Shown piece after piece: positions 1-64,000 of a stretch of 64,000 bases of DNA. The position numbers and the translations under genes were made by a program. A model generated the notes under the pieces. The model was given only the letters and a program-made list of their open reading frames with translations. It made no database searches and had not been told where the DNA came from. Positions within the stretch are counted from its first letter, which is position 1. Each line of letters opens with the position of its first letter. Source of the stretch: Candidatus Liptonbacteria bacterium (GTDB lineage: Bacteria; Patescibacteriota; Minisyncoccia; UBA6257; 2-01-FULL-56-20); contig JAHFLJ010000001.1 of NCBI GenBank assembly GCA_023244935.1, forward strand, positions 13,327 to 77,326. The letters are read 5' to 3'.

Positions 1-796
1 CGACAACTCTTTCCGAAGCCGAAAATCCCGGCGAGTCGGAGTTGGTGCTATCGATAAAAATGCTATGAATTTTTTCTTCGGCCAGTCGATAAAAAATATC
101 CAAATTAGTCGGCTTTCCATTGGCATCGATATCCAATCGAAAATCCCCAAAATTAACCATCTTCCCTGCCGGAGTATTTAAAATAAAACCCAGAGCCTCG
201 GGGATGGTGTGTCCCACCGAAAAGAAATCGGCGGTCAAATGTTCCGATATCGGAATCTTGCTACCGTTTTTAACGGTAATGAAATTTAATTTTGGAGCAT
301 TCGGAAATTCCTCGTGTCTCTTCTCCACAATCGCTTTCGTAAACGGAGAAGTCAAAATCGGCGGGTTACCCAACTTCTCGATTAGATAATGAATCGCGGC
401 GATGTGATCGAAGTGGCCGTGAGTCAAAATAATTGCGCGAATATCCTTTTTACGATTTTCGAGAGATGAAACGTTGGGAATAATAAAATCTACTCCGGGG
501 GTTGCCTCTTCCGGAAACTGAATACCGACGTCGACTATTACAATCTCGTTCCCATATTCAAAATAAGAACAGTTTCTTCCGATTTCTTCCAATCCTCCCA
601 GCGGGATAAATTTAAGCTGAACTCCTTCGGAAGGAAGGAATCGCTCGTTATGTTTAGACGTTTGTTTTGTCGGTGCGCGTCTTACCGCACCGTGATGCGC
701 CGATCTTTCTTTTTTTACAAAGCCGGCGGTTCCCGACGCCCTCGAAGTCCTTTGTTGAGGACCGGAAGCGCGAGATCGTGATACATTCTGAATCAT
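1..796 (-). CDS. rnj: ribonuclease J (MBL/beta-CASP), N-terminal ~265 aa; gene runs off the window start
   Basis: Minus-strand ORF from ATG at 794-796. Translation ...LKFIPLGGLEEIGRNCSYFEYGNEIVIVDVG...ILTHGHFDHIAAIHYL matches the RNase J N-terminus and the MBL HxHxDH motif. An unusual ~58-aa basic N-terminal extension precedes it. Confidence 0.75.
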   Translation of the reverse strand, partial: MIQNVSRSRASGPQQRTSRASGTAGFVKKERSAHHGAVRRAPTKQTSKHNERFLPSEGVQLKFIPLGGLEEIGRNCSYFEYGNEIVIVDVGIQFPEEATPGVDFIIPNVSSLENRKKDIRAIILTHGHFDHIAAIHYLIEKLGNPPILTSPFTKAIVEKRHEEFPNAPKLNFITVKNGSKIPISEHLTADFFSVGHTIPEALGFILNTPAGKMVNFGDFRLDIDANGKPTNLDIFYRLAEEKIHSIFIDSTNSDSPGFSASERVV

Positions 797-945
797 TTTT
801 TTATTTGCTTTGGAGTAAAATTGATTAATATTGAGTTTTGACTAAAACAAAATCCAAAGCTATTTATAGAATTTTCGACAAATTCCATTTAGCTGGCGGT
901 GTTTATTCGATTAAATTATTTTAGGAATAAACTATTAACACCATC

Positions 946-1126
946 TGTGGACGAATAAGGAATTGAACCTTTAGACTGCCCTCACGCCAATGCCGTCTTT
1001 GTGCCGCGGGAGAGATTTGAACTCTCATGGTCTTGCGACCGCTGACACCTGAAGCCAGTGCGTCTGCCAGTTTCGCCACCGCGGCATTGGTATAAGGGAT
1101 GAAGCAACCAGCTTCACTACTCGTCC
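946..1126 (-). other. tRNA-like scaffold (acceptor, D-arm, T-arm) enclosing the tRNA-Leu; possible composite or permuted structured RNA
   Basis: Minus strand: 5' GGACGAG-TA-G-TGAA-GCTGGTTGC-TTCA...CCCTT // ...GAGGG-CAGTCT-AAAGG-TTCAATT-CCTTA-TTCGTCC-A-CA 3'. The acceptor (7 bp, one G-U), D-arm, T-loop TTCAATT and a 17-bp helix (983-999 vs 1082-1098) bracket the tRNA-Leu. See findings. Confidence 0.35.
1002..1085 (-). tRNA. tRNA-Leu (anticodon CAG), class II with long variable arm; CCA not encoded
   Basis: Reverse complement reads GCCGCGG-TG-GCG-AAACTGGCAGA-CGC-A-CTGGC-TTCAGGT-GTCAG-CGGTCGCAAGACCATG-GAGAG-TTCAAAT-CTCTC-CCGCGGC-A. It has a perfect 7-bp acceptor, D, anticodon, variable and T arms, and anticodon CAG. 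Confidence 0.85.
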
Positions 1127-1264
1127 GTTTAAATTTACAAATTGTTTCAAGTTATTTCGCCGGCCGATTTCAACCTGCGCGAGACCTACCCTGAATACAC
1201 ACAAAATGGAGAGTTAAACGTTAATCAGATTATACCTGAATCCCCAAAAAACACAACTCCCATA

Positions 1265-1352
1265 TAGAACCTAGAACGTAGAAAGTAGAATTTAGAATGG
1301 AATCAATGCATTATTCTATTTTCTAAATTCTATGTTCTACTTTCTAATTTTT
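1265..1352. repeat. TAGAA-rich palindromic repeat (inverted pair), family also at 9709-9750, 42746-42781 and 62394-62478
   Basis: tagaacgtagaaagtagaatttagaa ... ttctaaattctatgttctactttctaa form an imperfect inverted repeat. The consensus ATTCTAAATTCTATTTTCTAGGTTCTA recurs at 4 intergenic loci. Confidence 0.6.
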
Positions 1353-2990
1353 CTACTTGAACGTCCTCGCCACCTTCACATACCAATTCTTTAACTCTTT
1401 TGCCCTGTCCGAAAAATCTTCCAGATGCACCTCGTTAATCCCCTGAATATCTTTGCTGGTCAAGAATAAATACGGCTGACTATATAAAAATATTGCCGGC
1501 ACGTCCGCGCCAATCAGCCTCAGCAATTCGTTTTGGGCATTGTTCTTATTTTCAAAAGTTAAACTTCCACGAACATCTTCAATCAGTTTATCCACGGTTT
1601 TATTATTATAAATCGAAAGATTTAATCCCGGATAAAACCTTTCCGAAGAATGCCAGAAAGAGAATAAGTCTCCGGATGAATTTACCAAATTTCCAAAAAG
1701 AAGGGCTTGATAATTTCTATTTTTAATCGGCTCCGCCAAAATCTCTTCGGCGGTCGGGGTGGAAAGCCTCACCTCAACTCCAATACTCTTCCAGTCCTCG
1801 GCGATAAGTTCGGCTGTCTTTTTCAAAAAATCTTTTTGCGGAGAAAGGAGCTCAATCTGAAGTTTGACAATTTCTTTTTTATAAGTCTTTTGGCGAATTC
1901 CATCCTCGCCAATCTTCCATCCGGAGTTATCCAAAATCTCCTCGGCTTGGCCTTTGTCATATTTCTGTGAATCCGAGGACTCTCCCGACTCCGGCAGTGG
2001 CCCGGCCTGCTTCTTGCCGTATCCCAAAAGTGCGTCATTTATTATGCGATCTCGATTAACCGCCAAAGAAAGAGCTTCCCTGACCGCCTTATCTTCCAGT
2101 AATTCATTCTGACTTTGATTTAAAAATACTGCGTAATAGTTTGAAAGAGGGAAAGCATGCAAATCATATGTTCTTTTTATTTTGGAAATATCTTCCGGAG
2201 TTACCTGCGGAAGTCCGTCCGATAAACCGGAATTAAAACTATCAATCGCATCTTCTTGTTTTGTAAAAAAGTTCAACGTAACCCTCCCGATAAAAGCCGC
2301 CTTTCCGGAATAGAACTTATTGGGACGAAGTGAATAGCTGGAAATAAAACCATCGTCTCGCTTCTCCATCTCTTCAAAAACATAAGCCCCGGAACCGACC
2401 GGCTTCAGGTTATAATTTGCCAAGCGCCAGTTAGATGCCGGAGTATCCGCAAAAATGTATTTCGGAACCGGATACAAATTGGAAAGATTATCTTCAAAAA
2501 AACCGTATGGCGAAGAAAGATTAAACTGAACTTCCAATTCGCTCACTCGGCTTATCACCACCCCCTGCCAACTGCTAAAAAATGGGGATGAAGTTTGCGG
2601 ATCTTGAATTTTCTGCAATGTAAAAATGATATCGTCGCTAGTCAATTTTTCTCCACTAGACCAAAGCAAACCCTCTTTCAATCTGACCTTCCAAACCTTT
2701 CCGGTTTTATCGCTTTCAATTTTTTCCGCCAAATCGGAAACGGAAGCAAAAGTTAGCCTCGCGATAGTCTTATCCGTAAAGGTGTCCGCAAATAACGGAT
2801 TTATAAATGATGGCTGTCCGACTATTGCCTCCGAATATTCTCCTCCGCTTGCCGGAGCCGGACGAGTATTCTCTCTTACAAATATACCCAAAAGTAACAG
2901 GCCACTGACGGTTAGTGTTCCTAACGTAAGAATGAACGCCAATTTCTCCTTGGAAGAAAAGGCGGAAAATATTTTTTTAAGCCAACTCAT
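1353..2990 (-). CDS. ABC transporter substrate-binding protein, family 5 (Opp/Dpp-like), N-terminal membrane anchor
   Basis: 545-aa ORF with an N-terminal hydrophobic segment. Its overall pattern resembles solute-binding protein family 5 (peptide/nickel). Confidence 0.65.
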   Translation of the reverse strand: MSWLKKIFSAFSSKEKLAFILTLGTLTVSGLLLLGIFVRENTRPAPASGGEYSEAIVGQPSFINPLFADTFTDKTIARLTFASVSDLAEKIESDKTGKVWKVRLKEGLLWSSGEKLTSDDIIFTLQKIQDPQTSSPFFSSWQGVVISRVSELEVQFNLSSPYGFFEDNLSNLYPVPKYIFADTPASNWRLANYNLKPVGSGAYVFEEMEKRDDGFISSYSLRPNKFYSGKAAFIGRVTLNFFTKQEDAIDSFNSGLSDGLPQVTPEDISKIKRTYDLHAFPLSNYYAVFLNQSQNELLEDKAVREALSLAVNRDRIINDALLGYGKKQAGPLPESGESSDSQKYDKGQAEEILDNSGWKIGEDGIRQKTYKKEIVKLQIELLSPQKDFLKKTAELIAEDWKSIGVEVRLSTPTAEEILAEPIKNRNYQALLFGNLVNSSGDLFSFWHSSERFYPGLNLSIYNNKTVDKLIEDVRGSLTFENKNNAQNELLRLIGADVPAIFLYSQPYLFLTSKDIQGINEVHLEDFSDRAKELKNWYVKVARTFK

Positions 2991-3004
2991 TAATTGCTAA
3001 TTTT

Positions 3005-3220
3005 TTAATTCAAAAAAAGCTTATAGACCGATAGACCGATAAATACCACCGACAAGACGATTGTGGATACAAAAAAGAATTTATCCATTCCTCGCCTGGC
3101 CTGATAAAATCCACCGGCTTCTCCGCCTCCAAAAAGGCCGGACATTCCGACATTCCTCTGCTGAAGCAATACCAGCGTTATTAGTAAAACTGAAACTATT
3201 ATTAATGCTATTTCAATCAT
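3005..3220 (-). CDS. secG: preprotein translocase subunit SecG
   Basis: 71 aa with two TM segments flanking a Gly-rich loop (LLQQRNVGMSGLFGGGEAGGFYQARRG), typical of SecG. Confidence 0.75.
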   Translation of the reverse strand: MIEIALIIVSVLLITLVLLQQRNVGMSGLFGGGEAGGFYQARRGMDKFFFVSTIVLSVVFIGLSVYKLFLN

Positions 3221-3572
3221 TTTTTTCTGATATGTGTAATAAGAAGTTCAAGACGCTAATTGCCAGCGTGGCGATAATCAACGGCTCAACTCCACCAATT
3301 GTAAGCGCCGGGGACAAAAAGTCAACCAAAATCAGCATTAAGGCATTTACCACCAACAACCCCAATCCTAAGGTAAGAACGATTAGCGGTCCCAAAAAAA
3401 GCTTAACAATCGGACGTAAAATGAAATATAAAACCGTAAAAATTGCCGACAAAAGTAAAAGGTCTTTAATATCCGTCGCGACATAAAACCCTGTTACATA
3501 AGAACCCAAAGCAAAAAATGCCAAGGCATTCACGACTATTGATACCACTCCCCGAACTGCGTTCTTAATCAT
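3213..3572 (-). CDS. phage-holin-4_2-like small membrane protein (YvlD/DUF360-like)
   Basis: A ~119-aa protein with 3-4 TM helices starting MIKNAVRGVVSIVVNALAFFALG. The ATG at 3572 is preferred over 3599. An extended -10 (TGGTATAAT on the minus strand) lies at 3584-3595. Confidence 0.45.
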   Translation of the reverse strand: MIKNAVRGVVSIVVNALAFFALGSYVTGFYVATDIKDLLLLSAIFTVLYFILRPIVKLFLGPLIVLTLGLGLLVVNALMLILVDFLSPALTIGGVEPLIIATLAISVLNFLLHISEKND

Positions 3573-3603
3573 TTTTTTAATTATACCACAAGGAAGCACG
3601 CAA

Positions 3604-5139
3604 CTAAACCAAGTCTCTCAACAAATTTTTCCCGCTCATATCCTCCGGCTGTTTCAATCCCATAATATTCAAAATGGTCGGCGCCACATCCGAGATTATT
3701 CCGATTGGTTCATTCGCAACCGATTGCCAATTAATAAATTTTCTGCCCTTGAACTCTCTGGACATCAAGTAAAAAGGCACCGGCGAAGGGTCGTGCTGAG
3801 TTTCTACCCTGCCGGTCGCGGGATTAATAAGCTCTTCCATATTCCCGTGATCGGAAGTAATAATCACTATGGCATCGGTGTTTAACGCAACCTGGACCAC
3901 TCTCCCTATTTCGGCATCAATTGTTTTAACCGCTTCGAGCGATGCATGATAATTTCCGGAGTGAGCGATAGTATCTCCGTTAGCATAATTAACTAAAATA
4001 AAATCGAATGCCCTATTTTCCATTGCCTGAACAAGTCGGTCGGTAATAGCGGATGCCATCATTTGCGGATGTTCATCCGGATGAGGAATTGGCTCCGAAG
4101 GAACCAGGACCCTGTATTCTCCGGTGTATGGCGTTTCTACATAACTGTTAAAAAAATACGTTACGTGAGCATATTTATAGCTTTCGGCAAGTCTAAGCTG
4201 GGTCAATCCGGCATCGGAAATAACCTTCCCGAGTGGGCTTGTAATTACCTCCGGCGGATACGCCACCGGCACTTGAAATTTATCCATATAATGAGACATC
4301 GTCGCCACATGTAAATTCGGCATCTCTTTCCGTGGGAAGTTATCAAATTCTTTATCGATAAACGCCATAGCAATCTGTCGGATGCTGTCTTCTCTATAAT
4401 TAAAGAAGAAAAGAGCATCCCCATCTTTTATCCCGCAATCGGCCTGGACCTTAAGCGGAACCAAAAACTCCTCGTTTAATCCTTTGGCATAATTATTTTT
4501 TATCAATTCATCCAAATTCCCTCGCACCAGAGTTCCCCCGGATCCGGTCATGCAATCGTATGCCTCTTTAGTCAGTCGCCAGTTCCCCTCGCGGTCCATC
4601 GCGTAATATCTGCCGATAACCGTGGCGATTTTATCCATCGGCAATTCTTTAATTAATCCTTCCAAAGTTTTTGGCGACATATCCTTGCCATCTGCAAAAA
4701 GATGGAGCTTAACCTTGGTTATTCCTTGTTGCTCCGCAAATTTCAATAATGCCTTAACGTGTTCGATTGAGGCATGAACGTTCCCCTTGGAAAGAAGCCC
4801 TGCAAAATTTAGAGTGGAATCGTTTTTCTTGACGTGCTCGACACAGCCCAGAAGCGCCGGATTTTCAAAAAAAGTTCCATCCTGAATCGACATGGTAATC
4901 CTCGGATAATACTGATAGATAACCCGTCCCGACCCCAAAGTTAAGTGACCAACTTCACTATTCCCAACCTCTCCCCACGGAAGCCCGACAGAAATACCCG
5001 AAGCCTGCAGGCTGGTTATAGGATAATTTTCTTCTAAAAATTTAAAAGTTTTTGGCTGAACAACATGAATAGGATTGGATTCATCTTCCTTCCCAATCCC
5101 CCATCCGTCCAAAATTATTAATACAACAGTTCGCCGCAT
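3604..5139 (-). CDS. gpmI: 2,3-bisphosphoglycerate-independent phosphoglycerate mutase
   Basis: MRRTVVLIILDGWGIG... with iPGM metal-binding motifs (SDHGN, AHSGN). The start at ATG 5139 has TATAAT 7 nt upstream, so the mRNA is leaderless or has a short leader. The longer ORF to 5265 covers an intergenic repeat and is rejected. Confidence 0.85.
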   Translation of the reverse strand: MRRTVVLIILDGWGIGKEDESNPIHVVQPKTFKFLEENYPITSLQASGISVGLPWGEVGNSEVGHLTLGSGRVIYQYYPRITMSIQDGTFFENPALLGCVEHVKKNDSTLNFAGLLSKGNVHASIEHVKALLKFAEQQGITKVKLHLFADGKDMSPKTLEGLIKELPMDKIATVIGRYYAMDREGNWRLTKEAYDCMTGSGGTLVRGNLDELIKNNYAKGLNEEFLVPLKVQADCGIKDGDALFFFNYREDSIRQIAMAFIDKEFDNFPRKEMPNLHVATMSHYMDKFQVPVAYPPEVITSPLGKVISDAGLTQLRLAESYKYAHVTYFFNSYVETPYTGEYRVLVPSEPIPHPDEHPQMMASAITDRLVQAMENRAFDFILVNYANGDTIAHSGNYHASLEAVKTIDAEIGRVVQVALNTDAIVIITSDHGNMEELINPATGRVETQHDPSPVPFYLMSREFKGRKFINWQSVANEPIGIISDVAPTILNIMGLKQPEDMSGKNLLRDLV

Positions 5140-5150
5140 ATCGTAGATTA

Positions 5151-5245
5151 TAACGTGTAACGCGTAACTTGTAACGCGTAGCACAAAGACGTGTAGCGTA
5201 TAGCATGTAACTTGTAGCGTGGAATACAAGTTGTATTTGTCATCC
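5151..5245. repeat. two ~33-bp direct repeat units upstream of gpmI
   Basis: acgtgtaacgcgtaacttgtaacgcgtagcac and acgtgtagcgtatagcatgtaacttgtagcgtgg occur in tandem. Confidence 0.4.
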
Positions 5246-5268
5246 CGGGCCTGCTTGCCCGCCAAAGC

Positions 5269-5288
5269 CCTGCCTGCCGGCAGGCAGG
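5269..5288. repeat. perfect 20-bp palindrome CCTGCCTGCCGGCAGGCAGG (also 9664-9683; 16-bp core at 9491-9506; variant at 50974-50989)
   Basis: An exact self-complementary 20-mer found at three loci, each adjacent to an ATTCGTA-rich sequence. Confidence 0.7.
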
Positions 5289-5399
5289 AATATACTAATG
5301 TCTGCGAATTATACGAATAATACTAATAATAAGATTTAGCGAGATAGACACCAAAAAGAGATAAATCAACGAAAAGCATCCAATCACGCGGAGAATAGT

Positions 5400-5530
5400 T
5401 CTTCTTGGCCGGGCTACGAAGTTTGCCGAGCATGGTCTCCGCCTGTCGGCGGAGTCGGCAAGCTGAGTGCCAGTTCAAAACCCGCTGGGGTTTTGAATGT
5501 AGGCCAAAAAGGACTATTCGGAGCGCCCTG
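5400..5530. repeat. GC-rich structured element (hairpin ttcaaaaccc-gctg-gggttttgaa); related motif at 15295-15340
   Basis: A local GC spike in an AT-rich intergenic region. It shares ccgccNgtcggcgg...ggag(a)agtcgg with the element downstream of the 14811 gene. Confidence 0.35.
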
Positions 5531-5643
5531 GACGAGTATGCCAATACTCTGTATACTATCAAAGTCCATTCAAAAGTCTTAACACTTCAGTAGGAGCCCC
5601 CCGAAAGGGATTTTAATGAAGATTTTAATCACAAAAAAATACA

Positions 5644-7164
5644 ATGTATACATATTTAGCAGCCATCGTGGCGCTGGTTTTAGGTTTAGGAATCGGATAC
5701 ATAGTCCGAAAAAAAATAGTAGCTAAACAGCTCGGAAGTCTGGACCAACAACTACAACAAAGAACGTCTGAAGCTGAAAACAAAGCCAAAGAGATTCTTT
5801 TTACCGCCAAAGAAAAAGCCTCGGAGATACTCGAAGAAACCCAGAAAGAAGAAAAAGAAAGAAAACGTGAAATTCTGGCGCTGGAAACAAAGATACACGA
5901 ACGCGAAGAAGCCATCGACAAAAAACTAAATACCCTCGAATACGAATCAAATTCCTTACGAAAAGAACGGGAGGTTATTGAAGGTAAAGTTAAAGAACTC
6001 GAAGAAGTAAAAGAAAAAACAAAAAAGGAACTGGAAAGGATTGGTGGCTTGAGCCGAGACGAAGCCCGCGAAGCATTGTTCACGGAAATAAAAGAAAAAA
6101 GCCGTGACGACCTTGCTCGGACCTCGCAAAAACTGGAAAAAGATCTTCGGGATGAAATCGAGAAAAAAGCTAAGGAAGTTATCACCATAGCCCTTCAACG
6201 CTATGCCCGTTCCCACGTTTCCGAATTAACCACCAGTGTGTTTCACCTCCAAGATGAAGAAATCAAAGGAAAAATTATCGGTCGCGAAGGTAGAAATATT
6301 CGCGCCCTGGAAAGAGCCACCGGTGTAGAATTTATTATGGACGAAACTCCGGACACGATTGTCATTTCTTCATTCGATCCATTCCGACGTGAAGTCGCCA
6401 GTCTCGCCTTAGAAAAACTTATTAAAGACGGCCGAATTCAGCCAGCCAAAGTTGAAGAAAAAGTAGAAGAGGCTAAAGAAGAACTAACCAAAAGAATGTC
6501 GGAAATCGGCGAAGCCGCCGCGATGGAAGTTGGAGTTTATGATTTACCGAAAGAAATCCTCCAACTGCTCGGCCGACTTCACTTCCGAACCAGTTTTGGC
6601 CAGAATGTTTTAACTCACTCGATTGAAATGACTTACCTGGCCGGAATGATTGCCGGAGAACTTGGACTCAATGTTGCCCTTGCGAAGAAAGGCGCGCTGG
6701 TCCACGATATCGGAAAAGCAATTGACCACGAAGTTGAAGGGACCCACGTGGAGCTTGGTATTAAAATCTTGCGCAAATATGGAGTTGGCGAAGACGTTAT
6801 CAACGCCATGCGCTCTCACCACGAAGACTATCCTTATGCATCCCCGGAATCTTTTGTGGTTACCGCCGTTGATGTCCTCTCTGCCGCCAGACCCGGAGCC
6901 AGACGTGGAACAATGGAAAATTATATTAAACGTCTCGGTGACTTGGAAAAAATTGCCGGCGAATTTCCGGGAGTTAAACAAGCCTATGCAATTTCTGCCG
7001 GACGCGAACTCCGAGTATTCGTTACTCCGGAAAAGATTGATGACTTTGGCGCTTTGGAAATGGCTCGCTCAATCGCCAACCGAATTCAATCCGAACTTAA
7101 GTTCCCAGGAGAAATTAAAGTTAATGTCATCCGCGAGACCAGAGCAGTGGAATACGCAAGATAG
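5644..7164 (+). CDS. rny: ribonuclease Y
   Basis: An N-terminal TM helix, a long coiled coil, a KH domain (IGREGRNIRALE) and an HD domain (HDIGKAIDHE) give the classic RNase Y architecture. Confidence 0.9.
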   Translation: MYTYLAAIVALVLGLGIGYIVRKKIVAKQLGSLDQQLQQRTSEAENKAKEILFTAKEKASEILEETQKEEKERKREILALETKIHEREEAIDKKLNTLEYESNSLRKEREVIEGKVKELEEVKEKTKKELERIGGLSRDEAREALFTEIKEKSRDDLARTSQKLEKDLRDEIEKKAKEVITIALQRYARSHVSELTTSVFHLQDEEIKGKIIGREGRNIRALERATGVEFIMDETPDTIVISSFDPFRREVASLALEKLIKDGRIQPAKVEEKVEEAKEELTKRMSEIGEAAAMEVGVYDLPKEILQLLGRLHFRTSFGQNVLTHSIEMTYLAGMIAGELGLNVALAKKGALVHDIGKAIDHEVEGTHVELGIKILRKYGVGEDVINAMRSHHEDYPYASPESFVVTAVDVLSAARPGARRGTMENYIKRLGDLEKIAGEFPGVKQAYAISAGRELRVFVTPEKIDDFGALEMARSIANRIQSELKFPGEIKVNVIRETRAVEYAR

Positions 7165-7200
7165 ACTAATAACTTATCACTAATAACTGATAACTAAAAG

Positions 7201-7231
7201 ATCCCTGAGAATTCAGGGATTTTTATTTTTC
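7201..7231 (+). terminator. intrinsic terminator after rny
   Basis: atccctgagaattcagggat hairpin followed by ttttattttt. Confidence 0.7.
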
Positions 7232-7289
7232 ACTTTGCCTATACCGTTTTAATTATTAATTGTTGGTAATAATTTATTTATTGAACCAC

Positions 7290-7559
7290 TTAGTCCAAAG
7301 ATTGATAAATATCCTTTCTCTGCCCGATTGCGAACAGAATAATGTCCTGACTATTCAACCGAAAAATTCCACGATAAACACGAGTAACCCTGAAAGAAAA
7401 GACTCTATCACTACCGAATCCTTTCAGTTTTTTAGTATGAAGTTTCGAATTAAACATATTTTTGCTCAATAAGACTTCTTGTTTCAACAAAAATTTCCTT
7501 TCTTTATCAGAAAGCAAGGCTGTCTCCTTGACATAATTCCTGCTTTTTAAAAGAATCAT
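7290..7559 (-). CDS. type II toxin, RelE/ParE family
   Basis: 89 aa with C-terminal FRVTRVYRGIFRLNSQDIILFAIGQRKDIYQ, typical of RelE/ParE. It overlaps the upstream antitoxin gene by 4 nt. Confidence 0.6.
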   Translation of the reverse strand: MILLKSRNYVKETALLSDKERKFLLKQEVLLSKNMFNSKLHTKKLKGFGSDRVFSFRVTRVYRGIFRLNSQDIILFAIGQRKDIYQSLD

Positions 7560-7789
7560 CTTTGAAATTCTTTTAACGAATCCTTGTAAGAGGAGATTAT
7601 ATCTTTTTTATTGACATAAAGGCTCAACTCTTCAGTAGGCATCTTAGAAATCACGATGCCTTGATTTACGATAAACTGTCTGAGTGAGGCGTTAATAATA
7701 TCCGTCAAAGAAAACCCAAGCTCCCTGGCCAAATCTTGCGCCTGCACCTTCAATTCCTTTTTAGTTTTTATTAAAATAGTTGTGTCCAT
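7556..7789 (-). CDS. type II antitoxin, RelB/DinJ ribbon-helix-helix family
   Basis: MDTTILIKTKKELKVQAQDLARELGFSLTDIINASLRQFI is an RHH fold. The ATG at 7789 is preferred because the 7831 ATG lies within a TTGACA -35-like element. Confidence 0.55.
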   Translation of the reverse strand: MDTTILIKTKKELKVQAQDLARELGFSLTDIINASLRQFIVNQGIVISKMPTEELSLYVNKKDIISSYKDSLKEFQR

Positions 7790-7992
7790 ATCCGAAAGTA
7801 TATATAAACGGATAATATTGTCAAATGCCAAACTTCCGCCTCAACCCCCAGGAATCCGCGAGTTTTACGTACCCAAGCCAGGATTTTTCGGAAATTTATT
7901 TACAACCGGATACAACCAAAGCAAAAAATCGTAAGTCTTTTGATAAATTATTAGATCCTGAAGCATTTTGAAAATTAAATTCTATATTTTAT

Positions 7993-8035
7993 TTTCTCCT
8001 GTTCTTTCCGCTTAATCGGAAAGAACAGGAGAAAA
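7993..8035. terminator. bidirectional hairpin terminator downstream of the prepilin-FGE gene
   Basis: ttttctcctgttctttccg-cttaat-cggaaagaacaggagaaaa is a perfect 19-bp stem with A/T tracts on both sides. Confidence 0.6.
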
Positions 8036-8081
8036 TACAAAACCAATACTAGATTACAGATTTCAGATTACTAAACAACAA

Positions 8082-9653
8082 CTACCGAGCACAGCGGAAC
8101 CCGATGCTGCCGCCCGTATCCGTCGGACCAGTGCTCAAGATCAACGTCTCTACCCCAGCGTACGTGTCATAATACCAATCCCCACCGCGAACGAAGGCGT
8201 AAGGAGTTGACCCTCCGGCGGAGTATGAGGAATTTATCCTGCCAATTCCCTGAGTTGCGGTCCAGGCTGAATTTGAAGGTCCAGCGAGAGTTGGAGATAA
8301 GGTTCCCCAATTTGTTATGTTCGGAAACTCTCGCCATCCTGTCGGCTGTGGTTGATTTCCGTTGGTGATTGTGTCGTTAGTCCATTCCCAAACGTTCCCT
8401 GCCAAGTCCCAAATAATTTGACCATTCGAAAGAGTGTGGGCACGTCGGTGAGTGAAGTCGGCTGTGACAAGGTAGGTTGAATTGGTGTCGTCTGCAGATG
8501 CAATTTGCGCCGCAGAACCATTTGAATTTCCTCTGCCCAAGTATCCACTTCCGACTGAACTTCCGCTCCAATTACTTGATACACTCTGTGCATTCCAAGC
8601 AATTGTTTGCCATTCGTTGTTGGTGATGAGATGTGCTCCGATAGATTGGCAGTAAGAATGTGAAGTTGTTTGATCGATATTTGCGATTGGGTATCCGGCA
8701 GGAGTGGAAGTTAAATACCTTCCGGATGTATTACAAGGATATCCAGAATTATTATACGTTTGATATCCGGTATCGTAAGGTGCCGATCCAAGCGGACCCG
8801 TAGTATCCGCGCACTTGGCTTCGTATTTCATCACCCAAAAATCAGATGTTCCGAAGGTGGAGTTGCCAGGGACTCTAATCCAACCATTTGGAAAGATTCC
8901 TGCTCCAAGATTCATATTATTTCCCATTTCAAAAGAAGCGGGCGCTGTGCCTCCGTCGGTATTTCCTTGCACAATGTATTTTTGGGATTCCAGGGATACG
9001 GCGGTTAGCTTCCAGCTTCCTCCAGACATATAGGTGTAATAATTCAGACTTGTAGTGGTATTGATTGGATCGATGGGAAGTTGTGAAATTGGAGAATTGG
9101 ATGATATCTTTTGGAAGTTAACCGGAATCCAGCCGGTGCCGTCGGTTTTACGGAGATTGGCAGTGGTGACACAATTGTATTGCCAGCCGGTTGGGAGAGT
9201 TGGCAGACCTAAGTTGGCGCACGTTGAAGATATGTCCGGAATGGATACATAAACCACCGTGGGTGTTCCCATAGATCCTGTGGAGACATCTGCAGAAAAC
9301 AGATTAAGCGCGGTGTTGATTGTCGAGAGATCCGAGAATCGATTGGAATCTCTGGCTTGTTTGAGTAATTCCCCTGGGTTAAGAGCCATAATAACAACCA
9401 CACTTAAAATCGCGACTAGGGCGAGGACTACCAGGAGTTCGATAAGGGTAAAGCTTCCCCGTTTGTTTACCCTGAGAGTAGTCGAAGCCTTGCCTGCCGG
9501 CAGGCAGGGGTCAGTCTGAGCCTGCGAAGAATCTAAATTAGATCCTTCCCTGCGTTCAGGATGACAGAAAAGAGAATTCAAAAACCTGGATTGTCCAAGC
9601 AAGTTGGACAATGACAGAATAGAAAAGAAACTTCCTTTGTTTTTATTCTTCAT
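8082..9653 (-). CDS. prepilin-type N-terminal domain protein fused to a C-terminal FGE-sulfatase (SUMF1/C-type-lectin-fold) domain; start uncertain
   Basis: NKRGSFTLIELLVVLALVAIL is a class III signal. The C-terminus carries HLITNNEWQ, WDLAGNVWEWT, RGGDW and GFRCAR motifs of the FGE-sulfatase family. The gene is GC-richer than its neighbours. The ORF's first ~60 codons lie in a dispersed repeat, and no ATG/GTG/TTG lies between the repeat and the KRG site. Confidence 0.6.
   Translation of the reverse strand: MKNKNKGSFFSILSLSNLLGQSRFLNSLFCHPERREGSNLDSSQAQTDPCLPAGKASTTLRVNKRGSFTLIELLVVLALVAILSVVVIMALNPGELLKQARDSNRFSDLSTINTALNLFSADVSTGSMGTPTVVYVSIPDISSTCANLGLPTLPTGWQYNCVTTANLRKTDGTGWIPVNFQKISSNSPISQLPIDPINTTTSLNYYTYMSGGSWKLTAVSLESQKYIVQGNTDGGTAPASFEMGNNMNLGAGIFPNGWIRVPGNSTFGTSDFWVMKYEAKCADTTGPLGSAPYDTGYQTYNNSGYPCNTSGRYLTSTPAGYPIANIDQTTSHSYCQSIGAHLITNNEWQTIAWNAQSVSSNWSGSSVGSGYLGRGNSNGSAAQIASADDTNSTYLVTADFTHRRAHTLSNGQIIWDLAGNVWEWTNDTITNGNQPQPTGWREFPNITNWGTLSPTLAGPSNSAWTATQGIGRINSSYSAGGSTPYAFVRGGDWYYDTYAGVETLILSTGPTDTGGSIGFRCAR
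9510..9616. repeat. 107-bp dispersed repeat unit, copy A (copy B at 50990-51096, ~95% identical)
   Basis: gtcagtctgagcctgcgaagaatctaaattagatccttccctgcgttcaggatgac... plus the ttgtccaagcaagttggacaa hairpin. It is internally palindromic and flanked by CCTGCC...GGCAGG palindromes. Confidence 0.7.
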
Positions 9654-9881
9654 TCGTATAATTCCTGCCTGCCGGCAGGCAGGCGTATTGATTCGTAATT
9701 TCGTAATTATTCTAAATTCTATTTTCTGAGTTCTATATTCTATGTTCTAACTATACCACATTTTGCCTCTGGGGGGGGCAACAACAGCTGGGGATAGTTA
9801 AAGGACTCATAGCTTATCAACTTATAACAAATAACTAAAAAGAATTTGAGGCCGGAATTATTAGTGATTGGCGATAAGTCA

Positions 9882-11615
9882 TTAGCCATTCTTCAGCATC
9901 CCCAACATCCCTTCGACGTCTCTAGTATTTATTATATCACTTTTTTTCGCCCAACCGCGACGCGCCTGCGTAATCCCAAATTTCAAAAAATCAAAATGTT
10001 CCGAGGAATGCGCGTCGGAATCAATCGAAAGTTTCACGCCGGAATTTACGCATCTGCGAATATAATCGTCCTTCAAATCCAGCCTATCCGGGTATGCATC
10101 AATTTCTAATATCGTTCCGGTCTCTTTAGCTTTGCGGATAAGCGCCTCGGCGTCTACGGCATATGCCTCTCGCCTTTTAATAACTCTACCGGTTGGATGG
10201 AAAATTATATCTACGTTCTTATTCTCCATCGCTCTACAAATCCTTGCAGTCTGCTCTTTGCCGGATAAATTGAAATTTGAATGTACCGCTCCCCCCACCA
10301 CCTCCAACCTGGAAAGTGTTTTATCCGACAAATCCATGCTTCCGTCTTTTAAAATATCGCACTCACTTCCCTTCAAAATTCTTATCTTGCCGGCGAACTT
10401 TTTATTTAATTTATCAATCTCTGCCATCTGTTTTAAAATTTTTTTATCGTCTAAACCTCCGGTCATCGCCAATCGTTTTGTGTGATCGGTAATCGCGATA
10501 TATTTTAGTCCGCGAGAGATAGCCACCTTCGCCATCTGTTCTATGGAGTGCGCGCCGTCAGTCCAATCGGTTTGCACCTGCAAATCGCCCTGTAAATCCT
10601 TGTAGCCGATAAGTTTCGGCAATTTACCGATCATCGCCGACTCAATTTCACCGGTATTTTCTCTAATCTCCGGCTCGACATACTGAAGTCCAAGCGCGGA
10701 ATAAATCTCCTCCTCAGTTTTTCCGGCAATCTGCTTAAGTCCTCGATAAAGCCCATATTCATTAAGTTTATAGCCTTTTTTTATCGCAAGTTTTCTTAAG
10801 CCGATATTGTGCATCTTAGAGCCGGTAAAATAATTCAATGCCGACCCATAAGAATTTCTTGGCACCACGCGCAAATCAACATCCAATCCGTTTTTCAATT
10901 TTATTGATGACTTAGTTTCTCCATTGGCAACAACCTTGGCAACCGCCTGCATAGAAACAAACTCTTTCATAATTTTTTTGGAATCCTTCACGATTGCCAA
11001 AATATCCAGGTCTCCCACAGTTTCTTTTCCTCTGCGCGTTGACCCGGCAATAACAACGGTTTCAACTCCGGCAACCTCCAGAAGTTTTTCCTTAATTTTT
11101 TCGGCAAATGGCAACGCCTCACCCAAGGTAAATCGCCCACCGGATTTCTTAAGGAACTCGATGCTTTTCAAAATATTTTGTTCTGCCTTCGTTCCGAATC
11201 CTTCAAGCTTAGAAACTTTATGAGCGTTCACTGCTTTCTCGAGAGTAGCCAAGTCTTTTATTTTTAAAGCAAGATATAATTTTTTTATAGACTTAGGTCC
11301 GAGCCCTTCGATGGCGCTAAGCTCTTTTAAATTAACCGGCACGGCTTTTTGAAGCTCCGCGTAATGCGAAGACTTCCCCGTCAGAAGAAATTCTTCGATA
11401 GTTTGCGCAATTGATTTTCCAACCCCGGGAATATTCTCAATTCCTTTAATTCCGTTAGCTTTATAGATACTCACAACCGAATCGGAAAGCTCGGAAACCG
11501 AATCCCCCGCTTTTTCGTATGCTCTCGGCTTAAAAGGTTCTTCTTGCATCGCCAAAAATTCTCCTATTTCGTAAAGTAGTTCCGATACTTCTTCGTTTGT
11601 TTTCTCTTTAATCAC
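9882..11615 (-). CDS. polX: DNA polymerase X family protein with C-terminal PHP domain
   Basis: 577 aa with helix-hairpin-helix motifs (GIENIPGVGKSIA), a Pol-beta-like nucleotidyltransferase (GSTRRGKETVGDLDIL) and a PHP domain (H-rich C-terminal half). Confidence 0.85.
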   Translation of the reverse strand: MIKEKTNEEVSELLYEIGEFLAMQEEPFKPRAYEKAGDSVSELSDSVVSIYKANGIKGIENIPGVGKSIAQTIEEFLLTGKSSHYAELQKAVPVNLKELSAIEGLGPKSIKKLYLALKIKDLATLEKAVNAHKVSKLEGFGTKAEQNILKSIEFLKKSGGRFTLGEALPFAEKIKEKLLEVAGVETVVIAGSTRRGKETVGDLDILAIVKDSKKIMKEFVSMQAVAKVVANGETKSSIKLKNGLDVDLRVVPRNSYGSALNYFTGSKMHNIGLRKLAIKKGYKLNEYGLYRGLKQIAGKTEEEIYSALGLQYVEPEIRENTGEIESAMIGKLPKLIGYKDLQGDLQVQTDWTDGAHSIEQMAKVAISRGLKYIAITDHTKRLAMTGGLDDKKILKQMAEIDKLNKKFAGKIRILKGSECDILKDGSMDLSDKTLSRLEVVGGAVHSNFNLSGKEQTARICRAMENKNVDIIFHPTGRVIKRREAYAVDAEALIRKAKETGTILEIDAYPDRLDLKDDYIRRCVNSGVKLSIDSDAHSSEHFDFLKFGITQARRGWAKKSDIINTRDVEGMLGMLKNG

Positions 11616-14109
11616 CGCTTTTAAAAACTATTTTTTCGGATTCAATAACCACTCGGACATTACTGCCCTGATATATCTCTTTTCGCAAAATTTTCTGAGC
11701 CAGCTCGGCTCTAAATTTCTCTTCAATTGTCCTTCGGATTGGTCTCGCCCCAAAAGCTCGGTCATATCCGGCTTTAACAATATAAAGAGCCACTGAATCA
11801 TCAAACGATAATTCAATTCCCTGCTCCCCCAATGTCTCTGCCAGCTCGGCAAGTTGTAATTTTGCCACCACCGCCAACTCTTCAATTGAAAGCTCACGAA
11901 AAACCACAACCTTCGAAAAACGATTTATCAATTCCGGCTTAAAAACATCCGTAAGTTTTTTCTTCAAGTATTCGGAAATCTCGGTCATCGACTGTCCTGA
12001 ACCAAGTGCCGTATTAATTATGTCCGAATGAGCATTGGAAGTGGCGATAATAATCGTATTTTGAAAATCAACAACCCTACCCATTCCATCCGTTAGTCTC
12101 CCATCATCCATAACCTGCAAAAACAAATTCAAAATATCCGGATAAGCCTTCTCGAACTCATCCAGCAAAACCAAGCTATAAGGCTTTTCCAAAATCGCAT
12201 CCGTAAGCGCTCCGCGCACTCCTCCGTCAGCTGACCCGATAAATCTCTGGAAACTTTGCTTGTCCTGATATTCGGTCATATCAAATCTAACCATCATATC
12301 TTTGGATCCAAACTGCATTTTAGTAACAATTTTAGCCAGCTCGGTTTTTCCCACGCCGGTCGGCCCAACGAACAAAAAACTTGCGATAGGACCTCCCTTC
12401 CTTGCCAATCCGCTACGATATGCCCGCAACGAATCTCCCACCGCTTTGACGGCTTCTTCCTGATTTATAAATTTCTCATGAACTATTTTTTCAAAATTTA
12501 AAAGTTTTCCGGTTTCATCTTCGTCCGCTTCCTTAACCGGGATGTTAATTCTGGATTCCACCACATCCATAATTTCTTCCGCGGTTAATCTTTTTTTACC
12601 GCCGTCTTTCGCTCTGCCCGCCGCAAGTTTTAAAAGCTCATCCGCACTTGTCGGCAAAAACTTCCCTTTGCTAAAATATTTTTTAGCCAACTTTACGGCA
12701 GTTTTTATTGCGCCAAAACTAACCTCTATTTTCATCTGCTTCTCCAGTAGAATACTTGAAAGAGTCAATACTCGTTCAGCCTCTTCCACGCTGATTTCCT
12801 CAACATTAATACTCTCGAACAACCCGGCAAAGTCACTGTGCGCTTCAATGTCACGCTTCATCTCCCGCGGGTAAGTTGAGCCGATAACCGGAAATCTCCC
12901 GCTCTGAATAATCGGCAGCAACGCGTCCGCAGCCGACATATATGCCGATCCGGAAGTCTTAAGTAAATTGTGAATATCCGGTAAATAAAGAATTATATTT
13001 TCGGCGGAATATATTTCCTCAACAATTTTCTGAATGCGAGACTGAACTTCTTGCGGTTCCGCTCCGGCGATAAGCCTGGACAAATCCACGCCAACCAACC
13101 GCTTGTCAAAAAGTGCCGCCGGAACCTTATCTTTTATGATAGAAAAGGCGATGTGCTTTACTACCGACTCCTTCCCCACGCCGGACTCCCCAATTAAAAG
13201 GGCGTTCGGGCTAACTGATTTTGAAATGGCGTCTATTGTTCTCGCATACTCCTTTTCATGTCCAATTAACAATCCTATCGCTCCTTCTCTCGCCAAATCG
13301 GTATAGTCAATCCCAAAACTATCCAAAAGCGGTGTAGGCCTCGCTGTCCAGGCGCGATTCATAACCCGATGGCGAATTCGTTTATGACCTTCAGGAATCA
13401 TCCCGGACAAAGATAAGGCTCGCGCCCTACGCGACGCCTGAGAAAAAACCATCGCTTGCTCCAAATCTTGTGCAGTGAGTGAAAAAGTTCTAAAAAGTCT
13501 TCCCAACTCCGCATCCGGCGTGAGCGCCAAAGATGAAAAAATGTCGCAAACCAAAATTGATTTATGACCGGAAGAAAAAGCGGTTCTCAAAGCATCGGAT
13601 AACAAAGTCTCCAGCATTCTATATTTTTCTTCCCTGGTTGCCGGAATACTTGATTCCTTCAGCAGAGAAGATAATTTTTGAGAAAATTCATCCGGATCCA
13701 CATCTAGCCTGCGGAGCCCTTCTTCAACCATCTCCGCCTCAAATAAAGATTCTGCCAACTCCAGGTGCAAAGATGTCTGTTTAATAATGCTCCTTTCAAA
13801 AGCCTTCTCGATTAATCGAAAATTTTTCCCGGTTAAATAATCCGCGGAATTGATTTCCTCTTTTTTAGAGGCGTCCATCAGATGCTCGTTCCCCTCTTCT
13901 TTATTTATTAAACGATCAATAATCCCCAAAAATAACAAAACTCCCAAATATCTCAAATTGGAATCTTCGGAAATAACCAGCGCGATGGAAGCAAAAACAA
14001 AAACGATATCCCCAACTATAGCGAACAATCGTACCAAAAATCTTCCCCCATAAGTCATTCTAAGTCTCGGCTCATCCAAATATATTTTAATTGCTTGTCG
14101 TTCTTCCAT
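11608..14109 (-). CDS. Clp/Hsp100 AAA+ unfoldase (ClpC/ClpB-like, two ATPase domains) with predicted N-terminal transmembrane anchor
   Basis: Walker A GESGVGKES (D1) and GPTGVGKT (D2), with sensor motifs. Residues ~20-65 form two hydrophobic helices (FLVRLFAIVGDIVFVFASIALVI...YLGVLLFLGII), unusual for Clp ATPases. Confidence 0.8.
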   Translation of the reverse strand: MEERQAIKIYLDEPRLRMTYGGRFLVRLFAIVGDIVFVFASIALVISEDSNLRYLGVLLFLGIIDRLINKEEGNEHLMDASKKEEINSADYLTGKNFRLIEKAFERSIIKQTSLHLELAESLFEAEMVEEGLRRLDVDPDEFSQKLSSLLKESSIPATREEKYRMLETLLSDALRTAFSSGHKSILVCDIFSSLALTPDAELGRLFRTFSLTAQDLEQAMVFSQASRRARALSLSGMIPEGHKRIRHRVMNRAWTARPTPLLDSFGIDYTDLAREGAIGLLIGHEKEYARTIDAISKSVSPNALLIGESGVGKESVVKHIAFSIIKDKVPAALFDKRLVGVDLSRLIAGAEPQEVQSRIQKIVEEIYSAENIILYLPDIHNLLKTSGSAYMSAADALLPIIQSGRFPVIGSTYPREMKRDIEAHSDFAGLFESINVEEISVEEAERVLTLSSILLEKQMKIEVSFGAIKTAVKLAKKYFSKGKFLPTSADELLKLAAGRAKDGGKKRLTAEEIMDVVESRINIPVKEADEDETGKLLNFEKIVHEKFINQEEAVKAVGDSLRAYRSGLARKGGPIASFLFVGPTGVGKTELAKIVTKMQFGSKDMMVRFDMTEYQDKQSFQRFIGSADGGVRGALTDAILEKPYSLVLLDEFEKAYPDILNLFLQVMDDGRLTDGMGRVVDFQNTIIIATSNAHSDIINTALGSGQSMTEISEYLKKKLTDVFKPELINRFSKVVVFRELSIEELAVVAKLQLAELAETLGEQGIELSFDDSVALYIVKAGYDRAFGARPIRRTIEEKFRAELAQKILRKEIYQGSNVRVVIESEKIVFKSGD

Positions 14110-14111
14110 TT

Positions 14112-14471
14112 TTATTTAAGATTTTTACTTCCTCCAAAAGAAAAAGTTATTAAAATAATCGGCAAAAGTAGCCATGCCAAAACGATTAGCATAAAAATAG
14201 ATCCTAAAAATAGATAAATAACTCCTCCGATCAACAATCTAACTGACCTGAAAATTACACCCAGAACCCGCCCGACGATAGAATAATCCCGATACAAGGG
14301 AACGAAAAAATTTCTAAAAGTTATACCGAATGCGATCGACCTATCGGCCACTTCCATAAAATTAATAAACTTATAAAAAAGAAAGCGTGTCCCGTCTATA
14401 TAATAGTGGTGCAAAAATTTGCTTATCCTGAAAAGTCCTCGTTTTAATATGTATGCCGGCGCAAAATCCAT
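14112..14471 (-). CDS. small membrane protein, hypothetical; first gene of the clp operon
   Basis: 119 aa with a C-terminal TM segment. An extended -10 (TGGTAATAT on the minus strand) lies at ~14495-14507. It ends 2 nt before the clpC-like start. Confidence 0.4.
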   Translation of the reverse strand: MDFAPAYILKRGLFRISKFLHHYYIDGTRFLFYKFINFMEVADRSIAFGITFRNFFVPLYRDYSIVGRVLGVIFRSVRLLIGGVIYLFLGSIFMLIVLAWLLLPIILITFSFGGSKNLK

Positions 14472-14615
14472 TTTTATTTATATATTGATCTCGATATATA
14501 AATATTACCACAAAGATGAGCGTTAGTAATCAGCACTAGCCGATAGCCCCACCACCGAGCGAATTAATTTATTATGGTATTGAAGTCTCCTCGCCCCCCC
14601 CCAAATCCTTTAATT

Positions 14616-14740
14616 TTGAGGGATTTCGCGCAGGCTATTTTAGCTTGGTTTTCCGTCGAAGGCGAAAATAAAATAGCCGAGGGACAGTTATAAATTTCCG
14701 CGGAAGAAATTCAACAACAACCCCTCAAAATTACAAAAGA
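14616..14740. mobile_element. MITE-like element with TTTTGAGGG / CCCTCAAAA inverted termini and internal hairpin (family also at 27484-27664 and 55053-55280)
   Basis: cctttaattttgaggg ... cccctcaaaattacaaaag inverted repeats enclose gctattttagcttggttttccg...cgaaaataaaatagc. Confidence 0.45.
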
Positions 14741-14749
14741 TGAGCCAAA

Positions 14750-14777
14750 TTGACACCGAGTAATAAATTCGTATAGC
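14750..14777 (+). promoter_or_regulatory. sigma70-like promoter for the 14811 gene
   Basis: TTGACA(14750-14755)-16 nt-TATAGC. SD AGGAGGG lies 7 nt before the ATG. Confidence 0.5.
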
Positions 14778-14810
14778 ATTTGCTTAGCAATCAAAAAAAG
14801 GAGGGCCACA

Positions 14811-15185
14811 ATGGTCCGCTCAGTGATAACCGAACGATTCTACTGCGATACCTGTAATTGCGAATACGAGAACGAAGAAGAAGCCACTGCTTGTGAGGCT
14901 ATGAGCCTTGAATTCCGCCCGCCCTATGCGGAAGTCGGTCAAGAAATCGTAAGTGATTTTTTCTGTGGATACTGCCGAATCGGCTACACCGTCGGCGTGA
15001 TTACAGAAATAGAAGGGCCGGTTCCGGCTGACGAAGATATTGAACATCGCCTTATTCAAATCCAGGGAAGAGTCGGGGTTCTCCATGTTTATTATCTCCA
15101 CGTCAAAGCTCCTTGCCCTCTTTGTAAAAGAGAGCTTCCCTGGATTAAAGCCATCCCCCAAATCAGACCAAACAAAAGATTCTAA
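14811..15185 (+). CDS. cysteine-rich (4x CxxC, zinc-ribbon-like) hypothetical protein; compositionally GC-rich
   Basis: 124 aa containing CDTCNC...CEAM, FCGYC and CPLC. It has a strong SD and its own promoter and terminator. GC is clearly above its neighbours. Confidence 0.5.
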   Translation: MVRSVITERFYCDTCNCEYENEEEATACEAMSLEFRPPYAEVGQEIVSDFFCGYCRIGYTVGVITEIEGPVPADEDIEHRLIQIQGRVGVLHVYYLHVKAPCPLCKRELPWIKAIPQIRPNKRF

Positions 15186-15187
15186 TC

Positions 15188-15214
15188 GAGCACATGCCAT
15201 GTGCTCTTTTTTTT
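15188..15214 (+). terminator. intrinsic terminator
   Basis: gagcacatg-c-catgtgctc followed by nine T. Confidence 0.75.
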
Positions 15215-15441
15215 ATCAAGCACATGATATGTGTTCGGCAACCCTGCGCTACGCCCTGCGAAACTTTAGTGAAGCAGGGTAGCCACGCGCCATGTCCTGC
15301 AAATCCGCCAGTCGGCGGCTGGCGGAGAAGTCGGATAACCCCGCCTTGTCATCCCGGGCCACGACCCGGGATCCAGTATTCGTTTTCCGTAATTCCACAT
15401 TCGGCATCCTGCCTTCCACGCTATGCGCTACATATTACAAG

Positions 15442-16026
15442 CTACAGGTTTTTCATTTTCTCCACCTTCTTAATTATTGCCGGAATCCGTTTAAAACTCT
15501 TCTTTAAAGCACTGCCCATTCTTTCCGGAGATCGAAGAGCTGCCGCCGGATGAAATAGCGGATAGATATATCTGCCATCAATACAAAAAAGTTTCCCGTG
15601 ATCTCTACTAATTTTCGCCTCCGGTAAAAAATAATTTAGAGAGAATCTTCCCAAAGTAACGATAAGTTTTGGATCTATAATTTCAATTTGTTTTGATAGG
15701 TATGATTTATAAGCGGATATTTCTCGCAAAGATGGATCTCTATTCTCCGGAGGCCGCCGTTTCACAATGTTGGTTATATAAACATCTCCTCTCTCCCATC
15801 CCAAGCTCGCAAACAATTTATCCAATAGCTTTCCGGATCTACCTACAAATGGCCTAATTAATCTATCTTCTTCTCGCCCCGGAGCTTCCCCGATAAATAA
15901 AACTTTCGCGCCCACATTCCCCTCCCCAAAAACTAAATTAGACTTAAACGGCAACTTCGCATCCGCCATCATCTCTTCTTTAAGTTTTTCCAATTCTCTT
16001 TCTTTATTCATTACCTTATTTTTCAA
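15442..16026 (-). CDS. udg: uracil-DNA glycosylase, family 4
   Basis: GEAPGREEDRLIRPFVGRSGKLL and the HPAAALR motif are typical of family-4 UDG. Confidence 0.8.
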   Translation of the reverse strand: MKNKVMNKERELEKLKEEMMADAKLPFKSNLVFGEGNVGAKVLFIGEAPGREEDRLIRPFVGRSGKLLDKLFASLGWERGDVYITNIVKRRPPENRDPSLREISAYKSYLSKQIEIIDPKLIVTLGRFSLNYFLPEAKISRDHGKLFCIDGRYIYPLFHPAAALRSPERMGSALKKSFKRIPAIIKKVEKMKNL

Positions 16027-16138
16027 TCATTTTTCTCATATCATGTATGATATGAGAAAAATATTAGTTACAAATCTCTATATTTATTTTTTAAAAGTTA
16101 TTGGTTATAAGTCACAAGTCATAAGTCGCGCTCCGCGC

Positions 16139-17089
16139 TCACGGTTCTAAAATTCCCTCAGTCTTTCCCTCCACTGAAATTTTTACGCTCTTTACGGCCG
16201 GAAACTGCAAAAGAGTTTTTTCGATTTGAGTTCTAATTGCTAAAACGTTGCAAGATCCGGCGGTAGCCGAAAGTTCCTTGGAAAAATCAGCGGAAGCAAC
16301 CCCGTCTTCAATTTTCAAACTATTCAGCCATACCCCGCGAGGGATAGAAGACATGTAATCGGCATCCAACTCTTCTCCTCTCGGCCCCTCGAGCAAAAGA
16401 CGCAAGCTGGCCTCTCCTAAATTCTTAGTATCAAAAACCATTCTCTCGACCGGCACCACTTCCGCGCAGTCGCCATTCTTTTTAATCGAATCGTTCAAAA
16501 AATATACCTTGAAAGTTATTCCTGTAGGCATAACCGATGTTTTCTCGCCGGTAGTCAAAACAAACGACTCCAATAATCCCAACAACTCCCTACTAAAATT
16601 TTTTGACTCGGCATATACAAACCCGATTTCTGTTTTAAAAATCGCCACTTTATCTCCGGCTGACCCTTCGTAAGCTCCATCCGGAAATCTTCCGAACATT
16701 TTTACGCTCAAATTAACAACGTCATACATATCCGACCCCGATTCCCCCAGCGAAACATTCTCAAAAAATTCCTCGGCTCCCGAAAATCCCGCCGCGCCAT
16801 TATAAAAAATGCCTACTTTAGAAATATCTCCGCTTCGTAAATCTTTTATTTTAATTTCTGACTTACTCGGCAGATTTGCCACTCTAAAAACGGACGAGTC
16901 ATATGCAAATGAATAATTAAGAGATGTGAAATCTCCCTCATATCCTACGACATAAGAATCGGTAAATTCTATATTTTTGCCGGAAATTTCCCGCGCGCCG
17001 TTCGAAGCTATAAACGAAAGACCAAAAACAACCAATAGTGCCGCCACGGCAACAACCACTAATATTTGTGACCGCTTTTTTTCTTCCAT
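16139..17089 (-). CDS. GerMN-domain membrane-anchored protein
   Basis: An N-terminal TM is followed by a C-terminal GerMN-like segment (GSCNVLAIRTQIEKTLLQFPAVKSVKISVEG). Confidence 0.5.
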   Translation of the reverse strand: MEEKKRSQILVVVAVAALLVVFGLSFIASNGAREISGKNIEFTDSYVVGYEGDFTSLNYSFAYDSSVFRVANLPSKSEIKIKDLRSGDISKVGIFYNGAAGFSGAEEFFENVSLGESGSDMYDVVNLSVKMFGRFPDGAYEGSAGDKVAIFKTEIGFVYAESKNFSRELLGLLESFVLTTGEKTSVMPTGITFKVYFLNDSIKKNGDCAEVVPVERMVFDTKNLGEASLRLLLEGPRGEELDADYMSSIPRGVWLNSLKIEDGVASADFSKELSATAGSCNVLAIRTQIEKTLLQFPAVKSVKISVEGKTEGILEP

Positions 17090-17202
17090 AGATAAATTCT
17101 ATTCTACTCTACAAAATATCACAAAATAATGTATGTTCTCCACGCTTCGCGATTATATTTTTACTACTTGTATGACTATTATCTATTAGCTGACTGCTAC
17201 CT

Positions 17203-18312
17203 CTACCTAATCAAAAAATACACAATTTCGTAGATCGCCCCTAAAATAAACACAAGCCCGCAAATTCCGGCCAATACGGATTTCCACCCCTGAAGATTTA
17301 ACGCTTTTTCGCTGGCAAAGACCACTAAAACGTATTGAATAGCCAAAAACACGCCACCGACCAACGAAATAATCAACAAAAAATTATTCAAACCGGCCCA
17401 GAATAGCAATATCGGCAGAAAAATCGGCACGGCAAAACTTGCCGTCTCACTGAACTTTAAATCTCGGTGGATTGCTTTTTTTATTTCCAGAACTATCGGC
17501 AAATATGATGTCCAAATTGCCATAAGCCCCAAAAAAACGATTAACCCAAGCCCAAATCCGGATATCAAATCAATTCCGGCCAAAGAGTCTCCGGAAACAA
17601 AAGTTGATGACCCGAAAATTGCCATGGAAAAAATCAGATAAACGAACGCCACAATTAATGTTCCGTAACTTAAAATTTTAATCGGATGCTTTTGGATTCT
17701 ACCCCTGCCGGCTTCCCGAAGTAGCGGCTCGATCGCAGTCCACCCGGCAAGCGCGAAAAGAAACGGTCCGAATGGAAATAATATTTCTTTTAGATTAATT
17801 AATGGAGCAGAAAAAAAATTCCCGACTTCCGGAGCCACTAAAAATAAATATATAATCGAAATAACCATAGCCACGGCCCCGGCAACCTCCAAAAAAACAA
17901 AACGAGAAAAATTAAAAAGTATGGGAAGAGAACACAATATCCAAAAAAATAATACGGCGAGATATGACGGTATCGGCAAAATCTTTTGTAAAAAATTCCC
18001 GCCCAGAACAATATACGCGGATAGCGTAAGTAATAAACCTAAGATTATAGAGACAAAGCCTATCTTCTTCGCCCAACCGCCCAGCTCGGAGTCCACCAGC
18101 CCCAATAAGCTTGGCATCCCCTTCTTCTCAAGAGCCAGCCAATATATATAGTGCACATAAATTAAAACTCCCGAAAAACCCAGGAGGTAAATAATCCCCG
18201 GAAGCCAACCTCCGGTCTCAAAAGTTTTCGGCAAAGCAAAAATACCCGCGCCGATTGTCGAGGCAACCAAAATACCGACCGAACTAAAATATTTGCGAAT
18301 AGCCTTAAGCAC
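17203..18312 (-). CDS. APC-superfamily amino-acid-permease-like membrane protein
   Basis: ~11 TM helices. The N-terminal VASTIGAGIFALP motif resembles amino acid permeases. Confidence 0.5.
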   Translation of the reverse strand: MLKAIRKYFSSVGILVASTIGAGIFALPKTFETGGWLPGIIYLLGFSGVLIYVHYIYWLALEKKGMPSLLGLVDSELGGWAKKIGFVSIILGLLLTLSAYIVLGGNFLQKILPIPSYLAVLFFWILCSLPILFNFSRFVFLEVAGAVAMVISIIYLFLVAPEVGNFFSAPLINLKEILFPFGPFLFALAGWTAIEPLLREAGRGRIQKHPIKILSYGTLIVAFVYLIFSMAIFGSSTFVSGDSLAGIDLISGFGLGLIVFLGLMAIWTSYLPIVLEIKKAIHRDLKFSETASFAVPIFLPILLFWAGLNNFLLIISLVGGVFLAIQYVLVVFASEKALNLQGWKSVLAGICGLVFILGAIYEIVYFLIR

Positions 18313-18725
18313 TATTTTTCAATAAAAATCTCGTCCCCCTCTCTGACCCGCTTAGCAACCTTAAGTCCCAGAGATTGACCCTTCTTGGAAACCTTAACTT
18401 GCTCGTGCTCATATTGTAAAGATAAAATAACTTGAGAAAAATTTGTGGTAGCCCCTTTGAATAAAACTTTTGTTCCGACTTTGACCGGCTCTTTAAATTT
18501 AACTACGGCAACTTTTATTTTGTTGTAATAGTGAGTAATTACTCCAACGGGCTTCTCAACTTTAGCTTTTACGGCTTTGCTTTTTTTAGGAATAATCTCC
18601 TGCTTCTTTGTCGCAACTTTTTTCTTAACGGCGACTTTTTTCTTTTTTATGATAACCTTTGCCTTTTTAGCAATCTTTTTTGGCCTGGAAACTTTTTTAA
18701 CCTGCTTTTTAATTTTTTTCTTCAT
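18312..18725 (-). CDS. Lys-rich (histone-H1-like tail) protein with small C-terminal beta-barrel-like domain, hypothetical
   Basis: The first ~60 aa are >50% Lys. A C-terminal ~75-aa domain (VGVITHYYNKIKVAVVKF...GDEIFIEK) follows. Confidence 0.4.
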   Translation of the reverse strand: MKKKIKKQVKKVSRPKKIAKKAKVIIKKKKVAVKKKVATKKQEIIPKKSKAVKAKVEKPVGVITHYYNKIKVAVVKFKEPVKVGTKVLFKGATTNFSQVILSLQYEHEQVKVSKKGQSLGLKVAKRVREGDEIFIEK

Positions 18726-19335
18726 CTTTTTTTATTTGTTTATTGTCCTCTTCAATTAAGGCGATGACCTTTTCCAGCAATGCCTCCGGATCGCTGTCAA
18801 AAACAACCTTACCCGGCCCTCGGTGCGCCTTACTAATAATATCTTGTAACATGTCCGCCATCCCGCCACTTCCAAGCAAAACTCCTTGAGGCTTATTATC
18901 TTCAAACGCAATCGTAAATTCATTTAATGTTCCCATTCTTCCGCACACGGTTATAACCGCATCCGAGGATCTGGTTAAAAGCAAATTTCTGCCGGAATAA
19001 TCAAACCCGGTGTAGATAATTAAATCGTGATATTCTATCGGAAGCTTATAAAATTCCACGTGATGTTGTTGGGTTGTCGCCGGAGAAAGACCAACTACAA
19101 AACCTCCCGCCTTCTTGGCGCCTTTGGCGGCCCAGAAAGGAGCGCCGGTCGTTGCCCCGGTAACCAGAACTAAATTATGTTGCGCGATTAATTCTCCAAG
19201 CTTCTCGGAATTCTGCAAAGCAGTTTCGGAGCAATGTCCGGTCTCTGCTGCACCGGAAATACAAATTTTGTATTTCAAGTGATACACTCCACTGCCATGA
19301 CTATGTCCGTTTGTTTTTTTATCTTCTTTTTCCAT
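18709..19335 (-). CDS. TIGR00725/SLOG-family Rossmann-fold protein (LOG-like)
   Basis: LVLVTGATTGAPFWAAKGAKKAGGFVVGLSP...AVITVCGRMGTLNEF. The ATG at 19335 is preferred because the longer ORF overlaps the upstream gene. Confidence 0.55.
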   Translation of the reverse strand: MEKEDKKTNGHSHGSGVYHLKYKICISGAAETGHCSETALQNSEKLGELIAQHNLVLVTGATTGAPFWAAKGAKKAGGFVVGLSPATTQQHHVEFYKLPIEYHDLIIYTGFDYSGRNLLLTRSSDAVITVCGRMGTLNEFTIAFEDNKPQGVLLGSGGMADMLQDIISKAHRGPGKVVFDSDPEALLEKVIALIEEDNKQIKKDEEKN

Positions 19336-19342
19336 TTTTAAA

Positions 19343-20689
19343 TTATAACACAACCTCCTCGTGACCTTTTGGAACATAAGCGTCCACCGCAAACTCGTCC
19401 CGGAGCTTCTGCGCCAACACTTCGCTCGCGCCTTCTTCACCCTGAATAACAAAAACCTTCTTAAGCGTAGACTTCCTTGGCTCGACCCACTTCAAAAGCT
19501 TCGGCTGATCGGCATGCGCGGAATACGCGCTAATACTTCGAATTTTGCAATTAACCTGGATCGGCTCTCCGAAAATTTTAACCGTCTTTTCGCCGTCGAA
19601 AATTCTTCTGCCCAAAGTTCCTTTGGCCTGATAACCCACAAAAAGAATTGTACTCTTTGGATCGGATAAATATCTCTTCTCGTGGTGAAGAATTCTGCCA
19701 CCGTTCGACATACCGGATCCGGCAATAATTATTTTAGGCGCGGGAACATCATTAATTTCCTTGGATTGTTCTGTTGTTAAAGTTAATCGCAGTCCCGGGA
19801 AATTCAAAATATCTTCTCCGGACTTAACCAGTTTATATGTCTCGGCGTTAAAATATTTCTCATATTTTTTATAGACTGCGGTAATTTTTATCGCTAACGG
19901 GCTATCAATAAATACCGGCACTTTTGGAACACGTCCATGAGTGAATAAATCGTCCATGTGATACAAGAGCTCTTGAGTACGCTCCATTGCAAATGTTGGA
20001 ATCATCAAAACTCCACCATCCTTAACCGCGTCTTCAATTGCATCTTCCAAATCAGCCTCCCGGTTTTCTTCTCTCTCGTGGAATCTGTCGCCGTAAGTTG
20101 ATTCTATCAATAGATAATTCACATCTGGAAGATTTTCGGTGTTGTGGATTATTGGCGCCGGATAATTTCCTAAATCTCCGGAGAATGCCACTGACTTTCC
20201 CTCGGCTTCAACTTTAATAATTGCGGAACCTAAAATATGTCCGGCGTCATAAAGAGTCACTTTAAACGGACCGACTTCAACAGTTTCATGATACGGAACT
20301 CCCTGCCACCTAATCATTACTCTTTCGATATCTTCCACTTCGTAAAGCGGAGGTAGCCCGGCCTTGTCACTTTCCCCTTTTAATACGTGCTGAGAATCAA
20401 TCAACAGTAATTCCGCAAAATCTTTGGTCGGCGGAGTTGAATAGATTGTGCCGACAAAACCGTCATTGACTAATTTCGGCAATCGCCCCACGTGATCAAT
20501 GTGCGCGTGAGTAATAAACACCGCCTGCACCTCGCTCGGATTATATTGAAAATCCTCAAAATTACTTTTTTCCACAAAACTCCCTCCCTGCTCCAATCCG
20601 CAATCAATTAAAATTTTAGAATCACCGGACTCCAAAAGATAATTAGCCCCAGTTACGCTCCCTGCTCCTCCGTGAAAAGTTAGTTTCAT
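19343..20689 (-). CDS. MBL-fold metallo-hydrolase, beta-CASP RNA-metabolising nuclease
   Basis: HAHIDHVGRLP (HxHxDH), ~450 aa, with beta-CASP motifs. An extended -10 (TGGTATAAT on the minus strand) lies at 20712-20722. Confidence 0.75.
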   Translation of the reverse strand: MKLTFHGGAGSVTGANYLLESGDSKILIDCGLEQGGSFVEKSNFEDFQYNPSEVQAVFITHAHIDHVGRLPKLVNDGFVGTIYSTPPTKDFAELLLIDSQHVLKGESDKAGLPPLYEVEDIERVMIRWQGVPYHETVEVGPFKVTLYDAGHILGSAIIKVEAEGKSVAFSGDLGNYPAPIIHNTENLPDVNYLLIESTYGDRFHEREENREADLEDAIEDAVKDGGVLMIPTFAMERTQELLYHMDDLFTHGRVPKVPVFIDSPLAIKITAVYKKYEKYFNAETYKLVKSGEDILNFPGLRLTLTTEQSKEINDVPAPKIIIAGSGMSNGGRILHHEKRYLSDPKSTILFVGYQAKGTLGRRIFDGEKTVKIFGEPIQVNCKIRSISAYSAHADQPKLLKWVEPRKSTLKKVFVIQGEEGASEVLAQKLRDEFAVDAYVPKGHEEVVL

Positions 20690-20744
20690 AAATTTATTTT
20701 TTTGTCTTTAAATTATACCACGCATAATATATTTTTCATTCCAC

Positions 20745-20772
20745 TTTACATATTAAAGTTTTGTGATATAAT
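20745..20772 (+). promoter_or_regulatory. sigma70-like promoter with extended -10 for the 20809 gene
   Basis: TTTACA-16 nt-(TGa)TATAAT (20767-20772). Confidence 0.5.
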
Positions 20773-20808
20773 ACAGCGGCACATTTAATAGAAAGGGAGG
20801 AAGTCGTT

Positions 20809-21171
20809 TTGAAGAAAAAGGGTGCAATCGCAAAGGCGAAAACCAAATACCACATCTGGGGGAACATCGCCAACTCTAACATCACCTTCAATGAGTTCAC
20901 CTGCGCCTATTCCGAGGCACAGGCCAAGCTCGTCCTTCACCGCCGCCTGCAGGCTCGGTATCCGAGGATGGTAATTTTCCTCGACTACCGTGGCTGTAAG
21001 GCTACGGCAGTCCGCCCGAAGCTTTCGGGGATGATTCCCGAGAACGACTCGTCCTACCCCTGTACCGAGGGATGCGGCGGAGAGCCGGAGTTCGTCCCGC
21101 GGACCGAAAAAAAGCAGAAGACCAAAATCTTCCGCAGGACCGTTCGGTCGGCAAACCTCTCGCTCTTCTAG
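20809..21171 (+). CDS. small basic hypothetical protein, GC-rich, TTG start
   Basis: The 120-codon ORF starts with TTG 8 nt after SD AAGGGAGG. A terminator overlaps its stop codon. GC is ~55% versus a ~40% background. Confidence 0.45.
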   Translation: MKKKGAIAKAKTKYHIWGNIANSNITFNEFTCAYSEAQAKLVLHRRLQARYPRMVIFLDYRGCKATAVRPKLSGMIPENDSSYPCTEGCGGEPEFVPRTEKKQKTKIFRRTVRSANLSLF

Positions 21172-21194
21172 CCCCACGATGTGGGGCTTTTTTA
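21171..21194 (+). terminator. intrinsic terminator
   Basis: gccccacgatgtggggc followed by tttttt. Confidence 0.7.
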
Positions 21195-21256
21195 CACTTT
21201 GCAACTTATTTTGCGAAGGCTTCTGTCTTGCCGAGGCAAAACAAGTCGCAAAGTGG

Positions 21257-22501
21257 TTATAAATTAACCTTTTCCAATTCTTCTTCAAAAACCTTCCTTT
21301 CGTCCCAGGCAATTTTTTCGTCTTTTGACTGATGAATCCAAGACTCGCTTCCTTTTCCGGTTGACACAACCACATCTCCGGGATGAGCGGATCGAACCGC
21401 CAAAGCAATAGCCTCTCTTCTGTCTAAAATCTTAAAAACATTTCCCATGTCGTATCCGGCTTCGCGTATTCCGTTTTCAATTTCTTCCAATATTCTTTCC
21501 GGTTTTTCTTCGTATGGATCTTCATCGGTTAAAATTATCAAATCACAATATTTTGCCGCCACTCTTCCCATCATTGGCCTCTTCCACTTATCTCTTCCCC
21601 CACCAGCCGATCCTAAAACACAAATCAACCTGCCGTCCGGAATTCCCATTTTTAACGTCTTATAAATTGCCTCCAAGGAATCCGGCGTATGAGCGTAATC
21701 CACTACTACCGCAAATGGTTCTCTCTGAACGTATTCAACTCTTCCCGGAACCCCTTTAAAATTTTCTATTCCTTCAATAATTTTTTCTTCGGGAATACCC
21801 AACTTTCTGCATATCGAAATTGCCAATGCGATATTTTCCCGACTGAACTTCCCCGGCAAAATTTTATAAACCTCCTGCGTAAACTCCGGCAATTCTTCTG
21901 CATTGTAAACAACCACCTCGTTTTCTTTCAACTCCTTTTCAAAGAATCCGGCGCTAGGGTCATCGCCATTCACAAACACCGGAGCTCCCTGCATGCCGGC
22001 GTAATTCAAAAAAGAAAGCTTCGCTTCGCGGTATTTTTCAAACGACCCATGAGACTCGATGTGCTCCGGGTGCAAATTTGTAATTCCAACCATCGCCCAG
22101 TTAATGAACATATGTCTATATAAAACCGTGCCCTGAGACGTTGATTCAATTAAAGCATACTCGCAATCTGCGCTCACCGCTCGACGCAAAAATCGTTGAA
22201 TGAACATTCTTCCGGGCATCGTATTGCCGGTCATATTCTTTTTTGATTTTTCTCCAATTTTCACTCTAACCGAAGTCAAAAGCGCAGTCTTTTTACCGGC
22301 AGATTCCAAAATCGAATTGATTATTTCCAAAACCGTGCTCTTGCCTTTGGTTCCGGTAACCCCGATTACTTTTATCTTCCTGCTTGGAAATCTATAAATT
22401 AAAGCGCCCGAAACAGCAAAAAATATGTGGTATAGCCGAAGGAATATTGGCAGTCTGTATACCCAAGAAATAATCGGCAGTCTTTTGAGTTTTTCCAACA
22501 T
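21257..22501 (-). CDS. Mur ligase family protein (N-terminal TM anchor)
   Basis: GVTGTKGKST is the P-loop of Mur ligases. Central and C-terminal Mur ligase domains are present. Specificity is not assignable. Confidence 0.7.
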   Translation of the reverse strand: MLEKLKRLPIISWVYRLPIFLRLYHIFFAVSGALIYRFPSRKIKVIGVTGTKGKSTVLEIINSILESAGKKTALLTSVRVKIGEKSKKNMTGNTMPGRMFIQRFLRRAVSADCEYALIESTSQGTVLYRHMFINWAMVGITNLHPEHIESHGSFEKYREAKLSFLNYAGMQGAPVFVNGDDPSAGFFEKELKENEVVVYNAEELPEFTQEVYKILPGKFSRENIALAISICRKLGIPEEKIIEGIENFKGVPGRVEYVQREPFAVVVDYAHTPDSLEAIYKTLKMGIPDGRLICVLGSAGGGRDKWKRPMMGRVAAKYCDLIILTDEDPYEEKPERILEEIENGIREAGYDMGNVFKILDRREAIALAVRSAHPGDVVVSTGKGSESWIHQSKDEKIAWDERKVFEEELEKVNL

Positions 22502-22516
22502 ATTTTTATAAAATAA

Positions 22517-23098
22517 TTATTTATTTTTTCCGCTTAATATTTTCAAAGCCTCTTTTAATCTATTCTCGAGACCGATTGTATCCGCAGAGATTTTAGCCAG
22601 CGCCACTCGCGCGGTTTCTTTCCTGTAGCCCAAAGATGCCAAAGTCTCAACCAAATCTCCGTCTGACTCCATCGATTTTACAATTTCTTCCGACTGCAAA
22701 GTTGCCACCTTGCCCCTAAGTTCAATAATCACTTTTTCGGCGGTCTTTCTGCCGATACCCGAAGCTTGAGTTAAAAGATCCGGACGGTTTTCAATAATCG
22801 CCGCGGAAAGTTTTCCTATCTCGGCCACGTCCAAAATTGAAAGGGCTGATCTTGGACCTACTCCGGAAACCGAGATTAACAATTCAAAAAATGACAACTC
22901 GGACGGAGATAAAAATCCGTATAAATCCAATGCATCCTCTTTCACGTGTAAATGAGTAAAAATATTCAGCTCTTTTTCTTCCGAAAGATTTCCGAGATCC
23001 TTTTCGGACATGGCAATTTTAAACCCAACGCCGTTCACGTCAAGAACCGTGAATGTATTAAAAACTTTTTTTACCCTCCCATTTAAGCTATATATCAC
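22517..23098 (-). CDS. ruvA: Holliday junction branch migration protein RuvA
   Basis: 193 aa. The N-terminal OB domain and HhH motifs (GIGRKTAEKVIIELRGK) match RuvA. Confidence 0.85.
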   Translation of the reverse strand: MIYSLNGRVKKVFNTFTVLDVNGVGFKIAMSEKDLGNLSEEKELNIFTHLHVKEDALDLYGFLSPSELSFFELLISVSGVGPRSALSILDVAEIGKLSAAIIENRPDLLTQASGIGRKTAEKVIIELRGKVATLQSEEIVKSMESDGDLVETLASLGYRKETARVALAKISADTIGLENRLKEALKILSGKNK

Positions 23099-23183
23099 CC
23101 AATCATTATAGCAGAAATCCGCTGATTTAAAATTAATGTGGTTTCTGCTTATTATTCCCTAAAAACTATTGGCCAGTGGCTAA

Positions 23184-23864
23184 TTACTGCTCTTCCGTGC
23201 TGGTCGCACTCGTAGAAGTCGCGCGCTCGTCCGGTAGTTTTTCGTAAATAATTTCCCTCACCGCTTTTGTCTCGCCTCCTAAAAATTTCTTAGCAATAAC
23301 CTCTACCACATTCATTCCGGGGAACAAAGCCACATCCTTTTGCCACAATCCGTCTTTAATCTCGGCTCTTTCTCCATTTATATATATTTCATCGGCATTA
23401 ACCACCGTTCCGCTAATTAAAATCTTTTCTTCGCCATACATAATCCTCTGCTCGCGCGGATTCCCGATCGCAATTTCCGGTAATCCGGAAAGGCGTGGTA
23501 TTTGTAAAATTAAATATATAAGTATTAAAACTCCAAAAAGCCCTAACCAAAAATACTTGGCAATTGGCTTTCTGGAAAAACGATTGTGTGGCAATTTATC
23601 CAATGGCCCCGAACTCTTCATTTCCTCCTGCGCCTCGCCTTTCCATTTTTTAAATGCCTCCTCGCCGTCAAAGTCCAATATCTCTCCAAGTTTAATAAAA
23701 TATCCGTGTAGATACGGAGCTGCCGGCAAACTTTTATAATCCCCTTTCAGAATACTTTCCAAATTTCGCGCCGAGATACCGGAAATCTCCGCCAATTTTT
23801 CCAAGGTGAAATTTTTGTCTCGCAACTTCTCGGCAAAAAAAACACTAAATCCGTCTTTTTCCAT
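23184..23864 (-). CDS. RodZ-like HTH membrane protein
   Basis: An N-terminal XRE-type HTH (LEKLAEISGISARNLESILKG) is followed by a single TM and a C-terminal beta domain. Confidence 0.5.
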   Translation of the reverse strand: MEKDGFSVFFAEKLRDKNFTLEKLAEISGISARNLESILKGDYKSLPAAPYLHGYFIKLGEILDFDGEEAFKKWKGEAQEEMKSSGPLDKLPHNRFSRKPIAKYFWLGLFGVLILIYLILQIPRLSGLPEIAIGNPREQRIMYGEEKILISGTVVNADEIYINGERAEIKDGLWQKDVALFPGMNVVEVIAKKFLGGETKAVREIIYEKLPDERATSTSATSTEEQ

Positions 23865-23968
23865 CTTTATATTTTTTATTATGTATTCTCCGCGTTACTC
23901 GCCTCGCCCGCCTAGACTCGGCGAGGCTGGCTGACACTTGTCGAAGCGGGTAAGTTATGAGTCATACG

Positions 23969-26101
23969 TTACTCCGCCGGCTTTTCGAGATAAACTTCCC
24001 GTGGCTTCGCGCCGTTTCCCGGACCAATTACGCCCTTCTCTTCCATAAGATCCAGGAGCCGCGCGGCCCTTGAGTATCCGACCTGAAGTCGTCTTTGTAA
24101 AAGCGAAGCGGATGCTTTTTGAGCCGAAGTGACCACCGCTACGGCCTCATCATATAACTCATCCGAGTCGTCTTCAAGATACTCCGAAAAAATGTCTTTT
24201 TGAGGAATTGCCGTGGAGACCTGCTCAATTTGATCCGCGACCTGTGAAGCTTCCTGCCCCGGAACCTCGACGAACATTTTATTATGCTCTCGAATGAAAT
24301 CAGCGACTCTGTTTATCTCCCCTTCGGTAATATATGCTCCTTGAATTCTGCGTGGCTTAGAAAGTTCTGCGCTCATAAATAATAAATCTCCTCCGCCCAA
24401 AAGTTTTTCGGCTCCGGCTGTATCCAATATTGTTCTGGAGTCAATTTGACTCGCTACCTGCAAAGCAATACGACTTGGAATGTTCGCCTTAATTAGTCCC
24501 GTAATAACCTCAACCGACGGTCGTTGAGTAGAAAGAACCAGATGAATTCCCGTAGCTCGAGCCATTTGTGCCAATCTCACGATAGAACCTTCCACTTCTC
24601 TGCCGTAAGTGCTCATTAAATCCGCCATTTCATCGATGACTATCACCACGCTCGGCAAAGCTTCTTCTTTATGCCCGGCGTTATAACTTTTAATGTCTCG
24701 ATTTCCGGCTTTCTGTAAAAGCTCATAACGCCTGTCCATTTCTTGTAACGCCCACCTAAACACGCCCATCGCTTTTTTGTTTTCGGTAATTACCGGACTA
24801 ATTAAATGTGGTAATCCGGCATACGCCGAAAGTTCTACGCGCTTCGGATCTATTAAAATCATTCGAAGGGTTGAAGGACCATTCTTGTAGATTAAAGAAG
24901 TAATTATAGAGTGAATCATCACCGACTTTCCGCTACCGGTCGATCCGGCGACCAACAAATGCGGCATTTTTTGAATATCTCCGAATATCGGCTCACCGGT
25001 TACATCTCTTCCAATGACAAAACTAAGCGGTGGGCCATTTTGGAAATCATCATAGTTCATCAAGCTCCCCAAGCGAACCAACGCCGCAGTTTTGTTTGGA
25101 ACCTCGATCCCAACCAAAGATTTTCCCGGAATCGGGGCCTCGATACGAATCGGGTGCGCGGCAAGAGCCAAAGCCATGTCCTGCCCAAGCGCGGTTATTT
25201 TTGAGAGCTTTACGCCTTCGGCCGGCTTCAAAGTATAACGAGTAACTTTCGGTCCGATATTTATTTCTCCCATCTCTACCGGAATACCGAAACTCTCCAG
25301 AGTTCTTTTGATGATATTCGCATTCGCTCTCAAGTCCCCGGTTGTCGGCTTCTCGGTTGCCGAATCCAAAAGTGAAAGCGGAGGAGGAGTGTAATCTTTA
25401 AGTTGCATCTGTTGCTGCGTTTTATTTTTCTTTGGCGAGAAAAGCGCAAACTTTGGCTGCTCGGCAACATTTGGCTCAATCTCCGCTTCCTCCTCGCTTG
25501 TATCCTTATTCTTCTTTAATATTTGCTCCGCAACCTCGTCTTCTTCTTCCGCCTCCGAATCAATCTCCGGAATTTCAATCTCTATCTCTTTCGGCTTTTT
25601 ACTAAATTTCAATGGAACATTAAAAACAATTAAAATTGAAGCACACAAAACAATGAAGTTTATTATCGCCGAAGCAACATTCCCGAATGGATATTTTAAT
25701 GATCCGAGCGCCAATCCGATAAATCCTCCGCGCGCCGGAGAAAAAATATCAATAAGTCCTAATATGGCAAAAACGGCAAGTCCCGCCCCCATAGACGTTA
25801 CTCCTACGAAACGTCGTTTCCTTGAAGTCAAAAATACCCCGGCCAGTATAAATAATATTAGTGGACCCAAAAAATAACCCACTCCCAACAGCTTGGTCAA
25901 AACATTTTTTAAGAAATCGCCAACCGGCCCGGCAGAGTTAAAACCGGAAAGAGTCAAAACAACGGCTATCCCGACATAAATCAGCCCCCAAATGCTCTCC
26001 AGAGTATGAGGATGTAATTTACCGTCCGGTTCTACTTCATGGTTTGACTGCGCCTTCAAAATAGCCTGCTGTTCTTTTAACTTCTTTTTCTTTTTGGACA
26101 T
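23969..26101 (-). CDS. ftsK: DNA translocase FtsK/SpoIIIE
   Basis: N-terminal TM helices, a Walker A GSTGSGKS, and a C-terminal gamma winged-helix domain. The start at ATG 26101 (MSKKKKK...) is preferred over 26242. Confidence 0.9.
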   Translation of the reverse strand: MSKKKKKLKEQQAILKAQSNHEVEPDGKLHPHTLESIWGLIYVGIAVVLTLSGFNSAGPVGDFLKNVLTKLLGVGYFLGPLILFILAGVFLTSRKRRFVGVTSMGAGLAVFAILGLIDIFSPARGGFIGLALGSLKYPFGNVASAIINFIVLCASILIVFNVPLKFSKKPKEIEIEIPEIDSEAEEEDEVAEQILKKNKDTSEEEAEIEPNVAEQPKFALFSPKKNKTQQQMQLKDYTPPPLSLLDSATEKPTTGDLRANANIIKRTLESFGIPVEMGEINIGPKVTRYTLKPAEGVKLSKITALGQDMALALAAHPIRIEAPIPGKSLVGIEVPNKTAALVRLGSLMNYDDFQNGPPLSFVIGRDVTGEPIFGDIQKMPHLLVAGSTGSGKSVMIHSIITSLIYKNGPSTLRMILIDPKRVELSAYAGLPHLISPVITENKKAMGVFRWALQEMDRRYELLQKAGNRDIKSYNAGHKEEALPSVVIVIDEMADLMSTYGREVEGSIVRLAQMARATGIHLVLSTQRPSVEVITGLIKANIPSRIALQVASQIDSRTILDTAGAEKLLGGGDLLFMSAELSKPRRIQGAYITEGEINRVADFIREHNKMFVEVPGQEASQVADQIEQVSTAIPQKDIFSEYLEDDSDELYDEAVAVVTSAQKASASLLQRRLQVGYSRAARLLDLMEEKGVIGPGNGAKPREVYLEKPAE

Positions 26102-26322
26102 CTTGTTAAATTGTAATCCAATTTTACCGCGTTTTCCACCAGGTAGTAGAATTTCGCTCGCGCTTTTTAATTTTATCAACCATTCAAAATAAACACTTTT
26201 CGACAAGATCACTATTGCCCGGCACAGAATGCCGACTGGCACGACAGAAAATTAGCGAAATTTCACTACCGGGTCCACCCTACCTATTGGCTAATGGCTG
26301 TTTACTGGTTACTATTTAATAA

Positions 26323-26712
26323 ATGAAGGCTCATCCGCAAAAAGGAATTTGCTATTTACTGGAAAAAGAATTTGCCAAACCTCTGGCCGAAAGAATTTTT
26401 GATTCCCTTGGCAGGCATTTTGGCGCCGGAGAAATTATCCTGGGTTATTCCGATTCCTCCTCCCGATCTCACTACCAAACCGCGATTGAATCCCTGCTTG
26501 CTTCCAACGAGAAAATCTCTCTGGTTAAGTCCGGGATAATCAGCGAAAAACTTTTTGCCTTTCTTCTGGAAAGAACCGGAGCAACCGGTGGAGTATATTT
26601 TACCGGCGCGGATAAAAAAAATGTCTGCATTAAATTCTTCGGCAAAAATGCCAGGCCTCTAAATCAATCCGAACTGGCCAAAATCGGCAAAGTTATTAAA
26701 AAAAATGCTTAA
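26323..26712 (+). CDS. hypothetical protein (129 aa)
   Basis: The ORF precedes and overlaps the HAD phosphatase gene by 8 nt. I recognise no domain. Confidence 0.35.
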   Translation: MKAHPQKGICYLLEKEFAKPLAERIFDSLGRHFGAGEIILGYSDSSSRSHYQTAIESLLASNEKISLVKSGIISEKLFAFLLERTGATGGVYFTGADKKNVCIKFFGKNARPLNQSELAKIGKVIKKNA

Positions 26713-27466
26713 AAATATTTCCACAAAAAAACTATTTATTTTTGACCTCGATGGAACGCTAACCGAAAGCAAATCTCCGATTACTACAAAAATGGCGAAC
26801 CTTCTTTCGGCTCTCCTAACCGAAAAAAAAGTTGCGGTAATCTCCGGCGGTAAATTTGCCCAATTTAAAAAACAGTTTATTTCCAAACTAAAAACCGACG
26901 GCTCCGTCTTAAAAAATTTAACTCTATTCCCGACAAACTCCACGGCTTTCTACTCACCAGTTGGCTCGTCATGGAAAAAAATTTACGAAGAGACGCTCTC
27001 CCCGACCGAAAAAACAACGATATTATCTGCTCTAAAAAAACTTCAAAGTTCTCCCTTATACCGGAAACCAAAAAAAGTTTATGGAAAAATAATTGAAGAC
27101 AGAGCAACTCAAATAACTATTTCGGCGCTTGGTCAACTTGCGCCCGTAAGCGCGAAAAAAAAATGGAATAAAATTAGCGACCTCCGCACTATATATATCT
27201 CTGCCTTAAAAAAGGATCTTGGAAAATTTGAAATTAAAAAAGGAGGACTAACCTCGATTGACATAACCCGTGAAGGAATCGATAAAGCTCATGGTATTAA
27301 AAAAATACTCAAAGAATTAAACATTCCCAAAACAGATGCTGTTTTCATAGGAGATGCCTTCTACCCCGGAGGCAACGACGCTCCGGCCAGGAAGGCAGGA
27401 ATTGACTGCATCCCCGTCTCCGGCCCGAAAGAAACCGAAAAAATAATCAAGACGGCTCTCAAGTAG
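26705..27466 (+). CDS. HAD-IIB family hydrolase (phosphomannomutase-like sugar phosphatase)
   Basis: FIFDLDGTLT is HAD motif I. A cap-domain architecture is present, with a C-terminal GDAFYPGGND. Confidence 0.6.
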   Translation: MLKNISTKKLFIFDLDGTLTESKSPITTKMANLLSALLTEKKVAVISGGKFAQFKKQFISKLKTDGSVLKNLTLFPTNSTAFYSPVGSSWKKIYEETLSPTEKTTILSALKKLQSSPLYRKPKKVYGKIIEDRATQITISALGQLAPVSAKKKWNKISDLRTIYISALKKDLGKFEIKKGGLTSIDITREGIDKAHGIKKILKELNIPKTDAVFIGDAFYPGGNDAPARKAGIDCIPVSGPKETEKIIKTALK

Positions 27467-27483
27467 TTTTATCTGGCACTAGT

Positions 27484-27664
27484 GAGATTATTAGTTTTTG
27501 AGAGGTGTCTGAAAAACCTTTTAGCTCGATCCCGCCAAGGGCGGGTAAAAGGTTTTGAAGACAGTTAGATTTTTGCTGTGACTGAGCAAGAGCGAAGAAA
27601 TACCTAAGGCCAGCAGGCCGAGGCAGAAAAAAATCGACACGACCCCTCAAAACTAATAATTGAG
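27484..27664. mobile_element. MITE-like element with ~20-bp inverted termini and internal hairpin
   Basis: Left gagattattagtttttgagagg and right cccctcaaaactaataattgag are inverted repeats. The internal hairpin gtctgaaaaacctttt agctcgatcccgcc aaggg cgggtaaaaggttttgaagac is homologous to 55131-55165. Confidence 0.5.
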
Positions 27665-27705
27665 CGGGTTTGACTTGAATCAAACTTCTATATACCATAC
27701 GCCGC

Positions 27706-28308
27706 ATGGATACTCTAGTTTTCGACATCGAAACTTCCAACTTTTTTACCGACCCTGAAGTTGGTCGCGACAATTATGAGGCTTTAAAAATCTCCGTTGT
27801 TGGAGTGTATTCCTATAATCAAGATAAATACTTTTGCTACGAAGAATCCGAGATGGAAAAACTAGCCGAACTCTTTAAAGGGGACGTTAGAATCGTTGGC
27901 TTCTCCAGTAATCGCTACGACATTCCGGTACTAAACCTGTATTTCAAAAAGCTAAAAGACAGAGACCAATTAAATCTCTGGGAGAAAGATCGCGTAGACT
28001 TACTTCAAGAAGTAGAACTCGCGACCGGCGGACGCGTGAGTCTTAGCCGTCTAGCCGAAGCAAACCTCGGAGAAAAAAAGACCGGACATGGTTCCGAAGC
28101 AATTGGCTTATTTAAAGAAGGAAGAATTGAAGAGTTAAAAACCTACTGTCTTAAAGATGTAGAGCTGACTAAAAGACTTTATGACCTGTATATAAACAAC
28201 AAAGAATTATTGATCCCCAATAAAACAACCGGAGGAATAGATAAAATTTCCTTTGGTTTCGGCAACCCGGCTACTCCTGCCGATGGAGGAACCGCCACTC
28301 TTTTCTGA
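27706..28308 (+). CDS. DEDD-family 3'-5' exonuclease (standalone)
   Basis: The FDIET motif, NRYDIPVL and a YxxxD (YCLKD) C-terminal motif indicate a DEDDy exonuclease fold. Confidence 0.55.
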   Translation: MDTLVFDIETSNFFTDPEVGRDNYEALKISVVGVYSYNQDKYFCYEESEMEKLAELFKGDVRIVGFSSNRYDIPVLNLYFKKLKDRDQLNLWEKDRVDLLQEVELATGGRVSLSRLAEANLGEKKTGHGSEAIGLFKEGRIEELKTYCLKDVELTKRLYDLYINNKELLIPNKTTGGIDKISFGFGNPATPADGGTATLF

Positions 28309-28423
28309 ACCCCGCAGTGAATCGGGCGCCATCTTTACATTTATCCCGCCTTAGCGGGATTGTGCCCAATCTACTACAGGGATAAAGTTGGCATCTGCTT
28401 CCGCAAAATGCTAAAATCTAGCT

Positions 28424-29407
28424 ATGCAAAAGCCAATTTTAGTGTCAGGAATTCAACCAACCGGGAGGCTTCATTTAGGAAATTATTTGGGCGCTTTAAA
28501 AAACTTCGTCTCCCTCCAAAACACCAATAAATACGAGTGTTTTTTCTTTATTGCCGATCTTCATTCAATGACCGAAGAATTCACTCCGAAAGAAAAGGCT
28601 AAACAAATCATTGAACTCGCCGCCGATTTCCTTGCCGTGGGACTAAACCCAAAAAAGGCAACCTTATTCGCGCAGTCTGCAATCCCCGCTCACAATGAAC
28701 TTGCTTGGATTTTAAATACCATGACTCCGATGGGCGAACTTCGCCGAATGACTCAATTCAAAGATAAAGGAGGCGATCAAGAAACCGCCAATGTCGGTCT
28801 TTTCACTTACCCGGTGCTAATGGCGGCGGACATAATTCTTTACGATGCAAAATTTGTTCCGGTGGGAGACGATCAACTTCAACACCTTGAACTCGCGCGA
28901 ACCCTGGCGCGAAAGTTCAATTCCAAATTCGGAAAAACATTTACCGAACCACAACCACTCCTAACCCAGACCCCAAGAGTAATGAGCCTAGATGAACCGT
29001 CTAAAAAAATGAGCAAATCTCGACCACCCGGATGCATCTTTATGGACGACTCTCCGGAAGAAATTCACAAAAAAGTTATGCGTGCCACCACTGACTCCGA
29101 ATCTGTAATCCGCTACGATATTCAAACAAAGCCGGGCATCAGCAACCTTCTCCGCATTTATTCCTCGCTGAGCGGAGAGTTGATCCCTGATCTCGAAAAG
29201 AAATTTGCCGGAATGAATTATTCCGAACTAAAAATTGGACTGTCCAATTTAATCTCGAATTATTTTGCAGAATTCCGAAAAAATAAAAAGGAGATTTTAA
29301 AAAATAAAAAAGGAATAATCTCCGCGCTCTCGGCCGGAAATAAAAAGGCTTCTAAGATATCCGCAGAAAAAATAAAAAAGGTTAAAACCAAAATCGGCTT
29401 AATATAA
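28424..29407 (+). CDS. trpS: tryptophan--tRNA ligase
   Basis: HLGNYLGAL (HIGH region) and the KMSKS motif are present. 327 aa. Confidence 0.9.
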   Translation: MQKPILVSGIQPTGRLHLGNYLGALKNFVSLQNTNKYECFFFIADLHSMTEEFTPKEKAKQIIELAADFLAVGLNPKKATLFAQSAIPAHNELAWILNTMTPMGELRRMTQFKDKGGDQETANVGLFTYPVLMAADIILYDAKFVPVGDDQLQHLELARTLARKFNSKFGKTFTEPQPLLTQTPRVMSLDEPSKKMSKSRPPGCIFMDDSPEEIHKKVMRATTDSESVIRYDIQTKPGISNLLRIYSSLSGELIPDLEKKFAGMNYSELKIGLSNLISNYFAEFRKNKKEILKNKKGIISALSAGNKKASKISAEKIKKVKTKIGLI

Positions 29408-29409
29408 AA

Positions 29410-32400
29410 ATGCCAACAGAAAGAAAAATTGTCGGACAGGACGGACTATCGGAAGGCGAAAAAAAGGAACAAGAACGACAAATTCGCAAAATCAAGCAAG
29501 CTAGAAACTTCGACGAGCTTGCTGATGCCATGTCGGGAACAAAATTTGAAGACAGCATCAAAAATATTAAATTCGCGGGCAAAAGTGTCCGCGCCTTTAT
29601 CGATACGGATGGCCTGCGAAGAGATTATCTCGACCATGCAAACATCCTTCTGACGGAAAATACTGCCTTCCAAATACATATTAAAATGGGAGACCCAGTT
29701 GCTCTTGCAATTCTAAACCAAGGCAGAGAAATTCTTGAAAATGCCAAAAACACCGAAAAGGAGTCTCTCGATCTTCCGGATCCGACCGAAGAACCGGAAT
29801 CGCCCGAAACCTCTCCTATAGACGAAGAAACGGCGCCGGTGCAAGAGCCAATCCCCAATACTAGCGCCCCGGAACCAATAATTTCGGAAGTGGTTGGAGC
29901 CAACCCTCCGTCATCTCGAAGCGCCGAAAAAAGTGACCTGCCAAAAACCCTCGAAGACTACATACGCTTTACCGATAATCTGAGCGGACTCAGCGAGATC
30001 CTATCTGCTTACGGGGAAAAAGAAAACCGAGAAAAAATAACAAACATACTCACTAAGCTAATTTCAGCCGAATCCAAAGCAGAAGAAAGAAAAAATATAG
30101 CCGAAAATATCCAGGAGATTAGAAATCTTTTGTCGGATCTCGATAGCCCGCTGAAAGAAAAAGCTACCGAACTCGTAAAAAACGACCTGGCAAGAATTAT
30201 TGGGATTGATTTAGATGCTCCAGAAACATCCTCCTCTTCTGGAAACAACACAAATGAGAACACCCCTTCCCTGCCGGAAAAAATGAATGAAGATCCGCGT
30301 TTTTTAAGATTAGTGAATGACTTCAGCAAAAAATATTTTTTAGTAGATAACCCTAACTTTTCCAAAGAATTCTCCGGGGCTGTCTCCGTAAATGGACATA
30401 TGATGAGTGCGGACGGAAAAGAAACAAATTTTTTACCGAGTCAGATTATTGGAGTGGAAAGCTATCATACGGCACTCAAGGAAGCAGCAAAAAGATTTAA
30501 AGAATTATACCCGGAAGACTCTCAAGAATATGAAAAACGAAAAGAACCGGAGCTCATAATCTCGGGCATAGCCGGTGCAGCAGCTGAAAACATCTCTGCT
30601 CCTGAAAAGAAAATAACCGCCGAGGAGTTGAAAGAGAAAATAGTAGGGGCAAAATCTCTTGCCGAGCTCGCGGACACGCTAGAAAAACTAGAAGAAATCC
30701 CTACATCCTCCGGAGACTACACAAAAACCATGCCACTTGCCGTTTTATTGCGGGATACTAAAAATTTTGCATACATTGCCCCCGAAGCGATTAAAAGCAA
30801 GGTTGATAATTTTTGGAATCTATATCAAGACCGATTCACAAGGCAGGGAGGACTAAGAGAGAAAGTTTACTCCTTATTATCAGCCATCCTCGAAAACCCA
30901 GAGGCTCACGAAGAATCAAATGGTGCAGAAACTAACGAAATGTCAAAACCCGAGATGCGGTTTACGGGGATAGAAGATTTAAACATCGAAGCGAAAAATA
31001 AACCTATCCGGCCATTTCCGGATGCAGAACAGGCCCCTCCAAGGTTTACAGATATAGAAGAAAGCCCGCTAGATCGCGAAGCGGTTGAGGGCGAAATTGA
31101 ATCAACCATTGAAGAGGTTCTATCCGAACCGGCGACCCTAGAAGCTGCGACCGAAGCAATGTCTCCAGAATCAACTTCCGAAGAAAAACAAAAAATAAAA
31201 GAGGTGTTGAGCTCTCCTGATGCGAAAGAATCACTTATGAAACGGATTAAAAAACAAATGCGCGACCCGGCTTTTTGGCGCGACCTGGCAATCGGAACCG
31301 CGGCAGGAGGCACAACCAGAATGGTGGTCAGAAACTCAATTCGCTTTGCTCTTGGTCCGAACATCTTAGTTGGAATTGCAGCCGGAGGAATAGCCGGAGG
31401 TCTTGGAGCGGGAGTGGTTGAATTAATAAAAGAAAAAAGAATGATGCTCGGAACCGGCGCCTTGGAAAAACTTAAAAACGCTACCGACAACCTCGAAAGG
31501 GCAAAAATCTACGGCGAACTGAAGCGAATCTACGGCGAGAAAAAGATCTCAGGAACCGCGGAAGAAATCGAAGCGATAAACCAGGAGCTAATCCAAACCG
31601 AAACGATTCTAAAAACTGCACTGGAAACAAAGGACTTAGAAGGAAAAGATAAAATTTCGGCAATTCTTAAGATATCGGATGATTCCCGCGAAAGTCTTTC
31701 GAAAGAAGAACGGAAAGAAGTCAAAAAACTACTAAAAGAAATTAAATTTGAACGCGGGCCGGCAGATTGGAAAAAAATCAGCAAGTGCGCAACGAAAGGC
31801 GCCATAATGGGATCCATTGGTGGCGCGCTTGGAGGAGCCTTATCTTCGTGGCTATCCGGCAACTTAAATGGCGGAAACGCAACTGAGAAAGCCCTCGAGA
31901 AGGCTTCAGCGGCAAAAAAGGCAGCTGGGGAACTCTGGAATGAAAGATATGAAGCATGGAAATCAATGAAAGAACCGATATCTCGGGCTCAGGAAGTAGT
32001 ACGCGAGACAACGACATCAACGAGAGACAGTCTTTCCTCGAAATTCTTTGCAGTCACCACCGAGAAAGGTGAAGGCGTAACCCACTTGGCCAGAAAAGCG
32101 ATACATGAATATCTAGCAAATGACACCAAGCTAAATGGGACTCTAGGCAATACAATGAACACCGAAAAACTAGTTTATGCCGAAGACTACCTGCAAAAAC
32201 AACTCACCCCGCTGAATGCGCCGACCCTCCATCCCGGAGATTCATTCCAGATTGAAGGAAATAAAATAGCCGAGGCTCTCGAAAAAGCAGGTGTCTTAAA
32301 CGAAGAGCAAATAAGTTCGGTTGCCAAGGTAATTGAAAGTAATGGGGGCCTATCCGAAGAATCAAAAATGTTTATCTCTAACCCGGGGTTTGGCGTTCTC

Positions 32401-33285
32401 GACCCACAGAATGACTTTGTTGAAGCAATAAGCAAAAATACACCGGTAATATCCGAAGAAATTAACACTAGGATAGCTGAAGGTAGTGCAAAACAAGTAG
32501 CAGAAAATGCAGTTTCTGATATAAAAGAAGATTATGAGTATTTGTCCAAGGTAGAGAAGGGATGGTCTAATAAGCTCGGAAGTAGATTGTTCGAAGCGCA
32601 ACTCATAGATGGCGTTGTATCCTCGGGAATTGCACTGCCCGCAAGCGCGATAGCATTGTTTAGTAACCCGATAGACGAATATGATAGTTATGAAAAACAA
32701 GATCCTCTCGAAAAAGCTAAGGGGCTCGAAGATAAGTATGGTGTGACCCTGGAACATGGCGATGACCAGGAACTCACGAGTGAATCCGTCACAAAACTTG
32801 AGGGAATATTAGAAGAATTATCCGCTCAGTCCGATATTACCGGCCTGACGTTTATACATGCGAGCAATATTGATAGCGGTCTAATAGTAGATGATTATGG
32901 TCAAATTTTGGTTGACGTCGAAAATTATAATGAAGTCAAACCCGGCGCAATCCAAGAAGCGAAAGATAAAACAGCGAAAATGAAAGAACTGGATATTTTT
33001 ATAAGGAGTAAGAAGGCTGAAATTATAAAAATGGCCGGTAAATCTCCGATGTTCGAATTAATAGCGGATGAAAAATTAACAATAGATGAAACAAAAAAAC
33101 AGGCAGAGGCGGTGTTTTCGGCAGTACAAGAAGCTCTGGCTCAAGGAATTAAATTAAAAACAAAAAATATTATTATTTCTGATTACTATGACACAGCTAA
33201 AGGAGGAGCTAAGTTCGGTGTATGGATAAATCAAAACAGCAAAAAAGAAGAAATTGTCGAATTTCTTAAAAAAACATTCGCTTAA
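29410..33285 (+). CDS. giant hypothetical protein (1291 aa), acidic with coiled coils and two glycine-zipper hydrophobic segments
   Basis: The ORF starts 3 nt after the trpS stop. I recognise no catalytic motif. GxxxG zippers (LVGIAAGGIAGGLGAGVV; GAIMGSIGGALGGALSSWL) lie mid-protein, alongside Glu/Lys-rich low-complexity segments. Confidence 0.5.
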   Translation: MPTERKIVGQDGLSEGEKKEQERQIRKIKQARNFDELADAMSGTKFEDSIKNIKFAGKSVRAFIDTDGLRRDYLDHANILLTENTAFQIHIKMGDPVALAILNQGREILENAKNTEKESLDLPDPTEEPESPETSPIDEETAPVQEPIPNTSAPEPIISEVVGANPPSSRSAEKSDLPKTLEDYIRFTDNLSGLSEILSAYGEKENREKITNILTKLISAESKAEERKNIAENIQEIRNLLSDLDSPLKEKATELVKNDLARIIGIDLDAPETSSSSGNNTNENTPSLPEKMNEDPRFLRLVNDFSKKYFLVDNPNFSKEFSGAVSVNGHMMSADGKETNFLPSQIIGVESYHTALKEAAKRFKELYPEDSQEYEKRKEPELIISGIAGAAAENISAPEKKITAEELKEKIVGAKSLAELADTLEKLEEIPTSSGDYTKTMPLAVLLRDTKNFAYIAPEAIKSKVDNFWNLYQDRFTRQGGLREKVYSLLSAILENPEAHEESNGAETNEMSKPEMRFTGIEDLNIEAKNKPIRPFPDAEQAPPRFTDIEESPLDREAVEGEIESTIEEVLSEPATLEAATEAMSPESTSEEKQKIKEVLSSPDAKESLMKRIKKQMRDPAFWRDLAIGTAAGGTTRMVVRNSIRFALGPNILVGIAAGGIAGGLGAGVVELIKEKRMMLGTGALEKLKNATDNLERAKIYGELKRIYGEKKISGTAEEIEAINQELIQTETILKTALETKDLEGKDKISAILKISDDSRESLSKEERKEVKKLLKEIKFERGPADWKKISKCATKGAIMGSIGGALGGALSSWLSGNLNGGNATEKALEKASAAKKAAGELWNERYEAWKSMKEPISRAQEVVRETTTSTRDSLSSKFFAVTTEKGEGVTHLARKAIHEYLANDTKLNGTLGNTMNTEKLVYAEDYLQKQLTPLNAPTLHPGDSFQIEGNKIAEALEKAGVLNEEQISSVAKVIESNGGLSEESKMFISNPGFGVLDPQNDFVEAISKNTPVISEEINTRIAEGSAKQVAENAVSDIKEDYEYLSKVEKGWSNKLGSRLFEAQLIDGVVSSGIALPASAIALFSNPIDEYDSYEKQDPLEKAKGLEDKYGVTLEHGDDQELTSESVTKLEGILEELSAQSDITGLTFIHASNIDSGLIVDDYGQILVDVENYNEVKPGAIQEAKDKTAKMKELDIFIRSKKAEIIKMAGKSPMFELIADEKLTIDETKKQAEAVFSAVQEALAQGIKLKTKNIIISDYYDTAKGGAKFGVWINQNSKKEEIVEFLKKTFA

Positions 33286-33288
33286 CAA

Positions 33289-33606
33289 ATGAACGAAATA
33301 GAAACAATAATCAAAAAAAATCGAGAAGGGCTCCTGTCTCTCTTGGGGATTGAGAACCTAAAAGAAGAAGAAAAAGAAGCTACGGCCAATCAACTCTTCG
33401 AACACTTTAATAAAATAATTATTGAAACCTCGATATCCGCACTAAACGACGTGCAGGTGAAAGAATTCACTCGGTTAATGACTGCCGGACTACCCGAAGA
33501 AGGGATGGAAAAAATATTTGCCGAAACTCCGGGGCTTAAAGAAAAAATTCAAAACGCGTTAAGCCGAGAAGCAGAAACAATAAAGATTGCCTATAACAGT
33601 AAATAA
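33289..33606 (+). CDS. hypothetical protein (105 aa), translationally coupled partner of the giant protein
   Basis: It starts 4 nt after the giant ORF's stop and shares its terminator. Confidence 0.4.
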   Translation: MNEIETIIKKNREGLLSLLGIENLKEEEKEATANQLFEHFNKIIIETSISALNDVQVKEFTRLMTAGLPEEGMEKIFAETPGLKEKIQNALSREAETIKIAYNSK

Positions 33607-33615
33607 AGATTAATC

Positions 33616-33645
33616 AAAAACCCCGCTACTTGCGGGGTTTTTGAT
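33616..33645. terminator. bidirectional intrinsic terminator between the 33289 gene and ileS
   Basis: aaaaaccccgc-tact-tgcggggttttt is a perfect palindrome with flanking A and T runs. Confidence 0.8.
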
Positions 33646-33681
33646 TAATCCTATCCCCAAATAATTCGAGAACACTCTTCT

Positions 33682-36600
33682 CTAGCTTTTTCGTATTGCC
33701 AGCCAAATCACGCCATCATCAACTTTGATCTCGGTTTCAGTTAAGAATTTAGGCTCTTTTTTGAATATTATTTTTGTCGCCCCGGTCTCCTTCAATATGA
33801 ACTTCTGCCACCTCTCTAGAATTCCGGATGTCATCGGTGTCGAGGCAATCATAAGCAAAACCTTGTTCGAAGGCTTCAGCTCGGCTTTTTGTCTTAACTC
33901 CGAGACTCCCCGAATTAGTTCGCGAACCAAGCCTTCTTCTCGAAGCTCATCGGATATCTCTTTATTCAATTCAACTTTTTCACCTATCTCCTTTTTCAAG
34001 GAAATAGCTTTTACATTAACTTCATCCATAATAATCGACATCAGCTCTTCATATTTGGAAAGTAATTTATATGCGTTCTCTCCCAAATATAAATCTGCTA
34101 AAGGCTGCCTGACTTTCAAGGCGGAGCTAGCTCTTTCGGCAAGCGCCAAACTGGAAACATTCCTCGCCTGTTCCATGGCCGAAACAAATTCCAATTCTTT
34201 AGAAGTTATAGGTTTAAATTTATCCCAATCCGCCAAGTGAACCGAGGATTCCAATTTTATTCCTGAATATTTTTTAACGGCTCCAAATATTGCTTCGGAA
34301 AAGAACGGGATAAACGGCGCGGATAATTTTGTAAGTGAAATCAAAACTTTTTCCAATGTTGCCGACGCCTCCAAATATTCTTGCTTAGTTTCCGGCTTCT
34401 GCAGTCTTCTTCGAGATCTGCGAATATACCATCTGGAAAGGTCATCAACAAATGCTTCGAGCGCCAAAGCGGCTTCACGCACATCATACTTCTCCATATT
34501 TTCACTAACCGAATTCCCGGTCTGAGACAACCGCATCAAAATCCACTTATCCAAAACATTCTTGGATTGTTTTACCGATCGCGAGGCCCCGCCTTTTGCA
34601 TAGGTGCGATAGAAAACAAAGGAATTGTAATACAATAAGTGAAATTTCCTGTATACCTTAAGCAATTCCGCCTCGTCAAAATTTTTTGACTCCCCCGGCG
34701 GATTAACCACGTAAAAATACCATCTAATTGCATCCATCCCATACTTGTCCGCCAGCGCCCAAGGATCAACGATATTCCCTTTGGATTTACTCATCTTTAC
34801 TCCGTTCTTGTCGTTAATTAATCCCAAACAGATTACGTTTCGATATGGCGCCTCGTGCCCAAGCAGAGTTGAAGTTGCCAACATGGTATAGAACCATCCC
34901 CTGGTCTGATCCATTGCCTCGGAAATATAATCCGCCGGAAACTCCAATTTTTTCATCAGTTTGTTCGCGTCGGTGAGTGAAACGTTTTTACCGCCGGAAT
35001 ACTTAAACGGAAAATGATTTTGCGCATACGGCATGGCCCCCGAGTCAAACCAAACATCTGCCACCTCTTTCACTCGATTCGCTCGCCCTCCGCACTTATC
35101 GCACTTTAGAATAATTTCGTCGACGTAAGGTTTGTGCAAGTCCAACTCGCCTGAACGATTTATCGGCAATGAATAAAACTTTTCTTTCCTGATTTCTCCA
35201 AATCCATATTCTTTCGCGGTTACAAATTGTTTTATCGGCAAACCGTTCATCCCCAGGCTCAAAGTTAAAAGCGGGTCTCCGTGACTAACAATAACAATTT
35301 TTTGGTCCTTGTGCCGTGAATTTATTTCTTTAATAAATTCCATCATTCGTCGCGAAACATCAAAGACGCTTTCTCCTCCGGGAGGAGTTTTCGTAAGCCT
35401 CTCCTCTCCTTGTCCATGAAATTCCCGATACTCTTTTATCGGACGCCAGTTAAACACGCCGGTGTTTATTTCAGTCAACCGATTATCAAAGATTATTTCT
35501 GCGCCGGTTGCCGAACTTATTTCTCGAGCCAACTGCGAAGTCCTGGTCATCGGCGATGCGTAAATTACATCTATTTTCTCTTTATTCAATTTGCCTGCGG
35601 TTTTTTTAGCTTGTAACTCTCCTCTCTTGGTTAGAGGCGCGATATTCTTGCCGACCTCTATCCCGCTAGCAACAAATCCACCGACATTACTTTCCGCTTC
35701 GGTGTGACGCACCAAATAAAACGAATTCTTATAATAATCATTTTCTTTTATCTCGCTAACCGCTCCAATAACTTTTATCGCCGAGCAATCACCGCACCGC
35801 CAAATCGGGAGCGGAGTTCCCCAATATCGCTCACGAGAAATATTCCAATCTTTTGCCTCTTTCAGCCACTCGCCAAACCGCCCTTCTTTAATATGCTCCG
35901 GCACCCAAGCTATTTTTTCATTCTCCGCGGAAAGCTTACTTCGCAAACGACTAACCTCCAAAAACCAAGAACGGCGCGCGAAATATATTAGAGGAGAACC
36001 ACACCTCCAACAAAATGGATATTCGTGCTCGATTTTTCCGGAAGAGAACATCAACCCACGATTAACTAAATCCGCAGAGATATCCGCATCAGCTTCCTTA
36101 ATAAACTTTCCCTCCCCGGGAAGTCCGGCAATCACTTTTCCCTCATCGTTGATTGTTGTGAGTAATTCAATATCCGGATAATGCTCAGCAACCAACTGGA
36201 AATCCTCTTCTCCAAACGCCGGCGCAATATGAACAAACCCGGTTCCGTCTTCAGTGGAAATAAACCCTGCCGGCAAAACTTTAAACATTTTTTGGACATC
36301 TTGTCCGGCGACTTCAAATAGGGGCTTATATGAAAGACCTACCAATTTACTTCCGGAAATTTTTTCCACCGCCTCGGCAAAAATTTCTTTTCCGTTTTTA
36401 TCTTGAGTTGTCGGCGGAACACTATATGACCAAATATAGTCTCCTCCTACTTTATATTTTGTGTAAGTCAAATCCGCGCCAACCGCCACGAACATATTCG
36501 AAGGCAACGTCCACGGAGTTGTCGTCCAAATTAAAATGTATTCATTCTTATGCCCGGCATCCAAAACCTTCAACTTCACATAAACCGAAGGATCCGGAAC

Positions 36601-37203
36601 TTTTTTATAAACTCCCGGCTGAGCAATCTCGTGACTTGCCAGAGCCGTCTGACAACGAGAGCAATATGGAATAACCTTTCGCTTCTCTTTCAAAAATCCC
36701 CTATCGGCAATTGCCTTAAAAACCCACCACAAACTTTCGATGTAACTATTTTCATAGGTTACATACGGGTTCTTCATATCTAGCCAATATCCCATTCTTT
36801 CGGTTAATCTCTCCCACTCATCTTTGTATTTCCAGACAGACTCTTTTGCTTTTTCGTTAAACAAATTAATCCCGAACTTTTCCAAATCCCGCTTATTTTT
36901 TATTCCCAATTCTTTCTCTATTCCTACTTCAACTGGGAGGCCATGAGTATCCCAACCGGCGCGTCGCGGGACATAAAACCCGCGCATAGTTTTGTAGCGC
37001 AGAATTATGTCCTTAAAAGACCTAGCTAAAACGTGGTGAATTCCCGGTTGCCCGTTGGCTGTCGGCGGACCTTCATAAAAAACAAATTCTTTTTTGCCCT
37101 TTCGCTTCGATAAACTTTTCTCGAAAATTTTGTCTCGTTTCCAGAATTCTAAAACCTTTTTTTCAACTTCGGGTAGGCTAAATTCGGTGTTTTCGTTAAG
37201 CAT
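33682..37203 (-). CDS. ileS: isoleucine--tRNA ligase with an internal histidine-phosphatase (PGM-family) domain insertion
   Basis: HIGH (PPTANGQPGIHH), KMSKS, zinc knuckles CxxC (CSRCQ, WRCGDC, CDKCGG) and the anticodon-binding region are present. 1173 aa. Residues ~490-685 (LVRHTEAESN...PPGGES...VIVSHGD) form a histidine phosphatase fold between the two Zn knuckles. Confidence 0.9.
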   Translation of the reverse strand: MLNENTEFSLPEVEKKVLEFWKRDKIFEKSLSKRKGKKEFVFYEGPPTANGQPGIHHVLARSFKDIILRYKTMRGFYVPRRAGWDTHGLPVEVGIEKELGIKNKRDLEKFGINLFNEKAKESVWKYKDEWERLTERMGYWLDMKNPYVTYENSYIESLWWVFKAIADRGFLKEKRKVIPYCSRCQTALASHEIAQPGVYKKVPDPSVYVKLKVLDAGHKNEYILIWTTTPWTLPSNMFVAVGADLTYTKYKVGGDYIWSYSVPPTTQDKNGKEIFAEAVEKISGSKLVGLSYKPLFEVAGQDVQKMFKVLPAGFISTEDGTGFVHIAPAFGEEDFQLVAEHYPDIELLTTINDEGKVIAGLPGEGKFIKEADADISADLVNRGLMFSSGKIEHEYPFCWRCGSPLIYFARRSWFLEVSRLRSKLSAENEKIAWVPEHIKEGRFGEWLKEAKDWNISRERYWGTPLPIWRCGDCSAIKVIGAVSEIKENDYYKNSFYLVRHTEAESNVGGFVASGIEVGKNIAPLTKRGELQAKKTAGKLNKEKIDVIYASPMTRTSQLAREISSATGAEIIFDNRLTEINTGVFNWRPIKEYREFHGQGEERLTKTPPGGESVFDVSRRMMEFIKEINSRHKDQKIVIVSHGDPLLTLSLGMNGLPIKQFVTAKEYGFGEIRKEKFYSLPINRSGELDLHKPYVDEIILKCDKCGGRANRVKEVADVWFDSGAMPYAQNHFPFKYSGGKNVSLTDANKLMKKLEFPADYISEAMDQTRGWFYTMLATSTLLGHEAPYRNVICLGLINDKNGVKMSKSKGNIVDPWALADKYGMDAIRWYFYVVNPPGESKNFDEAELLKVYRKFHLLYYNSFVFYRTYAKGGASRSVKQSKNVLDKWILMRLSQTGNSVSENMEKYDVREAALALEAFVDDLSRWYIRRSRRRLQKPETKQEYLEASATLEKVLISLTKLSAPFIPFFSEAIFGAVKKYSGIKLESSVHLADWDKFKPITSKELEFVSAMEQARNVSSLALAERASSALKVRQPLADLYLGENAYKLLSKYEELMSIIMDEVNVKAISLKKEIGEKVELNKEISDELREEGLVRELIRGVSELRQKAELKPSNKVLLMIASTPMTSGILERWQKFILKETGATKIIFKKEPKFLTETEIKVDDGVIWLAIRKS

Positions 37204-37366
37204 ATTTTTGTAGTTAAATGATATCTAAAACCCCACCGCTCTGCAACGTGGTCGCGGGAACTCGCCAACTATCGCTTATAACTAATGGCTAGTAACTAAT
37301 ATTACAAAATTCCCGCCTTTGGTTATCGGTGATAAGTTATTAGTGGTATTCCATGCACTCCGCGTC

Positions 37367-39067
37367 CTATATTTCCTCCGGCGATTCAATTCCCAAAAGC
37401 CCGAGCCCTTTTTTAATTACCGATGAAATTGAAGTAATAAGTGCCAGATATGCCTGCTTTTTCTTTTTATTCTCCTCTTTCAGAATATGAGTAGTTTCGT
37501 AAAATTTATTCGCCAAAACTGCCAATGAGAATAAATAACCGGCTAAATTATTTGTATATAACGTTTCAGCGCTCTTTTTTATTTCCTCAGGAAAATCCAA
37601 AAGTTTTTTAATCAAATTCAACTCGAGGTCTTTGTCCAGCATCGTAAAATCTACATTCGAAATTTTTCCCCCTTTCTTTATTATCCTGCTAAGTCTTGCC
37701 CTGGTGTATTGCAAATACGGAGCGCTGTTGCCGGAGAAATCCAGCATCCGATTCCAATCGAAAACAATATCGGAGTTTCTGTTCTCTTTAAGATCATTAT
37801 ATTTAAGCGCGCCGATTCCGATTGCCTTGGCTATCTTTTTCCTCTTCACGGCGGATAAATTCATATTCTTTTTAGTAATTGCGTCTTCCGCTAAAACCAA
37901 AATTTTAGCGATTAATTCCGAAAGTTGTATGGCGCGTCCCTCTCGAGTAGAAAGTTTTTTACGATCCTCGCCTAACACTAAACCAAACTTGGCATGCCGC
38001 AATTCTGCGCCGTCGATACCCATTTTTTTAGCGACCGCGAACATCTGCTCAAAATGCAAAGTCTGCTCATTCGCCACCACGTAAATAATCTGCTCCGGCT
38101 TATATTTTTTGTTCCTATCTCGAACACTCGCTAAATCCCTTGTTAAATAAAGGCTCGCACCGTCTGACTTCGCAACCAACGCCACCGGCAAGCCTTGCTC
38201 AGCCAAATCAACAACCAAAGCGCCTTCGCTCAAAGTGGCGATGCCTTTCTTTTTCATCTCAGAGATTATCGGCGCCATCTGTTGCTCGTAGGCGCTCTCC
38301 CCAACCCAAACGTCAAAGTCTATCCCAAGCAATTTGTACACTTTTTTGAATTCTTTAAGAGACTCCTCTCTAAACCATTTCCAAAGAGCCCGGTTTTCTT
38401 TGTCGCCTCTCTCCAATTTATTAAACTCTTCTCTGCCTTTATCGTCCAGCAACGCATCCGTTTTTACCCGATCGTGAAAGTAAACGTATAATCTCAATAA
38501 TTCTTCAATTGGATTCTTCTTTACTGCCGACTTATTTCCCCAAGTCTTATACGCATAAATTAGTTTTCCGAATTGAGTTCCCCAATCTCCTAAATAATTC
38601 CAGCGGATTACTTTATATCCGCACTCCTCCAGTATGTTCGCCAAGGCATCGCCGATAATCGTCGAGCGCAAATGTCCGACATGCATTTTCTTGGCAATGT
38701 TCGGCTGAGAATATTCCACAATAACCTTCTTGCCTTTCCCGGAGCTCAACTTACCGTATTTATTTTTTTCTTTATATATATTTTTAAGCTCCGCCTGTAA
38801 TGTTTTCGGAGAAAGATAGAAATTAACAAATCCCGGACCGGCAACTTCTATCTTAGAAAAAAACCCTTTCGGCGCGGCTATCTCTAGGCTTGCTACTAAT
38901 TCCCTCCCAACCTCCTGTGGATTTTTACCCTGTTCTTTTGCCAACCTCATAGCCACATTCGTAGAATAATGTCCAAGTGTTGGATTCTCGGTACTCGAAA
39001 TCTCCGCTCCTGAAATTTCCGGAAGTTGCGACTCAACCAATTTTTTTATTTTTTCCTTTATTCTCAT
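37367..39067 (-). CDS. argS: arginine--tRNA ligase
   Basis: HVGHLRSTIIGD (HIGH) and a DALR anticodon-binding C-terminus are present. 566 aa. Confidence 0.9.
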   Translation of the reverse strand: MRIKEKIKKLVESQLPEISGAEISSTENPTLGHYSTNVAMRLAKEQGKNPQEVGRELVASLEIAAPKGFFSKIEVAGPGFVNFYLSPKTLQAELKNIYKEKNKYGKLSSGKGKKVIVEYSQPNIAKKMHVGHLRSTIIGDALANILEECGYKVIRWNYLGDWGTQFGKLIYAYKTWGNKSAVKKNPIEELLRLYVYFHDRVKTDALLDDKGREEFNKLERGDKENRALWKWFREESLKEFKKVYKLLGIDFDVWVGESAYEQQMAPIISEMKKKGIATLSEGALVVDLAEQGLPVALVAKSDGASLYLTRDLASVRDRNKKYKPEQIIYVVANEQTLHFEQMFAVAKKMGIDGAELRHAKFGLVLGEDRKKLSTREGRAIQLSELIAKILVLAEDAITKKNMNLSAVKRKKIAKAIGIGALKYNDLKENRNSDIVFDWNRMLDFSGNSAPYLQYTRARLSRIIKKGGKISNVDFTMLDKDLELNLIKKLLDFPEEIKKSAETLYTNNLAGYLFSLAVLANKFYETTHILKEENKKKKQAYLALITSISSVIKKGLGLLGIESPEEI

Positions 39068-39099
39068 TTGACAATAATTACAAAGTATTTATTATATAA

Positions 39100-39258
39100 A
39101 TTACCTCGGCTGATGCCACGGCCGAAAATCGGGTCCCGCCAAGAGAATTCTGCCGAAACACCGCTCGAACCCTCTTATTCTCACCGGCAATCCCACCTCT
39201 TACGCCCGATCCCCATTGGCAACCCCCGCGGCGAGGACACCCTCGCCGCCTTTTCTTT
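39100..39258 (+). ncRNA. GC-rich long-hairpin element ending in an intrinsic terminator (candidate sRNA)
   Basis: The 5' half (atcgggtcccgccaagagaattctgccg) is imperfectly complementary to the 3' half (cggcaatcccacctcttacgcccgat). It ends with gcggcgagg-acac-cctcgccgc + cttttcttt (39228-39258). TTGACA lies at 39068-39073 but the -10 is weak. Confidence 0.3.
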
Positions 39259-39380
39259 AGAATATCACCTCTTCGTGGTCACAACAAATTTGCCTTCTTG
39301 GCGGAACGGTATTAATTATCAGCAATAAGTCATTGGTCATTGGTTATCGGTGACCAGTTGTTTTATGTTATTCTAAATAC

Positions 39381-39818
39381 ATGTCCATTATCGCCGAAAA
39401 TCGCAAAGCCCACTTCGACTATATTATAGAAGAAACCATAGAAGCAGGCATCAAACTGCTTGGTTTTGAAGTTAAAAGCGCCAAACACGGTAAACTCGAG
39501 CTCGCCGGAAGCTACGTGATTATTCGTGGCGGAGAGGCCTGGCTGATAAATTCAAAAATTGCCCCGGAACAACCCAAAAATGCCCCTGCAGATTATGAAC
39601 CATCCCATATCCGCAAACTACTTTTAAATAAAAAGGAGATCTCTCGGCTCGCCGGCGTATTAGATCAAAAAACATATTCTGCAGTAGGCCTCTCGGCAAA
39701 AGTAAAAAAGAATTTAATTAAAATCGAAATCGGAGTTGGGCGCTCGAAGAAAAAATCCGACAAACGTGAAACTATTAAAAAACGAGAGACTTTAAGAGAA
39801 ATTCGAAGAGAGGTTTAG
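39381..39818 (+). CDS. smpB: SsrA-binding protein SmpB
   Basis: 145 aa. KAHFDYIIEETIEAGIKLLGFEVKS...KLLLNKKE matches SmpB. Confidence 0.9.
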   Translation: MSIIAENRKAHFDYIIEETIEAGIKLLGFEVKSAKHGKLELAGSYVIIRGGEAWLINSKIAPEQPKNAPADYEPSHIRKLLLNKKEISRLAGVLDQKTYSAVGLSAKVKKNLIKIEIGVGRSKKKSDKRETIKKRETLREIRREV

Positions 39819-39895
39819 TCCTTTATTTTTTGAACTTCGAAACTCACCTTCGCTGGATTTGTCAATAACACACTTTTGTGTTATTATTCAAACAC

Positions 39896-40263
39896 GGGGA
39901 TGATGGGCTTCGCCGAGAGACGGAGAGCTTCCCTGCGAGCCGAGCGCAATCTCGCAAATCTTGCACAAACTACTAACTGCCAACTTTAAAGTTGCAGCTC
40001 CTGCCTACGCCTACGCGTAACGCACGGGGATCTCCTGCCTGATTTATCACGCAAGAGGATCGGCTAGCCTTTGCCCTTTGGGTTAATACCGGTCTTATAT
40101 AAAAGGACTACTTCGCGAAGAGGCGACACGACTCTCGCGGATAAAAAATCGTGTCGTCCTGATCAAAAATCAGAACCGTTTCAAATTTATTTTTGAAACT
40201 ACGCTCGTAGACGGGCTGTCTTTGCCCCTTTCGCACGAGGGTTCAACTCCCTCCATCTCCACA
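39896..40263 (+). ncRNA. ssrA: tmRNA (SsrA)
   Basis: 5' GGGGATGATGGGCTTCGCC...GCGAGCCGAG... and 3' GGACGAGGGTTCAACTCCCTCCATCTCC-ACA are clearly alignable to Bacillus-type tmRNA. The tag ORF GCC AAC TTT AAA GTT GCA GCT CCT GCC TAC GCC TAC GCG TAA (39979-40020) gives ANFKVAAPAYAYA. The promoter TTGTCA-17-TATTAT ends 8 nt before the 5' G. Confidence 0.85.
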
Positions 40264-40266
40264 AAC

Positions 40267-40301
40267 AAAAACACCGACCATGAAGGTTGGTGTTTTTGTT
40301 T
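40267..40301 (+). terminator. intrinsic terminator after ssrA
   Basis: aaaaacaccgacc-atgaa-ggttggtgttttt followed by gtttg. Confidence 0.7.
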
Positions 40302-40376
40302 GCGAAATTAGGGGAGGGATTTAAACGGAAAGGCATCTTGCGCTAAAAAGTCCCGCGAGACGTTATTCTCCCCACC

Positions 40377-41999
40377 CTACGATACAATTGAAACCAATAG
40401 CGCGCTCAAAACAAGAAACACAAAAAAGAGAAGGAATATATAATTCTCTTGGTATGGTCTCCTGGTTGCAAACCTATACGCCAAAAAACCTGAAGGTAAT
40501 CCCAAAAAATATAAATAATAGTTAGAAAAGAAAATTGGCACCAGCAAAAAACTTAACCCCAATAGAGCTCCGGTTATTTCTACTCCGCGCGCGCCAAGAA
40601 TAACGGGAAGCGTCATTATGCCCCCGGCCCGATCTCCATCCACGTCTTTAATATCTCGCATATTTGACGCCAACGTCATCATGACAATCACCCCATAAAT
40701 TAAAATCGCCGGAAACGCGCTGAATTTTTTGTCGCCGGAAATCCAAAAGAATCCGGACAAAATTGTTGAAAGGCATGCGATAGATATGAGGAAAGAAGAC
40801 AAAATAGGAATCCTTTTAAGCCTATATGGATTCGCGGAATATACATAATAAGCAGAGGTAAAAACCAAAATCATAAAGAATGGATAGTATCCGACGGAAT
40901 AAGCTCCCAAAAGAGACGCCACGAACCAGATGTAACCAAGTTCCTTCATCTCCTCTTTACTCATTTCTCCGCTAATCAAAGGCCGAGATGGATTCGATAT
41001 CGCGTCGATTGAGATATCCTCTTTATCATTCACATGTATCGCAAAAAAACATGCCAAAATCCAAGAAGTCACAAGACACAAAACGCCTAAAACATCTACC
41101 CAGCTAAAATTTTTAATTGTTGCTTGAGCGCCGGCAACCAAAACTCCGACCCCAAGAAGACTGATATAAAAAGCTAAGCGTTCCGGCCTGGAATTTTTAA
41201 AAACCGCTAAAAATTTACTTTTTTGCTCCTTCCAAAAAATAATTAAGAAAAAAATCAGGGATATTAAAAACAGAATCTGAGAAGAAAATTTATTGAACCC
41301 AAGTTCATAAGCTCCGGTATATGTTTTTGTAGACAATGAACCGCCCAAAGCGTTTTCCGGAATTAAAGACGCATCTATTATTTTTTCGATGTACACGCTT
41401 ACTCCTGACCCTCCCGCCTCAACGTAGCCGGCCGGACTTGCCACCAGATAAACGATACTTGGAAAAGATCCGAGAATAAAAATCAGTATATAAGAGAAAA
41501 GCACGGAACCAATCGTTGCGGAAATTTTCTTTCGCTTAGTCCAAACGTAATAGCCTATAAACACTAAAATTAAAAATATCTCCACCTTCATCCCGAGGGT
41601 CACTCCTTTCGCAAAACCGAAAAACGACAAAAAACTATAAAGCAACTCTTTCGGAACCTTGAAAATATACATCATTCTTGCTCCGGCCGCCCCGCTAGTT
41701 AAAAGATCTACAAGCGGCGGTAGCCAAATAATCGGTAATCCGAAAAATAAAATATTCATCACCGAACCGCTACCTCCGGCGAAAAATTTAACCACCAAGA
41801 AAAGCCCGAGAGCGGCTGCAAGATAAAATAATCCGTAATGAACCAGCGTTCCCCCGTCCACCGTCATATATCCGGAATTTGAAGGGCTAGACATAAACTC
41901 CAAAAAAAACCTTATAAAAACCACGCCGGTAAACCCGGCCATCCACCCCAGAACAGAAGTGTGAGCTTTTTCAATGGTAGAAATAATTTTATTCAACAT
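40377..41999 (-). CDS. UbiA-family prenyltransferase domain (C-terminal half) fused to an N-terminal ~280-aa polytopic membrane domain
   Basis: HVNDKEDISIDAISNPSRPLISG (NDxxDxxxD) and DIKDVDGDRAGGIMTLPV (DxxGD second motif) are present. 540 aa and ~16 predicted TM helices. Confidence 0.6.
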   Translation of the reverse strand: MLNKIISTIEKAHTSVLGWMAGFTGVVFIRFFLEFMSSPSNSGYMTVDGGTLVHYGLFYLAAALGLFLVVKFFAGGSGSVMNILFFGLPIIWLPPLVDLLTSGAAGARMMYIFKVPKELLYSFLSFFGFAKGVTLGMKVEIFLILVFIGYYVWTKRKKISATIGSVLFSYILIFILGSFPSIVYLVASPAGYVEAGGSGVSVYIEKIIDASLIPENALGGSLSTKTYTGAYELGFNKFSSQILFLISLIFFLIIFWKEQKSKFLAVFKNSRPERLAFYISLLGVGVLVAGAQATIKNFSWVDVLGVLCLVTSWILACFFAIHVNDKEDISIDAISNPSRPLISGEMSKEEMKELGYIWFVASLLGAYSVGYYPFFMILVFTSAYYVYSANPYRLKRIPILSSFLISIACLSTILSGFFWISGDKKFSAFPAILIYGVIVMMTLASNMRDIKDVDGDRAGGIMTLPVILGARGVEITGALLGLSFLLVPIFFSNYYLYFLGLPSGFLAYRFATRRPYQENYIFLLFFVFLVLSALLVSIVS

Positions 42000-42097
42000 C
42001 TATCTTATTATAGTATTATTTGCGAAAATATAAACATTATAACCCAACTAAAAAATCGCCCCTCACAGGCGATTTTTTAGTTTGCATTTATCGAAGT

Positions 42098-42631
42098 TTA
42101 TGTAGTTAATTGTTTTTCTTTCCGCGAGCCGAAAACTGCAAGCGCGACCGCGGCGAGCAATAAAACGATTCCTATCAACTTTCTTGGCCAGACTGTCGCC
42201 CAAAGAGAAGCCAGCGCGCCTTTCTTAGCTTGGTTGTCACTCTCAGTTTGATTGCCGGAGCCTAAAGCCTCTTCGGAAACAGAAATATTATTCGCTTCCT
42301 GTGAATATAAACTCCCGGTGCCGGGATAATTCCCTGCCGAGCCATTACCGCCCGCCATATAGAGGTTCACGGCCGAAAGGCTTGATCCCAAAGAAGATAA
42401 CGCTTTAGATATCACTATTTTCTTCTCGCCGGAAAGTTCGTTTCTGGCAATCTTCGCTTCTATGTCTTTTAAAACCAAACCGATAACATCCAAAGTTTGT
42501 TTTAAAATCTTAGCCTCGGCCGGAGAAATCTCCGAACCGGAACCGACTACCTCGGCTTTCGCCTGCGGAACAAAAACAACTCCTCCTATAAAAACTAGAC
42601 CGATAAATGCAAATATAGTTATTTTTTTCAT
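42098..42631 (-). CDS. secreted/surface hypothetical protein (signal peptide, C-terminal TM anchor)
   Basis: MKKITIFAFIGLVFIGGVVFVPQAKA is a signal peptide. The body is Gly/Ser-rich. A C-terminal hydrophobic helix is followed by a basic tail. Confidence 0.4.
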   Translation of the reverse strand: MKKITIFAFIGLVFIGGVVFVPQAKAEVVGSGSEISPAEAKILKQTLDVIGLVLKDIEAKIARNELSGEKKIVISKALSSLGSSLSAVNLYMAGGNGSAGNYPGTGSLYSQEANNISVSEEALGSGNQTESDNQAKKGALASLWATVWPRKLIGIVLLLAAVALAVFGSRKEKQLTT

Positions 42632-42800
42632 GTATATTTGTTTTTTTCGGTCGACGTTTATGCAAATCAAAGAGCTAATACTGATTAAAATAATGCATCC
42701 CCGAAGAAGTTCTTGCAAGCCCCGCGACTGCTTTCTCTTACCTTGTATTCTAAATTCTATTTTCTAGGTTCTATTTTCTATCCACGTTATAATTCCTCCT

Positions 42801-43346
42801 ATGAGTGTTTTTTATACCGGAAAAGGAGATGGCGGGGAAAGCCTTCTTTGGGACAATAAAAAAATAGATAAGTCCTCAAAGGAGGTTGAATTATTGGGCA
42901 ACTTAGACGAACTAAATAGCACCTTAGGGATAATTAGAAGTATGGCAAATAAAAATTTAGCGAAGCGACTACTGGAAATCCAGCAGAATATATTTTCAAT
43001 CCAGGCGAATATTTTTTATATAATCATTAATAGAAAAAAAGAGGCACCAAAATTCGAATCCGAAAAAACAACCAATCTCGAAAAAGAAATTGCGGAAATC
43101 GAAAAATTATTCCCGCCACAAAAGAAATTTATCATTCCCGGAGAATCCCCTCTTCCCGCCTGGCTGGATTTAGCAAGAACCACCACGAGAAAAGTAGAAC
43201 GGTCCGCTTTCGTTTTCAATAAAACAAAAAAAATCCCCAAGGAAATTCTTTCATATTTGAATCGCCTCTCCAGCCTCTTTTTCGCAATGGCGCGACAAGA
43301 AGCGAGAGTTGAGGGGGTGAGAGAAAACAATCCTCAGTATAAATAA
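42801..43346 (+). CDS. PduO-type ATP:cob(I)alamin adenosyltransferase
   Basis: YTGKGDGGESLL, LLGNLDELNS and the IPGES...LDLARTTTRKVER motifs match the PduO/MMAB family. Confidence 0.75.
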   Translation: MSVFYTGKGDGGESLLWDNKKIDKSSKEVELLGNLDELNSTLGIIRSMANKNLAKRLLEIQQNIFSIQANIFYIIINRKKEAPKFESEKTTNLEKEIAEIEKLFPPQKKFIIPGESPLPAWLDLARTTTRKVERSAFVFNKTKKIPKEILSYLNRLSSLFFAMARQEARVEGVRENNPQYK

Positions 43347-43364
43347 AATGCCCCATAATTGGGG

Positions 43365-43775
43365 CTAAAGCAAAGAGCTAATAGGCAGAGGATCCTCGGA
43401 AGCATCCATCAGATTTACTCTTCGGACAAACTCCTCAAAATTGACCGGAGCTCCAAGTCTCCATCTGAGACTGAGCGTCCTAAGAAGAAAGTTTCTCTCG
43501 TCCGGCGGAAAAGCCACCGGAGATTCGTCATAGTAGGTTTTCATATATCTGAATATCCCAAGAAAATACTCCTCCTCTTCCCTGGAAAGAATCTGAACGC
43601 CGAGCCGTTCTGCAAGAAAAGATTTACTGATGACAAGTCTGTCGTTTCCTTTCTCGCCGAACATCAATGAAAAAAACAAATTCATTTTCTGTTGATAGAC
43701 TTCTATCTCCGTATCCGTTATTACCTTCACGGCTGCGGCTTTCTGAATGTCGGGATCGTCTCGAATTTCCTGCAC
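43365..43775 (-). CDS. hypothetical protein (136 aa)
   Basis: ORF only. I recognise no motif. Confidence 0.3.
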   Translation of the reverse strand: MQEIRDDPDIQKAAAVKVITDTEIEVYQQKMNLFFSLMFGEKGNDRLVISKSFLAERLGVQILSREEEEYFLGIFRYMKTYYDESPVAFPPDERNFLLRTLSLRWRLGAPVNFEEFVRRVNLMDASEDPLPISSLL

Positions 43776-43850
43776 TTCTCTCTCCTTATTTTTTTGCGAA
43801 GAACTGAGGTAGATTCTATACCATTTACAAGAATATTCAATACTCCCGAG

Positions 43851-44153
43851 TTAAGATTTTGTAATTTTTTTAATAACAGCGTCTACAAATAAACGGAAGG
43901 CTGGCCGTTTTTCTTTTTTGTAGATTATTTTCGCTCCTAACAGATGCTCTTTTTTACAGCTCAACATCTTATTATTAATAGGAACATCGGGCTTGGTTAT
44001 GCGATCAAGATACATCCTTCTTAAATTCCCCGGTCCATCCTTTTGATAAAAACAAATAAAACCTCTGCATTTTTCGCAAGAAATCTCCAATAAACGAGAG
44101 TATCCTCCTCTTTTGTTTCTATATTTATCGTTTTTTAAAACAGACTTCCTCAT
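43851..44153 (-). CDS. hypothetical zinc-ribbon-like protein (100 aa)
   Basis: CEKC...C...C spacing with a basic tail. No family assignment. Confidence 0.3.
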   Translation of the reverse strand: MRKSVLKNDKYRNKRGGYSRLLEISCEKCRGFICFYQKDGPGNLRRMYLDRITKPDVPINNKMLSCKKEHLLGAKIIYKKEKRPAFRLFVDAVIKKITKS

Positions 44154-44493
44154 AAATTTAGTATAATCACAACCTCAGAATTAACAAATTGAGTCCCTTG
44201 GGCGAGGACTCCGACCCCAACTCCTCCCACCTGTCGAGCAAATTAATTTCTGAGATTCTAGGAATTTTTCCTACCACCAGCGAGCCCCTCCAATTTTAAA
44301 GGGGTATAGCGGAATTATTTTCAGCTTGTTCTCCCGCTTTAGCGGGAGTGAAAATAATGAGCTATAGGTGCCTCTCCTGCTAGAAGGAGAGGACTCCGAC
44401 CCCTTAAAATTCGGAGGGCGAGCCGCTTTGACAGGAACCCCCAAAAATCTTATGATTAGCCAATAAAAGCCTGCGCGAAAGCGCCCAATTCCC

Positions 44494-45003
44494 ATAAAGA
44501 ACGTAAGAATAAACAATCAAATAATCGCACCGGAGGTCAGAGTTATTGATGCTGAAGGAAAGAATCTCGGCGTTTTACCAACAAGCGAAGCCCTTAAACT
44601 TGCCCCGCACGGATCCGGACTCGATTTAATTGAAATCTCTCCAACCGCCAAACCTCCGGTCGCCAGAATAATGAGCTTCGACAAATATCGCTATGAGCAG
44701 GAGAAAGTTGAGAAAAAGCAAAGGCAAGCCAATAAAAACACCGGAATTAAACACGTTCAGATTAGTGCCAGGTCCGCCCAAAATGACTTGCAGGTTAAAC
44801 TCGCCCGCTTGGAAGAGTTTATGAGCGAAGGCCATCCGATTGAGATAGTTATGCGTCTCAAGGGACGCGAAAAAGCCAACAAAGAATTTGCCGGCAAAAA
44901 ACTCACGGAATTTATGGGTATGATTAAAACCGAATACAAAATCATCTCCCCTCCAAAATATGCCGGCAACGGTTTTTCCGCCCAAATTACCAAAAAGGAA
45001 TAG
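44494..45003 (+). CDS. infC: translation initiation factor IF-3 (non-AUG start, ATA/ATT)
   Basis: The reading frame is open from 44467. IKNVRINNQIIAPEVRVIDAEGKNLGVL... aligns to the IF-3 N-terminus. The first ATG (44671) would truncate the N-domain. The ATA at 44494 or ATT at 44488 is a candidate start, as in other bacteria. Confidence 0.8.
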   Translation: MKNVRINNQIIAPEVRVIDAEGKNLGVLPTSEALKLAPHGSGLDLIEISPTAKPPVARIMSFDKYRYEQEKVEKKQRQANKNTGIKHVQISARSAQNDLQVKLARLEEFMSEGHPIEIVMRLKGREKANKEFAGKKLTEFMGMIKTEYKIISPPKYAGNGFSAQITKKE

Positions 45004-45053
45004 GTCCTTGCTTTTTCGGCAGATTTAAGTAGAATATAAAGCACTTCATAGAT

Positions 45054-45227
45054 ATGAAAAAAAGCGTAAGTAAAAGAATCAAAGTTACCAAAAACGGAAA
45101 GATTTTAAGGCGAGCTATGCGCATTAATCATTTTCGCACTCGAAAAACTACCAAGAACATAAAATCTAAAACTAAGATGTTCGGGTTAGACCATCCAACC
45201 AAAAAAATCTTAGCTACCGCTAAATAA
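45054..45227 (+). CDS. rpmI: 50S ribosomal protein L35
   Basis: A 57-aa ORF, MKKSVSKRIKVTKNGKILRRAMRINHF..., absent from the ORF track because it is under 60 aa. It sits between infC and rplT. Confidence 0.85.
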   Translation: MKKSVSKRIKVTKNGKILRRAMRINHFRTRKTTKNIKSKTKMFGLDHPTKKILATAK

Positions 45228-45231
45228 AAAC

Positions 45232-45579
45232 ATGCCAAGAGTAAAAAGAGGAACAACCGCCAACCGAAAAAGAGCTAAGGTTTTAAAACAAACCAAAGGT
45301 TTTCGTTGGAGCAGAAAATCTAAAGAAAGAGCGGCCAAAGAAGCCCTTCTTCACGCTCAAAGCCGAATGTTCAGGGGCCGGAAAGAGAAAAAACGAACCG
45401 CCAGAAACACTTGGAGCGTTAAGATTGGAGCTGCCTGCAAAGCCGAAGGAACATCTTATAGTAAATTAATCGGCGCTCTTAAAAAAGCGGAGATTAAATT
45501 GGACAGAAAAATACTCGCCGACCTTGCCCAAAACAATCCGGAAACATTCAAAGAAATCATCAAAAAAGCCACTTCCTAG
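45232..45579 (+). CDS. rplT: 50S ribosomal protein L20
   Basis: MPRVKRGTTANRKRAKVLKQTKGFRWSRK is a conserved L20 N-terminus. Confidence 0.9.
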   Translation: MPRVKRGTTANRKRAKVLKQTKGFRWSRKSKERAAKEALLHAQSRMFRGRKEKKRTARNTWSVKIGAACKAEGTSYSKLIGALKKAEIKLDRKILADLAQNNPETFKEIIKKATS

Positions 45580-45594
45580 GAAGTGGCTTTTTCT
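45564..45594 (+). terminator. intrinsic terminator after rplT (overlaps its stop codon)
   Basis: aaaagccacttcc-tagg-aagtggcttttt. Confidence 0.7.
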
Positions 45595-46211
45595 TCGGAC
45601 TTATGTATTGCCGGTGGATGCTCGTGAGATATCGGCTTTCTTAAAACAGGATGTCGATTCTGCGCTACCGAACGAACAACTCCCGAATGTGGATGACCTC
45701 CGGGTTGAGCTCTTCTTTTCTGCGCATTTTTAATAAAATCATTTGCCAACTTTAAAACTCTTTTTGTTCCGGCATATTGCTTCCCTACTGTTTTTAGCGC
45801 GTCATGATATAAAAACCAGGCAAACCCACTATGCTCCCGAGGAGAGATAGAGACATTCGCGCTCCTAGTTTCCGCTAAATACAGAATAACCGTATCGTGT
45901 ATTCTCTCCTTACCTCGGTCAAAATAAAATTTTTCGTATGCGCGAAATCCTGGGATTATTCTTAAATCCTCTTTTCCGATTCCTGTTTCTTCTTGCGTTT
46001 CCCTAAGTGCAGTGTCCAAGCTAGTCTCCCCAAGTTCAAAATGTCCTTTTGGAAAGTTCCAATATTGTCCCCTTCTGTAAAGAAGCAAATACTTTGGCCC
46101 ATCTTCGGTTCGTCTGAAAATAACAAACCCCGCCACTATCTGCTTCTTAATAGACATCTCGCGACGCTTAGCCGGTCCCTGATTTAAGGAAAATTCTTCT
46201 TTCCCTTGCAT
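45576..46211 (-). CDS. NUDIX hydrolase
   Basis: GHFELGETSLDTALRETQEETGI is the Nudix box. An alternative start lies at ATG 46157. Confidence 0.7.
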   Translation of the reverse strand: MQGKEEFSLNQGPAKRREMSIKKQIVAGFVIFRRTEDGPKYLLLYRRGQYWNFPKGHFELGETSLDTALRETQEETGIGKEDLRIIPGFRAYEKFYFDRGKERIHDTVILYLAETRSANVSISPREHSGFAWFLYHDALKTVGKQYAGTKRVLKLANDFIKNAQKRRAQPGGHPHSGVVRSVAQNRHPVLRKPISHEHPPAIHKSEEKATS

Positions 46212-46389
46212 AGCTTAAGACTAGCAGATTGGAGGACTAAATCAAAATCACTAACGCGGGAAGCGTTAGTGCCGAGTACATTCCTTGTGCTCGGCTTATA
46301 TTAACCGCGAAAGCCAATAGCGACTAGCCACTAGAAATTAGTCGTTAATTTTATTTGTATAATTCGTAGAGATTCGTAATTTCATAACA

Positions 46390-47727
46390 CTAATATTCCA
46401 ACGGCACCTCTTTCGGCGGAATTAACGACGTGTCCACCGGCAAAGTAAAGGAGAATATGCTCCCCCTGCCAAGTTCGGATTCAACCCGCATACTCCCGCC
46501 GTGCGCTCGCACAATATTTTGCGCGATATACAACCCTAAACCGGAACCTTCGGTCGCAAATTTCAAAGCATTTGAGGCGCGAAAAAATTTAACAAACAGT
46601 TTTTGAACTTCTTCCGGCGGGATTCCAATTCCGGTGTCTCTGACTGAAATTTCCACGTATGGCGCATCCGAAAGTTTTTTCGCGGAGACGATGACCTCTC
46701 CGTTTTTGACGTTGTATCTAATCGCATTATCAATCAAATTAGAAAGAACCATGGAAAGCTTTTGCGGGTCAATAGTCACCTCCGGCAGTTGTTCGGCCGG
46801 CCTGTCAAAAAGTATTTTAATTCCCAACTGACGAGCGGTCTCGCTGGCCGGCTTCAAAATTTCCTCAATGAAACCGAATAGATTCATTTTTTGGAATTGA
46901 TATCCAAATCGCCCCTCTTCGATTCGTGAAATATTTAACAAGTCCTCAACTATTTCTCGAAGTTGAATCGCTGACGCATACGCATTTTGGGCGAGAGCGC
47001 TCATTTCCGGCGAAAGTGTCGGCTCTTTGGTTATCGCTTCCAACCCCCAAACTACATGCGTAAGCGGAGTTCGAAGCTGATGCGAAGTAACCGTCACGAA
47101 TTCGGTTTTTTCTTTGGAAAGAGAAACTTCACGCGTTCTATCCCTAATTATTTTCATAAACCCGACTAAATTCCCGCTTTCGTCGGTTATCGGCGAAGTA
47201 AAAGTTCGAAGCTCCAGATAAGGGTCGTCGAAAGACAAATCGACAACCTGCGGATATTTACCGGAAGGAGACCGAGAAATCATCGATGGAGCAAGCGATG
47301 GAAAAACAACCTGAACCAATCTTCTTAAAACCGAATTTTCGGCGAGCTTCGGATCAATCTGCTTTCCAACAAAATCCGCACTCTTAAGTCCGAACAATCT
47401 TTCGGATGATCCGTTCAAAAATAACACTTTGAAATTTTGATCATATACCAAAAGCGCGTCATCCATTGTGCTAATAATGCTTTTAAGTTGATTCCGCTCA
47501 AGGCTAACTCCGGAAGTTGTCGCCCCGGCTTTAAGAATTAAATCGTAAACCAAAAAAATTGCGCCTACCGAAAAAATTGCGCCGGCTAAAGGAAAAATCC
47601 AGTTTGAAAAAACTACCCCGAGAAATCCTAAAATAATTGCCCCTACCAAAAGACCAATTGCAAAATAAAGACTTTGTTTGTTTTGTGTGGCACCATTGGC
47701 CTTGTTTTCGGGAGAAGATCCGCTCAT
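46390..47727 (-). CDS. sensor histidine kinase (TM, PAS, HisKA, HATPase_c); no cognate response regulator in the window
   Basis: TSHQLRTPLT is the H-box, followed by N, G1 and G2 boxes (DTGIGIP, GSGLGL). Confidence 0.8.
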   Translation of the reverse strand: MSGSSPENKANGATQNKQSLYFAIGLLVGAIILGFLGVVFSNWIFPLAGAIFSVGAIFLVYDLILKAGATTSGVSLERNQLKSIISTMDDALLVYDQNFKVLFLNGSSERLFGLKSADFVGKQIDPKLAENSVLRRLVQVVFPSLAPSMISRSPSGKYPQVVDLSFDDPYLELRTFTSPITDESGNLVGFMKIIRDRTREVSLSKEKTEFVTVTSHQLRTPLTHVVWGLEAITKEPTLSPEMSALAQNAYASAIQLREIVEDLLNISRIEEGRFGYQFQKMNLFGFIEEILKPASETARQLGIKILFDRPAEQLPEVTIDPQKLSMVLSNLIDNAIRYNVKNGEVIVSAKKLSDAPYVEISVRDTGIGIPPEEVQKLFVKFFRASNALKFATEGSGLGLYIAQNIVRAHGGSMRVESELGRGSIFSFTLPVDTSLIPPKEVPLEY

Positions 47728-47756
47728 ATCTTTAACTATAACATTTTTAACGGATT

Positions 47757-48647
47757 TTAAAACAAAGATTTCTGAGGATCTATAACTTCTTCTTTTTTTG
47801 CTTTTTCTTTCTGAGACAAAGAACTAAATCCCATCTTCTCGAAATATCCGGCTAAGTCCGACCCCCCTCCCAGTTTTAACTCTTCAATTTTAACATCTAT
47901 CGGAGCATCCTTTCTTAATTTTACCAACCCTCGAGAAAATTCCGCTTCCTTCCTGTTGTTTTTAACCTTCAAAACCGCCGGCCCCTCGTCTTTAGTTGTA
48001 AATATAGTGTCCAGATTTCCATATTTATTCAAAAGCGTCATTGCGGTTTTTGGGCCGACCCCGGCGACCCCTTTAATATTATCGGAAGAATCTCCAACCA
48101 ACGACTTATAGTCGGTCATCTGTTTTGGCAATATCCCAAACTTCTCTACCGTAGACTTTTCATCATATACAAAAATCTCGCTTATCCCTTTAACCGGAGT
48201 CCATAAAACAATTTTTTCCTTGTCCACCAACTGAATCCCATCTCGGTCACCGGACAGGATAACAATTTGTAAATCTTTTTCTTTTTTGAACTTCTCCACA
48301 AACGTCGCGATAAGATCATCCGCCTCGAAGCCGGCCAGCTCAAAAGTCTTTATTCCAAAAGCTTTGAATAAATTATGAGCCTCGATTAACTGAGAGATTA
48401 ATTCATTCGGAGTTTCCGGCCTCCCGGCTTTGTATTCCGCATACATCTCATCGCGATGAGTCGGCTCCGGTCGGTCAAAAAGAGCCGCGACATATTCCGG
48501 ATTTTCTTCTTTTATTAATCTTGAAAGCATCCGCGACAATCCATAGATCGCCTGACTTGGTAATCCGGAAGGAGTTGTTAGTGGTGGTAATGCGTGGAAG
48601 GCTCGATGGATTAAAGAATTCGCGTCTATTAAAAACAATCTTTTCAT
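47757..48647 (-). CDS. 5'-3' exonuclease (FEN/Pol I N-terminal-domain-like, standalone)
   Basis: LFLIDANSLIHRAFHAL, the SGDRDGIQL carboxylate cluster and H3TH (VGDSSDNIKGVAGVGPKTA) are present. Confidence 0.8.
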   Translation of the reverse strand: MKRLFLIDANSLIHRAFHALPPLTTPSGLPSQAIYGLSRMLSRLIKEENPEYVAALFDRPEPTHRDEMYAEYKAGRPETPNELISQLIEAHNLFKAFGIKTFELAGFEADDLIATFVEKFKKEKDLQIVILSGDRDGIQLVDKEKIVLWTPVKGISEIFVYDEKSTVEKFGILPKQMTDYKSLVGDSSDNIKGVAGVGPKTAMTLLNKYGNLDTIFTTKDEGPAVLKVKNNRKEAEFSRGLVKLRKDAPIDVKIEELKLGGGSDLAGYFEKMGFSSLSQKEKAKKEEVIDPQKSLF

Positions 48648-49090
48648 TTTTTAATTTCTATAATCCTCTCGTTCTCTTTTTTTCCGTGAGAAAATTTTAT
48701 CCAAATAGCATCTTTCGGAATCGCCTTTTTTATATTCCCGGCCCACTCCACGATTGTCAGCGACGCGGGAGTCTTTAACATTTCGAAAAAACCTATACCG
48801 AATAATTCCTCTTCCTTCTTTAGTCTGTAAGCATCCATATGAAAAACGTTTTTTATTACTTTATTAGCCGTTTTCTTTTTCCTAACAATAATAAAGGTTG
48901 GACTAAGCGCGGATCCTTTGATTTTAAGCGCCGAGAATATTCCCTTCACAAAAGTTGTTTTCCCGGCGCCGAGGTCGCCCTCCAACGCCAAAACCACCGA
49001 TTCTTTATTCTTCAAAAATGAAATCAGGCCGGAAATAAATTTTTTGGCGACCAACTCCGTGTCTTTACTTGAACCGGTTTTTATTTTCAC
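48644..49090 (-). CDS. tsaE: tRNA threonylcarbamoyladenosine biosynthesis ATPase TsaE
   Basis: The LEGDLGAGKTTFVKG P-loop in a ~150-aa protein. It overlaps the upstream gene by 4 nt. Confidence 0.8.
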   Translation of the reverse strand: MKIKTGSSKDTELVAKKFISGLISFLKNKESVVLALEGDLGAGKTTFVKGIFSALKIKGSALSPTFIIVRKKKTANKVIKNVFHMDAYRLKKEEELFGIGFFEMLKTPASLTIVEWAGNIKKAIPKDAIWIKFSHGKKENERIIEIKK

Positions 49091-49095
49091 AAAAG

Positions 49096-49614
49096 TTAAG
49101 GAAGTTTATAATCTATTGATTCAAATTGCCAAACCGGAGACCCTTCGTATCCGGGGACTTTTCTAAACTCCATATCAATAGGGTTGGAAATCTTGAAACT
49201 GTCACCCTCCGGACGGATTCCTTTATATTCTTTTTCCGACACTCTCAAAACTTCTACAAATTTCCGCATATTTGGCTCGGAAATATCTTTAAGTTTTTCA
49301 AGGTGAGCCATTCGAGTTTCCCGAGTAAAAAATGTGCTGGCGAGCGGATACTGTTGAGACTCTAAAAATTCATAATACATATAAATTGTCCCCGCCGGAG
49401 TGTCTGCTCCGTAATTCGCTTTTGTGTTACGAATGTAGGCCATGTCCTCTACGACTTTGAGTTTCGCCAGTAGTTCTTCTTGATACGCCGTTTTTTTGGC
49501 TTCCGAATAAGAGAAATAAACAAATATCGAACCTAAAATAACCAGATACGCGCAAACCGTCCAAAAAAACGCCTCCAAAACCCACTGCAAATTAATTTTT
49601 TTAATGTTTTTCAT
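49096..49614 (-). CDS. hypothetical membrane-anchored protein (172 aa)
   Basis: A single N-terminal TM. An extended -10 (TGGTAATAT on the minus strand) lies ~15 nt upstream of the start. Confidence 0.35.
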   Translation of the reverse strand: MKNIKKINLQWVLEAFFWTVCAYLVILGSIFVYFSYSEAKKTAYQEELLAKLKVVEDMAYIRNTKANYGADTPAGTIYMYYEFLESQQYPLASTFFTRETRMAHLEKLKDISEPNMRKFVEVLRVSEKEYKGIRPEGDSFKISNPIDMEFRKVPGYEGSPVWQFESIDYKLP

Positions 49615-49638
49615 TCTTTCTGTATATTACCACAAAAA

Positions 49639-50643
49639 TTAAAGCAATTCCCCCGGACGACGTTTTTTAAGGTGGTCGTAGGCCGGAGCCAACACTACCC
49701 TGCCTCCGGGAGTTCGTTGTAAAAATCCCAAACTCATTAAATATGGCTCATAAATATCCTCAATAACTCCACGCTCCTCGCTAAGCGCCGCCGCCAACGT
49801 GTTCACGCCAACCGGCCCGCCGTTAAATTTCTCGATCATCATCAGCAATAATTTTCGGTCATTTGGTTCCAGCCCCAGCTCATCAATTTCCAAAAGTTCC
49901 AACGCGTGCATCGCAATTTCTTCATCAATTTTACCGACCGCATTGATCTGCGCAAAATCTCTGGCTCGCTTCAACAGTCTATTTGCGATACGCGGAGTCG
50001 CGCGCGAAGCTCTGGCCAAAACCGAAAGAGAATCCTCGGTTGCGGTTACCCCTAAAATTTTAGCGGAACGCTCCAATATTTTTTTAATATCTTCCACGGA
50101 ATAATAATCTAATCTTAAAATTGCCCCGAACCTGGAACGGAGCGGATGGGATAATAAATTTTCTCGAGTTGTCGCCGCGATCAAAGTAAACGGCGGAAGA
50201 TCCAAGCTTAAAGTCCTGGCGCTCGGCCCCTTTCCGATTACCAAATGAAGCTTGCGCGACTCCATTGCCGGATAAAGAACCTCTTCAATCATCCGATTAA
50301 TTCGATGGGCCTCATCTATAAAAAGAACCTCGCCCGGCTCCAGGTTAGTTAGAATTGCCGCCATATCCCCCATTTTCTCCAAAGCTGGTCCGGAAGTTGT
50401 CCTAACGGGCACTTCCATTTCCCGAGCCACTAAATAAGCCAGGGTGGTCTTGCCAAGTCCGGCCGGTCCCGAAAAAAGAAGATGGTCCATTGATTCTCCT
50501 CGTTTTTTAGCGGCCTCGATAATAACCTTCAGATTCCTTTTAATCTTGTCCTGCCCTACATATTCATCCCAAACCGCCGGACGTAAAGCCTGATCTATTC
50601 CTAAATCGTCTGGGGAAAAACTGTTGATATTTTTAGCGTCCAT
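49639..50643 (-). CDS. ruvB: Holliday junction DNA helicase RuvB
   Basis: Walker A GPAGLGKTTLA, sensor motifs, and a C-terminal winged helix. 334 aa. Confidence 0.9.
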   Translation of the reverse strand: MDAKNINSFSPDDLGIDQALRPAVWDEYVGQDKIKRNLKVIIEAAKKRGESMDHLLFSGPAGLGKTTLAYLVAREMEVPVRTTSGPALEKMGDMAAILTNLEPGEVLFIDEAHRINRMIEEVLYPAMESRKLHLVIGKGPSARTLSLDLPPFTLIAATTRENLLSHPLRSRFGAILRLDYYSVEDIKKILERSAKILGVTATEDSLSVLARASRATPRIANRLLKRARDFAQINAVGKIDEEIAMHALELLEIDELGLEPNDRKLLLMMIEKFNGGPVGVNTLAAALSEERGVIEDIYEPYLMSLGFLQRTPGGRVVLAPAYDHLKKRRPGELL

Positions 50644-50713
50644 TTGACTTGTATTTTATATTTCTATGTTATAATGTGAACTCCCGCCAAGCAATTGTGT
50701 CGCGCGGTAAGAC

Positions 50714-50742
50714 TTGACAAATTTATCTAGGAGTGCTATCAT
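50714..50742 (+). promoter_or_regulatory. sigma70-like promoter TTGACA-17-TATCAT driving a non-coding unit
   Basis: The -35 is at 50714-50719 and the -10 at 50737-50742. Confidence 0.55.
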
Positions 50743-50748
50743 ATACCC

Positions 50749-50953
50749 AATCTCGAAGTGTTCATTTCAAATCTGGGGGCAGGAATTTTTCTCAGTTTTA
50801 GGATGGTTTGGCTTCGGCGAAACCTCTCCTCGGTTTAATTCTATCCTCTTTCCGTTTTACGCGAAAGAGAACCAAATCCATTTATGGACGTCCCCAGGTT
50901 TGAGTTGATCACTTCTCATCCGGACACTGCATGCAGTGTCCGGGTTTTGTTTT
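50749..50953 (+). ncRNA. candidate ~200-nt structured sRNA (6S-like closing helix) with its own promoter and terminator
   Basis: No credible ORF. The 5' cgaagtg...ttcaaatctgggg pairs with the 3' ccccaggtttga...cacttct (6 + 12 bp). The terminator is ccggacactgca-tgcagtgtccgg + gttttgtttt (50920-50953). Confidence 0.4.
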
Positions 50954-50989
50954 ACATATTCATTCGTAAAATTCCTGCCGATAGGCAGG

Positions 50990-51096
50990 GTCATTCTGAG
51001 CCCGCGAAGAATCTAAATTAGATCCTTCCCTGCGTTCAGGATGACAGAAAAAAGAATTCAAAAAACTGGATTGTCCAAGCAAGTTGGACAATGACA
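50990..51096. repeat. 107-bp dispersed repeat unit, copy B
   Basis: ~95% identical to 9510-9616, preceded by the cctgccgataggcagg palindrome and followed by an ATTCGTA-rich sequence. It generates the spurious ORF 50960-51175. Confidence 0.7.
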
Positions 51097-51202
51097 AACC
51101 GAAAAGCTTCTTTCTCTTGTTCGTATTATTTTTATTATTCGTAGACATTCGTATATTAATATTGTTATGAGTCACAAGTTATAAGTTATTAGTCATAAGT
51201 TC

Positions 51203-52879
51203 CTAAATCCACGGAATCGGCCCGGTCGTCCCCTCAACTTCGTCAAAAGTAGTCATCCCGGACAAAACTTTCAAAACTCCGTCTTGTTGCATGGTCACCA
51301 TCATCTGCTTCTCCGCCAGCTTTCGGAGAGAGCGCTCGGAAACTTCGGTTAAAATAACTTCTTCCAACTCCGGCCCACCTTTGAAAAACTCGAAAATTCC
51401 TCGTCTTCCTTTATAGCCAAAACCATTACAAGTCTCACAGCCAACCGGCGCGAAAACCGTTATTTTTTCATATGGTTTTTTATCTACTCTTGCCGGAACC
51501 TTTTCCAAATATTTTTTTATCTGCTCGATTTTTTTTGCGTCCAAATCAACCGGTTTTTTACAATTGTCGCAAAGCTTCCTAACTAAGCGTTGAGCAATGA
51601 TTAAAGTAACCGCCGGACCGATGCTTGCCGGCTTTACGCCAACGTCAACAAGACGCGGGATTGCGCCGACCGCGCTATTGGTATGAAGCGTAGACAAAAC
51701 CAAATGCCCGGTTAACGCTGCTTGAATCGCAATTTCCGCAGTCTCTTGATCGCGGATTTCACCGACGAGAAGCACATCCGGGTCTTGACGCACGATTGCT
51801 CTTAATCCTCCGGCGAAAGTATACCCGGCGTCCGGATCAACTTGTGTTTGCTCAATTCCTAAAATTCTATATTCAATCGGATCTTCAACGGTAATAATTT
51901 TTGTTTCCGGGTCAACCAACTTTCGGAGGAACGCGTAAAGAGTCGTGGTTTTTCCGGAGCCGGTCGGTCCTGTATTCAAAATCAGTCCATTTGGCCTTTT
52001 TAGCTCCGCTTCCACCAGAGCCAGGTCGTCCTCTCGCAGACCGAGCTGTGGCAAGGTCACATTAATTCCCGCCGGATCCAAAATACGCATAACAATTGTT
52101 TCTCCGAATTCCGAAGGGATAAGCGAAACGCGCATTTCGATTTCTTTTTCCGGCAACCCTATTGTAAATCTTCCGTCTTGTGGCTCGGAATGAACATTTA
52201 ATTTTAATTCGCAAAGTAATTTTATTCTGGTAACCAAGCTGACATAGTTTTTTATCGGCAAATTTGCGATGTCGTGAAGTAGTCCATCCACGCGATACCT
52301 AACCCGCGCATCTTTTTCTTGAGCTTCAAAATGAACGTCAGAGGCTCTGGTGGTTAACGCTCCGGCTAAAAGTGTTTCCAAAAGACTCGACACGCTTGCG
52401 GATTTATAATCAAAGGTTGCCAGGGTCTGTTGAACCATCTGAAAAGTCTTAAACTTTTGCATATCCTCAGCGAATCTCACCGCGTCGATATTTATTCCGC
52501 CGGTAATTGACTCTTTCCCTTTAGAAACAAATTTATAAAATTCCAGGGCTTGTTTAACCGCCGACAAAGAGACTACGAACGGCTTAATTTTATATCCCTT
52601 TTCTTCCAAATAGGTAATCGCTTTTTGCGCCTCTTCGGTTGTTGGGTCATAAAAAATTACCGCTAAGTCTTTATTATTTAATTGTATGCCAACTCCCAAA
52701 GCCTTCCTTGCTTCCTCTTCCGGAAGCAAAGCAACCGCCTCAATCGAAATCGGAGTTTTCCCTAGGTCAGCGTAAGTCAACTTAAGTCTCTCGGCGCGAC
52801 GCTTCGCTTCCCGCTCCTCTCCGGCGCGCCTAATTGCTTCTAATTTATTCGTTAACTCACCTTGGGGTGTAAGGTTCAT
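51203..52879 (-). CDS. pilB: type II/IV secretion system ATPase (PilB/GspE family)
   Basis: Walker A GPTGSGKTTT, Asp box, Walker B and His box, a tetracysteine motif CDNC...CETC, and an N-terminal GSPII-like domain. Confidence 0.85.
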   Translation of the reverse strand: MNLTPQGELTNKLEAIRRAGEEREAKRRAERLKLTYADLGKTPISIEAVALLPEEEARKALGVGIQLNNKDLAVIFYDPTTEEAQKAITYLEEKGYKIKPFVVSLSAVKQALEFYKFVSKGKESITGGINIDAVRFAEDMQKFKTFQMVQQTLATFDYKSASVSSLLETLLAGALTTRASDVHFEAQEKDARVRYRVDGLLHDIANLPIKNYVSLVTRIKLLCELKLNVHSEPQDGRFTIGLPEKEIEMRVSLIPSEFGETIVMRILDPAGINVTLPQLGLREDDLALVEAELKRPNGLILNTGPTGSGKTTTLYAFLRKLVDPETKIITVEDPIEYRILGIEQTQVDPDAGYTFAGGLRAIVRQDPDVLLVGEIRDQETAEIAIQAALTGHLVLSTLHTNSAVGAIPRLVDVGVKPASIGPAVTLIIAQRLVRKLCDNCKKPVDLDAKKIEQIKKYLEKVPARVDKKPYEKITVFAPVGCETCNGFGYKGRRGIFEFFKGGPELEEVILTEVSERSLRKLAEKQMMVTMQQDGVLKVLSGMTTFDEVEGTTGPIPWI

Positions 52880-52943
52880 ATTTACTAAGTTTATATTTAA
52901 ATACTCTTCCCCGCAAAGAAGAATTTGTGTAAAGATGCTCTCT

Positions 52944-52972
52944 TTGACTTTTTTGCTATTTTATAGTATAAT
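52944..52972 (+). promoter_or_regulatory. consensus sigma70 promoter TTGACT-17-TATAAT for the 53018 gene
   Basis: TTGACT at 52944-52949 and TATAAT at 52967-52972. Confidence 0.6.
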
Positions 52973-53017
52973 ATACTCAGATATTTGAATAAAAACTGAA
53001 AGGAAAAAGGAGTCGTT

Positions 53018-53803
53018 GTGAAGCTTTTCGTTGCTCTACTTGTCGCGGTTCTCTCATTTCTCGCGACCGGATGCGGGGTGGTCATCGAGGCGACAAAGTC
53101 GTCGCTCTCGGGAATAAAAATTTCGTCCCCGGTCGTCGACCAGCTCGGCTTCCGAGCCGAATCTCACAAGCTCATCATCAAAAACCGCTCGTCTCTTACG
53201 GCGGGAATCATTATCAACGGGTACAACTCCAAATTGGAGTTGTACCCCAACGAGGACTTGGTCTTTACCAGCTCGTGGGAGCCGTTCGTCAATGCCGAAA
53301 TGACCATCGTCCTCGTTTTTCGCGAAACCGACGGTTCATACGGCGGCTACGCGGAGAAGACTTTCAATTCGGGCAGCTTTGCCCAGTCGGAAGCGTGGAC
53401 ACTCTTCGCCTCCGACATCACCTGCTATGGTCAACGACTCGCGGAGTCGGACGATGCCCCCGAATTCGAACCGAGAGTTAGGCAGTTTCGCCTTCCTCGC
53501 GAGTGGTTCAATGGGACAAGCTTCTTCGGGATGATTAATGACACGCAAGGAGAGTTGCGCGTCACCACCAACGGATCCGTCCGCACCGAAACCCTCGCAC
53601 CCGGCGAAGTCTACACGGTTCGGACAAGAGACTGGTCATCGTCTTCTCGTTGGGGAAACCGCCAACCTGTGATCATCCAGCTCGAAGGCTGGGATGATGA
53701 TGGTCGATACATCGGAATTTGTGAACGACATTTCTATCCGACCTCGGACGGCGTCCGTTCACAGTTCGAGGCCGTGGCTCCCTCCTCCCTTTATCGTCGC
53801 TAG
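53018..53803 (+). CDS. hypothetical lipoprotein (GTG start), strongly GC-rich relative to the window
   Basis: The lipobox LATGC follows the signal peptide MKLFVALLVAVLSFLATGC. SD AAAGGAG lies 5-6 nt upstream. A terminator follows. GC is ~55%. Confidence 0.5.
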   Translation: MKLFVALLVAVLSFLATGCGVVIEATKSSLSGIKISSPVVDQLGFRAESHKLIIKNRSSLTAGIIINGYNSKLELYPNEDLVFTSSWEPFVNAEMTIVLVFRETDGSYGGYAEKTFNSGSFAQSEAWTLFASDITCYGQRLAESDDAPEFEPRVRQFRLPREWFNGTSFFGMINDTQGELRVTTNGSVRTETLAPGEVYTVRTRDWSSSSRWGNRQPVIIQLEGWDDDGRYIGICERHFYPTSDGVRSQFEAVAPSSLYRR

Positions 53804-53824
53804 CCTTTGTCTCCATTAATCACC

Positions 53825-53853
53825 GCCGCCCGAAAGGGCGGCTTTTCACTTTT
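53825..53853 (+). terminator. intrinsic terminator
   Basis: gccgccc-gaaa-gggcggc followed by ttttcactttt. Confidence 0.7.
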
Positions 53854-53972
53854 ACGGATAAATTCCTTAAAAATGACCCTTCGTAGCCACGCGCTACGGG
53901 GCGAAGTAGAGTTCCGCGAAGTCGCGGCTAGTTATTAGTGATAAGTAATTAGTTATAAGTTATTATTAACCC

Positions 53973-54509
53973 ATGTCAGGACACTCTCATTGGTCAGGAA
54001 TAAAACATCAAAAAGAAATTACCGACAAAAAACGAGGCGTGGTTTTCTCTAAACTTTTAATGGCAATTTCCGCCTCCGCGAAATCTGACCCGGATCCAAA
54101 CTTTAACCCCCGTCTCCGAAGCGCAATCGAAAAAGCGGAAGAAAACAATGTTCCCGCCGAAAATATTGCCCGAGCCATAAAACGCGCCAAAGAAAGCGCC
54201 GAAGGAGTTGAAGAACTTATTTTTGAAGGATATGGACCGGCTGGTGTCGGAATTATAATTTCGGTCATCACCTCCAACAGTAATCGCGCCATTTCTGAAA
54301 TTAAAAGTATTCTAATCAAGGCCGGAGCCCGCTGGGCAGATCCCGGAAGTGTTAAATGGGCATTTGAAACTCCTAAGTCTTTTGGCGGAGACTGGATTCC
54401 AAAGCATTTAATTCCCATTGAAGAAGAGGACGCGAAAAAATTAAGTTCTATTATTGACTCCTTAGAATCTCACGATGACGTCCAAAAAATTTTTACGAAT
54501 GCCGAATAA
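53973..54509 (+). CDS. YebC/PmpR-family DNA-binding regulator (short, 178 aa)
   Basis: MSGHSHWSGIKHQKEITDKKRGVVFSKL is a conserved YebC N-terminus. It is shorter than the usual ~240 aa. Confidence 0.75.
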   Translation: MSGHSHWSGIKHQKEITDKKRGVVFSKLLMAISASAKSDPDPNFNPRLRSAIEKAEENNVPAENIARAIKRAKESAEGVEELIFEGYGPAGVGIIISVITSNSNRAISEIKSILIKAGARWADPGSVKWAFETPKSFGGDWIPKHLIPIEEEDAKKLSSIIDSLESHDDVQKIFTNAE

Positions 54510-55011
54510 TTTTGAAAAAATAAATATTCTCGGAATCGACCCTGGCACAAAACGCGCCGGTTTCGGAGTTATATCCAAAGAAGGAAACATTTTGCGGCTC
54601 CTTGACGCGGGAATTTTTGCCGTCGGAAAATCCACTACAAATGAATCTCTCTTAATTATAAAAAATCAAATAGACCTTTTGATAAAAAAATATAACCCTT
54701 CTGTATTCGCGATAGAAAAACTTTTTTTCTCCACCAATCAAAAAACCGCGATGAGCGTCGCGGAGTCTCGCGGAGTTTGTATCCTCTCTGCTTTAGAAAA
54801 AAATATTCCTATTTTGGAGTTTTCCCCTAACGAAATCAAAAGCTCAATAGCCGGATTCGGAATGGCCGACAAAAAAGCTATTTTGAAAATGGTGCGACTG
54901 ATTCTAAAAGAACCAAATTTAAAAGTCATAGATGACGCCAGCGATGCACTTGCCATTGCAATCGTGGGAGCCCAAAACCTTAGACTTATAAAAACAGAGG
55001 GTGGCCACTAG
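54499..55011 (+). CDS. ruvC: crossover junction endodeoxyribonuclease RuvC
   Basis: ILGIDPGTKRAGFGVI and the catalytic Asp/Glu pattern are present. The start MPNNFEK at 54499 overlaps the yebC-like end. Confidence 0.85.
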   Translation: MPNNFEKINILGIDPGTKRAGFGVISKEGNILRLLDAGIFAVGKSTTNESLLIIKNQIDLLIKKYNPSVFAIEKLFFSTNQKTAMSVAESRGVCILSALEKNIPILEFSPNEIKSSIAGFGMADKKAILKMVRLILKEPNLKVIDDASDALAIAIVGAQNLRLIKTEGGH

Positions 55012-55052
55012 CCAATAGGCGACACCAAAGACTATTAGATTTGTATTTTCTC

Positions 55053-55280
55053 CCCAGCGAATCCTTTAATTTTGAGGGGTACCTCGTGGATTTCTTCTCT
55101 TTACCCCAAACGAGATTGTTGGTTTTGCGGGGTGTCTGAGAAACCTTTTAGCTTGGTCCCGCCTCTTTCCTCCCATCGACGAGCAAACTAATTTTCGGAG
55201 GTGTCGCGCAGTTCATTCCGGCTTGGTCCCCGCCGATTAGGCGGGGCGGAATGAACGAGCGGCAGCGCTAATTTCCGCAG
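55053..55280. repeat. composite hairpin-repeat region (TTTTGAGGG-type terminus plus two AGCTTGGTCCC(C)GCC hairpin modules)
   Basis: ccccagcgaatcctttaattttgagggg. The sequence ggtgtctgagaaaccttttagcttggtcccgcc is homologous to 27495-27528. A second module is ttcattccg gcttggtccccgcc gattag gcggggc ggaatgaa. Confidence 0.4.
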
Positions 55281-55377
55281 GAGAAATTAGACAGCGACCT
55301 CCGGAAATTACGTTTGTGAGCGGCATTGACAAGTTTCTTTAACTTTTTATACTGTATTCCATAAAAAAGATATAAAT

Positions 55378-55626
55378 ATGAAAGCAAAAAAAAATTATTC
55401 TTTCTCGGGAAACAGAGACGAGGACGCTATTCCCGAAGAGGAGCTTAAAGGAGACCCGTTTCTCTCGATGTCTCCCGCGTCTGAAGTCGACGAAGAAAAC
55501 GTTGATGACGATGACGGAATAACCGACGGACTACTCACCGAAGATGCCGAAGATGAAGAAAGCGAAGAATCTCTGGGGGCTAATGGTTTTACAATTGTAA
55601 CCGGAGAAAAAGACGACGAAATGTAA
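55378..55626 (+). CDS. small highly acidic hypothetical protein (82 aa)
   Basis: Asp/Glu-rich (VDEENVDDDDGITDGLLTEDAEDEESEE). It has its own strong terminator. Confidence 0.4.
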   Translation: MKAKKNYSFSGNRDEDAIPEEELKGDPFLSMSPASEVDEENVDDDDGITDGLLTEDAEDEESEESLGANGFTIVTGEKDDEM

Positions 55627-55630
55627 AATT

Positions 55631-55668
55631 AAAACCCGGACAGTCCATGGACTGTCCGGGTTTTTTTT
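55631..55668 (+). terminator. intrinsic terminator
   Basis: cccggacagtccatggactgtccggg is a perfect 26-bp palindrome followed by tttttttt. Confidence 0.8.
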
Positions 55669-55686
55669 GGTAAAATCAAGACCTAA

Positions 55687-58122
55687 ATGATTAAAGTTTT
55701 AAGTAAAATGAGCAGGTTCTTAAAGCGCAAAAGTAAAAAAGAACTATTTTTATATTTGCTCGGGATTATTGGAATTATAATTTTAGCCGGAGGCCTTTTT
55801 GTTCTTTATTTAATCAAAACCCTTCCCTCTGTAGAACAAATTAAAACCAGAGAAATGTCCCAGTCTACCAAAATTTTTGACCGAAGCGGAACGGTTCTTT
55901 TATATGAAATTAGCGCCGGAGAAAAGCGCACGGTTATTCCGGAAGATAAGATTCCCCAATCTCTAAAAGACGCGATACTTTCGATTGAAGATGAAAAATT
56001 TTATGAAGAACCGGCTTTTGACTGGAGATCGATGATCCGCGCGCTTCTCGCCAATCTAAAAAGTGGAGAAGTGGTGCAAGGAGGATCAACCATAACTCAG
56101 CAGTTGGCAAAAAACGCGTTCCTTTCGGCTGAACAAACTATTCTACGCAAAGTTAAAGAGTTGATTCTGGCGGTAAGAATTAATCAATATTATTCGAAAG
56201 ACAAAATCCTTTGGCTTTATATAAACGAAGTTCCTTTCGGACCTACTGTTTATGGGGCGGAGTCCGCGAGTTTTTTATATTTCGGGAAATCCGCAACTGA
56301 CCTTTCTGTTCCCGAAAGCGCGGTTCTCGCCGCCATACTCAAAGCGCCAAGCTACTATTATCCGGGAGGAAATCACGTGCCCGAACTTTTAAAACGAAAA
56401 GATTTGGTCTTAAAAAAGATGAAAGATCTCGGAAAAATATCCGAAAAAGAATTTTCCTCCGCGATTAAAGAAAAAATTAAATTTATTCCGATTATCTCCG
56501 GCATAAAAGCCCCTCATTTTGTTATGACGGTACAAGATTATTTAATAAATAAATATGGAGAAGAATTGGTAAGAAAGGGTGGTCTTCAGATTACAACTAC
56601 TCTCGATTGGTCTTTGCAACAAGCCGCGGAAAAGGCAGTTAAAGATGGTGCTTTAAACAACGAAAAACTTTACAAGGGAAAGAATGCCGCGCTGGTAGCT
56701 GAAAACGCAACCTCGGGTCAAATTTTGGCGCTGGTTGGCTCTCGGGACTACTTCGAGACTGAAAATGATGGAAATTTTAATGTCGCCACTCAAGGACTTC
56801 GCCAGCCGGGATCTTCTCTTAAGCCTTTCGTATATCTAGCGGCTTTTGAAAAAGGATTGACTCCCGACACGATTCTTTTTGATGTCCCCACGGAGTTTTC
56901 CGCAAACAACGCTGTCTGTCCGCCGGTTCCTAATTATAAAAGCGAAAACACAAAATGTTTTCATCCGGAAAATTTTGACCATATTTTTGTCGGCCCGGTT
57001 AGCATGAGAGATGCGCTGGCTCAATCAATCAATATTCCTGCGGTAAAAACCCTTTATATTGCCGGTCTCAATAATGTTATCAAAAAAGCTAATCTATTCG
57101 GACTTCAAACTCTTAACGACCCCTCTATATACGGACTCTCTTTGGTTTTAGGTGGAGGAGCGGTTCACTTAATCGACTCGGTTGAAGCTTATTCAACTCT
57201 CGCAAACGATGGAGAAAGAGCGGAACAATCCTATATCCTCGAAATTAAAGATGCCAAAGGAAATATTTTAGAAAAATATTCTCCTAAAATCTCCAGAGCT
57301 ACCGAACCTCAATATGCCCGAGAAATAAATAATATTCTTTCTGATGCAACTGCTCGCGGGCCTCTTTTCCAGAATAGTCTTGATTTAACCGTTTTCCCGG
57401 GAAAAGACGTAGCTATGAAGACCGGTACCAGCAATGATTATCGAGATGCGTGGACTCTTGGTTATACTCCTGAATTAGTTGTAGGTGTTTGGGCTGGAAA
57501 CAACGATAACTCCCCGATGCAAAGAAGTGGCTCAAGCCTCTTGGCGGCTGTTCCGATTTGGAATGCTTTTATGAAAGAAGCTTTGAAAATAATTCCAACC
57601 GGAGCATTTATAAAACCTGATATCAGAATTCCGGAAAAACCTATTTTACGTGGAGAATATGTAGTTAATGGTCAAATTCATAATATTCTTTATTATATCG
57701 ACAAAAATAATCCAACCGGACCGGTTCCGGAGAACCCTCAAGAAGATTCTCAATTTATTAATTGGGAAACCGGAGTTCTTTCTTGGGTTTCTCGACACGC
57801 AACTGAACTCCAAACGAGGTTTTCCTCCTCCGGGTTTGGACAAATAGACGTCAAAATAAATAATCCACAAAATAATTCTTTTTCTTCCGGAGAAATATTT
57901 CTTAATACTTCAATCTCCTCACTCAATAATTTATCGGAAGTAAGAGTTTATTTTAATGATACTTTAATTTACAATGCCGGACTTCCTAAAGAAAAAACTT
58001 ATAATTTTGTTTGGTCTTTTACTCCTGTTCAAATAAATCAACAAAATACCTTATCGGTTGAGGTCTTTGATGAGACCGGGAAAAGTAGCAAATCTTCGGT
58101 TATAATTTATAAACAAAATTAA
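55687..58122 (+). CDS. penicillin-binding protein 1A (bifunctional glycosyltransferase/transpeptidase)
   Basis: An N-terminal TM is followed by GT51 motifs (EDEKFYEEP, GGSTITQQLAKN) and transpeptidase SxxK (SSLKP), SxN and KTG(T) motifs. Confidence 0.85.
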   Translation: MIKVLSKMSRFLKRKSKKELFLYLLGIIGIIILAGGLFVLYLIKTLPSVEQIKTREMSQSTKIFDRSGTVLLYEISAGEKRTVIPEDKIPQSLKDAILSIEDEKFYEEPAFDWRSMIRALLANLKSGEVVQGGSTITQQLAKNAFLSAEQTILRKVKELILAVRINQYYSKDKILWLYINEVPFGPTVYGAESASFLYFGKSATDLSVPESAVLAAILKAPSYYYPGGNHVPELLKRKDLVLKKMKDLGKISEKEFSSAIKEKIKFIPIISGIKAPHFVMTVQDYLINKYGEELVRKGGLQITTTLDWSLQQAAEKAVKDGALNNEKLYKGKNAALVAENATSGQILALVGSRDYFETENDGNFNVATQGLRQPGSSLKPFVYLAAFEKGLTPDTILFDVPTEFSANNAVCPPVPNYKSENTKCFHPENFDHIFVGPVSMRDALAQSINIPAVKTLYIAGLNNVIKKANLFGLQTLNDPSIYGLSLVLGGGAVHLIDSVEAYSTLANDGERAEQSYILEIKDAKGNILEKYSPKISRATEPQYAREINNILSDATARGPLFQNSLDLTVFPGKDVAMKTGTSNDYRDAWTLGYTPELVVGVWAGNNDNSPMQRSGSSLLAAVPIWNAFMKEALKIIPTGAFIKPDIRIPEKPILRGEYVVNGQIHNILYYIDKNNPTGPVPENPQEDSQFINWETGVLSWVSRHATELQTRFSSSGFGQIDVKINNPQNNSFSSGEIFLNTSISSLNNLSEVRVYFNDTLIYNAGLPKEKTYNFVWSFTPVQINQQNTLSVEVFDETGKSSKSSVIIYKQN

Positions 58123-59225
58123 GACTTAAGTATCGGCATTAATATATACACAAACGATCCTTCATTCGGCTCTCGAATTGTCGCCGGTTTACTTTCGTCG
58201 TTTATTCCGATAAAAACTTCTTCGGTTTTTACGGCTCTTACTCCGTCACTTAAATATTTCCAATTAAAGCTTATTTTTTCGAATGAGCCTTTTATTTTTG
58301 AAGAAAGAGTATAAACATTTTCTCCGACAGATTCTTCGTTAGAAAATATTTTAATTGCTCGGTCTCCTTCTTTTTCAATATTTATCTCGTTAGTTCTTGA
58401 ACTTAAAATCGAGGATAATTTTAAGGCATTTAATAAATCATTTTTATTTATGACTACTTCGGCATCTACCTTTTTAGGTATCAGCTGTTTATAATCCGGA
58501 AATTTATTATCCAGTAAACGAGAAATTATCTCTACTTTTTCGTTTTCCAATAAAATTTGGCTTTCTTCGATATATATATTCACTTCGCCTTCTTTAAAAA
58601 TTTTTGAAGCTTCCACCGCGGTTTTCAAAGGGATCAAACAAGTAATATTTTCCATTCCTTCTTGTTTAAAATCTCCCTCTTTTATTTTTTTCTCGGCAAG
58701 CCGGAAGCTATCCGTGGAAGTTAAAACTAAAAACTCGTTCTCCAGCGTGAATAAAACTGAATTTAGATCCGGTCGGTTTTCTAATACCTGCGCCGCGGAG
58801 AGAACTTGTTCAAGTGAGCTTTTAAAATTGTCGGCACTCATCGAAATAAAATTCTTTTTACTTTTTATTTTAGGAATTAGAGGATATTCATCCGAAGAAA
58901 TACACTGAAGCTTGGCATTATAGTTATCCGTCTTAATATCTAAAACTCCGTTTTTAACTTCCAAATTTATTCTTTCGGTTTGGATTCCATTTACTATTCC
59001 TGAAAATAAAGCCAACGGTATTGTCGTCACTCCTTCTTCAATTACCTTCCCGGCTATGTAAGCGGTTATCGCAATTTCGAGGTTGGTCGAAACTAATTTA
59101 ATCTTATTATTTTTCGCCTCAAATAATATATTTTTTAATATCGGCAATTCTTTATTCTCTCCTCCTGATCTGGAAACAGAGTCTAATCCTTCTTTTAATT
59201 TTTCTTTAATTACTACTACATTCAT
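58119..59225 (-). CDS. dnaN: DNA polymerase III subunit beta (sliding clamp)
   Basis: 368 aa with three-domain clamp architecture, immediately downstream of dnaA. Confidence 0.85.
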   Translation of the reverse strand: MNVVVIKEKLKEGLDSVSRSGGENKELPILKNILFEAKNNKIKLVSTNLEIAITAYIAGKVIEEGVTTIPLALFSGIVNGIQTERINLEVKNGVLDIKTDNYNAKLQCISSDEYPLIPKIKSKKNFISMSADNFKSSLEQVLSAAQVLENRPDLNSVLFTLENEFLVLTSTDSFRLAEKKIKEGDFKQEGMENITCLIPLKTAVEASKIFKEGEVNIYIEESQILLENEKVEIISRLLDNKFPDYKQLIPKKVDAEVVINKNDLLNALKLSSILSSRTNEINIEKEGDRAIKIFSNEESVGENVYTLSSKIKGSFEKISFNWKYLSDGVRAVKTEEVFIGINDESKPATIREPNEGSFVYILMPILKS

Positions 59226-59345
59226 GTATTAATAAGATAGTTGTTGTTGTAGAGACGACTAATTCTGTGGATAAATCGGTTTGTTCTAGGTTTTAATTGA
59301 ATCGGTGTTGTGGATAAAAACGCTTTTGCCCGGGGATTAAGGGGA
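59226..59345. promoter_or_regulatory. candidate oriC segment with two perfect DnaA boxes
   Basis: tgtggataa (reverse complement TTATCCACA) at 59266-59274 and 59309-59317, in the dnaA-dnaN gap. A third near-consensus box (tgttgataa) lies at 60773-60781 upstream of dnaA, together with AT-rich tracts. Confidence 0.55.
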
Positions 59346-60704
59346 TTATTCCTTGAAAACAAGTTCTTTAATTAAATTCATTTTTTGGCTCAAGGAAGAA
59401 TTTTGGTTGATTTCCCTGGAGATTTTCTCAACCGCGTGAATTGCAGTGGTATGATCCCTACCCATCTTTTCCCCAATGTGTGGGTAAGACATCTCCAGGA
59501 TTTCCCTAATTAAGAACATCGCTACTTGGCGAGGCTCAACAATCTCCTTTTTTCGCACTCTCCCGGTCATTTCTTCCACGGAGATATTGTAAAAATCGGA
59601 AACAGCTTTAATAATTTGATCTTCGGAAACTCGATGAGAAAAATCTTTAACCGTTTTTCGAATAATCTCTTCAACCTCTTTTGGATTAAGGTCAATTCTT
59701 TTGGCTTCTCGATAAAAAAGTATTTTATTTAAAACTCCTTCGATTTCTCGGACGTTCTTTTTTACTTTTCTTGCTATTAGATCAATAACCTCTTCACTTA
59801 GATTCCTATCTTGTTCTAATAATTTACTCTTAATAATCGCCACCCGCATCTCGTATTCCGGAAACCCGATGTCTGCGGTCAGTCCTGCCTCAAAACGCGA
59901 CCTGAGGCGTTCCTCAAGGGTTGGTAGGGATTGTGGAGGACGGTCGGAAGAAATTATTATTTGTTTGTTTAGTTCATGCAGAGCGTTAAAAGTATAGAAA
60001 AATTCTTCTTCGGTTGCTCTTTTACCGCCCACAAACTGAATATCATCGATAATTAAAAGATCGCAGTCTCGATATCTCCTTTTAACGTCTTCCATTCTTT
60101 TATTTTTTATTCCCCAAATCACATCGCTGGTAAATTTTTCGGAGGTCACATATCGCGGCCGTAATTTTCCTCCGTATCGCGCCTTAACTTCATTTCCAAT
60201 GCCTTGTATTAAATGAGTTTTTCCTAAACCAACCCCTCCATAAACAAAGAAAGGATTATATTTGGTTCCAATCTCGTCGATAATCGCGTTTGCGGCCGCG
60301 AAGGCCAATTCGTTTGAAGAACCAACCACAAAAGATTTTAAAGTGTAGCGGGAATTTAAATTTGTCTCCGGATCTATCTTAAAATCCAAATTTATTTTAT
60401 TTTCGAATCGTTGAAAATCCCCCGTGGTAATTTTTTGAGTTTTCGGCTCAAGCACGGCAGTGCTATGAACTACAAACTCCAAGTTTTTTGTAGAAGGGTC
60501 AAAATTTCTAACCGCTCCGAGAATATTTTTATTATATTTATTTTCAACCCACTCCTTCGCGAAATTATTCGGCAAAGAGATAATCAAAGTTCCATCTCGC
60601 TTATCGACAATCCTGCTATTTTTAAGCCAGGTTGCAAAATTAGCCCTAGAAAGCTGAACCTCCATCTCACCTAAAGCAGACTGCCAAAGTTTTTCCAAAT
60701 CCAT
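59346..60704 (-). CDS. dnaA: chromosomal replication initiator DnaA
   Basis: AAA+ Walker A GGVGLGKTHL, sensor motifs, and a C-terminal DNA-binding signature (HTTAIHAVEKI). 452 aa. Confidence 0.9.
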   Translation of the reverse strand: MDLEKLWQSALGEMEVQLSRANFATWLKNSRIVDKRDGTLIISLPNNFAKEWVENKYNKNILGAVRNFDPSTKNLEFVVHSTAVLEPKTQKITTGDFQRFENKINLDFKIDPETNLNSRYTLKSFVVGSSNELAFAAANAIIDEIGTKYNPFFVYGGVGLGKTHLIQGIGNEVKARYGGKLRPRYVTSEKFTSDVIWGIKNKRMEDVKRRYRDCDLLIIDDIQFVGGKRATEEEFFYTFNALHELNKQIIISSDRPPQSLPTLEERLRSRFEAGLTADIGFPEYEMRVAIIKSKLLEQDRNLSEEVIDLIARKVKKNVREIEGVLNKILFYREAKRIDLNPKEVEEIIRKTVKDFSHRVSEDQIIKAVSDFYNISVEEMTGRVRKKEIVEPRQVAMFLIREILEMSYPHIGEKMGRDHTTAIHAVEKISREINQNSSLSQKMNLIKELVFKE

Positions 60705-60808
60705 TGATAGTATTCTATGCGTAAAATCAGATTCGTCAAAGGACGCTGTTTTTAGGTAACTGCGGATATCCTGTTGATAACTTATTTTTTTTGTGATAAA
60801 ATAGAATC

Positions 60809-60943
60809 ATGTCCCAAACATACAACCCTAAAAAGAAAAAAAGAGTAAGAACTCATGGGTTTCTGACCAGAAACACAACAAAAGGAGGAAAAAAGGTATT
60901 AAAACGCAGAAGAGCCAAAGGAAGAAAGAAGCTTTCCGTTTAA
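60809..60943 (+). CDS. rpmH: 50S ribosomal protein L34
   Basis: A 44-aa [47 protein letters not shown], absent from the ORF track. It holds the canonical position upstream of rnpA. Confidence 0.85.
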
Positions 60944-60948
60944 AAACC

Positions 60949-61260
60949 ATGCTAAATAAAAAGAATAGGCTATCCCCTACGGAATTTAGGGGGCAAAAAG
61001 CCCATTCTTTTTTTATTTCAAAATTTAAAGTGTTATTTGTCAAAAAAAATGAAGGAGTTAATCGTTTTGCGGTTATTATTCCGGCTACAGTAGTAAAAAA
61101 AGCCGTCGATAGGCATTATTGGAGGCGGAGGATAGCTGAAACTGCCAGACTGTGGAAAAATAAAGGATTAGATGCTATTATCTTTGTTAAGAATGCCCCG
61201 CAGAAAAAGGAAAAAGATGAGTTGCTATCGGCTCTATCTAAAGAAATTAATAAAATATAA
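60949..61260 (+). CDS. rnpA: ribonuclease P protein component
   Basis: 103 aa, basic, with the RNR-like motif region (HYWRRRIAE). Flanked by rpmH and yidC. Confidence 0.8.
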   Translation: MLNKKNRLSPTEFRGQKAHSFFISKFKVLFVKKNEGVNRFAVIIPATVVKKAVDRHYWRRRIAETARLWKNKGLDAIIFVKNAPQKKEKDELLSALSKEINKI

Positions 61261-61968
61261 ATGATCGGCTCACTATTTAACACAATCCTCTACAAACCAC
61301 TCTTAAACCTTCTTATTCTGCTATATGAGCATGTAACCTTCGGAGATTTAGGGCTGGCCATTATATTAATAACCATTCTCGTTAGAATTGTTCTTTTACC
61401 GCTTTTTGAAAAACAAACCAGGTATCAGCTGGTGATGCAAAAAATTCAGCCTCAAATAAAAGAAGTGGAAAAAAAGCACAAAGGAGATAAAGCTAAACAA
61501 ACCGAGGCAATGATGGCGATTTATAAGGAACACAAAACAAATCCTTTTTCCGGCTTTTTAATCCTATTCATTCAAATTCCGATACTTATCGCGCTATATA
61601 AGATAATCTCGGCCGTGGTGGGCGCAGCTGGGTTTTCCGGTGACCTGTATTCTTTTGTCCCGGCCCCCGAAACAATCAATATTATGTTCTTGGGCTTGAT
61701 AAATTTAGGAAAAGCCAATATCCTAATCGTAGTTCTGGCGGCTCTAGCTCAGTTTTTCCAAGCTAAAACCACCATGTTCAAAAAGAAGCCCGGAGAGGAG
61801 GAGACTCCTCAGGAGAAAGCGGGAAGAACGATGGTCTATGTAACTCCCCTTCTAACCGTTTTTCTGTTTTATAACTTTCCGGCGGCCATCTCTCTCTATT
61901 GGCTCGTGGCTTCAGCGCTTTCCATTATCCAGCAGATAATAATTAAGAGAAAAATAGCAAATGATTAA
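61261..61968 (+). CDS. yidC: membrane protein insertase YidC (short Gram-positive-type)
   Basis: 235 aa with 5 TM helices and a conserved Arg in TM1 (ILVRIVLLPL). Confidence 0.85.
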   Translation: MIGSLFNTILYKPLLNLLILLYEHVTFGDLGLAIILITILVRIVLLPLFEKQTRYQLVMQKIQPQIKEVEKKHKGDKAKQTEAMMAIYKEHKTNPFSGFLILFIQIPILIALYKIISAVVGAAGFSGDLYSFVPAPETINIMFLGLINLGKANILIVVLAALAQFFQAKTTMFKKKPGEEETPQEKAGRTMVYVTPLLTVFLFYNFPAAISLYWLVASALSIIQQIIIKRKIAND

Positions 61969-62395
61969 TTGGGAAGAATATACAAAAGAATTATTCAACA
62001 AAATGGGGTTTGCGGACTTCAGTTTTGACTTTGACGCCGAACACCGGCACGGCGGAGTTTTTCTATATGAAAAAGATCTGATAATAAAGGACAACCTGGC
62101 TTTTTTTGTCGAGAATCTAAACCACGTTTTGCAGTTGGTTGCTCAAAAAAATGGCGAAGATAAAGTTTATATAGATATAAACAATTATAGGAAAGAAAGA
62201 GAAAAACTTCTTATAGAATTGGCCAAAGCCGCCGCTCGCAAAGCCGTCTCCACCAAGCAAGAGATTCCGTTACCGGCAATGAATTCTTATGAGAGAAGAA
62301 TTGTCCACGCGGAGTTGTCCGCCCGACCCGATGTAAAGACCGAAAGCCAAGGGATGGGAAGAGAAAGATTTATAACAATAAAACCGCTCGATTAG
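61961..62395 (+). CDS. jag: Jag/KhpB-like R3H-domain RNA-binding protein
   Basis: A C-terminal R3H region (YERRIVHAEL). Canonical position after yidC. Confidence 0.7.
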   Translation: MINWEEYTKELFNKMGFADFSFDFDAEHRHGGVFLYEKDLIIKDNLAFFVENLNHVLQLVAQKNGEDKVYIDINNYRKEREKLLIELAKAAARKAVSTKQEIPLPAMNSYERRIVHAELSARPDVKTESQGMGRERFITIKPLD

Positions 62396-62478
62396 AAAAT
62401 AGAACATGGAATTTAGAAAATAGAATAATACATCGATTTCATTCTAAATTCTATTTTCTACGTTCTAGGTTCTAACCG
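62394..62478. repeat. TAGAA-family palindromic repeat (inverted pair) between convergent genes
   Basis: tagaaaatagaacatggaatttagaaaatagaata ... cattctaaattctattttctacgttctaggttcta. It probably acts as a bidirectional terminator. Confidence 0.6.
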
Positions 62479-62551
62479 CCCACATTCTGTCATCCTGAAC
62501 AAAGGGAATGTTCTCTTCTTATTAATACACTAGATTTCCTGCCTAAAGTTA

Positions 62552-63835
62552 TTATCTATTTGGAACCGAGTAGAGGAAATTATTATTCCTATTTATAAAA
62601 TAAATTTCGTTTTCGCCGGAGAAAGGTTTGTATATATCCATCTGCGCTTCTGTCGGCGAGAATACATATCCCAATGAACCATCGTCCAGATTAATTTTAA
62701 CCAAGTCGTCGCTCATCACTAATGATCCACGATAATATTCATCCGGCAAAATAGCTGACTCAAAAGCCTTGGTGTCTCTGGGAAACGCGCAGTAGAGCTC
62801 ATTTTGTGAATGCGTAGGAGTTGTGCTGGCAGAAGTCGAAGTGGCGACCTTAGTTTTAACAACCGAGGTCGTGGCCATCTCAAAATATGAACGAGGGTGA
62901 AAAAAAGAACATTTTTCGGCAAGAGTTGTGACCGTAAGTTTGCTGGACTCTTCTCCTCCGGCTAGACGAATCCTAAGGTTTCCGCCTCGATAGGTTTCGT
63001 TCCCATAAAAAGCCAAACCCATAGATCCCAAATCGTTCCAAACTACGCTTAACGCATATTCGTCTTTTATGAGCGGAATGGCGGTTTTTTTGGAAAGGTT
63101 AAAAGCGATTATGGTATTTTTGATATATGCGGAAGGTCGGCTATTTATCAAAAGAGTATCCTTATCTCTCCACGATAAAATCGGATCTTCTATTTGCAGA
63201 GAGGAGATTTGTTGAGGGGTTGTTTTTGGTTTATCTAAATCCCAAATAAATAAGTTTTTTGTTCCCATTTTCTCATATAAATAAACAACTTCATGGGTTT
63301 TAGGGCGGATTGTCGCGGTAGTATTTGCTAAAATCGGTTGCCAAGTACTTGAGGCAACATCATAGACACTAAACTGTGGAGCGGTTATCTTTCCATAGGT
63401 TAAAAGAATTTTTTTACCATCATTTGAGAATACAACTTCGAGCGGATTCTCAATTTCGGAATTATTCAACTCTCTAGTCTCTCCGGTAGTGGAAACCGAA
63501 GCAACTACTCCCTTTTGGGTCACTAAAATAACTCCTCCGTCCGCAACAGGAGAGAACCCTAAAATTGGTTCTTTATATAAAATTTTCGAACCCAACACGG
63601 TTGTTACTACGTCTTCGCCGGCCAGATTTCCCCCGGTTGCTTCGCTACTACTCCCATTTTCCCCGATAGGTAGCTCAGAAGTTTCTCCCGTCTGTCCGGA
63701 GGGTAGAGTGGCTCCAGAGTCGGTGCCTGTTGGGACTCCGGCGACCTGGTCGGTTCTAGTCCCAAAATAAACACCGGCGCCAACAACTCCCGCAACTGCC
63801 AGAAATATCAATATTATTTTTATCGTTTTGGACAT
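62552..63835 (-). CDS. membrane-anchored beta-propeller (PD40/TolB-like) hypothetical protein
   Basis: The start MSKTIKIILIFLAVAG at 63835 is preferred. A Thr/Ser/Gly linker is followed by repeated hydrophobic-Asp/Gly patterns (SNDGKKILLTYG, WRDKDTLLINS). Confidence 0.45.
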   Translation of the reverse strand: MSKTIKIILIFLAVAGVVGAGVYFGTRTDQVAGVPTGTDSGATLPSGQTGETSELPIGENGSSSEATGGNLAGEDVVTTVLGSKILYKEPILGFSPVADGGVILVTQKGVVASVSTTGETRELNNSEIENPLEVVFSNDGKKILLTYGKITAPQFSVYDVASSTWQPILANTTATIRPKTHEVVYLYEKMGTKNLFIWDLDKPKTTPQQISSLQIEDPILSWRDKDTLLINSRPSAYIKNTIIAFNLSKKTAIPLIKDEYALSVVWNDLGSMGLAFYGNETYRGGNLRIRLAGGEESSKLTVTTLAEKCSFFHPRSYFEMATTSVVKTKVATSTSASTTPTHSQNELYCAFPRDTKAFESAILPDEYYRGSLVMSDDLVKINLDDGSLGYVFSPTEAQMDIYKPFSGENEIYFINRNNNFLYSVPNR

Positions 63836-64000
63836 TTTAGTTACTTGTTTTACACACATCTGAAGTTGTCTGCACGCAAAAATCTCCGATATTATCGGCT
63901 CCGTATTGCTTAAGTAAATTAACACAATTGGAGTCGCAATAAGATTTAGTCCTCGGTGTACCGTCGGGAGAAGTTCGGCTCACGCAAGAGAGCCATCTTT

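What the first reader, a model, noticed from the sequence alone, without database searches (positions are those of the whole stretch)
50714..50953. Orphan promoter-to-terminator unit encoding a ~200-nt structured RNA (6S-like architecture)
TTGACA(50714)-17-TATCAT(50737) predicts a transcription start at ~50749. An intrinsic terminator (12-bp stem + GTTTTGTTTT) ends at 50953. No plausible ORF lies between. The predicted 5' end (cgaagtg...ttcaaatctgggg) pairs with the 3' end (ccccaggtttga...cacttct) in a 6+12-bp interrupted closing helix. Local hairpins, including a UUCG-type loop (ggcttcggc), sit in the centre. This rod with paired ends is the layout of 6S RNA. No 6S, SRP or RNase P RNA was otherwise recognised in the window.
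Basis: partly seen in the sequence, partly recalled or inferred. Interest (0 to 1): 0.55.

Follow-up and report, generated by a model that had tools for sequence, protein, structure and literature searches.

The report
New structured RNA gene in Parcubacteria
The flagged stretch is a real, stand-alone gene for a ~165-200-nt folded RNA. It is conserved next to ruvB and a pilus ATPase gene in more than 140 uncultivated Parcubacteria sequences, folds as a four-armed junction rather than the 6S RNA rod, and matches no catalogued RNA family.

Summary
A near-consensus sigma-70 promoter (TTGACA-17-TGcTATCAT, 50714-50742), an intrinsic terminator (50918-50953), no conserved ORF, and a closing helix that pairs the two ends are all present. 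The fold is far more stable than shuffled sequence (z = -8.7).

The RNA is conserved in 34 Parcubacteria genome loci and about 112 of 120 fetched metagenome contigs. It usually sits divergent from ruvB and convergent with a PilB/GspE-type ATPase gene.

Covariation is strong: 93.7% of pair cells are paired, 40 of 53 pairs show compensatory changes, and 0 of 500 shuffles reach this. It defines a four-way junction:
- a 21-26-bp closing helix, P1;
- a long P2-P3 arm with a UNCG tetraloop;
- two small hairpins, P4 and P5.

Only one nucleotide separates P1 from P2 on the 5' side, so there is no 6S-type central bubble. Rfam 15 gives no match to 6S, SRP, RNase P or anything else, in the window or in two divergent homologues.

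Conservation lies in helix sequences near the junction, not in single-stranded segments. That argues against a base-pairing sRNA or a riboswitch and for a shape-specific, probably protein-binding, abundant RNA.

Verdict: a genuine RNA gene of an undescribed family. The 6S reading is not supported, and the function is unknown.

The parts
50714..50742 (+). Sigma-70-type promoter: -35 TTGACA (50714-50719), 17-nt spacer, extended -10 TGcTATCAT (50734-50742). Predicted start at A50749/A50750.
   Evidence: The scan gives 11/12 matches with TG. It is the best such site in the 64-kb window. A promoter of at least 10/12 lies upstream of 70 of 81 distinct homologues, with a perfect TTGACA in 66 and the TG in 68. 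The transcription start itself is inferred.
50749..50953 (+). Predicted primary transcript (~203 nt). The conserved structured core is 50755-50915 (161 nt).
   Evidence: MFE z = -8.66. Covariance model R1 scores 139 bits on the + strand and 30 bits on the - strand. G.U+U.G pair cells number 470 against 100 A.C+C.A, so this strand is the RNA. The ends are inferred from the promoter and terminator. No expression data are available.
50755..50780 (+). P1 5' strand of the closing helix. It pairs with 50890-50915.
   Evidence: 21 model pairs; 17 show changes on both sides across 84 distinct sequences and 93% of cells are paired. They are the top mutual-information pairs. The inner part, CUGnGGG/CCCnCAG, is nearly invariant.
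50782..50791 (+). P2 5' strand (GGAAUUUUUC). It pairs with 50833-50842. A single junction nucleotide, A50781, separates it from P1.
   Evidence: 10 pairs, 7 with compensatory changes, 96% of cells paired. RNAalifold on the MAFFT alignment finds this helix independently. In this window three central positions are U.U.
50801..50829 (+). P3 hairpin: invariant GGA/UCC base, a 5-bp variable helix, a G.G/U mismatch, and the tip GC-UUCG-GC (loop 50813-50816).
   Evidence: 98% of cells paired. The five inner pairs covary (for example UA 26, CG 23, AU 19). The GGA/UCC base and the G-C under the loop are identical in 83 of 83 rows. This is the most widely conserved part in distant homologues.
50833..50842 (+). 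P2 3' strand (GUUUAAUUCU).
50846..50869 (+). P4 hairpin (CUCUUUCC...GCGAAAGAG).
   Evidence: Present in every homologue when folded alone. All 8 model pairs show compensatory changes.
50877..50888 (+). P5 small, variable hairpin (UCCA-UUUA-UGGA).
   Evidence: A hairpin of 4-7 bp with unrelated sequence sits at this place in all 26 close homologues. All 4 model pairs are compensatory, and 80% of cells are paired. In distant homologues it is replaced by a hairpin on the 5' side of P2.
50890..50915 (+). P1 3' strand.
   Evidence: As for the P1 5' strand.
50918..50953 (+). Intrinsic terminator: 12-bp stem with 7 G-C pairs, 4-nt loop, then UUUUGUUUU.
   Evidence: Among homologues, 24 of 81 have a separate terminator-like hairpin and 32 of 81 have a U-tract directly after P1.

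Best explanation
This is a stand-alone gene for a stable, probably abundant, non-coding RNA of a previously uncatalogued family, restricted so far to Parcubacteria (Paceibacteria-type Candidate Phyla Radiation (CPR) bacteria).

Shown:
- a near-consensus sigma-70 promoter lies upstream of a ~165-nt core;
- the 5' and 3' ends of the core are locked in a 21-26-bp helix (P1);
- P1 closes a four-way junction carrying a long P2-P3 arm capped by a UNCG tetraloop and two small hairpins (P4, P5);
- a terminator hairpin, or a U-tract directly after P1, lies at the predicted 3' end.

Inferred:
- The RNA acts in trans through its folded shape, not by base pairing. The conserved, non-covarying nucleotides are helix sequences around the junction and in the P3 arm (inner P1 CUGnGGG/CCCnCAG, P2 GGAAU/AUUCU, P3 GGA/UCCU, tip GG-UNCG-C). 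All loops, bulges and junction strands vary in sequence and length.
- That pattern best fits sequence-specific recognition by a protein partner, that is, a ribonucleoprotein scaffold or decoy. The long terminal helix would protect both ends and may be an RNase III processing site.

The partner and the cellular process are unknown. It is not a 6S RNA by structure or sequence.
For: - Reality and strand: z = -8.66. Of 4162 pair cells, 470 are G.U/U.G and 100 are A.C/C.A. The tetraloop is UNCG on this strand. A conserved promoter sits on this strand in 70 of 81 homologues.
- Homology: nhmmer finds the RNA upstream of ruvB in 26 genome loci. Model R1 adds 8 more distant loci. A 42-nt degenerate pattern found at least 120 metagenome contigs, about 112 of them confirmed by the models, with one copy per contig.
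- Structure: RNAalifold on an unfitted MAFFT alignment finds P1, P2 and P3, with 24 of 44 pairs compensatory. P4 and P5 fold in every sequence taken alone. On 84 distinct sequences 93.7% of cells are paired, 40 of 53 pairs show double changes, 0 of 500 shuffles reach this, and slid controls reach only 39-55%. The 15 highest mutual-information pairs are all annotated pairs.
- Not coding. No tRNA or tmRNA is called here.
- No Rfam 15 family matches.
- Conserved positions are helical and unpaired positions are variable.
- No same-strand downstream gene: the next gene is a convergent PilB-type ATPase in 63 of 74 contigs.
Against: - No expression data, so transcription, the ends and the abundance are all inferred from sequence signals.
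- No partner protein is identified, and no known protein-binding RNA motif (k-turn, loop E, T-loop) was recognised.
- Only conventional secondary-structure covariation was tested, so a tertiary fold with a ligand pocket or catalytic site cannot be excluded.
- The covariation statistics on A4 and A5 come from alignments fitted to the model, although one search is independent of it.
- The tight convergent arrangement with the pilB-like gene could mean a cis role that I have discounted.
Confidence: 0.6

Rival explanations
1. It is the Parcubacterial 6S RNA, or a functional analogue. It would bind sigma-70 RNA polymerase as an open-promoter mimic and be released by pRNA synthesis, with an unusually branched centre.
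For: The size, the independent strong promoter and the terminator fit, and the ends pair in a long, imperfect closing stem. Some 6S RNAs form a hairpin in the 3' strand of the bubble (PMC8876501). No paper in the searched library reports a 6S RNA in CPR bacteria, so the niche may be vacant.
Against: There is no central bubble. The 5' strand between P1 and P2 is one nucleotide, so there is no single-stranded template for pRNA. The largest unpaired stretches are a 5-12-nt variable bulge inside the P2-P3 arm and a 6-12-nt linker between P4 and P5. Two or three covariation-supported branches interrupt what would have to be a rod. No Rfam 6S-type model scores even at E<=10 on three family members. 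The conservation pattern, invariant helix sequences, is unlike 6S.
Confidence: 0.1
2. It is a cis-acting element tied to the pilB-like gene. It could be a sensor (riboswitch-like) or constitutive antisense/convergent transcription unit, whose read-through or complementarity to the pilB 3' end controls that mRNA.
For: Convergent adjacency to the pilB-type gene is kept in 63 of 74 contigs, including 12 where no ruvB match lies upstream (in several of them the contig ends first). The gap is often 0-30 nt and sometimes negative. Only about 30-40% of homologues show an obvious terminator.
Against: In this window a strong terminator and about 250 bp, including an inserted repeat, separate the RNA from pilB, so overlap is not conserved. 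At least four contigs with ample downstream sequence have no pilB there (L016, L018, L085, L104). A 21-26-bp P1 is far too stable for a switching helix. The junction strands are not conserved, so a ligand pocket is unlikely.
Confidence: 0.1
3. The functional molecule is the opposite strand: a structured intergenic spacer, acting as pilB terminator or ruvB leader, within a pilB-ruvB co-directional transcript.
For: pilB and ruvB are co-directional, and the reverse complement also folds well (z = -7.1).
Against: G.U pairs outnumber A.C by 4.7 to 1 on the + strand. The tetraloop is UNCG only on the + strand. A near-consensus promoter is conserved on the + strand in 70 of 81 homologues. The + strand is 12 kcal/mol more stable. 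ruvB has its own promoter-like site at 50680-50653.
Confidence: 0.03
4. It is a highly diverged member of another universal RNA (SRP RNA, RNase P RNA, or a Y/tRNA-like RNA) that the models miss.
For: CPR RNase P RNAs are diverged enough to need lowered thresholds (PMC8172020). The GGGGGC/GCCCCC clamp and an asymmetric loop in the long arm loosely recall 4.5S RNA (my recollection of the E. coli sequence, not a test).
Against: No hit to any SRP, RNase P, Y RNA or tRNA-clan model at E<=10 on three members. ARAGORN finds nothing. There is no GNRA-tetraloop/symmetric-loop SRP motif, and no RNase P conserved regions were seen. According to PMC8172020, RNase P RNA was still found with RF00010 in all 35 CPR genomes examined. 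The RNA is about half the length of a typical bacterial RNase P RNA (from general knowledge).
Confidence: 0.04

Closest known systems
6S RNA (Rfam RF00013; ssrS)
   Same: Stand-alone gene with a strong housekeeping promoter. About 170-200 nt. The 5' and 3' ends pair in a long, slightly imperfect terminal stem, and there is a second long helical arm.
   Different: There is no large central bubble. One nucleotide links the two arms on the 5' side, and the centre is a four-way junction with two extra hairpins. No covariance-model match. The conserved nucleotides are helix sequences. RNA polymerase binding is untested.
Orphan structured bacterial ncRNA classes found by comparative genomics (e.g. 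raiA motif RNA, PMC10861870)
   Same: Lineage-restricted, multi-helix, covariation-supported RNA of about 200 nt with its own transcription signals and no known biochemical function.
   Different: No sequence or model similarity to any of those in Rfam 15. It has a different fold (simple four-way junction, no pseudoknot detected) and a different host group (CPR/Parcubacteria).
Terminal-stem / central-domain / apical-stem protein-decoy RNAs (bacterial Y RNAs; adenovirus VA RNA, from general knowledge)
   Same: A long terminal helix made by both ends, a branched central domain and a long apical arm. This layout is typical of RNAs that work by binding a protein.
   Different: No homology. No Ro/Rsr gene or tRNA-like T-arm signature was seen, and no Rfam Y RNA family scores at E<=10. 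The resemblance is architectural only.

Membership tests
6S RNA | About 150-200 nt stand-alone transcript whose 5' and 3' ends form an imperfect closing stem. | tested here: met
   The core is 161 nt and the predicted transcript about 203 nt. P1 is 6+3+15 bp in the window, and 17 of 21 model pairs are compensatory.
6S RNA | A large, mostly unstructured central bubble between the closing and apical arms (open-promoter mimic), with a single-stranded 5' strand that templates pRNA (PMC8876501). | tested here: not met
   J1/2 is one nucleotide. The 3' side is occupied by the covariation-supported hairpins P4 and P5. Distant homologues have a hairpin on the 5' side instead.
6S RNA | Rod shape: only two helical arms. 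| tested here: not met
   Four helices meet at one junction in all close homologues. The MFE, the RNAalifold consensus and the covariance-model alignment agree.
6S RNA | Match to the Rfam 6S covariance models. | tested here: not met
   No 6S-type hit at gathering score, or at E<=10 on window 50600-51250, L030 3600-3900 and L003 2000-2280.
6S RNA | Binds sigma-70 RNA polymerase holoenzyme and templates pRNA. | not testable with these tools
   Requires biochemistry.
SRP RNA (4.5S / large SRP) | Domain IV hairpin with a GNRA tetraloop and conserved symmetric and asymmetric loops; match to the Rfam SRP models. | tested here: not met
   The only conserved tetraloop is UNCG, above five covarying Watson-Crick pairs. 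No SRP model hit.
RNase P RNA | Conserved P4 pseudoknot core and CR-I to CR-V; match to RF00010, possible at lowered threshold even in CPR (PMC8172020). | tested here: not met
   No hit at E<=10. No pseudoknot signal in the mutual-information analysis. The length is 161 nt.
tRNA / tmRNA / tRNA-like Y RNA | Cloverleaf with a T-loop, or detection by ARAGORN or the Rfam tRNA clan. | tested here: not met
   ARAGORN finds 0 genes in 50500-51300. No Rfam hit. The P4 and P5 loops are not conserved.
Riboswitch or cis-regulatory leader | Sits upstream of a same-strand gene. Conserved unpaired nucleotides in the junction. A short, switchable P1 coupled to an expression platform. | tested here: not met
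   The next gene is convergent. The junction strands are variable. P1 is 21-26 bp.
Base-pairing (antisense) sRNA | A conserved single-stranded seed region. | tested here: not met
   Only 8 unpaired consensus columns reach 80% identity (four of them 97% or more). They are isolated positions in the tetraloop, the G.G/U mismatch, the U after UCC, two bases of the P2-P3 bulge and one in J2/4. There is no conserved run.
Small protein gene | An open reading frame conserved among homologues. | tested here: not met
   Most of the 27 homologues have stops in all three + strand frames, and none shares a frame. Indels are not multiples of three.

The most novel reading that the evidence does not exclude
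This RNA could be the RNA subunit of a Parcubacteria-specific housekeeping ribonucleoprotein. That would make it a new class of cellular RNA on the level of 6S, SRP or Y RNA, in a lineage with drastically reduced genomes where every retained, strongly expressed gene is likely to matter. Its protein partner and pathway would be unknown to current biology.
Probability: 0.35. Interest if true: 0.8.

Novelty: categorically new. Interest (0 to 1): 0.62.

Why it matters
CPR/Patescibacteria make up a large share of bacterial diversity. They are almost all uncultivated, have tiny genomes and lack many standard regulators. I found no paper describing lineage-specific non-coding RNAs in them in the searched library.

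This RNA has one of the best promoters in the window, strong purifying selection on its fold, and single-copy conservation across many Parcubacteria from groundwater, peat, soil and lake sediments. It is therefore a concrete and tractable handle on unknown biology. The covariance model can annotate it in thousands of metagenome-assembled genomes. The RNA can be synthesised for pull-downs, probing and structure work without culturing the organism.

The finding also corrects a tempting mis-annotation: paired ends plus a promoter and terminator do not make a 6S RNA.

Tried and rejected
- Rfam 15 at gathering score on the whole window found only a tmRNA and a tRNA elsewhere.
- Rfam at E<=10 on the intergenic region and on two divergent homologues gave only noise. 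That noise includes a 22-bit CrcZ match to an A-rich stretch at 51061-51168 on the - strand, plus miRNA and lncRNA models.
- Rfam on 16 CPR loci, including other classes, found nothing at the syntenic spot.
- Mobile element or MITE: the RNA is single-copy in the window and syntenic across genomes. The repeat found in the same intergenic region lies downstream of the terminator and is a separate element.
- Phage origin: 0 matches to the core pattern in viral contigs.
- Coding: rejected.
- tRNA-like: rejected.
- Pseudoknot or extra tertiary pairs: the mutual-information scan found only extensions of P1, P2 and P3.
- Opposite-strand function: rejected on G.U asymmetry and promoter conservation.
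- Wider reach: the broader model R2 found no member in Doudnabacteria, Saccharibacteria, other CPR or non-CPR ruvB loci.
- Pattern specificity: eight of the 120 metagenome pattern hits are chance matches.
- Literature: five full-text searches found no paper on 6S or novel structured RNAs in CPR.
- The 12-nt perfect inverted repeat between 50778-50789 and 50968-50979 was considered as an alternative pairing. It is not conserved, because its second arm belongs to the genome-specific repeat.

Full report
**Setting.** The finding lies in a 560-bp intergenic region. On one side is ruvB (49639-50643, - strand; RuvB_N, lid and C domains, E = 8.5e-71). On the other is a PilB/GspE-type secretion ATPase gene (51203-52879, - strand; T2SSE, E = 2e-122). 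The best relatives of the RuvB protein (up to 80% identity) are metagenome-assembled genomes labelled Parcubacteria, Paceibacteria, Liptonbacteria and Minisyncoccia. The window is therefore from a Candidate Phyla Radiation (CPR) bacterium.

**The observation.**
- The promoter is TTGACA-17-TATCAT with an extended -10 TG, 11 of 12 matches. Only seven sites of that quality occur on both strands of the 64-kb window. This is the only one that combines a perfect -35, a 17-nt spacer and the TG.
- The terminator is a 12-bp stem with 7 G-C pairs at 50918-50945, followed by UUUUGUUUU.
- The predicted transcript, 50749-50953, folds to -86.6 kcal/mol. Dinucleotide shuffles give -50.7 +/- 4.2, so z = -8.66.
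- The ends pair over 26 positions, 50755-80 with 50890-915, as 6+3+15 bp with two U.U mismatches.
- No tRNA or tmRNA is called here.

**It is conserved.**
- nhmmer with the window RNA found a homologue at the same place, upstream of and divergent from ruvB, in 26 of the Parcubacteria genome loci fetched through RuvB. E-values go down to 2e-22.
- A covariance model (R1) built from 26 of these scored 127-163 bits on them and 139 bits on the window. It detected eight further, more distant loci (87 to 18 bits), including Azambacteria, always at the same position.
- A 42-nt degenerate pattern for the P3 arm matched nothing in viral contigs.
- About 112 of those 120 are confirmed by the models, one copy each. 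Eight are chance matches.
- A broader model (R2) found no member in ruvB loci of Doudnabacteria, Saccharibacteria, other CPR or non-CPR bacteria.
- The contig names suggest groundwater, peat and other environmental samples. I did not look up their sample descriptions.

**Gene order.** In 51 of 74 metagenome contigs the RNA is flanked by ruvB (upstream, divergent) and the pilB-type gene (downstream, convergent). Twelve contigs show only pilB and eight only ruvB, and in some of these the contig ends before the other gene could appear. The RNA's 3' end often lies 0-30 nt from the pilB stop codon, or even overlaps it. Both linkages break in some genomes, so I read this as inherited synteny in compact genomes rather than proof of a functional tie.

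**Structure.**
- RNAalifold on a plain MAFFT alignment, not fitted to any structure, predicts three helices. These are the end-to-end helix P1, a helix P2 that starts one nucleotide after P1, and a hairpin P3 with a UUCG loop. Of 44 pairs, 24 show compensatory changes.
- The region after P2 was misaligned by MAFFT. Folded sequence by sequence, it always forms two hairpins, P4 and P5, with unrelated loop and distal-stem sequences.
- On the model-based alignment of 84 distinct sequences, 93.7% of pair cells are standard pairs. Forty of 53 pairs have changes on both sides (719 cells). None of 500 column shuffles reaches any of the five measures. Sliding the partners by 1-3 columns drops pairing to 39-55% (28-sequence version).
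- A structure-blind mutual-information scan ranks annotated pairs in its top 15 places. It otherwise only extends P1, P2 and P3, with no sign of a pseudoknot.
- In distant homologues P1 is a near-perfect 26-bp helix. The small extra hairpin sits 5' of P2 instead of 3' of P4.
- The core of the family is therefore P1 + P2/P3 + P4 plus one movable hairpin.

**Which strand, and is it coding?** Among 4162 pair cells, G.U plus U.G number 470 and A.C plus C.A number 100. The tetraloop is UNCG only on the + strand. A promoter of at least 10/12 lies within 110 nt upstream on this strand in 70 of 81 distinct homologues, with TTGACA perfect in 66 and the extended TG in 68. Its -10 element ends a median of 9.5 nt before the model start. 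The RNA is therefore transcribed opposite to pilB and ruvB. Most homologues have stop codons in all three frames, and none shares a frame.

**What it is not.**
- 6S RNA is defined as a ~200-nt rod with a largely unstructured central bubble between a closing stem and an apical stem. The 5' bubble strand serves as the pRNA template (PMC8876501).
- Here the closing stem is present, but the junction on the 5' side is one nucleotide. The centre is a four-way junction of covarying helices.
- No Rfam 15 model (6S, SRP, RNase P, Y RNA, riboswitches or orphan motifs) reaches E<=10 on the window or on two divergent homologues. None reaches the gathering score anywhere relevant.
- CPR RNase P RNAs, though diverged, are still found with RF00010 (PMC8172020).
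- The 6S interpretation therefore fails two structural criteria and the model test. RNA polymerase binding remains untested.

**How it probably works (inference).** The consensus shows where selection acts.
- Nearly invariant positions are the inner P1 (cUGnGGG / CCCnCAg), the base of P2 (gGAAU / AUUCU), the base of P3 (GGA / UCC plus an invariant unpaired U) and the P3 tip (GG-UNCG-C).
- The outer P1, the middle of P3, P4 and P5 covary freely in the same sequences.
- All loops, the 5-12-nt bulge between P2 and P3, and the junction linkers vary in sequence and length.

A base-pairing sRNA would conserve a single-stranded seed. A riboswitch would conserve junction nucleotides and have a short P1. 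6S conserves shape but little sequence. Invariant helix sequences clustered around a junction and along one arm are what sequence-specific protein recognition, or fixed tertiary packing, produces.

Three further features fit this reading: the near-consensus promoter, ends buried in a long helix, and a U-tract directly after P1 in 32 of 81 homologues or a separate terminator in 24 of 81. Taken together, the most likely reading is an abundant, stable, trans-acting RNA that functions as a ribonucleoprotein. The 21-26-bp P1 is long enough to be an RNase III site, so end maturation by RNase III is plausible but untested.

**Novelty and verdict.** The gene is real. The RNA belongs to no family in Rfam 15, and five literature searches found no description of such an RNA in CPR bacteria. 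I class it as a new RNA family of unknown function, widely conserved in Parcubacteria. Rivals retained at low probability are a 6S-like polymerase decoy (0.10), a cis or antisense role toward pilB (0.10), an extremely diverged universal RNA (0.04) and opposite-strand function (0.03).

Noticed in passing
window 50959-51098 and 9493-9669: A ~140-bp repeat lies just downstream of the RNA's terminator, and a second copy lies 41 kb away (109 bp at 96% identity). It folds into three hairpins on either strand and contains the - strand terminator of the pilB-like gene (51092-51070). It is absent from all 200 related loci, so it is a genome-specific REP/MITE-like element. CCTGCC-N-GGCAGG hairpins also occur at 5269 and 9664.
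   Followed up: partly
window 50778-50789 and 50968-50979: A 12-nt perfect inverted repeat (GGCAGGAATTTT / AAAATTCCTGCC) links the RNA's P1/P2 junction to the start of the repeat element beyond the terminator. It is not conserved in homologues. It is either chance or a by-product of the repeat's insertion.
   Followed up: partly
window 39896-40264 (+) and 1002-1085 (-): A full-length tmRNA gene (115 bits, RF00023) and an 84-nt tRNA are the only Rfam gathering-level hits in the 64-kb window.
   Followed up: no
window 8082-9653 (-): The mechanical 523-aa ORF runs into the second copy of the repeat at its 5' end. The true start codon is probably further downstream, so that the repeat is intergenic there too.
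   Followed up: no
loci L004, L020, L092, L112, L118, L136, L143 (RNA 3' end against the pilB stop): In several genomes the stop codon of the convergent pilB-type gene lies within, or less than 10 nt from, the 3' strand of the RNA's closing helix. The pilB mRNA 3' end must then be antisense to part of the RNA gene.
   Followed up: partly
loci L022 3715-3889, L030 3657-3807, L055 3699-3873, L029 3422-3572 (- strand): Distant family members keep P1, P2-P3 and P4. They have a near-perfect 26-bp P1 and carry the extra small hairpin between P1 and P2 rather than after P4. This is a domain rearrangement within the family.
   Followed up: partly
window 50680-50653 (-): A TTCACA-16-TAAAAT promoter-like site for ruvB sits about 35 bp from the RNA's -35 box, giving a back-to-back divergent promoter pair.
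   Followed up: no
window 51061-51168 (-): A weak (22-bit, E = 7e-4) match to the Pseudomonas CrcZ model, caused by an A-rich CAACAAUAA-type stretch upstream of nothing obvious. It is far below the gathering score (95 bits) and is treated as low-complexity noise.
   Followed up: no

Follow-up and report, generated by a model that had tools for sequence, protein, structure and literature searches.

The lipoprotein gene described here is a resident, vertically inherited gene, and its high GC content is a property of the gene itself, not the trace of a transfer. We put at roughly 60% the probability that it is a native surface-lipoprotein gene, probably highly expressed, with a GC content that is maintained because a hairpin-rich transcript is selected for. 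According to this explanation, an uncultured, ultra-small Patescibacteria (Paceibacteria-type) bacterium would make an extracytoplasmic protein that is held to the membrane by an N-terminal lipid, with a flexible yet conserved linker carrying two homologous Ig-like beta-sandwiches. A consensus sigma-70 promoter, conserved among the orthologues, would drive the gene as a single-gene transcript that has a strong ribosome-binding site and ends at an intrinsic terminator. Selection favoring an mRNA that is compact, resistant to nucleases, long-lived, and highly expressed would preserve GC at the synonymous sites of the gene even as the remainder of the genome became AT-rich. Fast evolution and recombination of alleles between strains would be as expected of an exposed surface protein. 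From sequence signals we infer the selected trait (high expression and mRNA stability), and the cause of the hairpin excess is likewise inferred.

The coding sequence (CDS) has a GC content of 55.5% (53, 46, and 67% at codon positions 1, 2, and 3; GC3, 66.8%) in a window, i.e., the whole 64-kb stretch of DNA that was analyzed, of 42.1% GC, a composition that is atypical in the sense by which transferred genes are recognized. Its GC3 of 0.668 stands against 0.30 to 0.47 in every other non-nested open reading frame (ORF) of at least 150 amino acids, which makes it the strongest compositional outlier of the window, and the GC profile goes up at its start codon and down past its terminator. The GTG start is backed by ATG at the homologous position in orthologues, and 13 close homologues have lengths of 261 to 263 amino acids. 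A sequence-only reading of this DNA had described a self-contained gene of outlying composition for a 261-aa lipoprotein with an LATGC lipobox at ~56% GC, and in all of this it proved right. It had also counted the gene as the third foreign one, after those at 14811 and 20809; the ORF at 20809-21171 is indeed GC-rich (56.2%; GC3, 75.8%), while that at 14811-15185 is barely so (47.2%; GC3, 45.6%). Likewise, the placement of the gene amid minus-strand neighbors holds upstream, for pilB and ruvB among others, and fails downstream, where yebC, ruvC, and the PBP gene are plus-strand genes. Most genes of the region run against the lipoprotein gene, which by its third-position skew is on the lagging strand.

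The codon shift was first read as a preference for C-ending codons (translational selection), an interpretation that was dropped after a strong strand asymmetry had been noticed; compared with same-strand genes, the lipoprotein gene has both C3 and G3 raised. Because rplT (ribosomal protein L20), which is also in the window, shows no GC3 shift, the GC content of the lipoprotein gene is not the ordinary codon bias of a highly expressed gene.

The predicted expression signals are strong and support the view that the lipoprotein gene is a self-contained monocistronic unit (Table 1). The promoter agrees with the consensus at 11 of 12 positions, a quality reached by only seven sites on both strands of the 64-kb window, and TTGAC[T/A]-17-TATAAT is kept in all 12 loci examined, including those of the GC-rich genomes L015 and L025. 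All orthologous loci have a strong Shine-Dalgarno sequence, and all have a GC-rich hairpin followed by a T-run 3' of the gene, the sequences of which differ. The promoter, the AAAGGAG Shine-Dalgarno sequence ahead of the GTG start, and the GC-clamped GAAA-tetraloop terminator had already been pointed out from the sequence alone, and each of them is borne out. A conserved intergenic motif between the gene and pilB may be a divergent pilB promoter or a regulator site. Rfam scans of nearby promoter-marked noncoding stretches gave no credible match.

Table 1. Features of the lipoprotein locus (positions in the window)
Feature	Position	Strand	Basis or remarks
Conserved intergenic motif CTTCCCCGCAAAGAAG...TTTGTGTAAAG	52906-52934		Between pilB start and -35 box; upstream alignment of window-clade loci
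Sigma-70-type promoter	52944-52972	+	-35 TTGACT 52944-52949, 17-nt spacer, -10 TATAAT 52967-52972
AT-rich 5' untranslated leader	52979-53017	+	Start inferred ~7 nt past -10 box
Shine-Dalgarno AAAGGAG	53006-53012	+	5 nt ahead of GTG
Lipoprotein precursor CDS	53018-53803	+	261 aa, GTG start, TAG stop
Predicted signal peptide MKLFVALLVAVLSFLATG and lipobox Cys19	53018-53074	+	Cys19 codon TGC 53072-53074
Linker, residues 20-45	53075-53152	+	Low-confidence model; clade-conserved sequence EATKSSLSGIKVSSP..LG
Beta-sandwich domain 1, residues ~46-135	53153-53422	+	AlphaFold2 model
Perfect 14+1+14 palindrome GGGTACAACTCCAA-A-TTGGAGTTGTACCC	53219-53247		Inside CDS, 29 nt
Beta-sandwich domain 2, residues ~150-258	53465-53791	+	Motif RLPREW(F/W)xGT...(I/V)ND/NT; C-terminal ...RR
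Intrinsic terminator GCCGCCC-GAAA-GGGCGGC (53825-53842), then T-run TTTTCACTTTT	53825-53853	+	Sequence

In its expression strategy only, the gene resembles Escherichia coli lpp, the gene of Braun's lipoprotein, which is likewise monocistronic, encodes a lipoprotein of the envelope, and has a strong, AT-rich promoter and a terminator of its own. The lpp mRNA has been described as hairpin-rich, and the likeness lies in the consensus signals and the predicted hairpin-rich transcript of the present gene. Lpp is highly expressed, and its mRNA is unusually stable, with a half-life of 11.5 min versus an average of ~1.3 min (summarized in PMC10260701). The two proteins are unrelated in sequence and in fold: Lpp, from a diderm envelope, forms a helical coiled coil of 58 residues, whereas the present protein has ~242 mature residues and two beta-sandwiches. 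Members of the Lpp family are recognized as short coiled coils with a C-terminal Lys attached to peptidoglycan, whereas the present 261-aa precursor ends in ...YRR. The bacterial group of the host is regarded as monoderm-like.

The N terminus of the protein, MK-LFVALLVAVLSFLATG-C19 (...SFLATG-C19), obeys the PROSITE PS51257-type lipobox rule, i.e., a basic n-region, a hydrophobic core, and [LIVMFWSTAG]2-[LIVMFYSTAGCQ]-[AGS]-C within the first ~35 residues. The rule holds for 14 of 14 close homologues and for 21 of 39 family representatives, and Cys19 is invariant in a 15-sequence alignment. Farther out in the family, proteins carry a lipobox or else an ordinary signal peptide. No Lgt or LspA was found among the 20 ORFs of the window that were scanned with Pfam. 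The lipobox and its invariant Cys suggest that the protein is lipidated.

The AlphaFold2 model (pLDDT, 86) contains two Ig-like beta-sandwiches, which are mutually homologous (hhalign, 98%; E value, 6e-14). Apart from low-confidence helices in the signal peptide and in a portion of the linker, the model is all-beta (pLDDT of <50 for linker residues 20-36). Among known structures, it is matched best by adhesins and by extracellular modules of the tandem Ig-like type, and there is a generic likeness to the PepT1/PepT2 extracellular domain, bacterial adhesin repeats, pilins, and the beta-sandwich lipoproteins TssJ and ExsB. Compared with tandem Ig-like modules, TM-scores are at most 0.34 and identities are 3 to 17% across the matches listed. 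The structural resemblance to Ig-like modules is generic, and it provides no functional assignment. The protein presumably functions at the surface, where it most likely is abundant and serves in structure or adhesion.

Profile searches of Pfam-A, NCBIfam, and PHROGs with the lipoprotein returned zero families, and a sequence-profile search of the PDB gave no significant match (best E value, 0.63). The lipoprotein falls in a family of about 38 clusters that has no annotation and is confined to Patescibacteria. No homologues outside this small family were present among 5.8 billion and 1.84 billion proteins, and peptide patterns of the family had no hit in GTDB representative genomes; one metagenome scan added one further locus.

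Positional orthologues between pilB and yebC were found in 11 independent contigs (L003, L005, L006, L017, L018, L021, L024, L007, L015, L025, and L020), which come from different samples and include relatives down to a PilB identity of 59%. None of them lacks the gene at this site, and patchy presence was not seen. In the ten contigs other than L020, the arrangement is pilB (minus strand), the gene, and yebC-ruvC-PBP (plus strand), with dnaN-dnaA ~5 kb away from the gene. The orthologues have a GC content of 0.55 to 0.605 and a GC3 of 0.67 to 0.75, compared with a GC3 of 0.27 to 0.52 for the flanking genes in low-GC genomes. Throughout the family, GC is about 55 to 62% whatever the GC content of the host genome (40 to 58%). 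In the GC-rich genomes L015 and L025, the lipoprotein gene is not a compositional outlier; in L025 (genome GC, 0.57), its GC3 is 0.668 and that of the neighbors is 0.60 to 0.77.

The neighboring genes are saturated at synonymous sites (dS versus the window, 1.2 to infinity). Despite this saturation, GC3 is 0.67 to 0.75 in all lineages, and amelioration toward the host was not seen. Because the synonymous sites of the neighbors are saturated and the orthologues are equally GC-rich, the pattern cannot be the work of a recent import that has yet to ameliorate, and since the relatives have this gene in this position at an equally high GC, the gene is not a foreign import. The sequence-only reading had taken "compositionally foreign" to mean transferred and had named, as the finding that would speak against transfer, the general presence of orthologues of the same GC in related genomes; same-slot orthologues of this kind are what the 11 contigs hold, and the claim of transfer is contradicted. 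Changes polarized by parsimony show an S>W over W>S excess of ~1.6- to 2-fold, in a test that saturated distant outgroups bias in that direction; the excess could mean slow GC decay.

No integrase, adjacent tRNA, or transposase was found beside the gene, its neighbors being pilB, ruvB, yebC, and ruvC, and the sole tRNA and the tmRNA of the window are far from it. Direct repeats flanking the gene do not go beyond chance 12-mers, and neither a viral contig scan nor a PHROG search gave a match. A search for donor-lineage homologues found none; all homologues found belong to the same small family.

The CDS has a marked excess of folding. Relative to synonymous shuffles, the folding z score is -4.8 for the window gene, and whole-CDS scores of -3.2 to -4.9, down to -7.0 for L015, were obtained for all 11 of the 11 family members tested; dinucleotide shuffling gave -4.5. 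By comparison, 21 control genes of the window have a mean of -0.62 (SD, 1.14; minimum, -2.37), and the scores of GC-rich control genes lie between +1.1 and -2.0. Folding is in excess locally, with the first 90 nt spared. Perfect inverted repeats of at least 8 bp number 27 versus 6.2 expected (controls, 9 versus 8.7), local Watson-Crick hairpins in the CDS are in 2- to 4-fold excess, and yebC, ruvC, and the PBP gene, which have the same orientation, show no hairpin excess.

Some hairpins are kept in position with compensatory third-position changes, and one in the linker DNA is kept in most alleles (A3 columns 68 to 95). In eight related sequences, from which the structure itself was derived, nine local helices contain 13 pairs and 24 cells with double changes, compared with 8.8 pairs and 13.0 cells in shuffles and 2 to 5 pairs and 3 to 7 cells in slid controls. 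A single conserved mRNA architecture is not supported by the whole CDS, for which the RNAalifold covariation term is weak (-1.37 of -109.9 kcal/mol), and Rfam had no match at the lipoprotein site in the window. The 29-nt palindrome in the CDS (Table 1) had zero chance matches in shuffles, and a stem of its length occurred in 0 of 200 synonymous shuffles. Its left arm holds amino acid changes that are specific to the window/P0001 (L006) allele, and L020 has an 11/14 quasi-palindrome at this site (alignment read by hand). The antisense strand has z scores of -3.1 to -6.6, and native folds contain fewer G.U pairs than shuffles. An excess that is strand symmetric and G.U poor indicates true Watson-Crick inverted repeats; by this evidence, RNA-level selection and a DNA-level origin are indistinguishable. 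The gene at 20809 has an orthologue that is also high in GC3 (0.80), and folding z scores of -2.3 and -0.2 show no consistent excess. Because GC is kept there without a consistent folding excess, hairpins may not be the whole reason for GC retention.

The lipoprotein gene is under purifying selection (dN/dS of 0.10 to 0.24 versus 0.03 to 0.10 for the neighbors) and evolves about three times faster than its neighbors, with a dS of 1.2 to 3 between lineages. Alleles are mosaic between near-identical strains: L020 has nearly identical flanks and a gene dS of 1.23, and L006 differs from the window only in a signal-peptide patch. Alleles of low-GC genomes group together (58 to 96% identity). Because they are only ~20 to 30% identical to those of GC-rich genomes, no recent introgression from GC-rich genomes is visible. 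In its fast evolution, its predicted lipid anchor at the surface, and the sharp differences among its alleles in near-identical strains, the protein resembles variable surface lipoproteins of small-genome bacteria, such as those of the mycoplasma Vlp and VlhA systems. Unlike those systems, it is encoded by a single-copy gene; blastn and tblastn searches of the 64-kb window for paralogues, silent cassettes, or a DGR template returned the gene itself only, no phase-variable repeats are present in the window, and variation arises here by allelic recombination between strains.

Several other explanations were weighed against selection for a hairpin-rich transcript. A bolder one, possible if on the unlikely side, is that the CDS has a second, nucleic-acid-level function or process throughout the family, as a hairpin-dense, GC-pinned cassette of ~58% GC in genomes of 40 to 58% GC. 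There are two versions of it. (i) The hairpins would give an exceptionally long-lived mRNA, by which ribosome-poor, ultra-small cells could mass-produce a surface protein. (ii) More radically, the hairpins would serve as templates for replication template switching at a strongly transcribed head-on gene, and patches of the exposed surface protein would be rewritten continually by a retroelement-free diversity generator.

An origin at the DNA level, in which template switching during replication at quasi-palindromes makes and perfects inverted repeats, seems rather unlikely to us. A strongly transcribed head-on gene could favor the process, which would also produce clustered amino acid changes, and in that case the GC content and the hairpins would be no selected property of the mRNA; they would come from mutation as a by-product or would serve as a built-in diversifier. 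It is documented that hairpins can arise and be maintained through template switching (PMC8794818). The symmetric, G.U-poor excess is consistent with it, as are the orientation of the gene against the local majority, on the lagging strand by third-position skew, and the perfect palindrome, with its allele-specific amino acid replacements in the left arm, at the site of the L020 quasi-palindrome. However, that palindrome is the one clear candidate event, and yebC, ruvC, and the PBP gene lack the excess in the same orientation. Moreover, the sparing of the first 90 nt, which is the translation-initiation region, fits RNA-level selection better, and mutation alone gives no account of a GC3 that persists at ~0.7.

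GC-biased gene conversion at a recombination hot spot, where allele exchange would raise GC3 locally, is improbable. Among the forces that may act on bacterial GC, biased gene conversion is an accepted candidate, as cited in PMC4478552, and the mosaic L006, L020, and window alleles are direct evidence of recombination inside the gene. However, the GC shift ends at the start codon and the terminator without tract-like decay, and in GC-rich genomes the GC3 of the gene is at or slightly under that of its neighbors, not above it. In addition, the ~+25 to 35 GC3 points seen here are far above the effects reported for bacteria, and gene conversion leaves the inverted-repeat excess unexplained.

We consider quite improbable an ancient transfer into the ancestor of the clade, or recurrent introgression from GC-rich relatives, with no selection on composition. 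Allele replacement does occur, and family members are found at the same locus in the GC-rich L015 and L025, but the clustering of the low-GC alleles and their distance from those of GC-rich genomes argue against it; at the dS of the gene, unconstrained sites would have reached the host's ~40%. The gene is similar to "alien" genes and genomic islets in being a sharp outlier in GC and codon usage with its own promoter and terminator, and unlike them in its non-patchy distribution, in the lack of mobility genes, att-like repeats, and a donor, and in a composition that persists across saturating divergence and matches the family in other genomes. Recent horizontal acquisition of an un-ameliorated cassette from a GC-rich donor between pilB and yebC is hardly credible, for although the gene is the strongest compositional outlier and a self-contained promoter-gene-terminator unit, the same slot and the same GC recur in all sampled relatives with synonymously saturated neighbors, and no integrase, tRNA, flanking direct repeat, or phage/PHROG match accompanies it, nor is there a homologue outside the family among the 5.8 billion and 1.84 billion proteins searched.

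Screens based on composition would label this gene alien, while the comparative data say that it is native, which calls for caution with transfer calls in Patescibacteria bins. The family is a natural experiment on what holds synonymous-site GC, with a GC3 of ~0.7 in genomes of 40 to 58% GC: the synonymous sites have fully turned over while the family has stayed at 55 to 62% GC, always with a hairpin excess that the neighbors lack. Gene-specific GC retention is in this way tied to nucleic acid structure, and the link is testable by recoding. The newly defined, unannotated family consists of predicted tandem beta-sandwich surface proteins of one clade only, and its gene adjoins that of a type IV pilus ATPase near the replication origin in uncultured episymbiont-type bacteria. 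The protein is a candidate major surface component of these organisms and, because its alleles are mosaic, possibly a determinant of strain specificity.

The lipoprotein gene had been described accurately in the sequence-only reading: the ORF with its GTG start, the Shine-Dalgarno sequence, the promoter, the lipobox, the terminator, and the GC content of about 56% were all found. The ORF has 55.5% GC (53, 46, and 67% at codon positions 1, 2, and 3) in a window of 42.1% GC, the GC at the third codon position (GC3) is 0.30 to 0.47 in all other non-nested window ORFs of at least 150 aa, and the edges of the GC step are the start codon and the terminator of the gene. The N terminus of the protein (MKLFVALLVAVLSFLATG followed by Cys) matches the lipobox rule. 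A scan of both strands of the whole window found only seven promoter sites as good as that of this gene. TTGAC(T/A), a 17-nt spacer, and TATAAT are kept in 12 of the 12 loci examined, including those on the relatives' contigs L007, L015, and L025, in which the promoter is an AT-rich island within a GC-rich genome; a strong Shine-Dalgarno sequence and a GC hairpin terminator are likewise kept across the twelve. Such conserved expression signals point to strong and constitutive transcription of what is predicted to be a monocistronic unit.

Features of the lipoprotein locus and of the rest of the window
Feature	Position	Strand	Remarks
Promoter -35, TTGACT	52944-52949	+	17-nt spacer to -10
Promoter -10, TATAAT	52967-52972	+	With -35, 11/12 consensus positions matched
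Shine-Dalgarno, AAAGGAG	53006-53012	+	5 nt before GTG start
Lipoprotein ORF	53018-53803	+	261 codons, GTG start
Perfect palindrome	53219-53247		14+1+14 (29 nt), inside lipoprotein CDS of window allele; unique within window
Terminator hairpin	53825-53842	+	GCCGCCC-GAAA-GGGCGGC then T-run; 3' of stop codon
14811 gene	ORF 14811-15185 (region 14740-15230)	+	Cys-rich, 124 aa
20809 gene	ORF 20809-21171 (region 20745-21200)	+	TTG start, 120 aa, terminator; second self-contained GC-rich gene
tRNA	1002-1085	-	Rfam gathering-level match
tmRNA	39896-40264	+	Rfam, 115 bits
dnaN	58119-59225	-	
dnaA	59346-60704	-	

Among 5.8 billion proteins searched, 13 homologues were found; they are 261 to 263 aa long and 58 to 96% identical and have neither a name nor Pfam domains. 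The contigs that encode them derive from samples in ENA, Logan, and JGI, and the nearest GTDB species representatives are Patescibacteria MAGs. All of these contigs share one gene order: TsaE, ruvB, and a pilB-type ATPase gene (minus strand), the lipoprotein gene (plus), yebC, ruvC, a small ORF, and a penicillin-binding protein (PBP) gene (plus), and then dnaN and dnaA (minus). The earlier statement that the gene lies amid minus-strand neighbors thus holds upstream but not downstream, where yebC, ruvC, and the class A PBP gene share its plus-strand orientation, so that the gene marks a strand switch. In L007, where PilB is 74% identical, a 252-aa lipoprotein of 33% identity occupies the same slot. 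When 1.84 billion cluster representatives were searched with a profile, 38 family members of about 222 to 283 aa and one of 377 aa were recovered, with no homologue outside the family; all have either a lipobox or a conventional signal peptide. Genomic context was available for two distant members, a “Liptonbacteria” ORF in L015 (hhalign 99.9%, E of 7e-32) and protein P0049 in L025, both between pilB and yebC. In relatives with PilB identities of 52 to 57%, the slot holds unrelated small ORFs or synteny is broken. Three contigs carry such unrelated genes upstream of pilB (L011:5605-5874, L012:5372-5671, and L013:4957-5388, all on the minus strand), namely, one for an 89-aa lipoprotein, one for a membrane protein of 143 aa, and an uncharacterized 99-aa ORF; the slot adjoins yebC in L012 and L013 and ruvC in L011. 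It appears to be a variable site for small ORFs, at least two of which encode envelope proteins.

The sequence-only reading had called the gene compositionally foreign, i.e., transferred, a view refuted by its own test, since related genomes carry orthologues of the same GC content. The orthologues in the pilB-yebC slot of low-GC relatives have GC contents of 0.55 to 0.605 and GC3 values of 0.67 to 0.75 despite saturated neighbors, whose GC3 is 0.27 to 0.52. Because the synonymous divergence (dS) of housekeeping neighbors between the window and the low-GC lineages is 1.2 to infinity, synonymous sites have completely turned over; dS of the lipoprotein gene is equally high (1.2 to 3), while its GC3 is unchanged. 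The family members in L025 (GC 0.564 and GC3 0.668; genome GC 0.57) and L015 (GC 0.60 and GC3 0.69; genome GC 0.58) are no outliers there. Neither mobility genes, a nearby tRNA, nor flanking repeats were found around the gene in the window, and PHROGs and viral contigs yielded no phage relatives. With GC kept across saturated divergence, and with no such signs of mobility or outside homologues, recent transfer is rejected, and high GC is hence a feature that the family maintains. Changes polarized by parsimony run from GC to AT 1.6- to 2-fold more often than from AT to GC, a direction toward which saturated outgroups bias the count; AT-biased mutation opposed by selection would also yield this surplus.

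The ratio of nonsynonymous to synonymous divergence (dN/dS, 0.10 to 0.24) indicates purifying selection on the gene, and neighbors have about a third of its dN (60% amino acid identity in the gene where neighbors retain 80 to 93%). An AlphaFold2 model based on a 39-sequence alignment (pLDDT of 86, pTM of 0.77) comprises an N-terminal signal-peptide helix, a low-confidence linker (pLDDT below 50 at residues 20 to 36) that is nonetheless well conserved within the clade, and two beta-sandwich domains (residues ~50 to 130 and 153 to 253) homologous to each other (hhalign 98%, E of 6e-14). Foldseek gave generic best matches (TM-scores of at most 0.34), to repeats of bacterial adhesins and to the tandem Ig-like extracellular domain of PepT1/2, and searches of Pfam, NCBIfam, PHROGs, and PDB sequences gave no match. 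We conclude that the protein is probably extracytoplasmic and lipid anchored, with tandem Ig-like domains, and that the family is undescribed. From fold class, anchoring, and evolutionary rate, we infer a structural or adhesive surface role.

The coding sequence is rich in hairpins. The predicted folding energy of the transcript of the window allele is -335 kcal/mol, whereas dinucleotide shuffles give -293 ± 9 (z = -4.5). With permutations of synonymous codons, which keep protein, codon usage, and GC, z is -3.2 to -4.9 in ten tested members (the close family, L007, and L025) and -3.6 and -7.0 in two runs for L015, compared with a mean of -0.62 (SD 1.14, minimum -2.37) for 21 other window genes and +1.1 to -2.0 for GC-rich genes of GC-rich relatives. 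The excess is local (z of -3.8 to -4.8 when 90-nt windows are summed), and the first 90 nt of the CDS are free of it. Perfect inverted repeats in ten alleles number 54 versus 23.8 expected for stems of at least 7 bp (controls, 34 versus 32.1) and 27 versus 6.2 for stems of at least 8 bp (controls, 9 versus 8.7). A single global RNA structure is unsupported by RNAalifold (covariation term, -1.37 of -109.9 kcal/mol). Several local helices occur at homologous positions with compensatory third-position changes, e.g., at alignment columns 562 to 608 and 665 to 689; double changes in nine local helices amount to 13 pairs and 24 cells (shuffles, 8.8 and 13.0; slid controls, 2 to 5 and 3 to 7), which is only suggestive because the structure was derived from the same eight related sequences. 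The antisense strand carries the same excess (z of -3.1 to -6.6), and native folds are poorer in G.U pairs than shuffles in most alleles. Thus, the signal is one of Watson-Crick inverted repeats, and folding alone does not distinguish RNA from DNA as the level at which they are selected or generated.

Selection on the nucleic acid is the most likely cause of the composition. Replication template switching, which creates and maintains hairpins (PMC8794818), may have generated at least some of the inverted repeats. The strand symmetry of the folding excess is compatible with such an origin, and the palindrome within the CDS is a candidate footprint: its left arm encodes residues specific to the alleles of the window and of contig L006 (protein P0001), GYNSK versus GK.S. 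in the closest other alleles, and faces an 11-of-14 quasi-palindrome in contig L020. The sparing of the initiation region, however, fits RNA-level selection. The high GC is less likely to stem from biased gene conversion or from introgression out of GC-rich relatives.

The alleles themselves are mosaic. Contig L020 (1,074 bp), assembled from the sample that also yielded L006 (ERZ27279942), matches the window at 100% identity over the pilB end, the first ~60 and last ~55 nt of the gene, and the terminator, whereas its gene body is ~75% identical (dS 1.23, dN 0.14); L006 equals the window except for a ~50-nt patch spanning the ribosome-binding-site spacer and the signal peptide. Thus, alleles have been exchanged by recombination between near-identical backbones. 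L020:1-1074 and L006:1-1074 both correspond to window 52764 to 53837 and share their first base, a pattern expected of an assembly-graph bubble. The window contains no paralogue, silent cassette, or DGR-like template of the gene.

The gene had also been counted as the third foreign one, after those at 14811 and 20809. The 20809 gene is truly GC rich (56.2%, GC3 75.8%), but the 14811 gene is only mildly shifted (47.2%, GC3 45.6%). The former, which matches no family, has RNase J-like and Mur ligase genes as neighbors (both minus strand), a TTTACA-16-TATAAT promoter with an upstream TG, the Shine-Dalgarno sequence AAAGGGAGG, and a start context, GGA(A)GTCGTT-NTG-AAG, resembling that of the lipoprotein gene. 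It has two homologues (60% identity), and the syntenic one, L022:2991-3362, has 62% GC and 80% GC3 in a 43% GC contig, so its GC is maintained, as in the lipoprotein gene. In two lineages, this family has a GC3 of 0.76 to 0.80 but no consistent excess of folding (z of -2.3 and -0.2), so such genes may stay GC rich for reasons other than hairpins too. The 14811 gene (TTGACA-17-TATAGC, Shine-Dalgarno AAAGGAGGG, terminator GAGCACATGCCATGTGCTC then a T-run) has no credible match among families. Downstream of its terminator lies a GC-rich noncoding stretch (15190 to 15440); another (39068 to 39380) follows a TTGACA-16-TATTAT promoter and precedes a 145-aa ORF (39381 to 39818) directly before the tmRNA. 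Neither matches an Rfam family at an E value of 1 or better, the tmRNA and one tRNA being the only gathering-level matches in the window. The ruvB-pilB interval (50650 to 51200) has a gap of ~480 to 560 nt without a called gene, recurrent in relatives (~340 nt in L025), with a promoter match, TTGACA-17-TATCAT, at 50714 (plus strand) in the window and no credible Rfam match (best, a subthreshold CrcZ-like hit of 22 bits); it may be an unannotated noncoding RNA or a long pilB leader. The ORF at 8082 to 9653 (minus strand) encodes an unusual pilin-like protein in which an N-methylation motif of type IV pilins is joined to an FGE-sulfatase-like domain.

Third-position asymmetry is strong in the window (G3 of 0.25 to 0.32 and C3 of 0.13 to 0.19 in minus-strand genes; C3 of 0.21 to 0.30 and G3 of 0.10 to 0.18 in plus-strand genes) and, when both strands are pooled, can distort comparisons of codon usage. 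Cumulative GC skew declines steadily until ~55 kb. Replication probably starts near dnaA, in which case the lipoprotein gene, yebC, ruvC, and the PBP gene would all be transcribed head-on to it.

Selection on the nucleic acid would act through stable hairpins, which require G:C pairs and would thereby hold the gene GC rich; genic G+C is experimentally selectable independently of codon usage (PMC4478552). A compact hairpin transcript would resist single-strand-specific endonucleases and would be a long-lived mRNA serving an abundant protein; the window includes genes for RNase Y and for an RNase J-like beta-CASP enzyme. The classical parallel is Escherichia coli lpp, a lipoprotein gene whose strong promoter is AT rich and whose mRNA is exceptionally stable (PMC10260701). 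What is well supported is that the gene, which encodes a predicted surface lipoprotein, is native and conserved in position, with consensus expression signals, gene-specific maintained GC, a hairpin excess, fast protein evolution, and recombining alleles. As a predicted strongly expressed envelope lipoprotein unit, it is of an already known kind; its family, however, is undescribed, and its conserved GC-pinned, hairpin-dense coding sequence is unusual.

Follow-up and report, generated by a model that had tools for sequence, protein, structure and literature searches.

A compact candidate replication origin with Bacillus-like anatomy in the dnaA-dnaN gap of a Candidatus Liptonbacteria genome

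The surroundings of dnaA in this Candidatus Liptonbacteria genome raise the question of whether they hold the chromosomal origin of replication and, if so, in which of the two gaps flanking dnaA the duplex is opened. Literature searches found no dissected origin from the CPR/Patescibacteria, and no CPR entry was seen in the accessible part of the published survey of basal unwinding systems (BUS). An earlier note on the 64,000-nucleotide stretch analysed here (the window) held that it very probably spans oriC. The anatomy supports this view, since an oriented DnaA box is followed in the dnaA-dnaN gap by a 13-bp spacer, a triplet block, an AT-rich stretch of low stability, and dnaN. This gap probably (at roughly 0.8, judged from sequence and homology) contains the part of oriC at which the chromosome is unwound in an uncultured CPR bacterium of the Paceibacteria type, similar to the BUS of Bacillus subtilis.

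The gene order rpmH-rnpA-yidC-jag / dnaA-dnaN, on which the earlier note had relied as canonical for bacterial origin regions, is borne out by Pfam matches (Table 1). A query with DnaA retrieved 80 genome and 80 metagenome loci, and 136 unique gaps or loci were analysed (numbered L001 onwards where they need to be told apart). All retrieved loci belong to Patescibacteria/CPR, namely Paceibacteria and Liptonbacteria-, Harrisonbacteria-, and Wolfebacteria-like MAGs, with DnaA identities from 94% (CAZTBQ01) to 54% and 82% for the top metagenome relative. The population itself is present in the metagenome samples ERZ27279977 and ERZ27279942. The divergent arrangement of rpmH, dnaA, and dnaN recurs in almost every locus whose upstream sequence is long enough to show it, with L078 as an exception, and the dnaN ATG start is kept in 136 of 136 relatives. 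The G+C content is 0.35-0.38 around the origin module (57000-62000), compared to about 0.42 elsewhere in the window. An Rfam scan returned no RNA element in either gap; its only matches in the window are a tmRNA gene (39896-40264, tag peptide ANFKVAAPAYAYA) and tRNA-Leu(CAG) (1001-1085).

Table 1. Coordinates of genes and sequence features at the dnaA locus, and of the dispersed repeat, in the 64-kb window.
Feature	Position	Strand	Description
dnaN (DNA polymerase III beta clamp)	58119-59225	-	368 aa; Pfam DNA_pol3_beta domains 1-3
Predicted DNA unwinding element	59190-59239	.	AT-rich gap end and dnaN start
dnaA-dnaN gap	59226-59345		120 bp
AT-rich 12 nt	59226-59237	-	TCTTATTAATAC; between triplet block and dnaN ATG
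DnaA-trio-like triplet block	59238-59252	-	5'-CTA CAA CAA CAA CTA-3'; complement 3'-GAT GTT GTT GTT GAT-5'
13-bp spacer	59253-59265	-	GAATTAGTC (59257-59265) and GTCT (59253-59256)
DnaA box B	59266-59274	-	Perfect TTATCCACA; proximal to triplet block
DnaA box A	59309-59317	-	Perfect TTATCCACA; 43 bp (about 4 helical turns) upstream of box B
dnaA	59346-60704	-	452 aa; Pfam DnaA_N, Bac_DnaA, Bac_DnaA_C
dnaA promoter	60712-60739	-	TTGACG-16-TAGAAT; ends 7 nt before ATG; 10/12 consensus matches
Weak DnaA box	60761-60769	-	ATATCCGCA; 2 mismatches; 2 bp from the TTATCAACA box
Upstream DnaA box	60772-60780	-	TTATCAACA; 1 mismatch; upstream of dnaA; overlaps rpmH -35 hexamer
rpmH promoter	60774-60802	+	TTGATA-17-(TGa)TAAAAT; ends 6 nt before ATG; 10/12 matches, extended -10
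rpmH	60809-60943	+	Pfam Ribosomal_L34; divergent from dnaA
rnpA	60949-61260	+	Pfam Ribonuclease_P; divergent from dnaA
yidC	61261-61968	+	Pfam 60KD_IMP; divergent from dnaA
jag/R3H	61961-62395	+	Pfam R3H; divergent from dnaA
Dispersed TAGAA-unit repeat	1279-1346, 9717-9749, 42755-42780, 62393-62460		Four intergenic sites

Two exact DnaA boxes in minus orientation had been noticed in the dnaA-dnaN gap, and they prove to be the sole perfect TTATCCACA sites in the whole 64 kb. Perfect sites are expected at about 0.44 per 64 kb and about 8e-4 per 120-bp stretch, so that the presence of two in one 120-bp gap (chance about 3e-7) is far beyond chance. When one mismatch is allowed, 22 boxes occur in the window, 6 of which lie within 57.9-61.2 kb, and the 64 kb hold no second cluster of good boxes. 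The locus has four boxes in total, which is few for an origin and counts against reading it as one. A direct repeat, GGGGATTA, occurs twice at 59332-59348 over the dnaA stop codon (minus strand TAATCCCC TTAATCCCC); it is weakly box-like, with 3 mismatches, and is without conservation in relatives.

Alignment with the closest relatives shows that both perfect boxes are maintained. Box A is kept as TTATCCACA, TTATCAACA, or TTATCCCCA, and the site orthologous to box B in L003-L006 as TTATCCACA, TTTTCCCCA, or TTATCCCCA, within a region that reads TTATCCACAGAA, TTTTCCCCAGAAA, or TTATCCCCAGAAA. Counted on the alignment, the two boxes start 43 bp apart in the window, L003, L004, and L005 and 53 bp apart in L006, such that the sole change in spacing amounts to exactly 10 bp or one whole helical turn. 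At DnaA identities of 79-94%, conservation in the gap is limited to box A, box B, the triplet block, and the AT-rich tail.

The orientation and density of boxes extend this picture to the full set of loci. Across the 136 dnaA-dnaN gaps, boxes with at most one mismatch that face dnaN have a density of 5.27 per kb, compared to 0.12 per kb elsewhere (about 44-fold), and the orientations are split 108:14, with the majority running dnaA-to-dnaN. The 400 bp upstream of dnaA in the relatives are also enriched in oriented boxes (2.02 per kb, 17-fold), with an orientation of 104:3. Oriented boxes on both sides of dnaA are as found in bipartite Firmicutes origins, and the window, too, has boxes in each of the two gaps that flank dnaA.

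The gap of the window is ordered, from dnaA towards dnaN, as a box, a 13-bp spacer, CTA CAA CAA CAA CTA, 12 AT-rich base pairs, and the dnaN ATG. The triplet block is kept in relatives with 79-94% DnaA identity while its flanks diverge, and it begins 13-14 bp past box B in the window and the closest relatives, placed relative to the box as the B. subtilis trios are. Its variants include CTA CAA CTA CAA CTA, CTA CTA CAA CAA TTA, and CTA CAA CAA CCA CTA, and the TTATTAAT in the AT-rich tail is kept in the closest relatives. Many distant relatives feature a good box, usually abutting a weaker box, then a GC-rich spacer of about 4 bp, in-frame triplets (CTA/TTA/CTG or CAA/TAA/CAG), AT-rich DNA, and dnaN. 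The second-box position holds GAATTCACA, AAATCCACA, or TTTCCACA in relatives; in the window it holds GAATTAGTC, which has 7 mismatches and is no longer box-like. The distance from the box to the triplet run in relatives has a median of 11 bp and a mode of 13, whereas anywhere from 1 to 73 nt separate the run from the dnaN ATG, so the run is tied more tightly to the box than to the start codon. The automatic triplet-run finder is noisy and sometimes takes in the last bases of the second box, or the AT-rich tail, such that its counts are approximate.

The duplex is also predicted to be weak at the AT-rich end of the gap and the start of dnaN. The 50-mer at 59190-59239 is 84% A+T with a nearest-neighbour duplex energy of -50.1 kcal/mol, and only three 50-mers in the 64 kb, none of them near the origin, are less stable (rank 4, 99.96th percentile). 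This predicted unwinding region includes the first 12 or so dnaN codons. The AT-rich inverted repeats after jag (62389-62478) were considered as an alternative unwinding element and rejected, as they are part of a dispersed four-site repeat and are without boxes.

As published, a BUS has a box with at most two mismatches oriented to the trios, a spacer of 0-16 bp (most commonly 13), and at least three consecutive trios whose middle base is adenine on the strand that, leading away from the box, reads 3' to 5' (Richardson 2019; Pelliciari 2021). A second, weaker tandem box within 0-3 bp is optional and present in 57% of predicted BUS. The window has the perfect box B with a 13-bp spacer to the conserved triplet block, and the tandem box is absent. 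The box cluster lies in non-coding DNA beside a predicted AT-rich unwinding element, and the DnaA encoded next to it has an intact AAA+ domain and domain IV. The triplets themselves fit less completely. In canonical DnaA-trios the middle base of the bound strand is adenine, so that the dnaA-sense strand reads CTA, TTA, or CTG, and in the window three of five triplets are CAA, with a central T on the bound strand. As the central base is canonical in only two of five conserved triplets (3'-GAT GTT GTT GTT GAT-5'), and these are not consecutive, the block misses the strict definition. Positions 1 and 3 of the triplets fit canonical trios (C/T and A/G). The published BUS regular expression is formally matched by TTA GTC GTC with a spacer of 3, a stretch that is not conserved in L003-L006. 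The CAA/TAA/CAG triplets were also considered as canonical trios on the opposite strand; this appears less likely and was set aside because their polarity relative to the box is reversed and there is no inverted box downstream.

The sequence of DnaA offers a possible reason for the deviating central base. Among solved structures, the window DnaA best matches the B. subtilis protein of the BUS complex (8btg, E = 1e-101), with which it aligns over its full length. It keeps the PRQ, P..IG, and RDHTT..H motifs of the DNA-binding domain, which correspond to the base-contacting residues in 1J1V, the structure of E. coli domain IV with DNA. Asn187 hydrogen-bonds the central adenine of each DnaA-trio in the B. 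subtilis structure, and changes of the central A to T impair initiation while C is tolerated. At the positions of B. subtilis Asn187, Asn196, and Arg202, the window DnaA has Ser, Lys, and Lys, respectively, and it keeps Glu183, Ile190, Ile193, Lys222, and Glu228 (B. subtilis numbering). Position 187 is Ser in 74 of the 136 relatives, Asn in 56, Arg in 4, and Gly and Ala in one each. The central base of the first six triplets, in approximate counts from the triplet finder, is A in 74% and T in 19% with Ser-type DnaA, compared to A in 35% and T in 58% with Asn-type DnaA, while positions 1 and 3 are alike in both types. The raw association between residue 187 and the central base has a p of about 8e-9, a value inflated by shared ancestry.

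A neighbour-joining tree was therefore read for contrasts within clades, which differ in clarity. An Asn subclade inside the Ser clade (L033/L035/L038) has CTA/CTG runs, which is a clear contrast, and an Arg group (L036/L037/L134) has N-T-N triplet runs, which is a fairly clear one; L012 is weak, L047 is non-supporting, and one group with A/T-only runs is uninformative. Relatives with Asn at this position have canonical CTA/TTA/CTG runs. That Ser at the Asn187 position goes with the non-canonical central base in the window is suggestive only. Since the central base flips between A and T among the closest relatives of the window, Ser may relax the central-base preference rather than switch it. 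A tentative and rather doubtful extension is that the DnaA-trio code has changed or relaxed in the branch of Paceibacteria that includes this genome, with Ser (rarely Ala/Gly) accompanying Y-A-R triplets, which read CAA/TAA/CAG on the dnaA-sense strand and so place T in the middle of the bound one, while Asn/Arg neighbours are canonical (CTA/TTA/CTG), in a natural co-variation of initiator and motif.

Strand bias was read at third codon positions (GC3), because raw GC skew tracks gene orientation, and the sequence was extended to the right by 4.1 kb from an identical contig (100% identity over an 8.8-kb overlap); contigs with exactly matching proteins were all 12-13 kb long. Left of the locus, the plus-strand GC3 skew is -0.24 for minus-strand genes and -0.21 for plus-strand genes; as it is alike on both gene strands, it reflects a true strand effect, with a fork moving leftwards. 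A single change point fits best at about 58.2 kb (range 54.7-59.9 kb); the mean is -0.236 to its left and -0.004 to its right, and the skew rises to about 0 over 58-60.7 kb. The earlier note had held that the window very probably spans the switch of strand bias and had proposed a cumulative skew plot as a check. In the available sequence, the cumulative GC3 minimum lies at 60,702, the dnaA start codon, and the negative skew ends at dnaA, but the right arm stays near zero (0.005 +/- 0.039 over 62.5-68 kb, versus the +0.2 expected for a clean reversal). As no positive skew appears in 7.4 kb rightwards, the switch is only half shown in this genome. The relatives show it more fully, with a dnaA-strand skew of -0.064 on the rpmH side and +0.082 past dnaN. 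In 65 of 74 loci the skew is higher on the right side than on the left (p = 8e-12), and 49 of 74 change sign at dnaA-dnaN. For 29 of 48 loci, the cumulative skew is at its lowest somewhere from the start of dnaA to the end of dnaN.

A block of minus-strand genes adjoins the origin beyond jag (62552-64000, continued in L001:1-4239, which is window-equivalent 63836-68075). It encodes a T4SS pilin-like protein and a VirB4/TraG-like P-loop ATPase just past jag, and its GC3 skew is about 0, unlike the remainder of the contig. The flanking genes on both sides, 55687-58122 (plus strand) and 62552-68075 (minus strand), point at the origin module, an orientation that is also dominant among the relatives' loci. 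Genes facing the module on both flanks would be head-on to the forks, and this counts against the origin reading.

The gap upstream of dnaA has its own box anatomy. The one-mismatch box TTATCAACA described there earlier is real, and its coordinates (60773-60781) were one base off (Table 1); the AT-rich tract reported between dnaA and rpmH is present as well and contains a T8 run (about 60780-60808). The weak box beside it reads TATTCCCCA or TCTTCCCCA at the orthologous positions in L004-L006. Because GTTATCAACAG around the upstream box is invariant in the window and L002-L006, and because box A of L004 carries the TTATCAACA variant instead of TTATCCACA, the upstream TTATCAACA is taken as a real box that doubles as an operator. 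Together, the upstream boxes look like a small box pair or operator rather than an unwinding site. A search for trios in this gap gave none. The hexamers of the dnaA promoter and their distance to the ATG are kept in L003-L006, and the predicted dnaA transcript is likely leaderless; the rpmH promoter is also kept in relatives. The T run at 60784-60791, within the spacer of the rpmH promoter, is polymorphic at the strain level, with T8 in the window and T7 in L002 and L165. The T7 allele sets the rpmH -35/-10 spacing to 16 instead of 17 bp, and with it the gene caller lengthens dnaA to 487 aa.

Several features of the window concern gene starts and repeats in general. The Shine-Dalgarno motif is nearly absent from its genes, and the upstream regions are A-rich (for example 40377-41999, 42801-43346, 22517-23098, and 28424-29407). 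Many genes have a -10-like hexamer (TATAAT, TAAAAT, TAGAAT) whose end lies 6-8 nt ahead of the start codon, a pattern suggestive of widespread leaderless mRNAs; in the case of dnaA, 45 of 131 relatives have a hexamer at that distance, compared to 21 in shuffled controls. A dispersed intergenic repeat of TAGAA(A/C/T)(A/G)TAGAA units occurs 12 times, versus 1.3 expected, and forms long AT-rich inverted repeats, for example after jag. It seems to break assemblies, as contigs of this organism stop about 72 nt past jag in three independent cases, and could be a terminator or a REP-like element. A GC-rich 20-bp palindrome, CCTGCCTGCCGGCAGGCAGG, is found three times (0 expected; 5269-5288, 9489-9508, and 9664-9683), and two of the copies lie just upstream of gene starts (genes 3604-5265 and 8082-9653).

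Other explanations of the locus have to be weighed against an unwinding site between dnaA and dnaN. Unwinding might instead take place in the rpmH-dnaA gap (60705-60808), with the dnaA-dnaN boxes merely an auxiliary DnaA-loading or regulatory cluster. Transcription diverges from this gap, the cumulative GC3 minimum lies at its edge, the fully conserved TTATCAACA box stands beside the weak box and the T8 tract, and relatives show a 17-fold enrichment of oriented boxes on this side of dnaA. Past these boxes, however, there is no triplet run and the sequence is not conserved, the 104 bp are nearly filled by two conserved promoters, and the least stable 50-mer of the gap is at the 97th percentile, compared to 99.96 on the dnaN side. 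The skew has a resolution of about +/-1.5 kb, so its minimum cannot separate the two gaps flanking dnaA and favours neither. Unwinding upstream of dnaA thus appears quite unlikely. The triplet block might also be an unstructured C/A-rich leader that aids dnaN translation rather than a single-strand element for DnaA, in which case the origin could still be here. Since the window genes are essentially without Shine-Dalgarno motifs, such a leader is a sensible rival; upstream regions in the window are A-rich, the block lies 12 nt from the dnaN ATG, and its central bases are mostly non-canonical for trios. It is nevertheless an improbable one, because a CAA-repeat leader is found at 0 of 48 other gene starts in the window, the run in relatives has a steady position relative to the boxes and a variable one relative to the ATG, and positions 1 and 3 of the triplets fit canonical trios at the very site of the B. 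subtilis trios.

It is very improbable that the boxes are just transcriptional operators for dnaN (and dnaA/rpmH), with the true origin elsewhere on the chromosome. DnaA is known as a transcription factor in other bacteria, according to the abstract of PMC13438810, the upstream box overlaps the rpmH -35 hexamer, and the skew is not positive right of the locus within the available sequence. Operators alone would leave unexplained a conserved triplet block at a fixed distance and the helical phasing of the boxes. A dnaN promoter was also sought beside the boxes, and a -10-like hexamer is present in the gap at 41 of 136 loci, compared to 35 in shuffled controls, which is no enrichment and leaves no canonical promoter detectable. 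The skew changes at this locus in the window and switches sign there across relatives, and the 64 kb contain no other box cluster for a competing site.

With the dnaA-dnaN gap as the preferred site of unwinding, anatomy and homology suggest the following order of events. DnaA would bind both perfect boxes, facing dnaN, which at 43 bp apart lie on the same helix face. A DnaA-ATP oligomer would then grow from box B over the 13-bp spacer onto the five-triplet block and engage the strand complementary to 5'-CTA CAA CAA CAA CTA-3'. The adjacent low-stability stretch, which overlaps the dnaN start codon, would open, and the helicase would presumably be loaded there. The box pair upstream of dnaA (60761-60780) may form the second lobe of a bipartite origin, and as it overlaps the divergent rpmH/dnaA promoters, DnaA probably also regulates both genes.

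Placing the origin fixes the replichore orientation for the contig and supports coverage-based estimates of growth rate for such genomes. The Bacillus-type unwinding module is also extended to a deep lineage with reduced genomes, where it is very compact and its unwinding region runs into dnaN. If the link between Ser at position 187 and T-centred triplets is true, it would provide a handle on how DnaA proteins recognise different single-strand origin motifs. The locus is very probably a DnaA-dependent origin of an ordinary, expected kind in a little-studied lineage, and it stands out for how compact it is and for a trio code that may be altered.

Among known systems, the closest likeness is to B. 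subtilis oriC, whose incC/BUS region (boxes 6 and 7, trios, AT-rich unwinding element) occupies the same dnaA-dnaN gap in the same order and orientation. The B. subtilis BUS likewise has about 13 bp from box to triplets, followed by triplet repeats, AT-rich DNA, and dnaN, and a second set of boxes upstream of dnaA gives the same bipartite layout as in the window. The B. subtilis scaffold consists of TTATCCACA, AATCCACA, GGCC, and CTA CTA TTA CTT CTA CTA (Pelliciari et al. 2021, supplement), and the gap of L038 of TTATCAACA, GAATTCACA, CCCC, and CTA CTA ATA CTG CTT CTG. Set against this scaffold, the gaps of the relatives have the order, orientation, and spacing of the Bacillus basal unwinding system. 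The window differs from B. subtilis in being smaller (120 bp with two good boxes and no recognisable second tandem box), in a predicted unwinding element that overlaps the dnaN start codon, and in having CAA instead of CTA in three of five triplets.

Clostridioides difficile similarly has boxes on both sides of dnaA, with unwinding mapped to the dnaA-dnaN gap (oriC2 of its bipartite origin) and trios (5'-CACCTACTACTATTACTACTATGA-3') immediately before the unwinding element. It has 5-9 boxes in oriC2 and 9-19 in oriC1, compared to two and two in the window. The minimal oriC of Thermotoga maritima is 149 bp, so a very small origin works, and the window gap is likewise small. Within the Paceibacteria, the accessible part of the published description places type IV secretion genes near dnaA, dnaN, rpmH, and rnpA and treats dnaA as a putative origin marker, without origin anatomy; the window shares this neighbourhood through its T4SS pilin and VirB4/TraG-like ATPase genes past jag. 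Different DnaA proteins read different single-strand motifs on the same strand, TAG repeats versus TTATT, on a basis stated to be unresolved. The window has no TTATT motif of the E. coli type on its bound strand, which reads 5'-TAG TTG TTG TTG TAG-3' and, being T-rich, stands between these two types of motif.
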